From Paragordius varius (taxonomy: Eukaryota > Animalia > Nematomorpha), in the NCBI GenBank assembly GCA_964247055.1, contig OZ176053.1:2480001-2544000 (forward strand): DNA of 64,000 nt. The letters are read 5' to 3'. Shown here in pieces: positions 1 through 64,000 of the stretch; the stretch's first letter is position 1, and every line of letters begins with the position of its first letter. A program made the position numbers and the translations under genes. The notes beneath the pieces were generated by a model, which had not been told where the DNA came from, did no database searches, and worked only from the letters and a program-made list of their open reading frames with translations.

Positions 1-330
1 AAACCGTGAATACACAACGCTAATGCCAGCCCAATGATTAATTACATTATCGAAAAAACGACCGGAAGAAGACACAGCCATATGATTTTTCTACAGACAA
101 GCTCCGTATCAAACAGCAAAACTAGCAAAAACACCTCAAAATCTCTTCGATGAGATATTCTTGCGCACCCGCTATAACTAAAGACTGATTATCACACCTT
201 CATTATGGCACAACGCGCAAAGCAGTTTTGCAATAATTTTCCTTGGAAAATGGCATGACAAACGGGTTTTCGCAAAAATCATTGGGCGTAGATGCTGATG
301 GCAAAATTTGAATCAATTAAATAATTGATT
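1..330 (+). mobile_element. Possible heavily decayed LINE RT relic inside a MAP3K4 intron
   Basis: Higher GC than its surroundings; broken frames give LSHL and QTGFRKN, which resemble the pre-RT LSxxxK...QxGFR motifs. Weak. Confidence 0.3.
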
Positions 331-542
331 TCCTTAAAATTACATGAAACAGAGACCTATAACGTCACCCTATCAATTTTAAATATCTGTGCCAAAACCG
401 TTTTACTCAACATGTTTTTTTTAAAATAAGTGAAACCATAAATAAAAGGAGGCGCTCAAAAAAATAATTCGGAATCAAAACTTAAAACGGTTAAGTCTGA
501 TCCCTAGTGGATAGAGAGTATAATTATTAAAATCCAAATTAC

Positions 543-2345
543 CAAAACAAATTCCGTGTAATAATGACGAACCAAGAGGGACGCTTTAATCACTTCCTTA
601 CATTCTTTCATGAGTTGTTTGGCACTCAATACCGATACCTTAAGAGGTTTTTGTTCAAGCCTAATCCTTAACCATTGGTGGACAATTTCAATGGGTATTC
701 GAACGAGGAACAAATAGCAATTAACAAATGACACCAAGTTCATGGATAAAAATTCATTGCTATGGACACCGTATCGTTGGCAAACTAAATTATTGTGATG
801 CTTTGGTGCAGTTTGGGATGAAAGAGTGGTTGTTTCACTTTGACAACCATACTTAACATCTAGCATGGGTATAAAAGCATGGATAGAGGGGAAAATACAA
901 GTTTTTTGGGAGTTGCTTTCCTCAAGATAACTTTCATCAAGAGTTAGTGAACCAAGTTCCATGGAAGGGAGACATTGTGATTGTTTTGATCCACCAACAG
1001 AATTTGAGCAATAAAGATTGGAGGAAGGCGTTAGTGCAGAGGCAAGTTTCCTCAAAGGTAAATGCAATAAATTAATGAGTTGAAAAATTAGTTTTGCCAG
1101 TGTACCATCCCTAATGGCATTTTCAACGTAGGCCTTAAATAGGGTTTCGGACAAGGGGCGGTCAGATGTAAAATGGGCCGTATTAAAATCAACATTTTGA
1201 TCCCCGACATATGGGGAATCAAAGAGAGTGTTAAGATATGGCCAAACTTTTGGATTGGATATTTGAAAAATTTGACCTAAAGCATTTAGCTTATATGCAA
1301 TTATTCTATTCAAATTAACCCAAAGATTAAGAGTTTTTAGGCGAACGACAAATTTTTTGCTCTTGTATTTTGGGAAACGTGGTGAAATCCATTTATTATG
1401 TGGAAACAATGATTCAAATTTATAGATCGCTTCCAAAAATTCCAAAATTTTGACCTTATTCGAATGAATAGCTAAAAGATCAATGTGAATGGTTTGAAGG
1501 ATATTATGGAAACTTAAATCGAACATTTGGCTTCCTGGCATATGATGGAGACTATTAAAATCACACATTGGGCTCAATCGCAAATTACAACATTGGATAA
1601 TTATGGAAGAAAATTTAACTCTCAGCTGGCAGACATAATGATCCATTTGTGTTAAGGATCGGTCAAAAAACCATGCTTGTAATTCTAACCATATAATGTC
1701 CCAAACTTTATTTTTCCATGACTGTATGGCGATTGTTTGATTAGATACAGTAAAAGATTTGTTTGTTTTAACGGAATCAATAGAATTAATTAATTCTTTT
1801 AAAGAATTGTCTGGATCAGAATGTTGAATTAAGTGTTGTGAATCTTTAGGTTTGTATTTTGTAAATCGATTTTTCTCAACATGTGGGCGTCGTCTTAATG
1901 CTGATTGCCTTTCTTTGTCAAATATGTTTCCGCAAACTTCTTGTTTGCAAACGAATTTGGGAATTATGGGTGGCTCATAATGGTTGATTGGTACACTATC
2001 TAAACTTAAAAATGGTTTTTTATAAGTAATATAGCAATCTGGCCAAATCAAATCAATATCGTTTTCAAAATGTTTATCATCGTCTACGTAAAGTTTTAAG
2101 GTGGGCTTGCGTTTCTTCAATTTTTTATGCTTTGGGATTATGTTAAACGGCTCGTCTTTGCCAAATTCATCTAAAAGTGGTTTATAAGATATGATTTGTG
2201 GATTAATTTCGGTTTCAAAAATTTTATCAACCAACTTATTAGCAATTGTAGATGAATATATTGAAGCATTTTCAAAGAAAAGATTTAAATCGGTCGATGA
2301 CCAATTTACTAAATTTTCACAAAATTTCGCAAGCTGTGTATTCAT
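543..2345 (-). CDS. MAP3K4: MAP kinase kinase kinase 4 (MEKK4/Mekk1) N-terminal region; one large coding exon, gene continues beyond the left edge
   Basis: ORF 504..2360 contains IIWLELQAW, RLKTLNLWVNL, and FLVRIPIEIVHQWLRIRLEQKP...SAKQLMKECKEVIKASLLVRHYY, which I recognise as the MEKK4 N-terminal domain. Donor TTG|gtaatt puts the exon end at 543. The 5' end is either ATG 2345 or an acceptor (ctaat...tacacag|) with the exon starting at 2333. No kinase domain lies in the window. Confidence 0.88.
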
Positions 2346-2383
2346 AAGGTAATTAGCCACATGTTACGCTCCTTTTTAAATGA

Positions 2384-2876
2384 TTAACACTGGGATACAA
2401 CACACTCATTTTAGTCCTCAGATTCAAATTGGGGTAGTTAAATACCCCAGGCCTGTTAATAAATACTTTAAAAAAGTATGGAAAGAATCGAAACCATGGC
2501 AAAATTTTGCGCTTATATACATTAATAAACCGAAATATATAAAAAAATTTATTCAAAAATACTTGATATTATCAATTTAAGCTAAAACCGAAAGGTAAAA
2601 ATTTTGTCAACGTGCCATATTCTATTTCTATCAATGTTAGATGTAATTTATATGAAAAATTTGCTTTAGTTTTACCCTTAAAATTGTATGAAGACGATAT
2701 TTTGCAAAAATATAAAATAAAAATGGCGTCCAAGTAGTTTGACATGGACTTTTTTTCAAAACAAAATTTTATCATGATATTTTGACATATTTATATAATT
2801 ATCAGGATAGATGCATAAATTTAAATCGGGACCGTTTCCTTAAGTAGTTTTTTAAAAATATTAATTTAAGTGTTAA
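2384..2876 (+). mobile_element. MITE family A (piggyBac-like, TTAA-flanked), internally deleted near the right end
   Basis: TTAACACTGGGATACAACACAC...GGGGTAGTTAAATACCCC left end and AAGTGTTAA right end; the body matches 3296-3880. Confidence 0.8.
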
Positions 2877-3295
2877 GATAAGGCTTAATTTTTATTTTCG
2901 CCATTCTTGAATAAGTGTTAAAATAATTTTAGTTAGATTTTTTAGCTTTTGCGTCCTGCTCAAAATTTGTTTTAAAATTTTTGATTAATAAGAACTTGTA
3001 TTAGAGGGCTAAATTATATTAAAATTTATATTATTAACACATCAGTTTTTTCACTTTTTTGGCCTAGTTTACCTTTATGGATGTTTTATAGCACAATGCT
3101 TAATTTTATAAATAAACTACTATTATGAAAGTTAATTTAGTTAAAATTTAATTTTAAACCTTCATAAATAAAATAATAGCTGATGAAATCAAAATGCATC
3201 AAGCTTTTTTGGCAAAATTTAAGGTGCGATATTCTTAAAGTTAATTATTTACATTTTCTAAATCATTACATTTATTTGCTCTTGCATTAAGGATA

Positions 3296-3880
3296 TTAAC
3301 ACTTGGATACAACACACTCATTTTAGTCCTTCGATTCAAATTGGGGTAGTTGGATACCCCAGGCCTGTTTAAAGTTAAATAATTTACAAATTATGCAAGG
3401 AATCGAAACCATGGCCAAAATTTTGGATTTATATAACATTAATAAACCGAAATATATAAAAAAAGTTATTCAAAAATAGTTGATATTACTTATTTTGAGT
3501 TAAAACCGAAAGGTAAAAATTTCGTCACCGTGACATGTGTTAAATTTTAAAATTAAAAAATATTACAAAATAAACCACCTTTTCTATTTCTATCAATGTT
3601 ATATGAAATTTATATAAAAAATTAGCTTTAGTTTTACCCTAAAAATTATATGAAACCGATATTTTGCAAAAAAAATTTAAAATAAATATGGCGTCGAAGT
3701 AGTTTGAGATGGAACTTTTTTTTCAAAACAAAATTTTATCAAGATATTTTGGCATATTTATATAATATTTATCAGGTTAAAGGCATAAATTTAAATTGGG
3801 ACCGTTTCCTTCAGTAGTTATTTAAAAATTTAAATTTAGCCTGGGGTATTTAGATACCCCAATTTGAATCGAAGTGTTAA
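3296..3880 (+). mobile_element. MITE family A, most complete copy (585 bp including both TTAA)
   Basis: TTAA-CACTT termini at both ends; the subterminal inverted repeat CGATTCAAATTGGGGTA-N6-TACCCCAGGC is present at both ends. Confidence 0.88.
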
Positions 3881-6800
3881 AAATATTTAACCAATGGCGG
3901 CAAAAGTTTGGTGAGGTTTTTTATTTTAAAAATTTCAAAAAAATGTGTAGTGCGCCTAAAAGATAAAGAAAGTATATCTTCAAATTTGGTATCATAATTA
4001 TATTAAAAAGGTAAGGGAATCATCAAAATTAATATGATTTTAGTATCTCAATGAATCTGCTAAATTGATAGAATTAACAGTATTCCTAATATGGCGTTTA
4101 AAATTAAAGGGTATTAAAAAATAGCTTATGAAATATATGTATTCTTATAAGAAAATGTATCAGGAAGCTCTTACGAGTATTTAAAAAATTACTTAAACTT
4201 TTGTGGTAAGTACTCCATATGGCAAGATTTGCTAATATTTTTTTATATAACTTTTTGGGTGAAAGCTAGAGGCTTCATTCCAAAAACTATCACTTAAACT
4301 ACATTTATAAAAACAATATTTTCAAGTAAAATGTTTTTATAAGTGGGCTCCAACAGTCCGCTTAAATGGGCTAGTCTATTAAAATAAAAGCAGTAATGCT
4401 GGGATTATGCGAAATTCAAATATATACTTAATTATGATATAAACTAATATATTTTGAAAAAAGCAAAATTTTTTCAAATCAGTTTGCAAAATTTTGTTAA
4501 GCCTACTTTTAACTAATTTGAGTCATGATACAAGCGATTTAATTCATTTTGACATATAAAATCACTCTTTCTATATATTTCGTTATGCTGAAAAATCCTA
4601 TCACATCAGAGTTTTGATTAAAATATTCGTTCATCTTCAAATTTATGTTAGATCAATATTGTGTTTTTTTTCAAAAAAACCTAAATTTCTAAGCCAACTA
4701 ATTAAATTAATTTTAGCAGCAAAATCTCAGAAAAATGCATGAGGATTAGGTGGTGTTTTGATTCTACAAGTGATATAAGAAAGTACAGTTTTGTGCTAAC
4801 AAATTCATATCTGAAAATTGCAAAATTTTCTAACATTTAAATATCTTGAGGGGTATACTTCATCCAAAAAACGTCACCAATTAATAAAAACTACATATAA
4901 AAATCAATATTTTATACATTAAATTTTGGATAGGCGCCCTGAGATCTCAAGTTATCGGACCGGTCCAAAATAAGCTATGATTCATTTAAATAAAGGCGAA
5001 AGGGAGATTGCATGATAAAATTTTTTTAATGATATGGTGAATTATATGCTTAAAAGTAATTAGTGAAACGAGTTTATGGTATTTTGAAGCATATTGGAAA
5101 CGGTATGAACATTTTTTATTATACAGATAATTGTTATAGTTTAATGATACTGAACATATTGATTACCAAAAATTTAAGTTTAAAACTCATTTGCTTTTAA
5201 AATTGGTAAATTTAAAAGAATTAATTTATTGATATAATTTTAAGACAAGCGAATATTTAAATTAAATTTCTGAAATTATAGAAATATTCAGCATTAACGG
5301 ATATAAGTGTTTCTATAACTCCTTAAATATTTATAAAATTCCCATCATGCTTCAAAATAGTAAGAAGTAGGCTTTAACAAAAATTTGTTACAAATTAAAC
5401 TTTTAAACAAAGTATGCAATTTTTCAAGTTTTGATGACATAATATAGCACAGTGGTTTCTAAACCTTTTTTTGTTCACGCTCCATTTAAATAAATAAATG
5501 ATTGTTCCTTCAATTTTTTACTAGATATTTTTAATTGCCCTAGGAGAATCCAGTTTTACATTTATATTTGGGCCAATGGGTATTAAAATTTGTAAGGAAA
5601 TTTGAGATAGTTTTTAATAACAGGTTATGCGCTTTTATCAAAAAATTCTCGATATTAAGATTAATAAAGTGATAGTTGAAATATATTTATACCTCCTGTA
5701 TTTCTGTCGGTATTTAATTTTATTTACGTTTGACAAAGATTACTGCAGTAATCGAAAATTTCCCCCAATAAATTCATTTAATTTTAGCTGAATTATAATT
5801 TAAATTAATTTTTATTTTATTTGTCCGATTTAATAATTAATGTATTATTTAATATGATGGACAGGTCGAAATAAAGGTCGGAAACTAAATTCATTATTTT
5901 TCGCTCTTGAAATCCATAAACGCAGTTTTTCAAACGTTCGATTCTGCACAATTAAAATATTATAATTACTTGCAATTTTAAATCTAAACTTGCCTTAATC
6001 CAAAAAAATAAAACTTCATTCTTCAATAGATCAGTGCTACTCACCAAAATGTTTTGACGGGCCGATGAAAATGATTTTTTTTAGTTTCACGACAAACAAT
6101 TCATAGCTTCCTGTGCGGGTACCAATAAAATCGGAACATCTAAATTGTTGCGGGTATAGATATTTGGATAAAATCTTTTACAAAATGGACTGTTTTAATT
6201 TTATCTAATATTTTATGACAAGATGTTATAGGCCAATCTAACGTCCTATGCCTTTGTCTTTTAACCTTTTTTAAAATATGCTGCTGAAATGTAAGTTCAA
6301 ATAAAACAGAACTTTATATTACATATTTTGATATTATTTGGCACATCTTGCCAAAACTCAATATACCCTTATCATTTGCAATATCTTCCAAATATCTCCT
6401 CTTAACTAGAATCATCGATGAAATGATGAAATGATGCGTATAATCAAAACCGCAGCATATATTTTAATAATAAAAGCAGAAATTCTCCTCATAAATTAAA
6501 ACTCTATAATTTAGAAATTACCAAATCAAACGGATTTTTAAATGCGGAAAAATAAATATTGCGTGCGCTTAAAATTTTGAAAAATATTTCTAAGCAACCT
6601 AAAAATAATTTCAATTCATAGCCTAAAAACCACTTTTAAGACCGCGGTTTGAATATAGATAGAGGCCGTAACATATTCCCCTTAGAGAGCGACCTTACAT
6701 TAGTGTGAAAAAACAACTGCAGATGATTGGCCGATCATGTTTTGCATAAGCATTTTTGAATAATCTGGTATTACGAGCGCTAATTTTAATATAAGTACAT

Positions 6801-7651
6801 TCTAGACCAGGGGAGTCTAACACAAATGGCTTGGGCCGCATTTTTGTATCAAAAAATCAGGCGGGCCAAATTCTAAAAATTGGGAATTAACAGTTTTATT
6901 AGATTTTAAACATGCGACTGTAAAATTTACTATTTATTTTATCATTATTGCTAGTTCGTTGCCGAAATTCGGAAAAAAACATTCAGAAACGTTTATCAAT
7001 ATTAATTAGATTCCGTAAAATTTTGTATTTGAAATTTCTCGCGTTCTGCAAAAATATTTGGAATGGACGCGTGTTGAACACCCTTTCTCTAGTTTAAAAA
7101 AAGTATGATAGATATTTTGCCACAAGCAGCTAAAGGTTGTCTGTTGCACAAAACAATGTGTTCTTATGATTGATGCATTCTTTTTCGTGAAAATCAAAAA
7201 ACCGGATCATGCACCAATCCATCTGTGGAGCACCATCGGTCAAAAGCCGTTTATTTTATCGCAAGATAAATAATTAACTTGTAAAAATTGTCAACAAAGC
7301 GAAGACATCAACAGATTTAAAAGTTGCCAATAATTCTTCTAAAAATAAAAAATCTCCGAATGAACCAGTAAAAACAAATTAGATGAAATGCGTTTCAATG
7401 AACAATACAAGAATGAATATTTATATTTTTAATCCATATATTTATAAAAATGAAAAGTTGTGGCTTTGTGATCTGTTTCCGGAAAACCGGTGGACCCATT
7501 CGAATCCAAACATCGAAAAAATATAATAATATAATATAAAGCAATTATCAAATAATAGTAAACACTATTTTAATTAACATATATTTAGAGTAGTTTCTCC
7601 AGATTTTTCGCGCGTCACCCTTAGATGATTTTTCGGAGCTACTGACTTTAA

Positions 7652-8276
7652 TATATACCATTTTCAAGAGTGTCCTTGAACACTTCAAGTTGGTCCTAGA
7701 ACATTTCAAGTTGGTCCTTGAACAGTACAAGTTGGTCCTTAAACATTTAAAGTTGGTCCTTTGACATTTTTGTTTTAACTTTTATTTATCAAATCGTACA
7801 TAATACATCTATTTTATTGTTTTAAACCTATTTTCTATTATTTAACATTTAAATCGATATCAACTTTTAATCTTTGAGAAACCGTATATCATTTAAAATA
7901 ATTTTGGATATTTATTTTTAACACGAAATGAAAAAATATATAAGTTTTCTTGGTTATTAATTAAAATTTTTCATTAAAAACATTTAAAATTCAATAATTT
8001 TGTTCAATTGAAAAAAATTAGTTTGAAACAAAAAATTGGTTTTTAAATTAAAATTTTTAAATGAATAAATATATAATAAATAAAGAAAATTAGGTTAATA
8101 AATAATAAAATAAATGCAAATATGGTTAAATCAAAATTTATAAATTTTAAGGACCAACTTGAAATGCTCAAGGACCAACTTGAAATGGGACAACTTGAAC
8201 TGTCAAGGACCAACTTGAATTGGTCAAGGACCAACTTGAAGTGTTCAAGGACACTCTTGGAGTGCAAATAATATAT
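7652..8276. mobile_element. MITE family B2: ATATACCATTT terminus with inverted arrays of a 21-bp repeat (CAAGTTGGTCCTTGAACATTT)
   Basis: About 5 units at 7670-7770 and the inverted array at about 8147-8260; the left terminus is identical to that of family B1. Confidence 0.75.
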
Positions 8277-9602
8277 TAAAAAATTTATCGTAAAATCTCG
8301 GCATTTTTTGTTTCAAACTAGCCCATTTTAGGAGGACGAAAAAATTTAGGATTTTACGGACTCGTATCAAGCAATTAGCACAAAGTGCTATATCCGCCCA
8401 ACCCACGATGACAGATTGTGTTAGACCCTCGATTTCAAACGCAGTGTAAGAGAGCGAAAAAATTAAATTTTAATCCAAGACTCTGAAATACAAAAGTACC
8501 CTAAAAATTTAAACCATAAAATACGAGACATTGTTCATTCCCTAAGATGATGCAACTTTAGCTAAATCAGGGGTAGTCAAACGGTCGATTTTGTGACCGC
8601 AAGATTTTTAAACGGTTTATATAACAGAAAAGTGTTTATTCGTAGTATTTAATATAGCTAATGCACACATGTCATGTTGACTAAATTACCATTGACTGAG
8701 ACGCGTAAAAGCGTAAGAAGGCGGTAAGGGTCGTATTGTGAAGGTAAGGAGCAAGCCTATCACATTCTTTTTTAAAAACTTGAATTTCACCTTAAAAAAG
8801 TAATATCTAATATTTTTGAATGATCTTTTTATATTTCGGTTCATTAATGTTATATACGTCCAAACTCTTGCCTTTCATATTTTTTGTATTTGTCAATTTT
8901 AAACAGATATGAAATATCCAACGACCACTATTCGAATCAAAGGACTGAAATGAATGACTTGTACCCAAATGTTAATGTATCTATTAATCATATGTATTTT
9001 ATTCATTAATTCATTTGTGATATTTAGAAAATAGTTTAAATTTTGGTATGGTTGAAAATCAGCCAGAAAAATACTAAAATATATGTTATAAAAATGAATG
9101 GGAAAATTATAATCTTTATAATGGATAATAAATGTACTTGATTGATATGCAACTCCACCTCTTTGCTTAAAAAATGTCTAAACTAAGTCATTTACTACGC
9201 TTAAAATGAACTACTAATACAATTCTGATATTCTCAAATCAAAAATCGAGCTTTTTAAATAGCAACTAAATTCTCAGAAAAACTGCACTGTAAAATATAG
9301 TATGGAGTAATCCACAAAATCTGTTAAATTATAAAGATCTTTGCCAAGAGTTACAATTCTATTTTTTACTTCAATCATCTAAAATTCGTCACAAGATACA
9401 TAGTATATTATCTATTGTAATTTTATTATATTGAATAATTTAAATGTTTTAATGCGTGTTCTGTATCAACAATATTTATGTATTTTAAAAAAATTAAGAT
9501 TATATATATTTGTAATATTGATTTTAAATTGGCTTAGGGTGATGCCAATCCGTAAATATATAAATTGCATAATTTGCGTTGAAGTGATAAATAATTTTTT
9601 AC

Positions 9603-10060
9603 TTAACACTTCGATTCGAATTGGGGTATCTAAATACCCCAGACTAAATTTAAATTTTTAAAAAACTACTGAAGAAAACGGTCCCAATTTAAATTTATGC
9701 TTCTATCCTGAAATATATAAATATGCCAAAATATTTTGATAAAATTTGGTTTTGAAAAAAAAGTTCCATCTCAAACTACTTCGACGCCATTTTTATTTTA
9801 CAAAAATTTGTAAAATATCGTCTCCATTTAATTTTAAGGGTAAAACTAAAGCTTATTTTTTATATAAATTACATCCAACATTGATAGAAATAGAAAAAGC
9901 GGTTTTTTTTGTATTATTAATTTTGCAATTTGACATATGTCACGTTGACTAAATTTTAACCTTTCAGTTTTAGCTCAAAATAAGTAACAAGTATTTTTGA
10001 ATAAAATATTTTATATATTTCGATTTATTAATGTTATATAAGTGCAATGCCATGGTTTCG
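9603..10060 (-). mobile_element. MITE family A, reverse copy broken by the 1.9-kb palindrome; its remaining terminus is at about 12248-12270
   Basis: TTAACACTTCGATTCGAATTGGGGTATCTAAATACCCC at 9603; GTGTGTTGTATCCAAGTGTTAA at 12249-12270. Confidence 0.78.
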
Positions 10061-11990
10061 TTTATAGGTTTGAGTAATGTTGCTTCAATCTTTTGGCATT
10101 ACAATGGGTTTACACAACCCCTGTTAAAAAATAGAAAATTCCTAAAACATGCATACAAAATCAAAAGTTTTTTAGAAGTAGGTATGCATTTTATCCAACT
10201 ATATTTTTTAGATTTATTTGAGTCATGGAAAACGAAATATTTGCATACTTTGTGAAATAAAAAATCTATCCAGTTTTTCAAATTCTTTAAATTGGAGGAT
10301 AAAAATGATGTATATATAACAAATTAGAATAATCGCATACACATCTTAGTGAACTAAGCTCTTGAATTATCTACATGTAACACCCAAAGCTTTTTAGAAG
10401 GTGTGCAATTGATTTAACCATATTTTTTAGATTTCGATGTCATGCGATCGAATTATCTGCGTACTTTTTGCATTTTGAGGATGAAGCATTGAAGAATCTA
10501 CTTATTTTATTGGATTTCATAAAATTTTTATTATTTGATATATAAAATTGTATATTTATGTTTATTGTCAATAAATATATGATAAATTTACTTTAGTTGC
10601 AAGCGTCTATAAATCATTTTAATCCACAGTGCACAAAATCGGAGGCTATAAAAAAAATTATGATCAATCTAATGTAAAGTATATTAGGAGTATCATGGTG
10701 CTTGGTTTTAGGTCTAACGAATAATTTAGAGTTATATTCAATTTTGTGGTATTTGTACCTTATCGAAAGGTTGCAAATTAGGCAAACTTATTTGGAGTCT
10801 ACGCTCAAAATTCTAAACTTCATTTTGGTTTTCAAATATAGTTTATATTTAAATGATATTATTAAAGGAAATCAAACTTTGACCAAAAAAACCCCTAAAT
10901 ATTTCCCCAAATTTAAAGCAATAGCTAATCAAAATTTTGAGAAATGTTAAACATCATGAAATTATATATAAAAAATGTTTTTGTGATATCTTAAAGCACC
11001 ATAAAATACGATTACCAAAATTTTTAAAAAATCTATTATATTGTCAAATTCTAAATATGAAAAATATTATCGCGCATCGGCTTTTTTAAAAAACTGGCCC
11101 ATTTTAGAGAAGTCGAAAAAGTTAAGTTGTGGCCTACGCTTAAAATTTTAAATTTTATTTTTGTTTTCGAATATAGTTCATATCATAATATAATGGTATT
11201 TTTAAAGGGAAGCATTTAGCTTTCACCAAAAAAATTTTTAAATTTGTATAATTTGCAACCTTTCGATAAGGAACAAATACCACAAAATTGGATATAACTC
11301 TAAATTATTCGTTAGACCTAAAACCAAGCACCATGATATTCCTAATATACTTTATATTTGATTGATCATAATTTTTTTATAGCCTCCGATTTTGTGCATT
11401 GTAAATTAAAATGATTTATAGACGCTTGCAATTAAAGTAAATTTATCATATATTTATTGACAATAAACATAAATATACAATTTTATATATCAAATAGTAA
11501 AAATTTTATGAAATCCAATAAAATAAGTAGATTCTTCAATGCTTCATCCTCAAAATGCAAAAAGTACGCAGATAATTCGATCGCATGACATCGAAATCTA
11601 AAAAATATGGTTAAATCAATTGCACACCTTCTAAAAAGCTTTGGGTGTTACATGTATGTTCCAGATATATCAAGAGCTTAGTTCAAGATGTGTATGCGAT
11701 TATTCAATTTCTAAAACCTATAAATAATTTGTTATATATACATCATTTTTATCCTCCAATTTAAAGAATTTGAAAAACTGGATAGATTTTTTATTTCACA
11801 AAGTATGCAAATATTTCGTTTTCCATGACTCAAATAAATCAAAAAAATATAGTTGGATAAAATGCATACCTACTTCTAAAAAACTTTTGATTTTGTATGC
11901 ATGTTTTAGGAATTTTCTATTTTTTAACAGGGGTTGTGTAAACCCATTGTAATGCCAAAAGATTGAAGCAACATTACTCAAACCTATAAA
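10061..11990. repeat. Large inverted repeat: arms 10061-10780 and 11249-11990, spacer about 470 bp
   Basis: The arms are reverse complements over more than 700 bp with few differences. The ORF track gives identical 60-aa peptides at 10099..10281(-) and 11770..11952(+). Confidence 0.93.
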
Positions 11991-12136
11991 TTATTTGTTA
12001 AATATACTTTACTTTCCCTCCTTCAATTTACAGAATCAAAAAATTCACAATATTTTTAAAGTTATGCCACTTTGAAATTTTAATAAGTCTACTAGGAGCA
12101 GACTTATGATGAATGTATTATTTTTATTCAAAAATG

Positions 12137-12220
12137 TAAGCATAAGGATTTAAGCATAAGGACGTAAGTATAAGGATTTAAGCATAAGGACGTAAGCATA
12201 AGGATTTAAGCATAAGGACG
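12137..12220. repeat. Tandem repeat, 6 x 14 bp (TAAGCATAAGGA + TT or CG)
   Basis: Read directly; the units alternate strictly TT, CG, TT, CG, TT, CG. Confidence 0.95.
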
Positions 12221-13304
12221 CAAGTAATACTTACCCGAACATGGGTCAGTGTGTTGTATCCAAGTGTTAATATTCATATGTGCCCGTACGAAATTTTCTC
12301 CGAAAAAAGTAATTCGCAGGAAAAGTGGTTACACCAGCACATAAATATTTTTACCAAATTTTATATCATTAGGCTGCCACACCTTCTTTAGAGAATAAAC
12401 CAGTATCACTCACTAAAAATTTTAAAGGCTAGCAAAAAAATTTCACACCTCCATAAGACACTTACTTTTTTACGCAAAATATATGGATATCTTTTTATAA
12501 CTATACAAAGCCACACAAGATAATTGTGGTCGCGACTAAGTACCATGAGAACCAACTCAAAAACTTTTAAAATACCTTTACCGACATAAAAAATACTTAA
12601 ATATTGTGATTATACTAAAAAAATAGATAGCCTTATATTTTCGGGTACTTTACATTGAAATTAAAGTCACACCGAGTTAACCGTAAAAATTTTATATTGT
12701 GCTAAAAAACATATAATAAATGGATAATTTATTGATAAATAGATATAATATAAAAAATTATCATGCAAATGCCAATACCACATACCTAAAAAAATAAAAT
12801 ATATTTAGTAATGATATAAATATATAAAAATCAGGGTAACTATGACAATACTCATTATTTTCATATTAAAATATTTCATCATTTTTAATTAAATAATACC
12901 TAAAATGTCCGGAATAAAATAATATTAAGTCAGAATAGTACGTTCATCATGTTCAGACCGCCCGTACAATTTTCATCACAAAGTAAAAATGTGTTTCGTT
13001 TGTTTATTCAATTTTTAATTCAAAAAATATACTTCTATCCAGGCTCAAGGATACTTTTTAAATTTGTGTGAATATTATTTAAATTAAAATAAAATTTTAC
13101 AGTTTCCACATAATAATTGGTTATTAAATTTTTATTTTCTAATGTCACTTTGATTCTTTTGATTAAGGCCTTACTAGATATTAACAAACAATTCAGAGTT
13201 TATATAAATTGAAAAATTTGTTCACAAATTCCTTGGTAGGGGGCAAAATATTGATTTTATAAAATAATAATAGTTCATTACATTTTTTTGAGGCACATTC
13301 TAGC

Positions 13305-13868
13305 TTAAGACTTTGATTCAATTTGGGGTACCAAAATATCTCCAAACTAAATTCGAGTTAAGATAATTAATTAAAAACTACTGAAGAAAACGCTCTCATA
13401 ATTTTTGTTTCTATCTTTATAAAAATATAAATATGCCAAAATATCTAAATGAAATTATGTTTTTTAAAAAAAAATTAATGTCAAACTACTTTGCCGCCAT
13501 TTTTATTTTCCAAAATTTTTGCAAATTATCGTCTTCATTTAATTTTAAGGGTAGAATTAGAGCTAATTTTTTATTTAAATTATATCTAACATTGATAGAA
13601 ACAGAAAAATCGGTTTGTTTTGTATTATTTTTCAATTTTATTATTGCACACATGTCACGTGAACTAAACTTTTTTTAGGTTTTAACTTAAAAAAGTATTT
13701 TTTAATAATTTTTTTTATATATTTCGGTTTATTAATGTCAAAATTTTTTGCCATGGTTTCGATTCCTCCCATATTTTTTAATGATTTTAATTTAAACAGG
13801 CCTGGGGTATTTAACTACCCAAATTTGAATCGAAGGACTAAAATGAATGTGTTGTATCCAAGTGTTAA
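13305..13868 (-). mobile_element. MITE family A, reverse copy
   Basis: Ends ...GAAGGACTAAAATGAATGTGTTGTATCCAAGTGTTAA; the degenerate opposite end is TTAAGACTTTGATTCAATTTGGGGTA. Confidence 0.85.
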
Positions 13869-14397
13869 TACCTACGCATATATTGATAGCTACTCTTTAA
13901 ACTTTTATATAAATTATCAAATATTGTTTTGTTATGCTAAATATGAAGCTTACTATCTAACTTATATACTATGGGGTGGTGAGAAATCTGAAATATTATA
14001 GTGCATTAGATTTTGGGTATGGCGAATAAAGAAAATCATTTTTACTATTATGATAGCTGTTTTAGACCCCAAAATTTCTACCTATTAACTAATTATATTT
14101 TTTTTAGTGAAATCTAAAATATTCGTTCTTAATACAATTATCTTAAATTTTAGAGGTGGGCGTTGAAATTCTCAAGTTATGCATAAAGGTATATCAGCTC
14201 TTAAAATAAAGGGGAGAAAATATTTGGATAAATGATATATGCTAAACCAAGGGGAAAATTTCGGAAAACATATGTATTTTTAAATTATAGAAATATTTTT
14301 GTAAAGCGAATCTGGTATGAAGCAAGGTAAAAACAGTATAAAAGCACTTTCAAACATTCCACCACATCCTAAATCAGTAGCTAAAACAAATAACCTG

Positions 14398-14433
<36 letters not shown>

Positions 14434-14661
14434 TGAGAGAAATATGTTTCAGGATTATAATGCTTTTGGTTTTAGCCCTTACGTATGAGAGATGAATATA
14501 TCTTTTGTATAAGTGTTCTGCATCAGAAAATTCCAAAATTTGCCCACATTCTTTAAAAAAAATTTTCGCGAAAGCTTTAAGCAAAGCAATGATTTTAAGA
14601 AATTTAATTTTAGACGTAGGCTCCAAAAGTTCTTTATTTTCAGTCTTCTAAAAAAGCTATG

Positions 14662-15169
14662 TTAACACTTGAATAAAACACATTCACATCCCTCCTTCGT
14701 AAATTGGGGTAGTTGGATAACCCCGGACTGTTCATTTAATATTTAGAAACCATGGAAGGAATTAAAATTAGAGCAAATCACACATATAGCATTAATGAAC
14801 TTAAATATAAAAATAATCATTAAATCTTGATATTACTATATTAAGTACCCATAGGAAAAATTTAGACTTGAGTGCATTATCTAAACTTAATAATATTGGA
14901 AAACTATTTGTATTTCTGTCAATGTTAAATGTGAAAATAAAAAATTAGCTTGAAATGTAGCTTTAAAAATTAAACTCAATATTTTGCAAAAAATGGCCTC
15001 AAGGTTTGATATGGAATTTTTTTCAAAGCAAATTTTTAGACGTTTCAGCTATTTATATATTATTAGGAGAAGAGTAAATATGAAATTGGGACCGTTTCGT
15101 TTAGTAGTTTTTAAAATATATCAGTTTAAATATAGTCTATAAGGATCCAATTATAAATCAAAGAGTTAA
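14662..15169 (+). mobile_element. MITE family A, diverged copy nested in a family C element
   Basis: TTAACACTTGAATAAAACAC left end and ATCAAAGAGTTAA right end; family C sequence lies on both sides. Confidence 0.72.
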
Positions 15170-17072
15170 AATTAAGGCCTAGATTTCACGGTAAAAATTT
15201 TAAATATGACATTTAAAAATTATTTAAAATGCATATAAAAATTTAATTTTTAACAAAATTTGAAGCGTCTTCATACTATTTTGGTATGATGGAAAATATA
15301 TAAAAACGGTTTTAGGTATTAACGCGTTTGGGTTATATGAAAACACTTTATCTTTATAATGTGAAGATGCTGAACATTTCTATCCCTTCGAATTTTTAAA
15401 TTAAAGATTCGGCTTCGTTGAATTTTTGTAGAAAAAGACAATTAACATATATTTGATGAAACAATAAATTTAATCACATTAAATCATATAAAAAAGTGTT
15501 TTAATATCGAAAAGCGTTTTAATACCGAAATACTTTAAATATGCTTCAGCAAAATTTTGCAAATATTAAATTTTTGCCTCCATTTATAATAAATTTGGAA
15601 CGATGTTAAAATTAAGCATATTTTAAAACTTTTTAGCGCAAATTTTTCCGTTACTTTTGATAAAACTAGCGCCCATAGAAAAGAAAAATTTGGGACTTTC
15701 GGAGCCCTCATCAAATTTTTTTATAATTGTAGTTTGGCAGTTTATGATAATATTTACTGATATTTTTTGGAATGAAGCATGTCACGTTCAAAAAATTGAT
15801 TTAAAAATTTGCGCAAATTCACCATTTTTTGACACTGAGGAATTATCACAAAAGTGCTAACAACTTACTTGTATTCCTAAGGCCCGCGAAAAGCATCATG
15901 ATAATTCTGTTACATTTCTTATTATTATACATATTTGAACTTGTTTTTTTCAGACACTGCATTATAAATTCGATAATTATGACCATTTTCAACAGTTTAG
16001 AATTTTAATTTTATTTTCTTGATCCTAAATTTTAGGTGAATTCATGAAAAATTTATACTTTACTTAAGCAATTTGAAACAAACTACTGATATAATAATTA
16101 CGAAAATTCAGCCTAATCGATTTTTATAGAAAAGCTTTATATCTTTAGATTATAACGTTTTCATCATGCTTAAAATGGTATATAGCTTAAACAAAAGTTT
16201 GTTAAGATCATTTTTTTGAAGCAAGTATGGATTTTTAATTCCGCCTTATGGGGTAGTTTCATATCCTAAAACTCTCACAAATATTTAAACAAGCATTTAA
16301 AGTATTAACACAAATATAAAAATGGACTTTCATTAGCCCTTTAAGCGCAATATACAAAAAATATCTTTTAAAAAATTTAAAAGAATGCTTATATCAAACT
16401 TTTTTGCCGCCATTTTTTGTTATTTTTTTATATCGCCAATGCAACAGGCAAATATTCTAATATAATGGAATGTAGATAATTTCCTTTAGTAACTTTTCAC
16501 GCTTTATTTTACCAGCAAAAATTTGATATATTTTAATTATTAGATGATCGCTTTAATCATGCTTAGTTGTCCCAGTTTTATGAGACATAAAATTTAAAAT
16601 ATTAACTATTTTCATTTTAACTAAAATAACCCTTAAACAGTAGTTTACATTGAGCTCTGGGATATAAAACTACCCAAAATGCCGTGGATATAAAAGTAAA
16701 ACGTCATTACATATAAATAGGATATTTAATGTTATCTGGCATATATATATAAGGTTTTTCACGGCGAATATTAGTATAATTGCGTTTATTCAGTTCCGTA
16801 CAATGTCATTCTATTGTACGCGATGACATTTTGTCGTAGTTTTCCATCGCATAGCTTAAAGCAGTAAACAAATTACTATTCTAAATTGTTTTGTAAGAAG
16901 TCATAGTATTAATTTATATGTGTAATAATTTTATAACCATGATCGTCTAAAGTTTTTATAATTAACGTTTTAAGGCGCATTTTTATAGAATAATTCAGAA
17001 GCTTATAGGATCGAAAATTTTACATTTATCGTATGTTTCCGAGTGTGAATTAACTGCCATATGTTTGTGTAA

Positions 17073-20000
17073 ATGGGTTTTAAAAAATATTGCTGTCATT
17101 GCGGGCCCTTTAAACCTAGATACCAGAGGTTGGTTGATAATATATTTCCTTCTGATCCAAATGATGGATTAGTCCGAAGCAACATGGAAAAATTAACCTT
17201 TTTCGCTTTATCATCGCCTGAAAAACTAGATCGTATAGGAGAATATTTGGCTAAGAAGTATTCGAAATGACTTTTTTTTAATGTTTGTTTATTTTTTGTA
17301 GAAAACTTTATAATGACACATATAATTTTTTCCCGTTTTAACAATTTTTTCTGATTTTTTAAACTTCATTTCTCTATATTTTACAGCACCTCAAAGTTCT
17401 TAATGTACTTCGAAAGAATATTTTTTTAAATTTTATCTCTAGGTTAACAAGAGATATTGCTCGCCGTAGATATGGAAGAATATTTATTGCAATGGATGCC
17501 TTAGATCAATTGTTAGTGGCTTGTCATGCACAAACGCTAAATGTTTTCGTTGAAAGTTTCTTGAAAATGGTACAAAAACTGCTCGAATGTGATGAACCTG
17601 ATCTTAATATATTAGCTACCAATTCATTTGTAAAATTCTCAAACATTGAGGAGGATGCACCCTCGTATCACAGAAGGTACTCCTCTTGAAATGTCAAACA
17701 ATATTTTATTAATAGGAAATATTCCATAAATTTTAGTTGCCAATAATTGAAACATTATAATAGATTAATTCACGTATTAAATTTATTTTTTGCCGTTCTT
17801 ATGACGATCCAGTGTCCAAAATTAATTATATAATATCAATTTATATATATATATATATATATAAAATTGGGTGTATTATCAATTTACATCTTTAATCCCC
17901 ATTTAACAGGTCAAGACAATATATTATTTTTGTAAAAAAATCCATAGATATTAATAATGTTTCGATAATATGTATTTTAGTTTTGTCTGTAAATTATTCT
18001 TTATATTTTGCAGATATGACTTTTTCATCAGCAAATTTGCTTCAATGTGCCATAGTAATATACCTGACCTCAGAGCACGCTCTAAAATACGGAAGTCTGG
18101 TTTAAAGGGAATCCACGCAGTTATTAGAAAAACTGTCAGCGATGATTTACAGGTCTGATATGAATAAAGATAAAACGTAAAGAAGGAGAAATAATTTTGC
18201 TAAACTATGACTACCGTCTTATTTTCAAACCTAAATTTTTTTCACTATAACATTTATCTCATTAAAAATGGGAAATATATGATAAGATGTGTTATTAATT
18301 TACAATTTGTTATATTGCTATCCGAAACGATAGATATTCAAAAAATAAAGGTTGTTTATGAGCCATAATCAAAAATACTTATTCATTTCATAATATTAAT
18401 CGAATACATTTGTTTAGTATATGTTGAGTAATAAATTTTTATTCCTCAAAAGATGATACATTCAAATATAATATATATTTTGAAAAAAAAAATTTATTAA
18501 TATATTTTGTATGCTATTATTTTATCGATAACATCAATTTTATTCCCGATTTTTTGCTTATTTTTAAAAATTATTTTAAAACTATGCCCATATTAGCCCA
18601 ATTATTTGATTTGATTTTTTTTCAATCTTATTATAATTTACAGTGTCGTTTTTAAATCTTATAGGTTAATATCTATGAACCGGAACATATGAAAAAAATT
18701 ATTCCATCCATCCTGTATAATATGCACGATCCTGATCTAATAAAATCCCCAGTGCATTCTGATACTACGAAGGGTCAAGAATTTAATACTAATTCCCACG
18801 ATAAACTAATCAGTGCAAGGAATGGTATATCTAATTTAAGCAATAGTGAATTAGATACTAGTCAAACAACTAAGGACACCCGCTTGTTGTGTAATTAATT
18901 TTATATGATTTTTAACATTTGAGGCTAGATAAGGGATTGAATGATTTTTTTTAATAGAAATATGGGTTTAATTGGAAAAATTGAAATATTTAGCTGTTTT
19001 AGATGACAATTTTTATACTTTATTATATATTAAAGTACAACAATATTATGTTTTATCACAATACGCTTAAAATATATTTAGCGTAAATTTGTGAAAATTT
19101 TTTAAAATAATGGTTTATGGATGGACTTTCTATAGATTTTATAAGCTGAAGTGTTTATGCGATATTTAAATTATATGTTGTGCCAAGTTGCCTAAATAAT
19201 CATAAAATTATGTGATTCAAACTAAAATTATGTAGCATTTGTGTTAATTAAGATCTGGTTTTCTTAAAACTCTTTTAAACTTCAAATAGTTATAAATATA
19301 ACTTAACCGCATATAAAATTTTTCTTTTCTTAAAAACTTGACAAAATTTGGAAAACTAACCATTATAATTAATTAAGCCAAATATATAAATTTTTCGACG
19401 ATCTTAATCCAATTTTTCAATTATGTTTTCAGTTCTACCCATTATAATGATATTCTTTTGCAAACTTTTTTGACTTTTCAACATTTTCCCACCACACGTA
19501 TGTACAAACTCATAAATTTACTTTTATTTCGGGTGGTTATTCAATTTCAATGATTCGAATGTTACCCCCGTATTTTTAGTATTCTTTGTTAAATTTGGAT
19601 TGGGGCAGGTCTGTCTATATTTCGTTTTTTGGGTAAGTTAGGATTAGCCTTTTTATGATAAAACACTACCACACTAAACGTCCTTTTAATTCAGTCACTA
19701 TAATCTAATTTTAAAATATACGCCAAAAATTTTACTATTTTTTAAAATAAATTTTACATTTCTAACATTGTTTTTGGAACCGCAACCGTGTTTCGATTTA
19801 ATAAAGATTTTTTGTTTCTTATTGTATGGTTTCATTCTTTTAAAGTCAATTGGTTCTAATTCTGAACTTTAAAATTATGATATAGCATATTATTACCATA
19901 CAATTTAAAATGTTAGACAATTATAAACTATAAAATTTGATGCTTTATTTTTCTGAAAAAGTAAAAAACATGATACTCTAATTAAATGCAAAAAAGTAAA

Positions 20001-22490
20001 AATGTTTGTAACAAAAAATTTTTAATATTGGACGATAAATTTTAAAATATTTAAAAAAAATCAGTTTAGGTTGGTTTTTTTGTTCTAAAATGCTTTCAAA
20101 AAAGCGAATGTAGTTCCGGTTTTAATTTATTTTTCCATCTTTATGTTCAATGTATGCATTAATTAACGAAAATAAGTATACATTTTTATTAAACTTTGTG
20201 AATAATCCGCGATATATGGAATGAGCTTTTATGAAAGAGGGATGGATATTTGATCCAAAAATTTGTTTTTTAACTATAATTGGAGCACTTAGAAATTTAT
20301 ATATTTCTTTTTTATCTATAATGAGTTTCATATATTTTCAAATATGCCTTAAAATAATTTTTATCATAAACTACACTTTTTTATGGGATAAGAACCTTTT
20401 TTTAACATAAAAAGGCAATGAAATCTAAGTATATCAAGTAATATCACCGCCATCTCTATATTGGTTTAAATTTTCATAAATATATCTTAACAGTAATTTT
20501 TACACTCGTTTAACCAATTATTCCAATACTAATTTTTTATGTTTTAAAGATCCATATATATATATATTATATTATATTTAGCACCTATTAAAGATGTAAA
20601 GGAATCAGGTTTGCTTCGAGAAAAACAAAAATTATTGGATTTTAATCACACCAACACTCACAATGGTGGTGGCCATCGAATGCATAGAAAAGAAAAAATT
20701 TCTGACCTGGCTGAAACTTGTTTAAGGGAGCTCATATCTAAAGCTTCATTTGCCACATTAAAAGTTTGTTTTGTGATTAATTATTTTGTTTTAAATGTTA
20801 TTAAATGCTGTTAGTTTGATTTTTTAAGCTGTTTTTTATAAATTTATATATATTTGTATATATATATATATATATATATTACCATATAAGTAATAAATTG
20901 GGTCATTATTTAGTTGTACATTGCTTTAATTATATTAATGCATATATAGTAATTTTTTAAACACTACGTAAAAGATAAATTTTTAATTAAAAAGACAACC
21001 ATACCTTTTTTAAACCGTTATATTTCGAGGGTAATATATTGTTTTGGTTCACATAATAAAGAAAATCAATTTGGTAAACTATAATTATGTCTTCGTTATC
21101 GTATAAAGGTTATATGAAAAACTAAGAGTAGAAAAATAAGGTGTTCTTTATATGTAATGAATTTTTCTTTGAGTGTTTTAAACGTTCTGTCTGCTTTTTA
21201 TATATTTAAATTACTGTATTATTTATAAGAATAAGAGATAATATAAAAGTTACAGTAAGCAAATGTTGGTCAATTCACATTATGGTATAATATTAAACAC
21301 TTATTTTGGCCATAATAATTAGTTAAAAATTTAATGTTGTAAGGTAAGATAGGGAAAAATTGGAATTTTAATCCGATTCTTGCTTTTTCCAAAATTGGCC
21401 CATGTTTAATTTGCTATTATAGAGTGTTTTACAACCGTTAATGGAACATTTTGATTACCATAAGCTTTGGAGTGCATATCCTTCCGATAGTTTTGTCACA
21501 TATGTCCTTCAACTCATAATGTATTGTGTTAAACCACAATACACGCATCTCGTCATTGATATGTTACTTATGCACCTCAATGAACACGAGTAAGTATAAA
21601 AATGTTTTAAGTTTTTATAGTTTTTGATGAATATTTTTGTATTTTTTATTATCAGGAAAAAAAACAATATAACGATAGCTAAATTTAGGAATGAAAACGA
21701 AACTAGAACTCAAAAAGTTTATTGAATATTTTTTTTCCAATAAACGATTTTGTGGCAATTTTTTTTCAATTTAGCTATAATGACATTATTACGCTTTTAC
21801 AAACAATTTTTCGATCATTGTTTACCTTAAAATAATGATTAAAAATTTGATTTGAACCCTTTAAACCATAATTTTTGATATAGGTTACTTTTTTAAGTTA
21901 GCGATATTAATATTTTAAAAAAAATGTGTTAGTTATATCATATTCACAAATTAAGTCACATATTTGACAATAACCTTATACGCTTTATATTTATCCCTAA
22001 TGTAAATCAGAAAAGTTTTTTGTCAAAGTTTTAATTTTTAACTAATATATACCATTTACAATTCAAATTCACCCTTGAACAATTTATCGGGCCAATATAA
22101 CTTATCATTAATATGAAATATATCTTAATGGCATATTATTTTTTCAGTATTATTTTAATTTTAAACAAAATTTTATTTTTTATTAAAAATAATAAGTAGT
22201 TTTTAATCTTAAAAAACATTTAATTTATTTTAGGGTGAATTTGAATTGTTCGAGGGTGAATTTGAATTATTCTAGGGTGAATTTGAACTCTAAATGGTAT
22301 ATAAGGACTATTCTTCTTTATCTCACATTACATATAATTTAACTTTTTATGGAGATTAATGGAAACATACAAAATTGCAACTCTCGATGTTTTTTCTAAT
22401 AAACCAATCTTTCAACTTTGTTTTAATATTTTCTAATTTTTAATTTATCAAATATTTATATTTTACAAAACTTGTTAAATTAAAGTTTAT

Positions 22491-22521
<31 letters not shown>

Positions 22522-23183
22522 CATTTACAATTCAATTTCACCCTCAAACAATTCAAATTCACCCTTGAACAATTCAAAATCACCCTTAAACAATTCAAAT
22601 TCACCCTTAAACAATTCAAATTCACCCCTAACTAAAATATATGTTTTTTAAGATTAAAAATATCTATTTTATATATTTTTCAAAAATAAAAATTTTGTTT
22701 TGAATTAAAATAATACTGAAAAAAATAATAAACTATACCATAAACATATATTTCATATTAATAATGAGTTATATTAGTTCGAAAACACATAATTTATTTT
22801 TAGGGTGAATTTGAATTGTTCGAGGGTGAATTTGAATTGTTCAAGGGTGAATTTGAACTGTAAATGGTATATATTTGCGTAACATTAGGGATGATCCTTT
22901 CTTAAGAGCAAACATTATGAATGCCATCTCTCAAATCATTAATATGGCTACCTTGTCATCCATTGGTCCCTCCATCCATCAATGGTTCAACAAAATGTTC
23001 AAAGATTTAAAACAATCCGTTCAATTAAATATAACGAATGAGGTTCTTTTTTAAGATGTTTGCAAAGAATGAAGAATTTTTATTGGTATTTTGAAGTTTT
23101 AAAATTAAGAATTTCTGGCTAATATTAAAAACCGTAAGAATGTTGGTATTTTAAAAAATCTTTATATATTTAATAAAAATGGT

Positions 23184-23221
<38 letters not shown>

Positions 23222-25724
23222 GTTTACAATTCAAATTCACCCTTGAACAATTCAAATTCATTCTCGAACAATTCATATTCACCTTAAAAATAAATTATGT
23301 GTTTTCGGGATAATATATCATTAATATGAAATATATTTTTACGACATAGTTTGTTTTTTCCAGCATTACATTAGTTTTAAAAACAAATTTCATATTTTAA
23401 AAATATTATAAAATAAAGGTGATTTTTAATCTTTAAAAATACGTAATTTAGTTTTAGGGTGGAAATGTGCGAGGGTGAATTTAAATTGATGAATTTTATA
23501 TATGGTGAAATTTATATTGCTTTTACGCGTTGTTACTGTCTTATCCAGGGGTGACCAACATATATTTTCGCGGGCCACATTTGTTTAACAAATTTTTTAT
23601 AGATTTTGTCCATAAGACTGTTAACATTTTTACTAGTTCTTTGCCGAATTTCGGAAAGATTTATCGAATAAAATTGGCCAAGAAAATAAATTTTACATAG
23701 ATTTTATATATAATTCGTGGGCTGTGTTGGACACGCCTGGTGTAATCGTTTTAAACAAAATCTTTTTTTTTCCCTTATAAAACTATAGGACAAACAAAAA
23801 GGTGAAAATTTGTTTCAACAAGCAATTATACATACAATGGGAGAATTTGCTACCAATCTACCGGATTATCAAAAAATTCAAGTCATGATATTTATTATGA
23901 ATCAAGTCCCACCCCCTGACTCTTATGATAAGAGGGATCTTATGTTGTTTCGACCTACGGAAAATATTACTAGGTTATTTTTTTGGAGAAAATATTTTTG
24001 ACAAATCTTTAATTAAAATGCGAAAAAAATTTAATTTTAGTATGAAAATTTGGTAATTTTTTAAAAAAAGCGTAATTTTTGATTGCTACATATTACATAA
24101 TTATAAGTTTTTGCTACATTAAAAGTAGTTTTTAATGACTTTTAAAAATAAATTAAACAATGTGCGAAAATTTTATTTAATTATTTCCTAGACTAATTTT
24201 AATTTTTTGGCGGAAAGGGGGGCCGTTATTAAAAAAACTAAATATTTTTTATCAATTTTTGCTAATATATATTATTTAATTACTTTTAGTAATAATGTTA
24301 TCGACAATACAATAAATGATCATAGAAAATCTTCCAGTATTGACAATAAGGATCCCAAAATATCTTTACCAATTAGTAAGGGGCTTTATCTTTTGATTTT
24401 TCATTACAAGAATGACTTATTATTTTGATTTTTTTTCAAACACAGTTTATATAACATAATATTTTATATTTTTATTATACCGTATATATATAAAAACTTA
24501 TTTAAAATGGTTTAATTTATATTAATTTATTTACGACATAGTTCGATACAATAGTTAGTTTTTTTGAAAAATGTAAAAATATCGCGTTATATATATTTTT
24601 TAATAGCTCATTTTGCCAAATTATAATTACAATTTACGTCCTTTTTTATTTCAATCATTTCCTCAATACATTTATTTTAGCCGGTGGGAATAAGCCTAAG
24701 GTAGAAACACGAATTACACAAGATACCAAAGGGCGTTTCAAAACAGAAATTCTGGATGAAACTAAATTATCATTTCCTTCAAAGTTTTGTATTATTTTTA
24801 CTTTTTTTTATTACAAAAAATTTTACATTAGAAAAATAAATTGAAATTATATGCAGATAAAATGTAAAAACATAAAGACAAATCTTTTTTTTTCAAAAGA
24901 TTGGTCGCTGTAAAGGTTTAAACTTGATTTTTTATAGATACATAACTTATTGTTTTATTTTGCAAAGTATGAATTTAGACATGTAAAATGGTAATACAAT
25001 TATTTATATATATATTTTAAAATTTTTATTAAAAAATATGGGATAAATCAAAGTTCTTAAGAAATATATAGTTGTCTTTTGAAAAAAAACATTTTTTCTT
25101 ACATTGTGTCTATATAATTTTTATTTTTACCATAAATCTTTGTAAAATTTAAAATTATTATCCATGTATTTGGCTCGGAATTTATAAACTTATTGGTATT
25201 CGAAGTAAAAAATTTACCTGTTAGGAAATATTTTATCCCCTTTAAAATTCATTTTTTTGTATTTTAGCACTGTACCATCAGAGACGCCACAAAATGTTCA
25301 AAACACCGATCTGGATGATTATGTCGTAAAAATAGTTGGTCCAAAATTATCAGTTTCCTCAGGTAAGTATGATAATTTTAAATACTAAGTTTCAAAATTT
25401 TTGATACACTTTTAATTTTGATTTACCACATTAACTAAAGATAGACTTTTAAACAGCATTTTATGGCGACTATTTTTGTCATTTAATATTAGGGTGTCCA
25501 ACAATCTTTGTTCGGTAAGCAAAAGTGTAAAAACCAAAAAAATGCATTTTAATCAATAATTTATGATTATTAGAAGATATATCATCCTAAATTGGGCTTA
25601 AAATAAATAAATAAAACAAAATATACCAAAGTAATCCGGTAAGATATTTATGTTGAAAACTCCTTGTTTTAATGATTTTTTGGTTGTTTAATTTTTAAAT
25701 AATTATAACACGTTTTTTTCATAG

Positions 25725-25755
<31 letters not shown>

Positions 25756-28707
25756 TATATATGCAACAATAACAACTTTTTTAACAATTTTCGCCCAACA
25801 ATTATTTATTTTTTATGCAAAAATAATTGTTATATACCATTTACAATTCAAATTCACCCTTGAACGATTCTAATTTACCCTTGAACGATTCAAATTCACC
25901 CTTGAACATTCAAATTCACCCTTGAACGATTCAAAATTACCCTAAAATAAATTGTGCTTTTTAAAATTAAAAATTACCTATATTTATTTTTTAAAAAATA
26001 AAATTTTGTTTAAAAATAATATAATACTGAAAAAATAATAACTATTCCATAAAAATTATTTAATTTAAATGCTGAGCTATATTAGACCGAAATTTCATAA
26101 TTTATTTTTAGAGTGAATCTAAATTGTTTGAGGGTGAATAAAATTGTTCAATGTTCAAGCGTGAATTTTTTCAACACCCTTGAACAATTCTAATTCACCC
26201 TTAAACATTACCCTTAACAATTCATATTCACCCTTAAACAAATTTACCCTAAAAATAAATTATGTGTTTTAGAACTAATATAACTTATCATTAGAATTAA
26301 ATATATTCTTTTGGTAAAGTTTATTATTTTTTGGTATAATTTTGATTACATACAAAATTTGATTTTTTAAAAATATAAAAAAATTTAGGTAATTTTTAAT
26401 CTTAAGAAACACATAATTCATTTTAGGGTGAATTCGAATTGTTCGAAGGTGAATTTGAATTGTTCGAAGGTAAATTTTAATTGTAAATGGTATATATTAA
26501 TTAATAGATAGTCCTATAAGAAAGGTTCGACTTAACAAATAATAATACCGCCCTTTTAAGATATAAACTTTTTGAATATTCATTAACTTGCTGTGTCTAA
26601 TATAAGGTTGAACGGAAATTTCGCATGTTTTAAAAGAATAATAATGTTGGCTAGTTTTTGCTTAGACGACTAAAATTCACTTTAATCCTGTTTTTTTTCT
26701 CCCTTAGAAGCATCTAAAATTAAACAACCCTCCTCAACCTTATTGCTATTTAAACGGGCAACTGCCCAAAAATCCTCGTCCATAGAAATGGATAATTATG
26801 CTACAGTACATCATCCACTTGATAATACAGAAAAACGTACGTTTTCACCACCCACGAAATTTGGCAGGAATTTGAGATCACATTCATTGGAAAATGAAAC
26901 TTTAGTACTACAACGACCTTCAAGTCAAAATGGTAAAATTAAAAAATTACAAAAAGCCCTTAAAATATGTGTGATCAAACAAAAAAGTTTTTTTTTTCAA
27001 AATTTTCCTTGAATTTTGATATGTATAAATATTTTTTAGAACAAATAGCATATGCAACAGAGGGCAGTATTAATGGCTTATAGATATTATTTTCGACTTT
27101 TTATTATTTAGCCAATAATAATTCTCTTTGCTGCATATGCCATTTTGAAATAATAAATAACTTTTTAGCAAAATATAATTACGCATACTGTATATAGTGC
27201 TTACTTTTTAATATTTTATTATTAGTTTAAAATTAGGTTATTAAATTTGGAATAGATTCAAAATTAGAGTTAGAATTTTTAAAAATATATCCAGATTCTA
27301 AACTAAAGTTTTTTAACAATTTTAATCGATTATATTCATTTCTATAACAACTAAATTTTAAATTTCTAAATTTGTTTAATTTTCTTTTTGCTTATAATTT
27401 TAGAGGATTTGAAAGATTTTGTCGTTATCGATATGCCTGGAGAGAATAGAATAACACCCGTTGAAACATTGGAACAAGTTATGATAAATCGTAACAAGAA
27501 TATTAAATTACAAATTATGGTGCTCCAAAGTTTGCTGAAAGTAATTTTTTTGTAGTCTCCCCCTTTTTATATTTATATGTGTTTATAATTAAAATAATTT
27601 ATATTAATAGGTAGCAACCAAATTTAATTCTGTGCAATATTCGGCTACATTTCCTTCCAACTTTCTGATTCCTTTGCTAAAAATGTCGATCGTGCTGGAT
27701 GAAACTGTTAGACTCCTAGTCCAACAAATTTTACATACCCTGATTGATAGGTATGTTTACGTTTTTATTTGGAAATTTTTTTGAGATATAAGATTTACAG
27801 TAAAAATTAATATTTATACGGACAAAACATATATAGATATAAAGTTTTTTTTGTCAAAGAGCTAAGCAACTATGTGTGTGTTATAAGCTAGTCATGTAGT
27901 GACTCTTGGCTTTCTCATAAATTAAAGTTCTCCATTTTTGACGATCCTGTGATTCTCTCAACGATTGAGGAAAAGTTCGGCTTGTTATTGATTTAAGCAT
28001 GTCGATCCACCGCCTTTTGGGTCGGCCCCTTTGCGGGTGCCATCTACCACCAACCCAAAAAGTATGCTTTTTTTAACGAGTCGGATGATATGACCCAGAT
28101 ATTTTAGCTGTTTGAAGATTATTCAATCGTGAAGTAAGAATTCGGGTTTGATGAGGTTGAGGATATAAGAATTGGAGATGATTTCCAACCAAACTTGCCA
28201 TCCTGAAGGCGATGAAATACCCCGTGGCAATTTATGGGTCCGAATCATGGATATGCAATTCCATTGACAAAGCCCGCATAAACTCTTTTCAAATAAATAT
28301 TGAAAATCTCCTGGAAAGCCCACATCTCCAATTCTTATATTCTCAACCTCATCACACCCGAATTTTTACTTCACGATTTAATAATCTTCAAACACAGCCA
28401 TACTTTTATCAAAAAAACTTTTTTATCCTTAAAAATCTATTAAAATACAATCGTAAAATACATAATTGAGTGTGTTACCACAATTTACACCCCTACTTTA
28501 TATTTTGGAATTTGCAACAATTAGTCATTATTAAAGTATGGTTGTCTTTTAGAAAAAAATATTTGCCTATTTTTACGTTTTGTCCGTATAATTTCAATCT
28601 TTACTGTAATATTATTTACTATATTGTTTGTTCACGACGTTTGTATTATATAAAAGATTAAATTTTATCATGTTTTCACAATAATTTTGTAAATGTAACT
28701 CTTTTGT

Positions 28708-28741
<34 letters not shown>

Positions 28742-31700
28742 CAATATTATTTATTAAATTTAAATCATAATATTTAATTCAATACTCACAAATATTTATT
28801 CAATATGGTTTGAGATTTTGATTCCAGCATTATTGTAATATATCCCTGCAAACGAAATCAATTTTTATCTAATAACCATATTTAATTTGAACATCTACTG
28901 TATATTATAATTACTAAAATACTAACATATAAGTTTTTTTTAAAATCTATGTTAATAAAAACTTATTTTTGGTTTAAATTATTTCAATGACAAAACATTA
29001 AAAATGACAAATATTTTTTTAAAAGATAACCATACTTTTTGAAACCTTAACTTTTTAAAATATAACTTATTGTTTAAAACTATAATGTATGAGATAGAGA
29101 TGTTTCTTGGTACACGATATATTATTTTAAATTATATTAATCAAAAAATAAATTTACATTTAATTTTTATTATACAGGCACGATAATTTAGCCAAATTAG
29201 AAGGGAAATCACTCTCAGATTTTGTCGACATTTGTAGTTCACCATTCAATGTTAATCATATATCATCACCAGAAACAACTGCGATCGAAATCATTCCTAC
29301 TATAAAACAACCCTTATCTTTTTGGGACGAACTGAATGTAATTTTGATTTATCTTTCTTTTTTTTGGAAATATTTTTTGCAAATTAAATATACTGTTAAA
29401 AATACTCATTTATTATCATGAAAATTGTTTATTTATACATCCACTTTTTATAAAATTTTCGAAAAATGTGAATTTGATTGAAAGTTAAGGTAAAATTTAT
29501 AATGGCATAAAAATCAAGATTTTCAGATATGCTTTGTATGGTTTAGAGTTGTTTCACTGATAAATTGTTCAAGATATAAATTTAATTTAACTAAAAAAGT
29601 GCCAACTTTAATAATAAAAATGGTAAGAATTTACGTTTTAATATATAAAATGATAATAAAATAATATAAGATTTAATCATCTAACATTTCTCTTCATAAT
29701 AATTGCCGTACAGCTAACGTGTGATTTCAACTATTTACTTGACCATTCAACCCAAACATGTGGTAAAAAAACCATTAAATCAATCTCTCTCTCTCTGCTT
29801 AATATTGAATTTTAAACAATATACTGTAAATTTAAAAAATTAGGAACCGTTTATCAGAAAGTCCAAAAAGATAAATTTTATTCAACTAACCGAAAATTTT
29901 GTTTATACTATTGATATCTTAAAACTCTAACAAATTATTTTGAAGAAGCATTTGGAGTCAATACTTTCGTAAATTTTCCTTATTATATCCATATAAAATG
30001 ATTCTCAAGTAAGAAAGGCAATTTTTTTATTATCACAATCAATTTAGCAAGCCTTACAGGATTTCACTTTTTAGCAATGTCATAATCGTTTTAATATCAC
30101 TAAACTAAATTTTTGGTTAATTTTTTTCCTTGGATTTTCGGGTGCACAAAGTTCCTTGAAACATATTTCTCTTTAATGTTTCAATTCGATTTCACTGGAA
30201 TTAAAATTAAAATGTTGCAAAAAATTATTCCTAAAAAATTTAAAATAGATAGGGTCAGATTCTTATTAAAATCATACACCCTCAAATCAATTTCACGATT
30301 ATTTTTATCATCTAATACCTTGAATGTACCAAACGTAATACTTCCCGAATCGATATGCGAGATAAATTCCCCGATACAATTTGTGTTACGTGGATTATTT
30401 TTTAATTACTTATTCCAAGAGTCCATCCTTCCGTTTTAGGTCTTAGGGTATCTGGGGTTTCCATGTACTAACTTTCTGAACAATGTTCTATCAAAGACTT
30501 GTTCGTGTTCAATATTGAATTCTTGGGTCAGCTGTTAGGACCATTGAGTTTAGGGTGGCCTTTCCGTTTTTTCCGGTTATGTATTTTTTGTACCCAGTTA
30601 TCGGAATTCATACGTTGAACATGCCGGTTATATCGCAATCGGTTGCGCTTGATGAACAGAGCTATGGGTTTTCCTTTTTTATAGTATTACCAAAATTATT
30701 GTTGCAAATTTTAACATGTTTTCAGCTCTAGTAATTCTATTTAAGTCTGTTTCTGTAAGGGCCCAGGTTTCTGTAGCATACGTCATAGCTGGTCTTGTTC
30801 CCATTTTGTAATTTTTTATCTTAATTCGATTTAATATTTTTATTAGTTATAATATATTTTAATTGATTGAATTTGGTCCATCCCTGTATGATTTGAGAAA
30901 TGGCATCCCTTAAAAAACCATCAGATGCTATATAATCGCCCAGATATGGAATTATATTACAACTTCTAGTTTGTCGCCATTAAAGTTTAAAGTACGCGGA
31001 TTCGATATTGGCAGTGGTATCGAAGCACATGGTGTCCAGCAAAAATATTATTATTATTAATTAACATTCCTTTTTTATGTTGGAACATTTATGGACCCAA
31101 TTTCTGCATTTTGTACAACAAAATGTGTATAGTTTTACCTCAGTGGTGCACACTTGGCATGGGCACTTGATAATTATATGCTCATCTTTTGTGATTAGAA
31201 TTTTGGTTTTGTTTGTATTGATCTTAAGACCGTGTTTATGTAATTGTTTACCATATTAAATTATTTTCGAGTATTGAATTAACTTCTACAATAATTATAA
31301 GGTCGTCTGTGTAGAGAATATCATATGGTAAACCTTTTCTAATATCTTTTGTTAAATATAGATATAAAAAGAAGTGTGCTTAGGACAGACCCCTCATGCA
31401 GCCCTATTAATACTAAAATACTCTGAATCCCAACAGATGTAAGAACATAACTGATTGAGTTAGTGTGGATTAACATGATTAATTTAATGGTATATTCATC
31501 TACGTTGTTGTAGCGCAGTGATTTTATTATTAGTGCTCTAGGTACTGAGTCATAAGCCTTTTCTAAATTTACAAAAAGATGGAATGGTTTTAAGACTTTT
31601 TGCTCGGTATTTATCTTGTAATTGTCTCAGTAAGGATATTGGATCGATTGTGCTTTCACCCGCTGAAAAGGCAAATTGCATTGGATCAATTGATATAAGC

Positions 31701-34700
31701 TGGACGATACGATTTTTATGGCACATCTCAAATTTTTTTAATTCATGTTCACCTGTAGGAGAAACAGGTTAGGATATCTCCTTTATTTTTGAAGATGGGA
31801 AATAAATGCTTTTTTTCCCCGTCTGTCAGTATTTTCATTTCATATTATATTGTTAAATTAATTAGTTAAAAGCATGAAAATATTGGGTATTAATTTTATA
31901 ATATCAATACATAGTTCACTAGGGCCCTAACCCTTGTTTAATTTAGTCTAAGGCATTTCGATTTTTTGTATTGTGAAAGTTCTTAAAGGACCACAACAGG
32001 GATCTCTGTCAGAATTTATGATGGGTCTTAAAGGGTTGTTAAGATTGTGCTCCATATATTTTTGCCATATGGATTTAATTAATCCTGGTTGTATTTGTAA
32101 ATAATTATTTCATATTGTAAAGTTTCATATGTTTTATAATTTTTGGATTTTCTTTTCCAATTTATTGGCAGTATCTTTAGCATACCATTTATTAATTTAT
32201 TTATTTCCTTTTGTACCTTTTTGTTGTATTTATTTGTAATACTCAGTTTTGTCGTATTCTCTTTTCGATTTCTTCCATATTCGAAAATATTTGATAAATA
32301 CAACCACTTATAATTCAAAAACACAGCATAAAGTTTTAACATCCATTTTTTCATTTAATTCGAGGCTATATCATAAAACAAACCTAGATTTAATATACAC
32401 AAGCTTAAAAAACCTGAGATAATGAAATTCAAAATTCGCCAAACCTAAACATTGATAATCTAAGCCTTGAAGACCCCTGACAAAGAACTAATGTGATTAA
32501 AAGTGTAGAAAAATATTGTGATAGATGAAAGAGCAAAGCCCAAAGGAAATGGTGGTGGGACGATACAATAAGCCACTACTAAAGAAAAGACGCGTTTGTA
32601 TAAAAAATGGAAGAAATTGAAAAGAGAATACGACAAAACTGAATATCAAAAATACTATGAAAAGGTACAAAGGAAATAAATTAACTATTCAAGGAGTCAG
32701 GAATCTATTTACTACTGACTTTAGAGTCTTTTTTTATCGAAAAATTTTTCACTGTTTATAATTTGTTCTAAGTGTACTTTTTGAGTATCATGTTTTTAAT
32801 AAGAAAAAGACCACCGTGTTTTATTGAAATTGGAGTCAAATTAATAATGGATTAACTTTACGTGATGTAAGATACTAATTCCTAACGCATTAGAATAAAA
32901 CTAATTATTAATTTTTAAAAAACGATCTCAACCACGCCTTCAAGCCCAAAGCGTACGCACTACCCATTTAATATCATTGTTTGAGTAAACTTGCCTCAAA
33001 CGCCATTATTTCATGGTTGAATTTCGATGGATATGAAACCCTACCCAGCATCAATTTAAAAAAGCTTGAATAAAATTTTTGCCTTTTTTTAAGGAATATC
33101 TATAATCATTATTAATTTCCAACAATCTCAGTTTTAACAAAACATGCTAAAAAGTTTTTAGTCATGTTGTCGAGTACAAAATGCGGGTCTCATTCTTGAA
33201 CGAAAAAGCTCTCAATAGGTTTTACCATTATACGGAACATATTTTAAGCCCATATTGAACCCATGTGATCTTTTAAGTTTCAAATTTAACTTTAAACCAA
33301 GACAGCTGGTATAACATAGTGTTCAACTACAGTAAAAATTTAAATTATACGGACAAAACGTAAAAACATAAAGACATATATTTTGTTCAAAAGACAACCA
33401 TACTTGTTCAATCTCGATTTTAATATAAATGATTGTTTAAAAATGGATTATTGAAATAGAAATGTATATTGATAGCTTAATTAATTATATAATTTATAAT
33501 TGTAAATATTTAATTTATGTAAGCAAAATTTAGATTTATAAAAGTATGGTTGTCTTTTTAAAAAAATATGTGTCTTTATATATTACGTATTGTCCCTAAA
33601 ATTATATTTTACTGTAAAAGTTTTGTCTTTATGCGGGGAACATTATATATCTAACTCGGGCAAAATATTGGTTCTTAATAGCGACTTGGTTTTTCTGCTA
33701 AAAATGAATTTTATGTGAAGGTAGGGGTATATAAGGGTTTATCTGAAAAAGGTTCTCTATTAGAAATACTTAGTTAGATTGATTTCACTTCTTTGTGTAA
33801 ATTAATAAATTTATATTTACCATTCGTTTATTAATTTTGCCATATATTATTTTTTGCAAAATAAAGGTTGAAAAATGTTCTCATCTCGATACCCTATTTA
33901 TACGTAAAAATGGACCACTCCTATATTCAGCATTGTATGAGACGACTTTAAGGACAAACAATTCCTTGCAAAACTTTAAGGCAATATTTATCACATTTGC
34001 ACTCATTATCATTGAGGTGGGATCGGTGGAAGAAACGTTTTCCGATGTTTTAAAGTGAGTTATTTCAAATTTTATTAGTATGATTATTAATGAATTTTTA
34101 AGGTTTTGCTCATGATATTAATTTGTTATGAGCGCTTTAAATCAATAAAATGTGAGTGTTATTTAGGCATTTGAAATCACGATTTATAAATATAAATATT
34201 AAAATTTAAAAACTCAACATTATTTAATAATTTTATGACAACTTCTATTAAATGAAATAATTTTAACTAAAGCTTTTGAATAAATTAAAGATGACATATC
34301 AACCCAATTTAATTTTTAGGGTAATTTGTTGGTTTTGTAATATTATAAACGGCTATTTATAAATATATACTCTCACTTGATAAAGTCTTTAGTAGAAGAC
34401 GTGTAAGAATAAATTGTAAGCTTTTAATAATATTATTTCAAATTAATTTTTAATCGCATCTAAAGCCATTATTTTCTATAAATAAATAAATTAATCTTAT
34501 TAAATGTTATCACAACTTTTTATAATGTGTGGTTTTAGGTTAATGTTTATATTGCAAAAAAAGTGTCGAAATTTACCCTTTTATCATGGTGATACGCCGC
34601 AAAACACTATTAAAATTGTCAATATTCCCAACAATATCGCAAATAATAATGGGAATAGAGATGATGGATTATATATGCCTATCTCTGGGAAAGATATAGG

Positions 34701-37700
34701 GGGATTTGAAATCAACTCTAATGCTTCAGTTAAATCTTTAGATCCTGACCTGCTAAAAGTAATAATTTGCGTTAACACAAATTTTGGTGTTTTTGGACTA
34801 ATATAACTCATCATAAAAACAAAATATTTATTTGCAAAAATTTTTTTTGGATCATTTTAATTTTAAACAAATTTTTTAAAAAATATATCGATAATCTGGT
34901 TTTTGATATACAAAAAAACATAATCATTTTGAGAAAAAGTTTGAAATGTTTAAGGTTGAAATTTAATTCGTTTAAGGGTAGTTTTAGAGATGGTATATTC
35001 AAAAACATATAATCTGTTTTAGGGTGATTTTTAATTGTTCAAGAGGTGATAAATGGTATATCCATTTTAAATAGGTTTTTTTCATGCCAATTTTTAGTAA
35101 AATTTTGTTTTTGTTATGCTAATATAGATGGATATGGCTGGACAAACTGATGATTACAAACTCAGAAATAATGGTATGATAAAGAAATATTTATAACAAA
35201 AAATAAATTTAATTTGTAATTATACAGTTAAAGTTGTAAATTTAAAGGCGAATATATAATTATTTTTCTAAAAAACAACTAAGTAAGACAATCTATCGTT
35301 ATGGGTTGCAAAATAAAAAATAGAGATAAAAATTTATTATAATTATAAAAATCGTAAATTAATTAATTATTAAAATTGTAATATATAGTTTGAGTTTAAT
35401 TATAAAATTAATTTATGTTTCCATTTAGGAATTTCAGTTTTTCCTTATTAAATAACGGAAACAATTTGTTAACATAATTATAAAAATTTTATAAAAATAG
35501 ATTCAAGAATGACATAAAGTAGTATGGCTGTCTCAGTAAAAAAAAATATTTCTCCCTTAGTTTATTTTTTTACAAATTTTTAATATATGTATGTAGAAAT
35601 CCCAAACTTTCAAGATATATTTTCTCGTGATGGCTTTGAACTTGAATTACAAGTCCATGCTCTATTATCGGCATGCATATCATTTTCTTACACTGCCTTT
35701 TATCAATGGTATGTAGAATTTATTGATTAATTATTGAAAAAAATTTGATTAAATTTTGGGTAAATGTAGAGTGGGAATGAAAATTTTGATTAATAAAGAT
35801 CCGAAAATTGTATAGAAATGTTGTTTAGATTTATGTTTTAGCATGAAACTATATATTAATCAGATAAAATATGTAGAAATTATCATATTATCATCGATCA
35901 ACAAATATCCTTGTTCTACCAAAATTATGCCACTTTATTTAAATAATTTAAATTATATTACTTTACTTATTCTATGGTTCTATCATAATGAACTAACTCT
36001 AAATTAACAAAAACATATAGTTTTTCCATCAGCATAATCGTTTTCAATACTCACACTCTATATAATTTTACTAAACAAATCCTATTTATTACAATGGAAA
36101 GTCCAGAAACTACCTTTTTAACATTTTGGCCCTCCCTCATAAAAATTAAATTCAAAATTAAATTTGCACATACCTTAGGTTTTGCCCATTTGCTAATCTA
36201 CACGGGGAATTGAATGATATAACGACCACAGTTCCTGATAATGTGGAACAGACGGCTAAAACACTCATATTTTCATCGTCTAGTATGGATCAAATTGCTG
36301 GCATGGAAAATAACGATGAGAATACTAATACAACATCAAATACTGTTAACAACAATAAACATGCGATTGATATCAATCACCAATCGGGTATGATTGATTA
36401 TATTTTTCATTTTTAATAAATTTAGTAATTTAGAATAAAATATCGATTAAACATTGATATTTTTTGATACGTTTTGGATTTATGATTTATATCTTGGCAA
36501 AAATCAATATTTCTACGATTGATAATTGTTTGGGGTTAACCGATTTTTTGTCACCAGGGTATTTGTGGAATATATAGATTTTTTTGTACTTAAAAGGAAC
36601 AATTGCTATAAAATATATTATGAACGCAGATTTTAAAATAATATTATAATATTTTTTTTTCATTTTTAAATATTTTATACTTTTGTACCCCATAATATAG
36701 ATCAAAAAGAAATGGAAAATATTAATCATGTTAAATTTTTGAATATCCATATCTCTGATATCCTACACCGGCGGAATAATAATTCACACTTGCTTTCACG
36801 TTTAATGTTACCTGTGTATTGTTGGATTCAACAAAAAAGTAATTATTACTCTTTTCTATCTGAAGAAAAGCTATTTTTCAAACTTTTTAAAGAATTTTTT
36901 TTTATAATTTTTGTTAAGAACCGCATACTGAAATATTTGAAATGGTATTTAATGAACCAGCTCTAAGTGATGTTCTTTTGGTACAAAAATGTCAATCCTT
37001 ATTACATGACGATACATTATTTTTCGATTATAATGTTTATAAGGATGCACTGCTACAAATGGGTATATATTTGTCTCTAAATTGGATTTATGCATTTTTT
37101 GATTTGAATCTAAATAAATTTTTTTAAAAATTAATGTTAACATAAAATAAATTTTTATATGGAAAATGACAAATAATTCCTTAACTATATCTTAAATATG
37201 TTTTTGTTTTTAATAATAATGTTTAATTTAACCCTAATCCCGTTTATTATGTGCTATGATTAAAACAAATATATCTTTTCATATCAACACACTTCAAAAA
37301 GGGTTTGAAAGCAGTAAAATTGATCAATCTTTAACGTTGAGATCGCTTGTAACGTATGAGAATACAACGATCGATGGTTCAAATCCTATGGTTTATGGGA
37401 GGGGTTCTTCTGATTTTGCGACGACAAATCTTTCGCCCACAAATAGTTTGCAGAGCATTAATTTAAGCGTCGGTGGTTCTAGTTCATCATCTAGCAGTAT
37501 TTCTGGTAATGACTTTTTTATTTTCGTTTTTTACGTACCATTTTTAATTTAATATGACTTACTTTTTTAGGGAAAGCGAGATATTGTATTATATTGTGTT
37601 GACCTTTGTACAATTAATCAATAAATATTTATATTGTACAGAGAAAATGTAAAAAATAAAGAAGAGTAATCATTTATTTTTCTTTTAATAACTCATTCTT

Positions 37701-40700
37701 TTTAACTTCAAAGTGTAGAGATTTGGTAACACAATTATCTATTTTATAATTGTAAACAGATAATTATCTAAGGTTAAAAAAATGGTTTGATTGTCTTTTG
37801 AAAAAAAAATTTGTGTTTTATTAAATTAAGGGGTATTTATCATTTTTTACAATTATAATAAAAATAAGGCCTAAAACATTATAAGCAAAAGCCTGTCACT
37901 GCTAATCAAAAAATGTTGACATAAAAAACAAAAATTGATGAATTTTAGCAATATAATTTCCTGTATAATCATAGTAAAAGTGATTAAGTGTTTTTTAATC
38001 CCATAATTTTTTGTTTAACAGACTGGTTATTAAAAGTTTAGTTTGTTCATATAACACTGGACAACAAATTTTTCTGCCACTCGAGTTTTGCATTTTCTGA
38101 TATTTAGTATCAATTTAACAGTAAATCTGAAAGAAAATTTATAACTCGATGGAAGAATTTTGTATAATTTGATTTTTTTTTATTATGCGCCTTCTTTATT
38201 AAAATTTTACTAAAAAATGTTTTTCTTTGAAAAAATACAAGTAATGCCCATTTGTAATATATCATTCGAAAGAGTAATAAACTCTATAAAATGCATACTA
38301 ATATGTATTACATCGACAGTTAATATTGGACTTAAAGAGCGACAAACGCGCGAAGCGAGAGCATTTTTTTAATTATTATATTTTTAAAACCAATGGATGA
38401 AAATAGCTCAAACTTTGTTTGATGGTGATAAATGTCCAAAAAAGATAACACAAGAAAGTTTTTTTGAATAAAATTTTTTTATTGCTTTTATGTCACTAAA
38501 AACAGCCATTTTTAAGTTTTTTGTTTCTTAAAAATATTTAAGTTTAAGGTATTTTTGATTTTTTATAGCCATTATGTAATAAATTTATAGTTATAACTAT
38601 GCATTTTAGTATCCACTAGGTAAAATATTTATGATAATAATAATTTTTATTAAAAAAGCAAACCAAAAACTTTTTCAAACAATTAAATTAAATACTAATA
38701 TAACTTTAATAATTATATTAAAATAATTTATATGATTTTCAAATTAGTTTGTCTGTGATTATTCTTGACTTATTTAAGGATCGAAAATTTCAACCATTTA
38801 AATCCAAATAACTTTTACATCCGATTGATTTAAATGACTTACTACCATTTAAAAGATGCAGTTTTTTGCGTTCTTCTGAATGATATAAAATACATGGCTT
38901 CATATCTAAATTTTTAATTTTTGAAATTTCGAGTTTAATGTTAAATCGGGGACAAAAATTATTGATTAACTCTAATATAAAAAAATTCTTGCATAGACCA
39001 ATTTTCTTTTCAGATATACTAATTATGTACTTTAATGAAATAAATTTTAAATTTTCAAGAATGGCAGTTAAAAAAAGTTAAAATTTGATGTCTAGTGTAA
39101 TGAGTAGTTGACACCCTTTTTTAAGCTTTGTGTATAATTTATATTAATGTTTCTTTAACTATATTTTTATTATTATTTAGGGAAAAATGATGTTAAAGGT
39201 GGTGGAAGCATTTCATCCCATAAACAACAATACGGTCAATCTGGAGATGATAGTTCATATTTTTTTGATGCAGATATCACATCCTCGACTGATTCAAACA
39301 CCACAGATGAAAATGGGGAGAAATTACAACGTATAATTATATTTTTTAGACTTTTTTGCATTTTTTTGTTGTGTTGTTCACTATAATTTTTTAAATTGCT
39401 AATTTTGATTAAAAGTTGGTGGATTATATTTTGAAAGTTTGTTTAGATAGATTTTTTAGTTTGCATTTTTGTGTTCATATATTGTTTACTTTTATGAAGA
39501 TTGTAAAAAGTTATAAAATGAAAGTTTGATAGACTTTGGAATTTTTATGATTAGATTGCTTAATTTTGCTTGAAAATAATAAAAAGATAGAGTATAATGG
39601 AAGTTTGAGCATATTTAAGATAGACAGTCTAATATTTGCATTTATGAATATAGAATTCATTTTTTATTTTATTACAGTATAACAAAAAAGTTATGAGGCG
39701 CTAAAGGATATTTTATGTGTTAAATACCAAATTATTGGATTGCCTGCAAACATTTAAAACTATAAACACCTAAATCATTGCGTTTGGATTTTAAAATTTT
39801 ATATTTATGCCGATCATTTACTTACTTTAAACTACAGTTTGCATTTTAATGGCTGATTATTTCACATTATAGTTGTTGGGCATTTGGCACCACAGTAGTG
39901 TATGGAAAAAAACAACAAATTGAAGAATAATACAACCAAAGTAATGTAAGAAAGGAAAACATTGTTTATTCAACATTTTGTTGTTTTTCCCATACACCAT
40001 TGTATTTTAAATCGCTCGACAACTATAATGTGAAATAAGCAACCTTAAAAATGCATAGGGTATTAAATCAAACAATTATACTATAAAACATATTTCTGAA
40101 ATTTTAATTTTTGTTACTTATTAAATGCTAAATTAAATAAATTTTTTTACTATATATTTTTTATTATTTAATATGTTATAGAACGTCGTAAAAAGAGACG
40201 TTACAATCTCCCTGGTTATCAAGATATCAATGCTTTAAGTATGAAAAAAATATTCCTTACCGATCTTTCCAAATCTCAGCAAGGTTTGTGCTCTTTTTCT
40301 TGTGAAAATATCATTTATAGGCGAAATTTTAATAATTAATGTTATATTAGTCTGATGTTGGAAAAATATAATACTTAATTAAATTATTAGATTTTTTCCA
40401 TTATTTTTTGTCTCACTATATGAGTTCCTTAATTTATGAAAAGCCGTTTTTATTTTGAACGATTGGAAATTTAAATCTCATAGTTTGGAATTAACAGGTA
40501 TATAATGATCTAATTACTTATGCGCCGATGTTTGTAGAAATGCAAATATAATTTGATATTTTGCTAACAGATTATAAAATAATGTGCAAAATTCTAATAT
40601 ATTAATAAATGACCCATATTGAATTAAGTTGTAATTTAAATTAATGCATTATATTAATTTTCCGCTCGTATATCATTTTAGGTAAAGAAGCGAAGCAGGC

Positions 40701-41881
40701 TAAATTACGTCAATTATGTGATTGGTATAAAAATGCCCCTTTTGAAGATATTATCGCAAAGTATTTTATTTTACACTAAAAATTGATAATATGCAGGCAA
40801 AACATAATACAAATATTTTTAAAAGGGAATTATACTTTTTTAAACATTTCTTTTTCCCATATATTATTCAATTCCGATTGGAAAATATGGAATTGATTGT
40901 GTTAACCATGTATATCTCTCATTTTAGCTAAATGGTTGGTTTTTAGAAAAAAATATTTTTCTTTTGTCCGTATAATTTCAATTTACTGTATATCACGTTT
41001 CACATTTTTTTAAACTATTAAAAATTTTAATATTTTATCGATTTATCGAATAACACACGATATTGTTAATTTTTTTTTATGTATTATATATACCTAGGTA
41101 ATATAAAAATTAAATATATACCATTTTACTTAAATTTTGAAAATACCTTTTATGTATTAACGTTTTACATTTTTTTCTATTTAACAATTTAAAAAATATT
41201 GATTTTTAACACGTACAATTATTAATTGTAAGTTAAATTTAGCATATAATCAAGCTCTCTTCATCATTCCTTTTTCTTTAACCTTCAAAAAATAAGTATT
41301 TCATTTTTCTAAACTACCTATATATAAACTAGATTTTTTACAATTTAGGTTGTTAGTAGGAAATACTTGTAGCGACTAAAATTTAATTAAATAGTTGCAT
41401 TTAAAACAGTAAAAGATATAATGGGGACATCTAAAATTGAAAATTTTAATTTTTCATAATATTTATGTTCATATAACTTAAGTGTGTTCATCATTTATTT
41501 CTTTATTCTTCTATATCATAATTTTAAACGATAAAAAAATAGAATATATTTTAATATTATCAAGTTTAGTTTTTAAGTAATATTTATGAACATAATTATT
41601 TTGATTCGAACCACATATAAATTAGGGCACAATCAAAAGAAATCGATAGCCGTCAAACTATACAATCCCTCGTATTCAATAATATAACGCGGTCCCCCCT
41701 TTCATTTTATAATAGGCCTGTCAAGCCTCCGGCTTATTTTACAACGCATTTCCTGCATTCTGATAATGATAATAACAAGAAAAAAGAAAATGACGGCCTT
41801 ACAGAACAAACTTTTATGAATAAATATCAACAACCTACATCCCTCGTTGATATGAAATTTCCACGTCTAATAGTTTATTGA
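17073..41881 (+). CDS. EFR3: EFR3 homolog (PI4KIIIalpha plasma-membrane scaffold; rolling blackout/cmp44E family), 27 coding exons, about 1421 aa
   Basis: Hand-spliced exons, all GT-AG with phases closing (4266 nt): 17073-17257, 17443-17676, 18014-18152, 18665-18890, 20582-20763, 21423-21589, 22889-23042, 23789-23973, 24290-24375, 24681-24783, 25268-25362, 26708-26932, 27404-27540, 27611-27750, 29178-29337, 33867-34054, 34539-34758, 35128-35173, 35597-35708, 36179-36387, 36701-36838, 36919-37062, 37302-37505, 39181-39330, 40182-40283, 40682-40760, 41626-41881. Motifs: Cys-rich N-terminus MGFKKYCCHC, PRYQRLVDNIFP, EKLDRIGEYL, DRHDNLAKL, KNAPFEDI, and the C-terminus MKFPRLIVY. Exons in the low-complexity middle are less certain. 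Confidence 0.93.
22047..22303. mobile_element. MITE family B1 (TIR ATATACCATTTACAATTCAAATTCACCCT; 21-bp subterminal repeats)
   Basis: Both TIRs present; AT-rich core shared with the other B1 copies. Confidence 0.85.
22516..22873. mobile_element. MITE family B1, abutting a (TA)n tract
   Basis: About 5 units of CAATTCAAATTCACCCTT(G/A)AA on the left and 3 inverted units on the right; ends GTAAATGGTATATA. Confidence 0.85.
23214..23500. mobile_element. MITE family B1, abutting (TA)n, right end degenerate
   Basis: (TA)n-CCGTTTACAATTCAAATTCACCCTTGAAC; right-side GGGTGAATTT remnants. Confidence 0.75.
23546..23739. mobile_element. hAT-like MITE (CAGGGG ends); relatives at about 6808-7085, 58320-58378 and 60037-60265
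   Basis: CAGGGGTGACCAACA ... TGTTGGACACGCCTG termini; 8-bp flanks GTCTTATC / GTGTAATC match 6 of 8, consistent with a decayed hAT TSD. Confidence 0.65.
25831..26496. mobile_element. Two family B1 MITEs fused end to end, with the inner termini missing
   Basis: Outer TIRs at 25831 and 26496; two internal cores; the repeat orientation switches at about 26160-26175. Confidence 0.75.
27798..28606. mobile_element. MITE family D (TA-flanked, CAGTAAAAATT...TATACGGACAAAAC TIR; Tc1/mariner-pogo type) carrying an RTE insertion
   Basis: TA|CAGTA ... TACTG|TA ends; the left TIR is split at the AAAGACAACCATAC motif by LINE sequence. Confidence 0.8.
27861..28398. mobile_element. RTE-clade LINE 3' fragment with an inverted 5' segment
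   Basis: The - strand of 28180-27880 gives QLKYLGHIIR...RGRPKRRWIDML...QDRQKWRTLI (with a stop and a frameshift). The + strand of 28181-28398 gives TKLAILKAMKYPVAIYGSESW...LKISWKAHISNSYIL. Both are RTE ORF C-terminal motifs. Confidence 0.85.
30421..32690 (-). mobile_element. Decayed RTE-clade LINE (RT domain to 3' end) with an inverted upstream segment
   Basis: Motifs on the - strand in the correct order despite stops and frameshifts: IDPMQFAF, FVNLEKAYDSVP, GLHEGSV, LYTDD, FPYLGD, RPAMTYATETWAL, RNRLRYNRHVQRM. The + strand at about 32500-32680 gives KWWWDD...KEKTRLYKKWKK. Confidence 0.82.
33330..33614. mobile_element. MITE family D, about 285 bp
   Basis: TA|CAGTAAAAATTTAAATTATACGGACAAAACG ... 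TTTTACTG|TA. Confidence 0.82.
34830..35061. mobile_element. MITE family B1, degenerate
   Basis: TTTAGGGTGATTTTTAATTGTTC...AAATGGTATAT right end; the left end is unclear. Confidence 0.55.
38040..38530. repeat. Dispersed repeat family G, about 500 bp; inverted copy at about 62960-63430
   Basis: Collinear reverse-complement match, including GAGCGACAAACGCGCGAAG(C/G)GAGAGCAT and AATAGCTCAAACTTTGTTT. Confidence 0.8.
39835..40057. mobile_element. MITE family E (TA-CAGT, hairpin)
   Basis: Inverted arms ATTTCACATTATAGTTG / CAACTATAATGTGAAATAAGCAACC and GTGTATGGAAAAAAA / TTTTTCCCATACAC. Confidence 0.72.
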
Positions 41882-43177
41882 TTTTTTTTCGGAAAACACT
41901 ATATACCTATGTATATGTATATATTTGCAAAATGCTATGCATTCATGTATAATATCTGCGCACACCTATTTTTTACTTTAGTTATTCATATTTATAAAGT
42001 TGTTTGCTCTAAAGAGACTAATTTGGAGAAAACTGTTATTAAAAATGTGCAAACAAATTATGTATATGTAATATATATGTATTAAATATATATATATATA
42101 TATTTGTTAGACATATAAAAACATATATTAGATGATAAATAAATTATTATTATGGTTACTTAATGTTATATCATAATATGTAAATAAGTTTTGAATGTTA
42201 CGTAGTGTTAAAATGGTATATGAATTCCTACATTTAATTAGGATTATTATTATTAGATAAATTGGGTTTTACCCATTATCATTAGAATTTCACAAATAAT
42301 TTAAATTACGTCATAAAACTGCCTACACCAAATTTATATATTTTAATTTAAAAGAAATTAATATATTTATAAGCTAATCACATTATAAGCCTTTATACAT
42401 CAATATATATTAATCTTTACATAAATATTTGTATAATAATAATAACAATAATACAGTAGCGTTTGACATAAAAACGTTAGTATCCATAATTAATATATAC
42501 AAAATATGTGAAAACATAGGAAAAAACATGTATAATATCAACCATTAGTTATTTATTACCATAAGTTACTGTATTTACAAAATTATTTTTTTGAATTAAT
42601 CATCACATAAATTTTTTAGTGTTAATTTTATCAATGCAAAAAAACATCCATATATATATATATATATATATACATATTTAGATAGTTTTTAACCTTGTGC
42701 CTATTACACTCTGTTTCAATAACTATATAGAGACATGGAAAAAAAATTAATTTAGCTAATTACCTCTAGCTCTAGAAAAATATCAATATTTTTTTGGGTA
42801 TGAGGTAGGTAGAGATAGATAGAGTGGGGAGATGGTGATTAAATTTAATCAATATAAAAATTTTATATTTTTTTAATAATGTGCTGTGCTCGCTCTCATT
42901 ATATTGAAGATGTGGTGTTTATATTTTACCTTTTATTGTTAAAATCTGCATTTTATTTTCTTTTTTTGTATCATAAAAGCTTCTTAACAGTTTTTTAGCT
43001 AAGCTTTGTGATTATTCAACAATATCTATATAATGTTTGTATAAAAAATATATTCTGCATATCTTTCAAATATAAATTATAAAAAAACATTTTTTTTGCA
43101 TTTTCCCCTTTTTTCACCAACAAAAATTAATTTAATTAACTTGAACAGAAATATTGACATCTTTTACATCCGTTAAT

Positions 43178-46100
43178 ATGGATTGGATATTCAACAAAGG
43201 AGAAAATACACGGGTAATATATATTAATTAATTTTTAATATAAAATTGTATATGTGACAGTTGCATTTTCATTTAATTTAATAAACAATATAAATTAAAC
43301 TGAATGATAGCACAGAATTTGGTAAAATAAAAGGGAGACATTAATAATGAGAACTTTAGTTCAATACATTAATTGGTTTTATGGGGGGGGGTTTGAATTA
43401 AATGTTTTTAGTTTATTCATGCATTCATACATGTTAAATTTTAAACTCTTTTAAATCGCTGTAGTTTTTGATTAAAACAAATAATGCCTTATACTATAAC
43501 GTTGGAATCGTTGCTATTTGAAATTGATTAATTTTCAAATATGAAAAGTATTTCCAATAAAAGAATTATACGTTCGAAAAATTAAAACATTAGTCTAAAC
43601 ACCATTTAATTAATTGTTAAAAATAATTAATGAAAATGTATAAATCATCGGAAAATTTTAACCTTTTGAGATTTAGTAATTACAAATGATTATATTGGTA
43701 TTAATATTTTGAATGTGATTTCTGTTGAAGTGACTTATCTGCAGAGTTTGACATGGTGAAAGAATAGATATTTCACCTATAGTTCATTGTTAAATATCAA
43801 TGTATATATCATATTATCACTTCATTAACTTTCGTGATAGTTTTGTACCCTAGAGTCAATTTATATTCTCATTAACACTAGAAAATATAAGATATAATGG
43901 GCCGAATAAAATTATGAATTGTTTAGTACTCTTTTAACACTTGGATAAAACACATTCATTTCAGTCCTTCGATTTAAATTGAGGTAGTTAGATATCTCAG
44001 GCTTGTTTAATATTAAAAAATAAATTAAAAGCACAGCAAAAGTTTTTTGCGTTTAATATTTATAAACTGAAAAAAAAAATAAATTCATTCAAAAATACTT
44101 CATTATTCAGAGGTAATACCCAAAGTAAAAATATAACCAACATAATATGTGTGCATATGCTAAATATAAAAATGTTACAAAACACTTTTGTTTATAACAA
44201 TGTTAAATTTGATTTATAAATGTAAAAATTATAGGCTTAGAATAATGTGACCAGATATTTTGAACGCAGTAAATTATAACATACTTTGTTTTTACACCAT
44301 CGGTGTGGTATATTACACAGTTTCCACAAAATGAGAAATATACATATTTTTATAGGAAAATATCAGGGTATCATGGTTTTGGTTTTAACCTTTACGAGAT
44401 ATTTAAACCTTTGTGGTAGATGCTCCGTATAAAATTTTCAAGTGAGCAATCTTTTTCAGATAAATTCTTTGGTGAAAGCTAAATGCATTTTGAAAAATTT
44501 CACCAAAATATAACATAAACTACATATAAAACAAAAAAAATTTGCAAATTATAAATTTTTAGATGTGAGCTCTGAAAGTCCCAAATTTTTCGTTCTCTTA
44601 AAATAAACACGAAATTCCGACATGTGAAATAGTTTTAAATATATGCTAAATTTTGATATCAACTACATATATTTTTTAAAATTATATTTCAAAAATTTAA
44701 TTTTTTGCAATATTTTGTTGAGGCATACTTTATATTAATTTGAGCATGATGGAAACAATATAAACGGTTGAGGATTTAACACTTTATATATAATTTGATA
44801 ATGTGAAACCTCATTCGGAATTTTGATTAAAATATTCGTTCCCTAAATAAAAATTGTGTTTTTTACAAAAATTCACCAAAATTTGCAACCAAACAAACCT
44901 TTATATTATTCCGAATGTTTAGCATCATCGAATTATTTTAAAAAGAGTTTTATTAAATCTTAAAGCGTTATACCGTTTCCATCATGCTACAAAATCATCA
45001 GAAGTACACTTCAACAAATAATCTCAAATTTGTTTATAAAATAAAACTAATGAAAAAAATTATATCATACCTCCCATCTAATGAGTGAAAACGTAAAAAA
45101 CTCTTTATTTTTAAATACGAAAAAGAGGTTATTTCTAAATCATATGCATATAACGGGAATAACATTTTTCTTTATAATTTGCCGTTTGATAATTATAACA
45201 AAATATGAACTAAACTTGATAAGATATTTATTAAAATATTTTAAATGAATTTTGTTAATTTTAAATTTTGAGGCACGTTTTTTTGCTAGCCCAGAGTGAA
45301 AGATCCATTAGCCTGAATCTTAGGGTAAAATCCAAAGATTTATAGTTTCACCATTGCGCGAAAGGCTGCAATCATAAGTGGTTTGATCAATCCAATTTTA
45401 TGTATAATTGCAGGAATATTCAAATAGGCCAATCTTATTGTACCACAAAATGAACCATTACTTTTCAAATCATGCGGTTATATTTACAGGGGTTACTATA
45501 TCAAATTCTAAAATATTTTTTGAATAAATAAAAGATAATTAATATATATTCATAAATAATATTTTTTTTAATTTCAAAAAGCAGTACAAAAGTGGGCGCA
45601 GTACAGTCGCAGTTTTTCTTAAAATTCAGTACTGTACTGCCAAATTCCAATCAAAGTATGAAGCACATGATTAAAAAGTTTTTTTTATAAAAACTATAAT
45701 AAATTCTATAAATTTATGCGCCGCCATTTCGTTAAATAAAAGTAGATATATGTAAATTATGGTTAAAAATGTAATAACCTTTAAAGCCTTCAAGATACCT
45801 TTTCGCAGATGATATTTATTCAGCTGTTTCTAGCGTTTTGTGGCTATTACAATACTCTAAAATTTAAAACCGTAAAAGTATTATTAATATACCAGTTAAA
45901 AAATTAAATTTTTACCAAAACCCCTTTAAAACAATAGTTTTTTCTACAAAACGGACCCAAAAACAAGCAAATAAAAAGATAAAGAATAATATATTATTTT
46001 AACTCTTTTTGATTTGATATAATTATAATTTCTACTAATTAATACGTCAAAACATCATTTTTTCGATTCAAATTGGGGCATCTAAACACCCCAAACCATA

Positions 46101-48280
46101 TTTAAATTGATATTTTTAAAAAATAACTGAAAGAAACGGTTCTAATTTAAATTTATGCTCCTATCCTAATAAAAATTATATATCAAAATATCTAATAAAA
46201 TTTAAAAAAGTTTCGTATCAAACTACTTGGACCCCATTTTTATTTCCCAACATTTTTGCCAAATATCGTTTTTATTTATTCTAGGCCTAAAATTATATTT
46301 AATTATTAAAAATAATCACATTAAAATTGAAATAAATGATATTTTCACTATTTTTGTGTTTTGCTCATGCACAGATGTCATCTTGGCTAAATTTTTACCT
46401 TTCGGTTTTACCCCTCAGCAAATAATGTCAAGTATTTTTTAAGCAAGTAACTTTTGCCATGGTTTTAGTTTTTCCTTATTTTTAAAATTTTAAACAAGCC
46501 TGGGGTCTCAATTTAATACGAATGGTGTTATAAATAAGGTGCATAATTTCCTATTTTGATAAAACAATACAGGAATCGCACTTCATATATGTCTTCAGTC
46601 ATCTAACTACTTCTTAAGTAAATTTAATTTTAAAATTACAGATACAAAATTATGTAAATTTAGTTTAACACTTCATTATTAATTAAAGTTTTAACTATAG
46701 TTTTAGTGGTTTAAAATATAAGCTTACTAATCGTTTTAAATTAAAAATCAATAAAACCTATTTATAAACCTATTCATTCAAAAAAATTATTGCAATTACA
46801 CCTATAGTATCTAACCAATAAAATAATATCAGTGATCAACATATAAAACAGTAGTTTAAACGATATTTTTTATCTATTAATTGTTTAGCCTGATCCTAAA
46901 ACGCCACAAACTGTCATGGGGGATGCTATTATATCTGAAGTAATGAGATGCATGGAAATATGTTATAATGAAAGAAAAGCCAAATCTCAAAATGAACCCA
47001 CAAATGATAACGAAAATGGTAAAACATTGCAGTCATCACTTTTACCAAATTCTACAGCTTATGTCCCTGGAGATACATTAATACAATATCCCACATCATC
47101 CGCAAATAAAAACAACGATACAATTAGTGAAATGGAACATTATACTAATGGGTACAGAAAGAGTTCAGATGTCCCTGTCATCAATACACCTACAACAAAT
47201 GAACAACAAACAAATAGTAGCGCAACTTTAAACAACACGAGCGAAGATAAAAAAGAAAATGATAGCAATAGTAATAATTATCCAACACCCCGGGTAGATT
47301 ATTCGTGGTTAGCTAGACCGGGTTTACCTCGACGTTCCTCCATACAATCTCCTTTATCCATTGTTCAGGGCGAAGTAGAGGATCAAATCTTGGGGAGCGT
47401 GAGTGAAAGTGATCTTAAGGATCCTACCATAGCTTCTGAACTACCCTACATGACAGAGTTGGAGAGAACTGAACTGTATAATCTTGCCATCCAACTTGAA
47501 CCACGTGAATACGTTCGAACCGTTAAAATATTCCGTAAAAAGTTATCCGACATTGCAGCCGTAAAATCTGGTCGTCGATCGGGTTCAATCGCTTCTGTCA
47601 TAGGCTCAGAACTGGAACGATCCATACCAAATCTTAAATCTTATTCGGCCAATGATCCATTCATGAAAAAAGGAGGGAAGCAAGCAAAAACTGGAACAAC
47701 ACCTTCCTATCTGTCTCCCATGACCGCAGGGGCGGCCAAGACAGATAAGGATGAGGAAAGTAGTATTTCATCTTTATCCAACTCCTCTAATGCCTACTAT
47801 CCAGAGTATGATTGGCAATTACAACCACCTGAACAAGGTTCATCTATTCACGATATGGATACAACATCTTTTACAACGGGTATTGAGGATGACTTAAATT
47901 TTGATTTCCAAAACCCGGACCCATTAATAAAAGCGGATTTGTCCGTGTTTAAACCAAGAGAAATACCAAACATTATGAGACTTGCAATATATCGTGTCCT
48001 AGATATGCGGGATTTACATAAAGCTCAGACCCGTAAAGGCAGTTTTCATCGAAAAAGTTTTCACAACAAATTGACAACCAACACTTCCGCCAGTAACCTT
48101 GGAATAATTAGTAAAGATAATAAAATTTATCCTGCGCATATGGATTCTGAAAATAATAGCAAAAACCTAGCTAGACAAGATTCAAAACGGTTTTCCGAAA
48201 ATTTTCATCGAATAACTGTAAGCGATAAAGCCAGATCCCAAGGCTCCAGACGTGCTACAGATTTTCATTTACCAAGTTAG
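43178..48280 (+). CDS. RD3-family (retinal degeneration 3-like) protein with long insertions; join(43178..43213,46889..48280), about 475 aa
   Basis: Micro-exon MDWIFNKGENTR|gtaat splices in phase 0 to tttag|PDPKTPQTVMGDAIISEV. The product carries RD3-like blocks in the correct order: KTPQTVMGDAIISEVM, RVDYSWLA, TELERTELYNLAIQLEPREYVRTVKIFRKKL, PREIPNIMRLAIYRVL. Family assignment is from recall of human RD3. Confidence 0.78.
43934..44280 (+). mobile_element. MITE family A, partial copy
   Basis: TTAACACTTGGATAAAACACATTCATTTCAGTCCTTCGATTT left end; it decays to the right. Confidence 0.7.
44360..45010. repeat. Old dispersed repeat family C (unclassified DNA-transposon-like); other pieces at about 4150-4400, 10690-11340, 14440-14660, 15170-15860
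   Basis: Shared motifs ATCATGGTTTTGGTTTTA, TTTGGTGAAAGCTA, (G/T)GAGCTC(T/C)(G/A)AAAGT and CATGATGGAAA. Ends not resolved. Confidence 0.55.
46060..46530 (-). mobile_element. MITE family A, diverged reverse copy
   Basis: TCGATTCAAATTGGGGCATCTAAACACCCC, with body similarity (AAATTTTTACCTTTCGGTTTTA, GCCATGGTTT, AAACAAGCCTGGGGT). Confidence 0.7.
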
Positions 48281-48807
48281 TATAAAGGTATCACAATGCA
48301 TGATTAGCATTAGTATGAAACATTATATTATAATACACAATTAATATTCATAAGTATATTGTAAATATAAATATATATTAAACTATCCGTGTCATAACAT
48401 TTATTACCCAATACACTTACCTAATCACAATAATAAATTTGTTGTTCTAAAATATTGTGTTATTATTCAGTTATATATTTAGCGTGTATTGACAGTGTAA
48501 TTTGATTATTTTGCTACATAAAAATACTATTTTTACAGTTAAATGCGCAAAGCGTCCTTGGTTTTATGGGATTATTAAGTGTCAGTAAGGACAGAGTAAG
48601 AAGATATGAATGTTAATAGATTTGGTAATTTTTTGTCCTTTAAAGTTAGTTAGTTAGTTAGTAAAACATGTTGGTCAGTATGCTAAAATCACATAAGGTC
48701 ACTCATTCACTACCTTGCATTAGCGAAACTAGGTTGATAAAAAAAGTGAGTGTGCATGTTACATTGACTACTTATTTGAATATGGTCCAGTCATAGTTAT
48801 ATAAACC

Positions 48808-48817
48808 TATATAAAAG
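48808..48817 (+). promoter_or_regulatory. TATA box of the secreted-protein gene
   Basis: TATATAAAAG followed by GG, about 75 nt upstream of ATG 48892; a second TATATAAA lies at 48798. Confidence 0.6.
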
Positions 48818-48891
48818 GGTAAAAAACTGTGGACAAACTATATTCGTTCTATTACATAGTTTTTCGGACTCTACTAATATCCACAAAAATA

Positions 48892-50489
48892 ATGTATGAT
48901 TTTTGGTTTCTTTATATGTTTTGTTGTATGACGGTGTTACTTAACACGTATTGTGTAGCTGATCAACAATCTCAAACATCGCCGCTTTTTGTGAGCCCAA
49001 CATCGTTTGATGATTCCACCATAGCTAAACTCAATAATTTGATTAAAGTATTATGGATCCGAAAATTGAACAATGCAATGACAGGTGCGATAAATGCCAA
49101 ATCCTTAAGTGCTAACACTAAAAGTGCCAATAATGTAATAAACACTGTGCCCGACACCCAACATGTAGCTTTACCCACTAATTTGGAATCGTTGATAAAG
49201 GGACGGTATTTAAATACTAAAATTCCACCCAAAATAACCGTTGGTAATCCTATACAAGGCGGCAATGTCATTGGACAACAATTTGCTGGTTTCCCACCAG
49301 TACTTAGAAATGTCAGGAATACTCGTGATTTGGATGCGAGCGAAGATTTAGACTCACCAACAGGGGATAGTAATTTGATAAACCTCAATTCATTAGTAAA
49401 TAATCCGTCTGTTTTGTTACAAAAACCTCCTCCAAGCTTAAGTTTTGGAAAAACTCTTGATAAAACTCTAAATGGCCCCTTAGCACCAGATTTTAATGTA
49501 GGCCCTTGGAGTAAAAATCCATTGGTTGACCCAAAACTTTCCCAGAACGTTTTGCCTAACACAATAAATCCGTTTGGTCAGGGTCCAATACCTAATATAC
49601 CTTTATCACCGCCTCAAGGAGGAACGGGCCTGATTCCAGGTAGTTATTTTACCATGTAACATAAATACATATTGACGATCTTTTTTTAAATTTGTTAGGA
49701 CTTATCAACCCATTGCCACCAACAATCGGATTCCCAAGCACAGCAAGCAAAACGCTGGTAGATGCAAATTTGCCAGTTCCGCCCTCCTTACCATCCTTAG
49801 ATAGCAACTTTGTTAATCAATACGTAGTGCCAAATCTTAATCCAATCTATCAACAGTTGTATAGACAAATACAAGCTATCCCGACCGAGAATACGGTTAC
49901 AAGAACCGAAGTTACACCCCAACAAAACATTATATCTCGTGTGGTTCAAGTACCTCATACCCAAATAGTTACTGAATGTCGACCCGAACAATATCACTAC
50001 CAGTATCAAAAGTTGGAGCTTGAACCGATCCTTAAAAAGATTCAAGAACTTATCCCCATCCCATTCGTGTACAAACTTAAAACTTTGCAACCACAGATCC
50101 GTGAATACGTTTACCAAATCATGGAACCGGAAATCATTAAAAATTTGATTAATTATTACACGTTACAGGCATCCATTAAAACTATCCAAGGGTATGAATT
50201 GACACCCATCGAAAAAACTATCGTAACGCTCAAAGATGAAACGTATACGACACAAGTTAATACGCTTAAACCAGTAATCCAAAACATATTGGTTAAGGGT
50301 GAGTCCCTACTTCCCTACAACATTCAAATCAATACTTTGAACCCGGTTCCTGGAATCACTCAAGTCCCTGGTATTCAAATTGTACCCCAAATTCAAAAGC
50401 AGCTGGGCGTCAAGGTTCAACCCTTCTATTATGCCGTGCCGGCTCCACCAACGCCCTATCAAAATCCGTATCAACCCATTAAATCATAA
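48892..50489 (+). CDS. Unrecognised secreted Pro/Val/Gln/Thr-rich protein; join(48892..49639,49699..50489), about 512 aa
   Basis: Two adjacent long ORFs are joined in frame by a 59-nt GT-AG intron (CCAG|gtagtt...tgttag|GACTT). The N-terminus MYDFWFLYMFCCMTVLLNTYCVA looks like a signal peptide. A TATA box lies upstream and AATAAA is at 50607. Confidence 0.8.
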
Positions 50490-50773
50490 CATGTAGCCAA
50501 AAAAAAAATTTCTTTTGCTAACACTAGTCTTTTTTTATTTTTGAATAATACATTTAATTTATTTCTTTAATATAACGCGTGTGATAGCAACAGTCATTCA
50601 ATTTTCAATAAATATATATATATATATATATACATTGATAAATAAATATATTATAACCATAAAATTTTAAATAAAATAATTATTAACTTTGCGAGTAAAT
50701 AGTAAATATGTTCAAGCAAGAAAATTTTGTGGTGCCATATAGAGAATTTACAATATAAATTATATAAGCCGTT

Positions 50774-53700
50774 TCATTTATCGACTAATGATAATTGCAA
50801 AGCTTTATGATAATCATCATTTAGGGCTAAATTTTGGATATTCATTTCATATTCTAAGCGTGATAATTGAAGTACTCTTTCTAATTCTTCATCATCCTAT
50901 GAATGTTAATATTTTTAAAAATTTAATTAAAATTTATACGGACAAAACGTAAATTTATAAAACACAAATATTTTTTTGATTTTTGTTTTTTTTTGTAATA
51001 TAACTTACTCATTGTTATGCATTACAAAGTATGATATAGAGATGTGAGCTAACTGATAATATATTAAATTATGTATTTTACAATTATAATTCCATAAAAA
51101 TAGAAAATTCAAAAAATATGGTTGACATTATTAAAAAATGTTTTTTACGTTTTGTCATATTATGAATAAATTTGTATACTTCAGTAGGTAATGATTTTGT
51201 ATTCCGCAAATCACAATTCTTGTTTTGAGTTTTGGTTCCAAGCGCTTCCCATACAGTTAACTTTTCATTTTCAGTACCCTGTTTATCATCATCAAAGTTA
51301 TTTGACGATTGCATAGAACCTTAATTAGAAAGAAAATTATTGTCAATATAAATATATACTAAAAAGTTGTAATATGAAAAGTAAAAAGATATTTTTGGAT
51401 AAGGTTTTCTTTAATCAGTGGTATTCAGCAAAAAAAATTCAAAAGGTCCAATTTTTTATTCTTCAGAAGCCATGATACCAATAGGTATATCATAATTATT
51501 ACTCTAAAAAATTATTTCCAATAAATAAATCAGGGCCATAAAAAAGCACTTTTAGGGCCGCGGTTTAAGTATACCACTGGTCTCCCTTAAGATAAAACCT
51601 TATGCTTTCTACTAAAAAATAAATTTGTAAAAATTTATTTTGCGCCTGATCAAAATTAATAAAGTACGTACCAATATTAGTGTTGGAAGCTGAAAGGTTG
51701 CTTGGGTGGTAAGGAAATCCTTGTTGACTACTTGTGGAATCATCTATAAGAAATAAATGAAAAAAAAATGATTGTCTTAAAAAAAATAAATTTTGTTCAC
51801 CGTGTCGATATGATTAACAATGACTACAATTTTTACAAAAAATAATTTAAACTTTTTATATAATATTTTCATATGTAATAAAAAAAGGTGAGTAACGATA
51901 TAAATTTTTATGGTATAAGAATTCAAAGTTGTAAAATTTCGATAACTTTTCTGTCATAGTGTCTCAATTTAATGTTAACACCATAAAAACTAATTTAATA
52001 TAAAATTTAATTGACTATAACTGCTTTATATAAATGCATTTTGAAGCGGTCAAACCCCGTTTATATTTCGTTACAATTTAATTGCAAACAATATAATTTA
52101 ATAATTTATGTTATTCCGCATAATTCGACATTTTTAATCAATCATAAGATGGAATAAATTTATATTTAAAAATTATATTTGTATACTTGAAATGTCCGTA
52201 TATCCGGGTGGTATGTTAAATATAGAAGAATCAATTATACAGGAGGAACTATTTTGAGATGTATGAGCAGCATCGGATTGAATATGATAAACACCATATA
52301 CACTTGTATCCTTGGCACAAATGTTTCCAAACGTTATCCGTGCATTCAAAACATGAAATAATGGAATTTCTATTACCCAATAAAAAATTTTTTATAACGT
52401 TGTTAATAAAATTGTTTAAAAATATGACATACCCTAAAATGGATATCTAACTTATTTGAAATTAGTATAATTTTTTAAAAGAAAAATGAGACTATATTTT
52501 ACCAATTTTAACTGGGAAACCCGGTGGTAATTGCAAAGTAATAAACTCCTTAAGCTTGATGATGTGAGGGTTACTTTTTGGCATCAAATCAATGATTGGT
52601 ATAATCTAAATATATAAGCACATTCTAACATATTTTATATAAAACCTTTAAAAACGAAAATAAGCGCTCCCTTTAAATTTTTGCCTAACTTTTATTTTGC
52701 ACAATTTTTGTATCATTTATTTCGTGACGACTGTTGATAACTGCAGATTATCATTTAAACTTTTTTGGCCATACAAAATATGAAAAATTTTATAGTAGGT
52801 ATGAAAATATCTGTTTAATATAATAGTTAAACTATCCATTTATTATATACAAAAAACGGACAAAAACCATTAAAATATTTATAAATTAAAGCACGCACAT
52901 CCTAATAAATTATATTATTAATGGATACACACTGCTTTTTTGCAATCTAGCTATCATATTTAATGATTATAGTATAAACAATAACTAAAATGTAATGTAA
53001 CACCCTTATAATATCTTTTCTTCTTTAGACGAAAAAATTAAAGCAAAAAATTTAAAAACGGTAACATGCAATAATATAAAAATCAAAAAAAATTCTGTGC
53101 CAAAAATATACGGTGTATAGCAGATGAAAGTTGTAATTTTTAATTAACAACAAGCTTATAATTAAATATTTTTTTGGTATTTGTATGGCGGACCTTATTG
53201 ATAAATCTAATTATGACTTAAAGTGTTCAAAACAGAAGGTGAGGTATAATATTAATGTTAGAACAGCGTCAATAAAAGGAAAAGAAAGGTAAAAGAACCA
53301 AAGATATGAGATAATAATTTTTACTCAAACTAAATATCTATAATAACGTATCAAAAAAGTTACATGAGACATATAATTTTATTTAGACTTAACATACAAA
53401 GTTTACATTTAAAATCAACCTGGTCTTGTAGAGAAAGTGGACACTCTTCGGAAAGCCAAATGGTAGCTCTAAATTTTCGAGATTTATTAACAATTTCTTT
53501 CTTAAGTCGACCTATGTGCCTTTTCGTATGCCTTATTTTATCACTTTTTAAACTATGTTGACCATTATCATTAACCATAAACGATTGAGGGTGATTATTA
53601 GCATTGAACATTGATTTAAGTTTCGTTTTATAATCGGTCGATTTAACCTCATTACTCGGATGATAGTTACTGTTTGAGTTTATAAAATTTTGATTTTGTC

Positions 53701-56700
53701 CCCGTGGGCATGGATTAGTGTTGAACGATGAAACCATTTCATAATTTGCAATGTATTGTTCGAATGTAAGATTATATGGATTGTATATGGGATCAATTTC
53801 ATTTTTTACAGCAGTCTCATTAGTTGTTGTGATGGTATGATTGGTATCAACGAGGTATTCATCACAATCAATATGGCATTTATTATTAACTGAATCATCA
53901 CAGTTTAAAGCCGTAATTTGAGAGTTATTTGTCAAATTTACCGCTTCAGAGTCATAATTTTTGGTTGAGTTTTCTGAATTAACACAAGGAAAGGTATCAC
54001 AAGTATCTACAAAAACTTCGCCATCATCATCATTATCTATTAAAAAAGTAAAAAAAATAATTTAAACATTAACAACTAAGGATTAAATTCATTTCAGTAA
54101 GTTTGATGTTAATTTTTTTTGAAACCCAGTAAAAGGGGCGAATAATATAATTAGTTAATACTCAAAACTTTTGTATACCGTTAAAAATAATAGAAAATAT
54201 TTTATTTAAAAATTTGTTGCACAGCTTCTTTATATGGTTAATATTTACAAAAAGCAGTTTAGAAACATTTTAAAAAAAGATACGGAAATATTTCTACGGT
54301 ATACAACAAACTATACATTTCAAAAACAGGGATGGGTTAAATTCTTAATTAAATAATGGTAATTACTAAGCAATATATGGTTTCTATATAATTAAATTGC
54401 AGTATGTATTTCAATGGTTGCTTATTTCACACTTTAGTTCGGCAATTTGTAACACAGTAGTGTATGGAAAAAAAGAAAGGAATCAATTGTGTAGTTGCAA
54501 ATTGTCCAACTAGAGTGTGAGATAAGCAACCATTAAATGCATACTGTAAATGGCCATTTCCATCAATAAAATTACTTTATTTTTTTATATATATACCTGA
54601 TTAAAATACTTAAGATACTAACTGCCCCTATCACCTATACTATAAAGCCAAGATATAAAATTAATTATATCTATCCCTAAATGTAGTTTTTTTATTTTTT
54701 TTGAATATCAGATTAACGCAAAAATATATAGATTATCGTGCTTAAAAATCCCTAAATATTAACATATTATTTAAAATCATTAGATTGTTATGAAGATCTT
54801 ATTAAACTAACCAGTTAGTTCTACAAAATTTAGTAAGCCAAAAATAAATCACAAGAAAAATTAAATAATAAAAAAATTTAAATTTTATTAACATACTTTC
54901 TTCTGAATCATTAAATAGTAATGTTTGAACGTTATTTTCATTCTTATTTTGTTGCAAAGATCTTTTTATCGAATCATTGGAATTCTTAATATTCAGCGCA
55001 TTTTGAATTAAATCATTTTCTATACTATCATCGTTTGTTGTACTACCCATTGAAAGGGACAAAAATGAATCAATTGAAGATTTTGAATTGATTTTATTTT
55101 GTTCACATACTGTATATACATATATATTACAGTCATGTATCCTTTATTTTATCAAATTATTTTCTTTCGTTAAATGGGTATAAATATTTGGTAAAGAATG
55201 GAAAAAACAAGAGCTCTATGGTAGTAACAATATCATATTCATCAAAAAAGTAAAAGAATTACCATAGAGCTCTTGTTTTTTTCATTCTTTACCAAATATG
55301 TATAAAAATAAATATTTGATAAAATAAAGGATACATGACTGTAAATTGAATTAAATTATAATGAAAAGTAACTATAGCACGGCACGCTTTATAATAAACT
55401 AATAGTTTTCAAAATTTATAATGTTAGATATCGTCATTTTTTAGCATTTCAATATTTTCGCTTTTTTTTAAAATAAGCTTAATTAAGTTGCGTGTAATGT
55501 ATCTCAAAAAATGTATTTCATAATGAGTCAAACATGTTTTTATTTGTTTAGGTAAATATCCGTAGGATAATTATTTAATATATTTATATTTTGTATTGGA
55601 AAAAAGAGTTTGTTATCATTTAAACAATGAGCAAGTTTTAAAAAAATTATGAGTGATGGTTGACTTCATAAAATACAGTATGCATTTAAATGGTTGCTTA
55701 TTCCACACTATAGTAGGCCAATTTTCAACACAGGAGTGTATGGATAAAAGAAAAAAAATAATTCTTTATTTATTTTTCCATACATTAGTGTGTTGCAAAT
55801 TACCCAACTATAGTGTGGAACACGCAACCATTATTTTGTAAATTCATCTAATTGGTGATTTTAAAGAAACAATCAACGCAAAAATTCAAATAAGTATTAA
55901 TGATTAGGTTCGATTCTTTCTAAAAAATTTCTATCATAAAAGATATAAATAAGTTACTATCGTTATGAGAACTGGCAGAATTTATATGATTTTCCTCGTG
56001 ATTTGCACAAACGGTTGTTGTAGTATCTAAAACAGTTTTAAACCCAAAAAGTGTATTAAGTATCCCCATGTCATATATAAAGCCTGTATTTTGTCTTAAT
56101 CGCTGACGAGCGCTTTCATCTAAATGTTCACATCGTGTTTTAGTAATGAGTTCGGCATTTAAAATATCGTAAACCTGAATTTGATAAAAAAAATGTTTGA
56201 TAGAAAGAAAAAGTTAAAAATTAGCAAAAAAATGATTGAAAAAATAAGTAAAAAGTACAGTAAAAATGGAAATTATACGGACAAAACGTAAAAATATAAA
56301 GGCAAATTTTTTCAAAAGTCAACCACACTTTTTTAAACCTTGATTATTCTTAGATTAAGTATTTAATTGACACTGTAAAATATATGATTGATTATGTTAC
56401 CAATATATATCCCTCTTTCAGACTTTGCAATTTTAAACAAGTTATAATTAAAAAAAATCGAGATTAAAAAAGCTGGTTGTTGTCTTTTGGAAAAATTTGT
56501 CTTTGTATTTTTGCGTTTTGTCCGTATAATACCAATTTTTACTGTAAAAAAATTAATATGTAAATTTGTTTGTTGTGAAACAAAATCATAATCTAAGCGA
56601 GTTTTGCATCGGTGGAAAAAAATGTAATGTTGGGCAATCTGCAACACAGTAGTGTCAGGAAAAAATAACAAAATGTTGAATAAACAATTATTTCTTTTTT

Positions 56701-57112
56701 TTCTATACACTACTGAGTTGCAAATTTCCCAACTTCGAAGCAACCATTAAAATGTTAATTATATGGTTCAAAAAATATGGTTGTCTCTCTTATATTTAAT
56801 TTCAATTTTCACTTTAATTTATGGTATAAAATGTAAAAAAAAATTTATTTTGGCAATCAGAAAATAATATTATCCGCAAATAATATATATAATATAATAT
56901 ATATATATATATATATATTGTGTGTATCAATAAACATTTATATATATCATAACGATATGTTATATTAATAACAATTAAAGATATGATTTTTAGTATAATA
57001 GGTATAAAAATTTACTGTAATCTAACTAACTAATTAATATATCCTTAAAAGTTTTTTTGATAAACCTTTTACATTTATATTTTTCACTTCAATTCCACCC
57101 CAATATATTATT

Positions 57113-57152
<40 letters not shown>

Positions 57153-59173
57153 AAACTAAACCATCAATATATATAATCTTTGTTTTTGGGGTAAATTACC
57201 ATTTTTCCTTGCCTTTAGACTTCAATTTATAATTATAAACCTAATAATAGCATATTTAAATCTTGTGTATATTAAGCACAATTTTATAAACCAAAACTAA
57301 GCACAACTAATGATCATATGTATAAAATAGATGTGAAACAAAATAAAACCAAAAATAAATTTAATTTTAAGATAAATTAGCCTAAAAATATATATTTATA
57401 GAAAAATTAAATTGTTTTTTATTTATAAATCACCAACAAAAACTTTGATTTGCAATTTTAGAGTAAAAATTGGAATTATACGGATAAGTATGAAAAAGAG
57501 ATGTATATTGATAACACAATCAACGTTATATTTTACAGTGGTATAAATATATACCATTTATAATACAAATTCACCCTTGAACAATTCAAATCCACCCTAA
57601 AAATAAATTATGTGTTTTTGAACTAATATAACTCATTAGTAGTATGAAATACATTGTGGCATAGTTATTTATTTTTTCAGTATAAATTTAATACAAAATT
57701 TTTATTTTTTAAAAATATATAGAAATATTGGTAATTTTTATTCTTAAAAAACATATATTTTAGTTAAGGGTGAATTTGAATTGTAAATGGTATATCTTAT
57801 ATAAAAAAAATAGGTTATGCAAAAAGTATGATTGTTTTATGAAAAATATGTCTTTAGATTTTTACAATTTGTCTTGTAATATAATTAATAAATAATAATT
57901 TGAAAGAATAGTTGTCTTAATTTCCTCTAATTAAAGAGATATAATACTATTTCAATTTTTTAAAAATTAAAATTATTATAAAAAATACCTTGCATTTGTA
58001 ACCATTGATGGATTCCGTTCGATCATCTTTCCATATAAGCCCAGATTTATTTCTTTATTATAAAAGTAATAAATGAATAAATAGATTTTAACTTTTATAT
58101 AATAGGGTAACAAGTTTTGATTGTGATAACAATATCTAATAATTATTAAGCTTTGAAATACTTAAAATTTGTTTAAAAAATAATTTATTACATTTTACAA
58201 TTAAAAATAGATTTTTAAAAAATTTCAAGGTCATAGGTCGTCACTAAAAAAACGGCAATTAAAATCTATGTTTAGCTAAATAAAAAATACAAGAGCAGAG
58301 TTAATTGTTTGAAATTTCTCGCGGACCATAAAAATATTTCGGAGGGCTGAATGCGAACCGCGTGTTAGACCTCCCCTGGTTTAAAATATTACATTTTTTG
58401 TTATAACCAAACTAAAAACATATCTACCTGACAAATTCAATGTTATCAACATCGAGATAAGCCGTGACTAGTGGATTTTTTAACCGTTGTTTTATATAGG
58501 AAGGGTGTGGTTTCATAAGTTCCAGCTCAATCGTTTCCAAAGGGAGTCCCCGTTCATAGACTTCAGTTTTGAAAGTTTTATCGTCATGATTAAGCTCGAG
58601 GAATTTGGTTCCTGCCCCTATTATAAAAAAATCGAAATCAAAAAATAAGGTTGTAAAAAAAGTACATTTTAATTCTGTATCAAGAGTTTTATAATTTAGT
58701 CGGGGTTTAAAATAAAATTTTTCAATACCAAGAATTAAAATTTAATAACCGTTTTTATGATTTCGAGGTTTTTATGCTCCATATTTTTGGAAAAAACGGC
58801 TTAAAACCTAAAAAAATTTGGTGATGCGGTTCTAAACATTTTTTTAACAAAGACAATTTTTATCATAATTCCATTGTGTACCTTGTCAAATGAAATTGAT
58901 TCAATTTAATATTTGATTTTACAAGGAAGGAAAAAGTCACAAAACAAAGTATTGATAATAATTTTGGAAAATATAAGATATAAGGTTTTATTTAAGATTC
59001 GATTGAAGAAAAAAATTAGATTTTTAAAAAAACATGAGTTTATGAAAGTGCCATTTCAAAACAAATTAAAACCAATCTTTTCGTTTATAATAATAAAGAA
59101 AATTACCATTAATACCTCAAATAATTTTTTTAAAAAAAATGTGATTATAGCCTTCCTTGTCTTGCCTTTTACC

Positions 59174-59208
<35 letters not shown>

Positions 59209-61063
59209 ATTTGCTATATTTAATCAAATAGAGTCGTATATAATTAAACATTTTTATAATTGAACATTAAGTATATATACAATATTCTAATCGTTTAATA
59301 CAACTTATGATTCAAATATTTCGATCAATTTCACATTAAAATTATAAGAAATACAGTATCGGGCATAAAATAATATTAGTCCATATGAAAATAAAAAATG
59401 TTTTGTGTATATACAACTAGGCTTGCTTTTTTAAAAAAAACATTTTTTTATTCTTTTATGGACTAATATTGTTTTATGCCATACGCTACTGTATAACATG
59501 AAATATATTACTCATGCTATAAAAGATCTGTATTTACAAGTTAACTTAAATAATTTTTTAATGCTAATACAATGAATCCTTTTTCATTTTTAAAAATTTC
59601 GCCAATGATAAAATTATTATTTTTTGAATTATAAGAAAAGATCAAAAAAATAGTTATAAAAATATTTTAAATTTTTAATTTTTTCAAGAACAGTATTTTA
59701 AATAAACTTAAATAAAAATGGTATAAAAATCAATTAAACTATATATTATTACCAGAACCGTGAAAGATATAGGATTTATTTCCTCGACTAAAACCTTGGT
59801 CATGGAAATCAAGTAAGGTGGAATCAATTCTAACATGAGGGCCTAATAAATTCAAATTAGATAATCATAAACTATTTATCAAATTTTGGGGTAGTTTTTA
59901 GCCCCCAGGGCATTTACTATAATCGGATATTGGGACAAATTTTAAATAAAAATTCTGGGGCCATTATATTAATGATTTTTGAAGTGGAAAAATGAAAATA
60001 AATTCTTTTGATAGCTAAAATTAAGATGTGAAAAAGTGGTGGTCAACATGCGGCGAGAAATTCTATGCGGCCAGGGAAAAATTTGAATTCATAATTTGCA
60101 AAAATATGTTGACAAAATATTGCCTAAATTGATATTCCTCAGAGATTTTTTAAATAAGTCTATCGAAATAGCAAGATGGAGAATTTGCATTGGATTAGTT
60201 ATATTATATATTTAATCCATATATATTGCGAATGCGGCTCGGAAAGCTGTTTTGGACACCCGTAGCTTAAAATAAAATGAATTAACGTTAAAATTTATAA
60301 TGATCATATTTTAATAGTAATTTTTCGATATTTGATTATAAAAATATTTAGGGGCTTTCTAAATCTTACACACTGAAGCGTTCGGAAAATAAAAGATATA
60401 TAAAATAAAGTGTAATGATTTATCGTATTTAAGCACAAAGCACCTATATATAATTTTTAAGGGCGTAAAACTATGATAAAATGTGTCTTAAAAAGTCAAA
60501 CAATATTGAATGTATATTGTACCTGATTTCCAAATTTTACAGGTATCACTTGGACAAAATCGGGAAACAAAGGGAACTATGACATGTTAGGTAATTAAAT
60601 TTACTTAGACTAGAAAATTCCCATTTCATTTCAAAATAAAAATCAGGAGCGTCATTAATGGCTTTTAAGATGCGTGGTATCGTTTCCATTTCTTTGACAT
60701 AACGCTGATAATAACGATATTGCATTAATAGTTGCAAGAGTTTTGGATCACCTATACTGATTGCTTCATGTATGACTATTAAAATATAAAAATTATAAAT
60801 ATACTAGACCAACCATCTTTACTAAGCGTATCAACAACACTAGCTCCAGCCTCTAATAAAATTTTAACGGAATCATATCGGTTGAGTAAAACGGCCAATT
60901 CAAGCGGTGTTTGACCAAACTGATTAGATAAATCGATATTGCACTATGGAAATTATAAAATGTTTTAAACCTCATTTTTGAGTAATTTTTGCAATAACTT
61001 ATTATCATTATTCCAAACGGCGAAATGTAAAGGGTATTGGGCAAAAACTTTGGAAGGGATCAT
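50774..61063 (-). CDS. ANKRD13: Ankyrin repeat domain-containing protein 13 family (ANK repeats, GPCR-chaperone-like domain, C-terminal UIMs), 15 exons, 822 aa
   Basis: Exons on the - strand (2469 nt, phases close): 61063-60971, 60943-60805, 60775-60605, 60576-60523, 59842-59753, 58617-58428, 58052-57989, 56174-55958, 55109-54897, 54036-53420, 52605-52503, 52369-52187, 51743-51672, 51319-51180, 50896-50774. Motifs: [98 protein letters not shown], and the UIM-like ELERVLQLSRLE and YHKALQLSLVDK. The paralog (A/B/D) is not assignable. Confidence 0.93.
54400..54546. mobile_element. MITE family E
   Basis: CAGTATGTATTTCAATGGTTGCTTATTTCACAC ... GTGTGAGATAAGCAACCATTAAATGCATACTG|TA. Confidence 0.8.
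55130..55341. mobile_element. TA-flanked CAGTC MITE, near-perfect hairpin of about 212 bp
   Basis: Perfect 28-bp TIR CAGTCATGTATCCTTTATTTTATCAAAT plus an inner IR of about 40 bp (TGGTAAAGAATG...AACAAGAGCTCTATGGTA). Confidence 0.85.
55676..55833. mobile_element. MITE family E (right tip eroded); a further partial copy is at about 56626-56755
   Basis: TA|CAGTATGCATTTAAATGGTTGCTTATTCCACACTATAGT ... ACTATAGTGTGGAACACGCAACCATT. Confidence 0.78.
56258..56544. mobile_element. MITE family D, about 287 bp
   Basis: TA|CAGTAAAAATGGAAATTATACGGACAAAACG ... CGTTTTGTCCGTATAATACCAATTTTTACTG|TA. Single-TIR relics also occur near 24835-25125, 40930-40990 and 50930. Confidence 0.85.
57114..57150. repeat. (TA)n microsatellite; similar tracts at about 14398, 17843, 20858, 22495, 23188, 25725, 28710, 42650, 50612, 56898 and 59178
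   Basis: Read directly. Confidence 0.9.
57548..57795. mobile_element. MITE family B1, short copy
   Basis: TATATACCATTTATAATACAAATTCACCC ... GGGTGAATTTGAATTGTAAATGGTATAT. Confidence 0.85.
59354..59491. mobile_element. TA-flanked CAGTA MITE, about 138 bp
   Basis: TA|CAGTA..GGCATAAAATAATATTAGTCCATA ... TATGGACTAATATTGTTTTATGCC..TACTG|TA. Confidence 0.75.
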
Positions 61064-62175
61064 AATTCACCTGGTCCCTAACCCATTTATGTTAAGGCAT
61101 ATGAGTTAAATAACTGGCTTTTATAGCGTTATAAAGCAGTTTTAAAAATATTTTATCCTGTTTTTGGGCAGTTAAAACTTTTTAACTTATTTTAGAAACT
61201 AGTAACATGTAGCAAAATAGTTTTACCAAATTTTCTATAGACCTTCATTATAATTTTGGGTATTGATAACCCCCACCTGTTTAAAAAATGGTTGATATAA
61301 ATTTCATTAACGCCATTTTAAAGGTGGGTAATTACATATAATTAATGCCCCAATTTATTTGAAAAGACTCTATAGGATCAATCTTAAGGCAATAATAAAA
61401 TCAGTTTTCTACAAGAATAATATACAATACAACCATTTTTTTCTGCCTAAATTGATGTTTAGGATTTTTATAAGAATTTAATTATTTAGCTATAGAATCT
61501 AAAAAGCATGATTTTTAGCTAAAATGTTTGAAATAAAAGTGGTGCCGAAGTAAGTGGGTAATTTTTAACTTCATAGTTGGCTTATTAGTTATAAATGCAT
61601 TATATACTTTTCTAACATATCTCTATCAAGTCACAATGACTTAATAAATGTGTCTACATCATTACAGTAATTGTTATATGAGTATTTATAATTAATCTTA
61701 CTATCAGTTATGTCATACCATAAAAAATATAATTATCGGCTAAGTCATTTTCTGACATTATTGAATTTATGTAATCTCATACAATTTTATATACAAATTT
61801 TTTACACTTTAACGGTAGGGTATAAGAGCAAGTTAATTGATCACACTAGACAAAAACTATGACTATTTTAAATGCCATTCTTGTAAATTTTGATTATTTC
61901 ATTAAAGTACTTAAGTGTATGCAAAAAAATGGTCTAACACTTAAGTATGCTTATCGATAATTTTTGGCTCCGATTTAACATTAAACTCGAATTCAAAATT
62001 ACAAGTTTTGAATATATAACAATGTATTTAATATCATTGAAATAAATCAATCATGTAATAGTTATTTGGGTTTATAGGGTCAAAATTTTAAAACCAAAAA
62101 TTTTCAAGAGACTAACTAATTTGAAAATCATATAAATTATTTAAATATAATTTTTAGGGTTATATTAGTATTCAA

Positions 62176-62749
62176 TTAACACTTAGATACATACATTTAT
62201 TTTAGTCCTTCGATTAAAATTGGGGGAGTTGGATAACCCAGGCCTGTTTAAAATTAAATACTCTAAAAACTATTTAAGGAATCAAAACCATGGCAAAATT
62301 TTGGACCTATATAACATTAATAAACCGAAGCATATAAAAAATTTATTAAACAATACTTAATGTTACTTATTTAAATTTAAAACCGAAAGGTAAAAATTTA
62401 GTCAACCTAACATATGTGCATTAGCAAAATTTAAAAAACCACTTTTTCTATTTCTATCAATGATAAATGTAATTTATACAAAATAGCTTTAATTTTGACG
62501 TTAGAATCAAATAAACACGATATTTTGCAAAAATTTTGTAAAATAAAATGGGCCGAAGTAGATTGACATGGAACTTTTTTTTTCAAAACAAAATTTTATT
62601 TAGATATCTTGGCTTTTTATATAATTTTTATTAGGAGAGAAGCATAAATTTAAATTGGGACTGCTTCCTTCATTAGTTTTAAAAATACAAATTTAAATTT
62701 ATTTTTATTCTGGGGTATTTAGATACCCCAAATTGAATCAATGTGTTAA
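62176..62749 (+). mobile_element. MITE family A, near-complete copy
   Basis: TTAACACTTAGATAC...; right end CTGGGGTATTTAGATACCCCAAATTGAATCAATGTGTTAA. Confidence 0.85.
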
Positions 62750-62959
62750 AACAAAATCTTCAAAAAAGCCTTTGGTTTTTTTAATTAAAATTATTATTAT
62801 CATAATCTTTTTATTTAGTAGAGAATAAAATGTATAGTTATAACTGTAAGTTTATTGCATGGCTATAAAAGATCAAGAATACCTTAAATCAAATTTTTGT
62901 CATCAAATTTTGAAATTATAAAATTAATTAATATTGATAAGATGGTATTTTTTCAAAAA

Positions 62960-63430
62960 CAAAGAACTCAAAAATGGCTGTTTTGAGTGACATAAAAACG
63001 ATAAAAAATGTTTTCATCAAAAAAAACTTTCTTGTATTATCTTTTTTGGACATTCATCATCATGTAAACAAAGTTTGAGCTATTTTAATCCACTAGTTTT
63101 AAAAATATAATAATTAAAAAATATGCTCTCCCTTCGCGCGTTTGTCGCTCTTTGTGTCCAATATTAACTCTCGATGTAATACATATTAGTGTGCATTTTA
63201 TAGAGTTTTCATTTATCTTTCGAATGATATATTACAAATGGGCCTTTGGTATATTTTTATAGAAAAACATTTTTTAGTAAAATTTTGATGAAGAGGGCGC
63301 ATAATCAAAAAAATTAAATTATACAAAATTCTTAGGTAGAATTATTGATTTGGATTTACTGTAAAAATATACTAAATATCAAAAAATGCTAAAGAACTTG
63401 AGTGGCAGAAAAATTTGTTGTCTAGTGTTA
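62960..63430. repeat. Dispersed repeat family G, second copy
   Basis: Reverse complement of 38040-38530 (ATGCTCTCCCTTCGCGCGTTTGTCGCTCTTT). Confidence 0.8.
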
Positions 63431-63667
63431 TGATCCGCAAATAAATATGGATTTTTTCATATACCCTTTCAAAAAAATTTTAAGCGATATGGTACCTTAG
63501 GTTTTCAAAAAATGTTTAACCATAGAAGAGGATTTCGGAAAGTTTCTATCTATGATCTATAGAGGAGTTCAAAAAATTCATTTAAATAAATGGCCTATTT
63601 GGAAGATCAAAAGCATTTTTTTATTTTTATTATAAAAACGTTAAATGATCCTTTTTAGGTGATGAAT

Positions 63668-63961
63668 TTAAATTTTATTTAAAATACTTTGATCCAAAGT
63701 GTCATTTTTGAAATGGATGATATAACAACTAGCAATGATGTCTCTACATGATAATATTATTATCCGGAGCAAGGGTGTCATGCGGTTGTCTAAGAAATTA
63801 TGTGCCGCCTGCCAAAAATTTTCGAAATCGCATAATAAATAAAAATTCCAAAAATGCAAAAAATGCACACATAATCTTGGAATTGATATTTTTTGTAATT
63901 TTGAATTAACTCTCCACAGCGAGGGCAAACATTGAATAGTTATATTTTCTGCACTTACAGT
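63668..63961 (-). CDS. Possible terminal coding exon of a gene lying beyond the right edge; product unknown
   Basis: Acceptor ttacataag| followed by 97 open codons (TVSAENITIQCLPSLWRVNSK...NFWQAAHNFLDNRMTPLL...) in locally higher-GC sequence. No homology recognised. Confidence 0.35.
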   Translation of the reverse strand, partial: TVSAENITIQCLPSLWRVNSKLQKISIPRLCVHFLHFWNFYLLCDFENFWQAAHNFLDNRMTPLLRIIILSCRDIIASCYIIHFKNDTLDQSILNKI

Positions 63962-64000
63962 CTTATGTAATAAAATATTTAAAAAATGGTTTTATTTTTT

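Follow-up and report, generated by a model that had tools for sequence, protein, structure and literature searches.

How short an intron an animal can splice is the question raised by an ANKRD13 gene on the minus strand of the window, the 64,000-nt stretch of DNA analysed here. Animal introns below 30 nt were long regarded as annotation errors, and a 2026 survey of 51 animal genomes, in which hairworms are not mentioned, found them only in the myxobolids and Dicyema, highly reduced animals with compact genomes (PMC13644364). A first-pass annotation of the window proposed that the 5' end of this gene holds three consecutive introns of 27, 29 and 28 nt, below the usual animal minimum and coexisting with large introns filled with transposable elements, perhaps as a separate mini-intron class that would imply an unusually permissive spliceosome. 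Here we ask whether the three segments are genuine spliceosomal introns, how they came to be so short and how they might be removed.

Three GT-AG segments interrupt the 5' end of ANKRD13

The coordinates, lengths and GT-AG ends of the three segments all proved correct (Table 1), and so did the annotated junctions, KNE/CNID in phase 0 and GWS/I and EFSSL/I in phase 1 (the slash marks the junction). Left unspliced, the 5' region of ANKRD13 has no continuous reading frame: the 27-nt segment, said to contain an in-frame stop, carries three of them, and the 29- and 28-nt segments both shift the frame, as had been claimed, and lead it into stops. Exon-by-exon alignment with six homologues shows that removing the three segments is the only set of cuts that yields a gap-free match to ANKRD13 proteins, since the other frame-keeping GT/GC-AG pairs each delete 2-25 residues, mostly conserved ones. 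Within the long introns of this gene, GT stands at 3.8% and AG at 3.1% of positions; under a rough uniform null, the chance that three inserts would carry both a GT and an AG end is ~2e-9, or ~5e-9 if three equivalent placements of intron 1 are allowed. A further GT-AG segment of 23 nt (61070-61048), noticed by eye and beginning 7 nt before the ATG, was not accepted as an intron: cutting it out would take the start codon with it, and a stop closes the frame upstream.

The remainder of the gene is intact. None of the 14 modelled exons contains a stop, and their phases agree; exons 9, 13 and 14, which fall in poorly conserved parts, and the 3' end are less certain. Membership of the ANKRD13 family follows from the N-terminal ankyrin repeats together with the ANKRD13_C domain (PF11904), found with Pfam in a downstream exon. 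The ANKRD13_C region also holds a long low-complexity insert (exons 8-10). Gordionus has an expansion there too (996 aa, against ~620 aa in other animals), and the two cannot be aligned with each other.

Table 1 Features of the window (positions in nt; strand relative to the window)
Feature	Position	Strand	Description
ANKRD13 exon 1	60971..61063	-	93 nt, ATG at 61063, first ankyrin repeat; Ank_5 E 0.009
Mini-intron 1	60944..60970	-	27 nt, phase 0, GT-AG, three in-frame stops
ANKRD13 exon 2	60805..60943	-	139 nt, ankyrin repeats; Ank E 5e-5
Mini-intron 2	60776..60804	-	29 nt, phase 1, GT-AG, 7% GC
ANKRD13 exon 3	60605..60775	-	171 nt
Mini-intron 3	60577..60604	-	28 nt, phase 1, GT-AG
ANKRD13 exon 4	60523..60576	-	54 nt
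ANKRD13 intron 4	59843..60522	-	680 nt, first long intron
ANKRD13 exons 5-14	51180..59842	-	with nine introns of 133-1,814 nt; stop-free, phases consistent
Low-complexity insert	53420-56174	-	Asn/Ser/Asp-rich
MITE-like element	54410-54537		inverted repeats, in ANKRD13 intron
MITE-like element	55127-55344		as above
MITE-like element	55689-55832		as above
MITE-like element	56256-56546		as above
MITE-like element	57546-57798		as above
MITE-like element	59362-59480		as above
MEKK4 N-terminal region	504-2360	-	one exon of ~1.8 kb
Facing arrays	~7680-8240		two arrays of a ~20-nt unit
EFR3	17073 to ~41880	+	first introns 185, 337 and 512 nt
RD3-like gene	43178-48280	+	first intron 43214-46888, 3,675 nt
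Secreted-type protein gene	48829-50489	+	Pro/Gln/Ile-rich; one intron, 49640-49698, 59 nt

The segments lie at intron sites common to distant animals

Intron positions and phases were taken from six full-length homologues mapped exactly onto their genomic loci; exons were searched singly, with the joined gene model left out, and one hairworm genome, that of Gordionus, served for comparison. Exon 3 alone found as its best match an ANKRD13D-like protein of Gordionus sp. m RMFG-2023 (XP_065314536/7; 73% identity, E 6e-20), the next match reaching at most 58%. The first-pass annotation had called for a comparison of intron positions with other animal ANKRD13 genes: all three sites, with their phases, are common to Xenia (a coral), Ptychodera (an acorn worm) and Gordionus, and sites 2 and 3 also to Anneissia. 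The introns found there measure 220, 148, 5,744 and 7,847 nt at site 1 (phase 0; Gordionus, Xenia, Ptychodera and Varroa), 8,138, 72, 378 and 14,134 nt at site 2 (phase 1; Gordionus, Xenia, Anneissia and Ptychodera), and 144, 293, 690 and 5,106 nt at site 3 (phase 1; the same four animals). The exons of the window fit the alignment between these conserved sites without gaps, and the chance that three random inserts would fall on the homologues' intron sites within the first 457 coding nt is ~2.5e-7 under a rough uniform null.

In all five outgroups with an intron at any of these sites it measures at least 72 nt, so the simplest history is that the introns shrank once the lineage had parted from Gordionus. 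The ancestral introns would thus have shrunk by deletion to 27-29 nt in the source lineage, a direction of change read from the same five outgroups. An earlier shrinkage with subsequent re-expansion in Gordionus would be an alternative history, and not the simplest one.

The exon lengths also equal those of Gordionus (139; 171 = 125+46; 54; 90; 190; 103 nt), exon 3 of the window corresponding to Gordionus exons 3 and 4 (125+46 nt) and exon 4 having the same length as Gordionus exon 5. This equality indicates that an ancestral intron before APDF was precisely lost in the window. Its site (60650-60651, in exon 3) still holds an intron in Gordionus, Xenia, Anneissia and Ptychodera, and lies between mini-introns 2 and 3, which places shrinkage and loss on the same 5' block. 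The site of intron 4, after WKS, is occupied in Gordionus alone among the six homologues (143 nt) and is empty in the other five, making it a candidate hairworm-specific gain.

Several lines of comparison point to the origin of the DNA. For seven of the nine exons tested Gordionus is the top match, alone or tied; conserved blocks of ANKRD13 are 60-88% identical to it, and a W-to-L change in WEFSSL is common to the window and Gordionus and absent from almost all other matches. Both also have the same gene order, with EFR3, an RD3-like gene, a secreted-type protein gene and, on the other strand, ANKRD13. From the closest proteins, the shared derived residues and intron, and this gene order, we infer that the window comes from a nematomorph, and one other than Gordionus sp. 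m. The Gordionus ANKRD13D-like gene, the orthologue by best match and gene order, is alike in its intron sites, in the W-to-L change and in the extra WKS intron; it is unlike in carrying introns of 220, 8,138 and 144 nt at the three sites, in that the shortest of its 15 introns measures 55 nt, in showing no 5' polarity, and in keeping the APDF intron.

Short and long introns stand in one gene

The 13 ANKRD13 introns of the window measure 27, 29, 28, 680, 1,135, 375, 1,814, 848, 860, 814, 133, 443 and 352 nt in order, and the first three are the three shortest (P = 0.0035, post hoc). The corresponding series in Gordionus (220, 8,138, 134, 144, 143, 60, 275, 259 nt and so on) has no 5' polarity. 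Moreover, the next four orthologous introns are longer in the window than in Gordionus (680 versus 143, 1,135 versus 60, 375 versus 275 and 1,814 versus 259 nt). Longer introns downstream and the missing polarity in Gordionus together argue for local shrinkage rather than compaction. Introns below 30 nt make up three of the 18 modelled in the window, and the annotated lower bound of 59 nt for all others holds for every modelled one, the extremes being the introns of the secreted-type protein gene (shortest) and the RD3-like gene (longest) in Table 1. At the level of the window, therefore, a median below 30 nt in a compact genome is not observed, and introns below 30 nt at conserved positions are.

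Read depth at the mini-introns is that of single-copy DNA, and parts of introns 5 and 7 reach depths of hundreds to tens of thousands; these parts are high-copy repeats. Inverted-repeat pairs typical of MITEs occur in introns 5, 7, 8 and 9, so that mini-introns do stand beside long, repeat-holding introns in one gene, as had been proposed. In other runs, the depth over the MITE-like element near 57550-57800 is thousands-fold. A strict rule by which all 5' introns are tiny was rejected, the first introns of EFR3 and the RD3-like gene being long.

Public reads across the three sites

Six public runs, drawn from three studies, contain the stretch. In X5 and X6, which come from two studies other than that of the best-matching runs, DNA contigs cross introns 1-3 with no other letters and no gaps, and their spans (60302-60727, 60823-61061 and 60746-61047) together cover all three mini-introns. 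Mini-intron 1 is contained in X5 record 7 and X6 record 15, mini-intron 2 in X6 record 15 and mini-intron 3 in X5 record 6. Identical contigs from two other studies mean that the mini-introns are not assembly errors.

None of the public runs that carry this DNA is recorded as RNA, and no RNA of this genotype was found among them. Two RNA runs (X7 and X9) under the same species label as the best DNA runs have one short match each to ANKRD13, of 40-43 nt at ~90% identity (60605-60647 and 60605-60644; four differences). The X7 contig departs from the window at 60605, precisely where intron 3 has its donor; the letters beyond, translated by eye, stay in frame and read I-P-L-L-S-K-F-C-P-S, the equivalent of exon 4, and the loose end on the other side reads P-K-I-L-E-A-I-H-A-A, also by eye. 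With only short matches at ~90% identity, X7 and X9 derive from a diverged hairworm or a paralogue, and the X7 sequence represents a third ANKRD13 of hairworm type beside those of the window and Gordionus. What the X7 RNA demonstrates is an unbroken mRNA frame at site 3 in a relative, and not the excision of the window's 28 letters. Retained, unspliced forms may be common, as in microsporidia. A search for further hairworm ANKRD13 fragments found none, and a metagenome scan with exon 3 gave no match. That X7 and X9 share a species label with runs X1-X4 and have a clearly diverged ANKRD13 makes cryptic or mislabelled taxa likely, which matters for RNA claimed to be of the same species; mislabelled hairworm runs are on record (10.64898/2026.02.03.703548).

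Splice signals and rival readings

Donors and acceptors of the mini-introns resemble those of the long introns, with GTA or GTT at the 5' end and TAG at the 3' end. Each mini-intron closes with ATAG and nearly lacks a pyrimidine tract, resembling the reduced signals of myxobolids and Dicyema (PMC13644364). Branch-like motifs are found in mini-intron 1 (TAAT, with the A at +18, or -10) and mini-intron 3 (CTAAC, A at +18, or -11), and a TAAY is missing from the corresponding place in mini-intron 2; such a motif arises in 25-36% of shuffles and is not significant. The annotation had also drawn an NMD argument from the in-frame stop in the intron whose length is a multiple of three. This argument is uninformative: selection through NMD is not indicated, because 70% of shuffles of the AT-rich intron 1 contain such a stop. 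A search against Rfam gave no match in the window and hence no snRNA there.

Taken together, the GT-AG ends, the frame restored without gaps, and the position and phase held in common with introns of the orthologues are those of U2-type introns. It is highly probable, in our view, that all three are true introns of the major (U2) type, standing at ancestral sites in a functional ANKRD13 gene, shrunk to 27-29 nt and removed by an ordinary spliceosome. The annotated claim that introns below the usual animal minimum occur here is thus very probably right, given the homologues' sites and the independent contigs.

Could the introns be real but longer, using nearby alternative sites in a protein that has lost a few residues? 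Frame-keeping GT-AG pairs do exist (an acceptor at 60920 giving 51 nt for intron 1; 38, 41, 47 or 50 nt for intron 2; a donor at 60610 giving 34 nt for intron 3), and at 34-51 nt they would come nearer to the small introns known from animals. However, these longer introns would remove residues that align gap-free to Gordionus and other animals (CNIDLSNQ, GWS, IHEA, SSL) and would shift the junction off the ancestral site, and only the short model matches the exon lengths of Gordionus, leaving the longer forms very unlikely. Even less probable is that the segments arose through assembly error or as insertions that disabled a pseudogene: the unspliced segments bring stops and frameshifts, and matching RNA is missing among the public runs, yet the contigs of two other studies refute an assembly error, the GT-AG ends and the ancestral positions speak against it, and the remaining exons are free of stops, with 60-88% identity to Gordionus in conserved blocks. 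Introns of the IRE1/XBP1 type, 23-26 nt long, are cut from stem-loops and ligated by tRNA ligase. The mini-introns resemble XBP1/HAC1-type introns in size alone; CNG/CNG loops on stem-loops are absent from them, the junctions have no stable folds (z 0.58, -0.11, 1.15), and the U12-type signature (RTATCCTT donor, TCCTTAAC branch site) is not present either. With GT-AG ends at the spliceosomal intron sites of other animals, non-spliceosomal removal and U12-type splicing are both barely credible.

A dedicated mini-intron pathway, with an altered spliceosome or a cap-linked cofactor and separate from the pathway of the long introns, deserves somewhat more weight but is still unlikely. The gap from 29 to 59 nt among the intron sizes of the window and the placement of the three shortest introns at the head of the gene would fit it, and Stentor, with introns of 15-16 nt, has altered branching factors (PMC9505925). 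Against this stand the donors and acceptors, similar to those found in the long introns; the starts of EFR3 and the RD3-like gene, where the first introns (185 and 3,675 nt) are long despite lying near the start codon; and the myxobolids, which splice introns of 22-27 nt with apparently canonical U2 snRNA and U2AF, so that conserved factors suffice there (PMC13644364).

Proposed mechanism and relation to known short introns

In the favoured reading, an ordinary spliceosome would remove the mini-introns by intron definition, using a minimal GT donor and almost no pyrimidine tract. The branch A would lie near +18, ~10 nt before the AG, as two of the three introns suggest, and the lariat loop of ~18 nt would be tight. 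A smaller loop of 10 nt has been proposed for Stentor (PMC9505925). As for the 5' clustering, there is about an even chance that it reflects the purging of repeat insertions near the promoter, a 28-nt target that is rarely hit, and a deletion bias down to the size floor of the spliceosome. The cap-binding complex, which favours the binding of U1 to donors close to the cap (PMC4889658), possibly helps as well by supporting 5' splice sites. More tentatively, and with odds well short of even, one lineage within the hairworms might splice in a position-dependent manner, with cap-near introns squeezed to 20-30 nt under cap-assisted or specialised intron definition and downstream introns growing by transposons. 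If so, this would be the first animal with both extremes, and Gordionus, a close relative without the trait, could be compared with it gene by gene.

Among animals, the closest parallels are the myxobolids (Henneguya, Thelohanellus, Myxobolus) and Dicyema japonicum, parasitic animals with GT-AG introns below 30 nt at conserved animal sites, donors of about GTa, little pyrimidine tract and short introns that adjoin each other (PMC13644364). They differ in having compact genomes, median introns of 22-27 nt and long-read RNA proof (PMC13644364), whereas the evidence for the present genotype is DNA. In the window, the same ANKRD13 gene also holds ten longer introns (133-1,814 nt) with repeats, and the lineage is an ecdysozoan one. 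Stentor (15-16 nt, PMC9505925) and the microsporidia likewise require a very short lariat loop (~18 nt from donor to candidate branch A here), but they are not animals and have almost only tiny introns. Schistosoma mansoni offers a further comparison. Its small 5' introns are reportedly ~26-40 nt long. According to the published account (PMC3254664), S. mansoni is similar in that small introns cluster at gene 5' ends, where standard transcript assembly overlooks them, and in being a parasite whose genome is large and rich in repeats; it belongs to a different phylum.

A literature search, largely outside subscription journals, found no report of mini-introns in hairworms, and two hairworm genome papers do not contain the word 'intron'. 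The hairworm is likely a third independent animal origin of sub-30-nt introns. Arising in an ecdysozoan with a repeat-rich genome, it would separate intron miniaturisation from genome compaction. With orthologous introns of 144-8,138 nt in Gordionus, it becomes possible to date the change inside a single phylum and to set the two spliceosomes side by side, so that what fixes the minimum intron size is open to direct test. A gene finder that accepts no intron below 30-40 nt would cut such 5' ends short, and gene loss reported for the phylum could be overstated as a result.

Neighbouring genes and elements in the window

The first coding exon of EFR3 runs uninterrupted for 185 nt, its first intron following 185 nt after the ATG, and no mini-intron was seen at its 5' end. 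The MEKK4 N-terminal region has no 5' introns; a homologue search with it, restricted in length and therefore of little weight, gave no match. The RD3-like gene is the orthologue of Gordionus LOC135923846 (30% identity); its first intron begins 36 nt after the ATG and measures 8,129 nt in Gordionus, and its 1.4-kb second exon is without two later Gordionus introns. The secreted-type protein has a Gordionus counterpart of 471 aa in a single ORF, 52% identical in the C-terminal half; it matches no Pfam family and is possibly a hairworm-specific structural protein. Elsewhere in the window, the two facing arrays of a ~20-nt unit, recognised by eye, are probably the ends of a foldback-type element.
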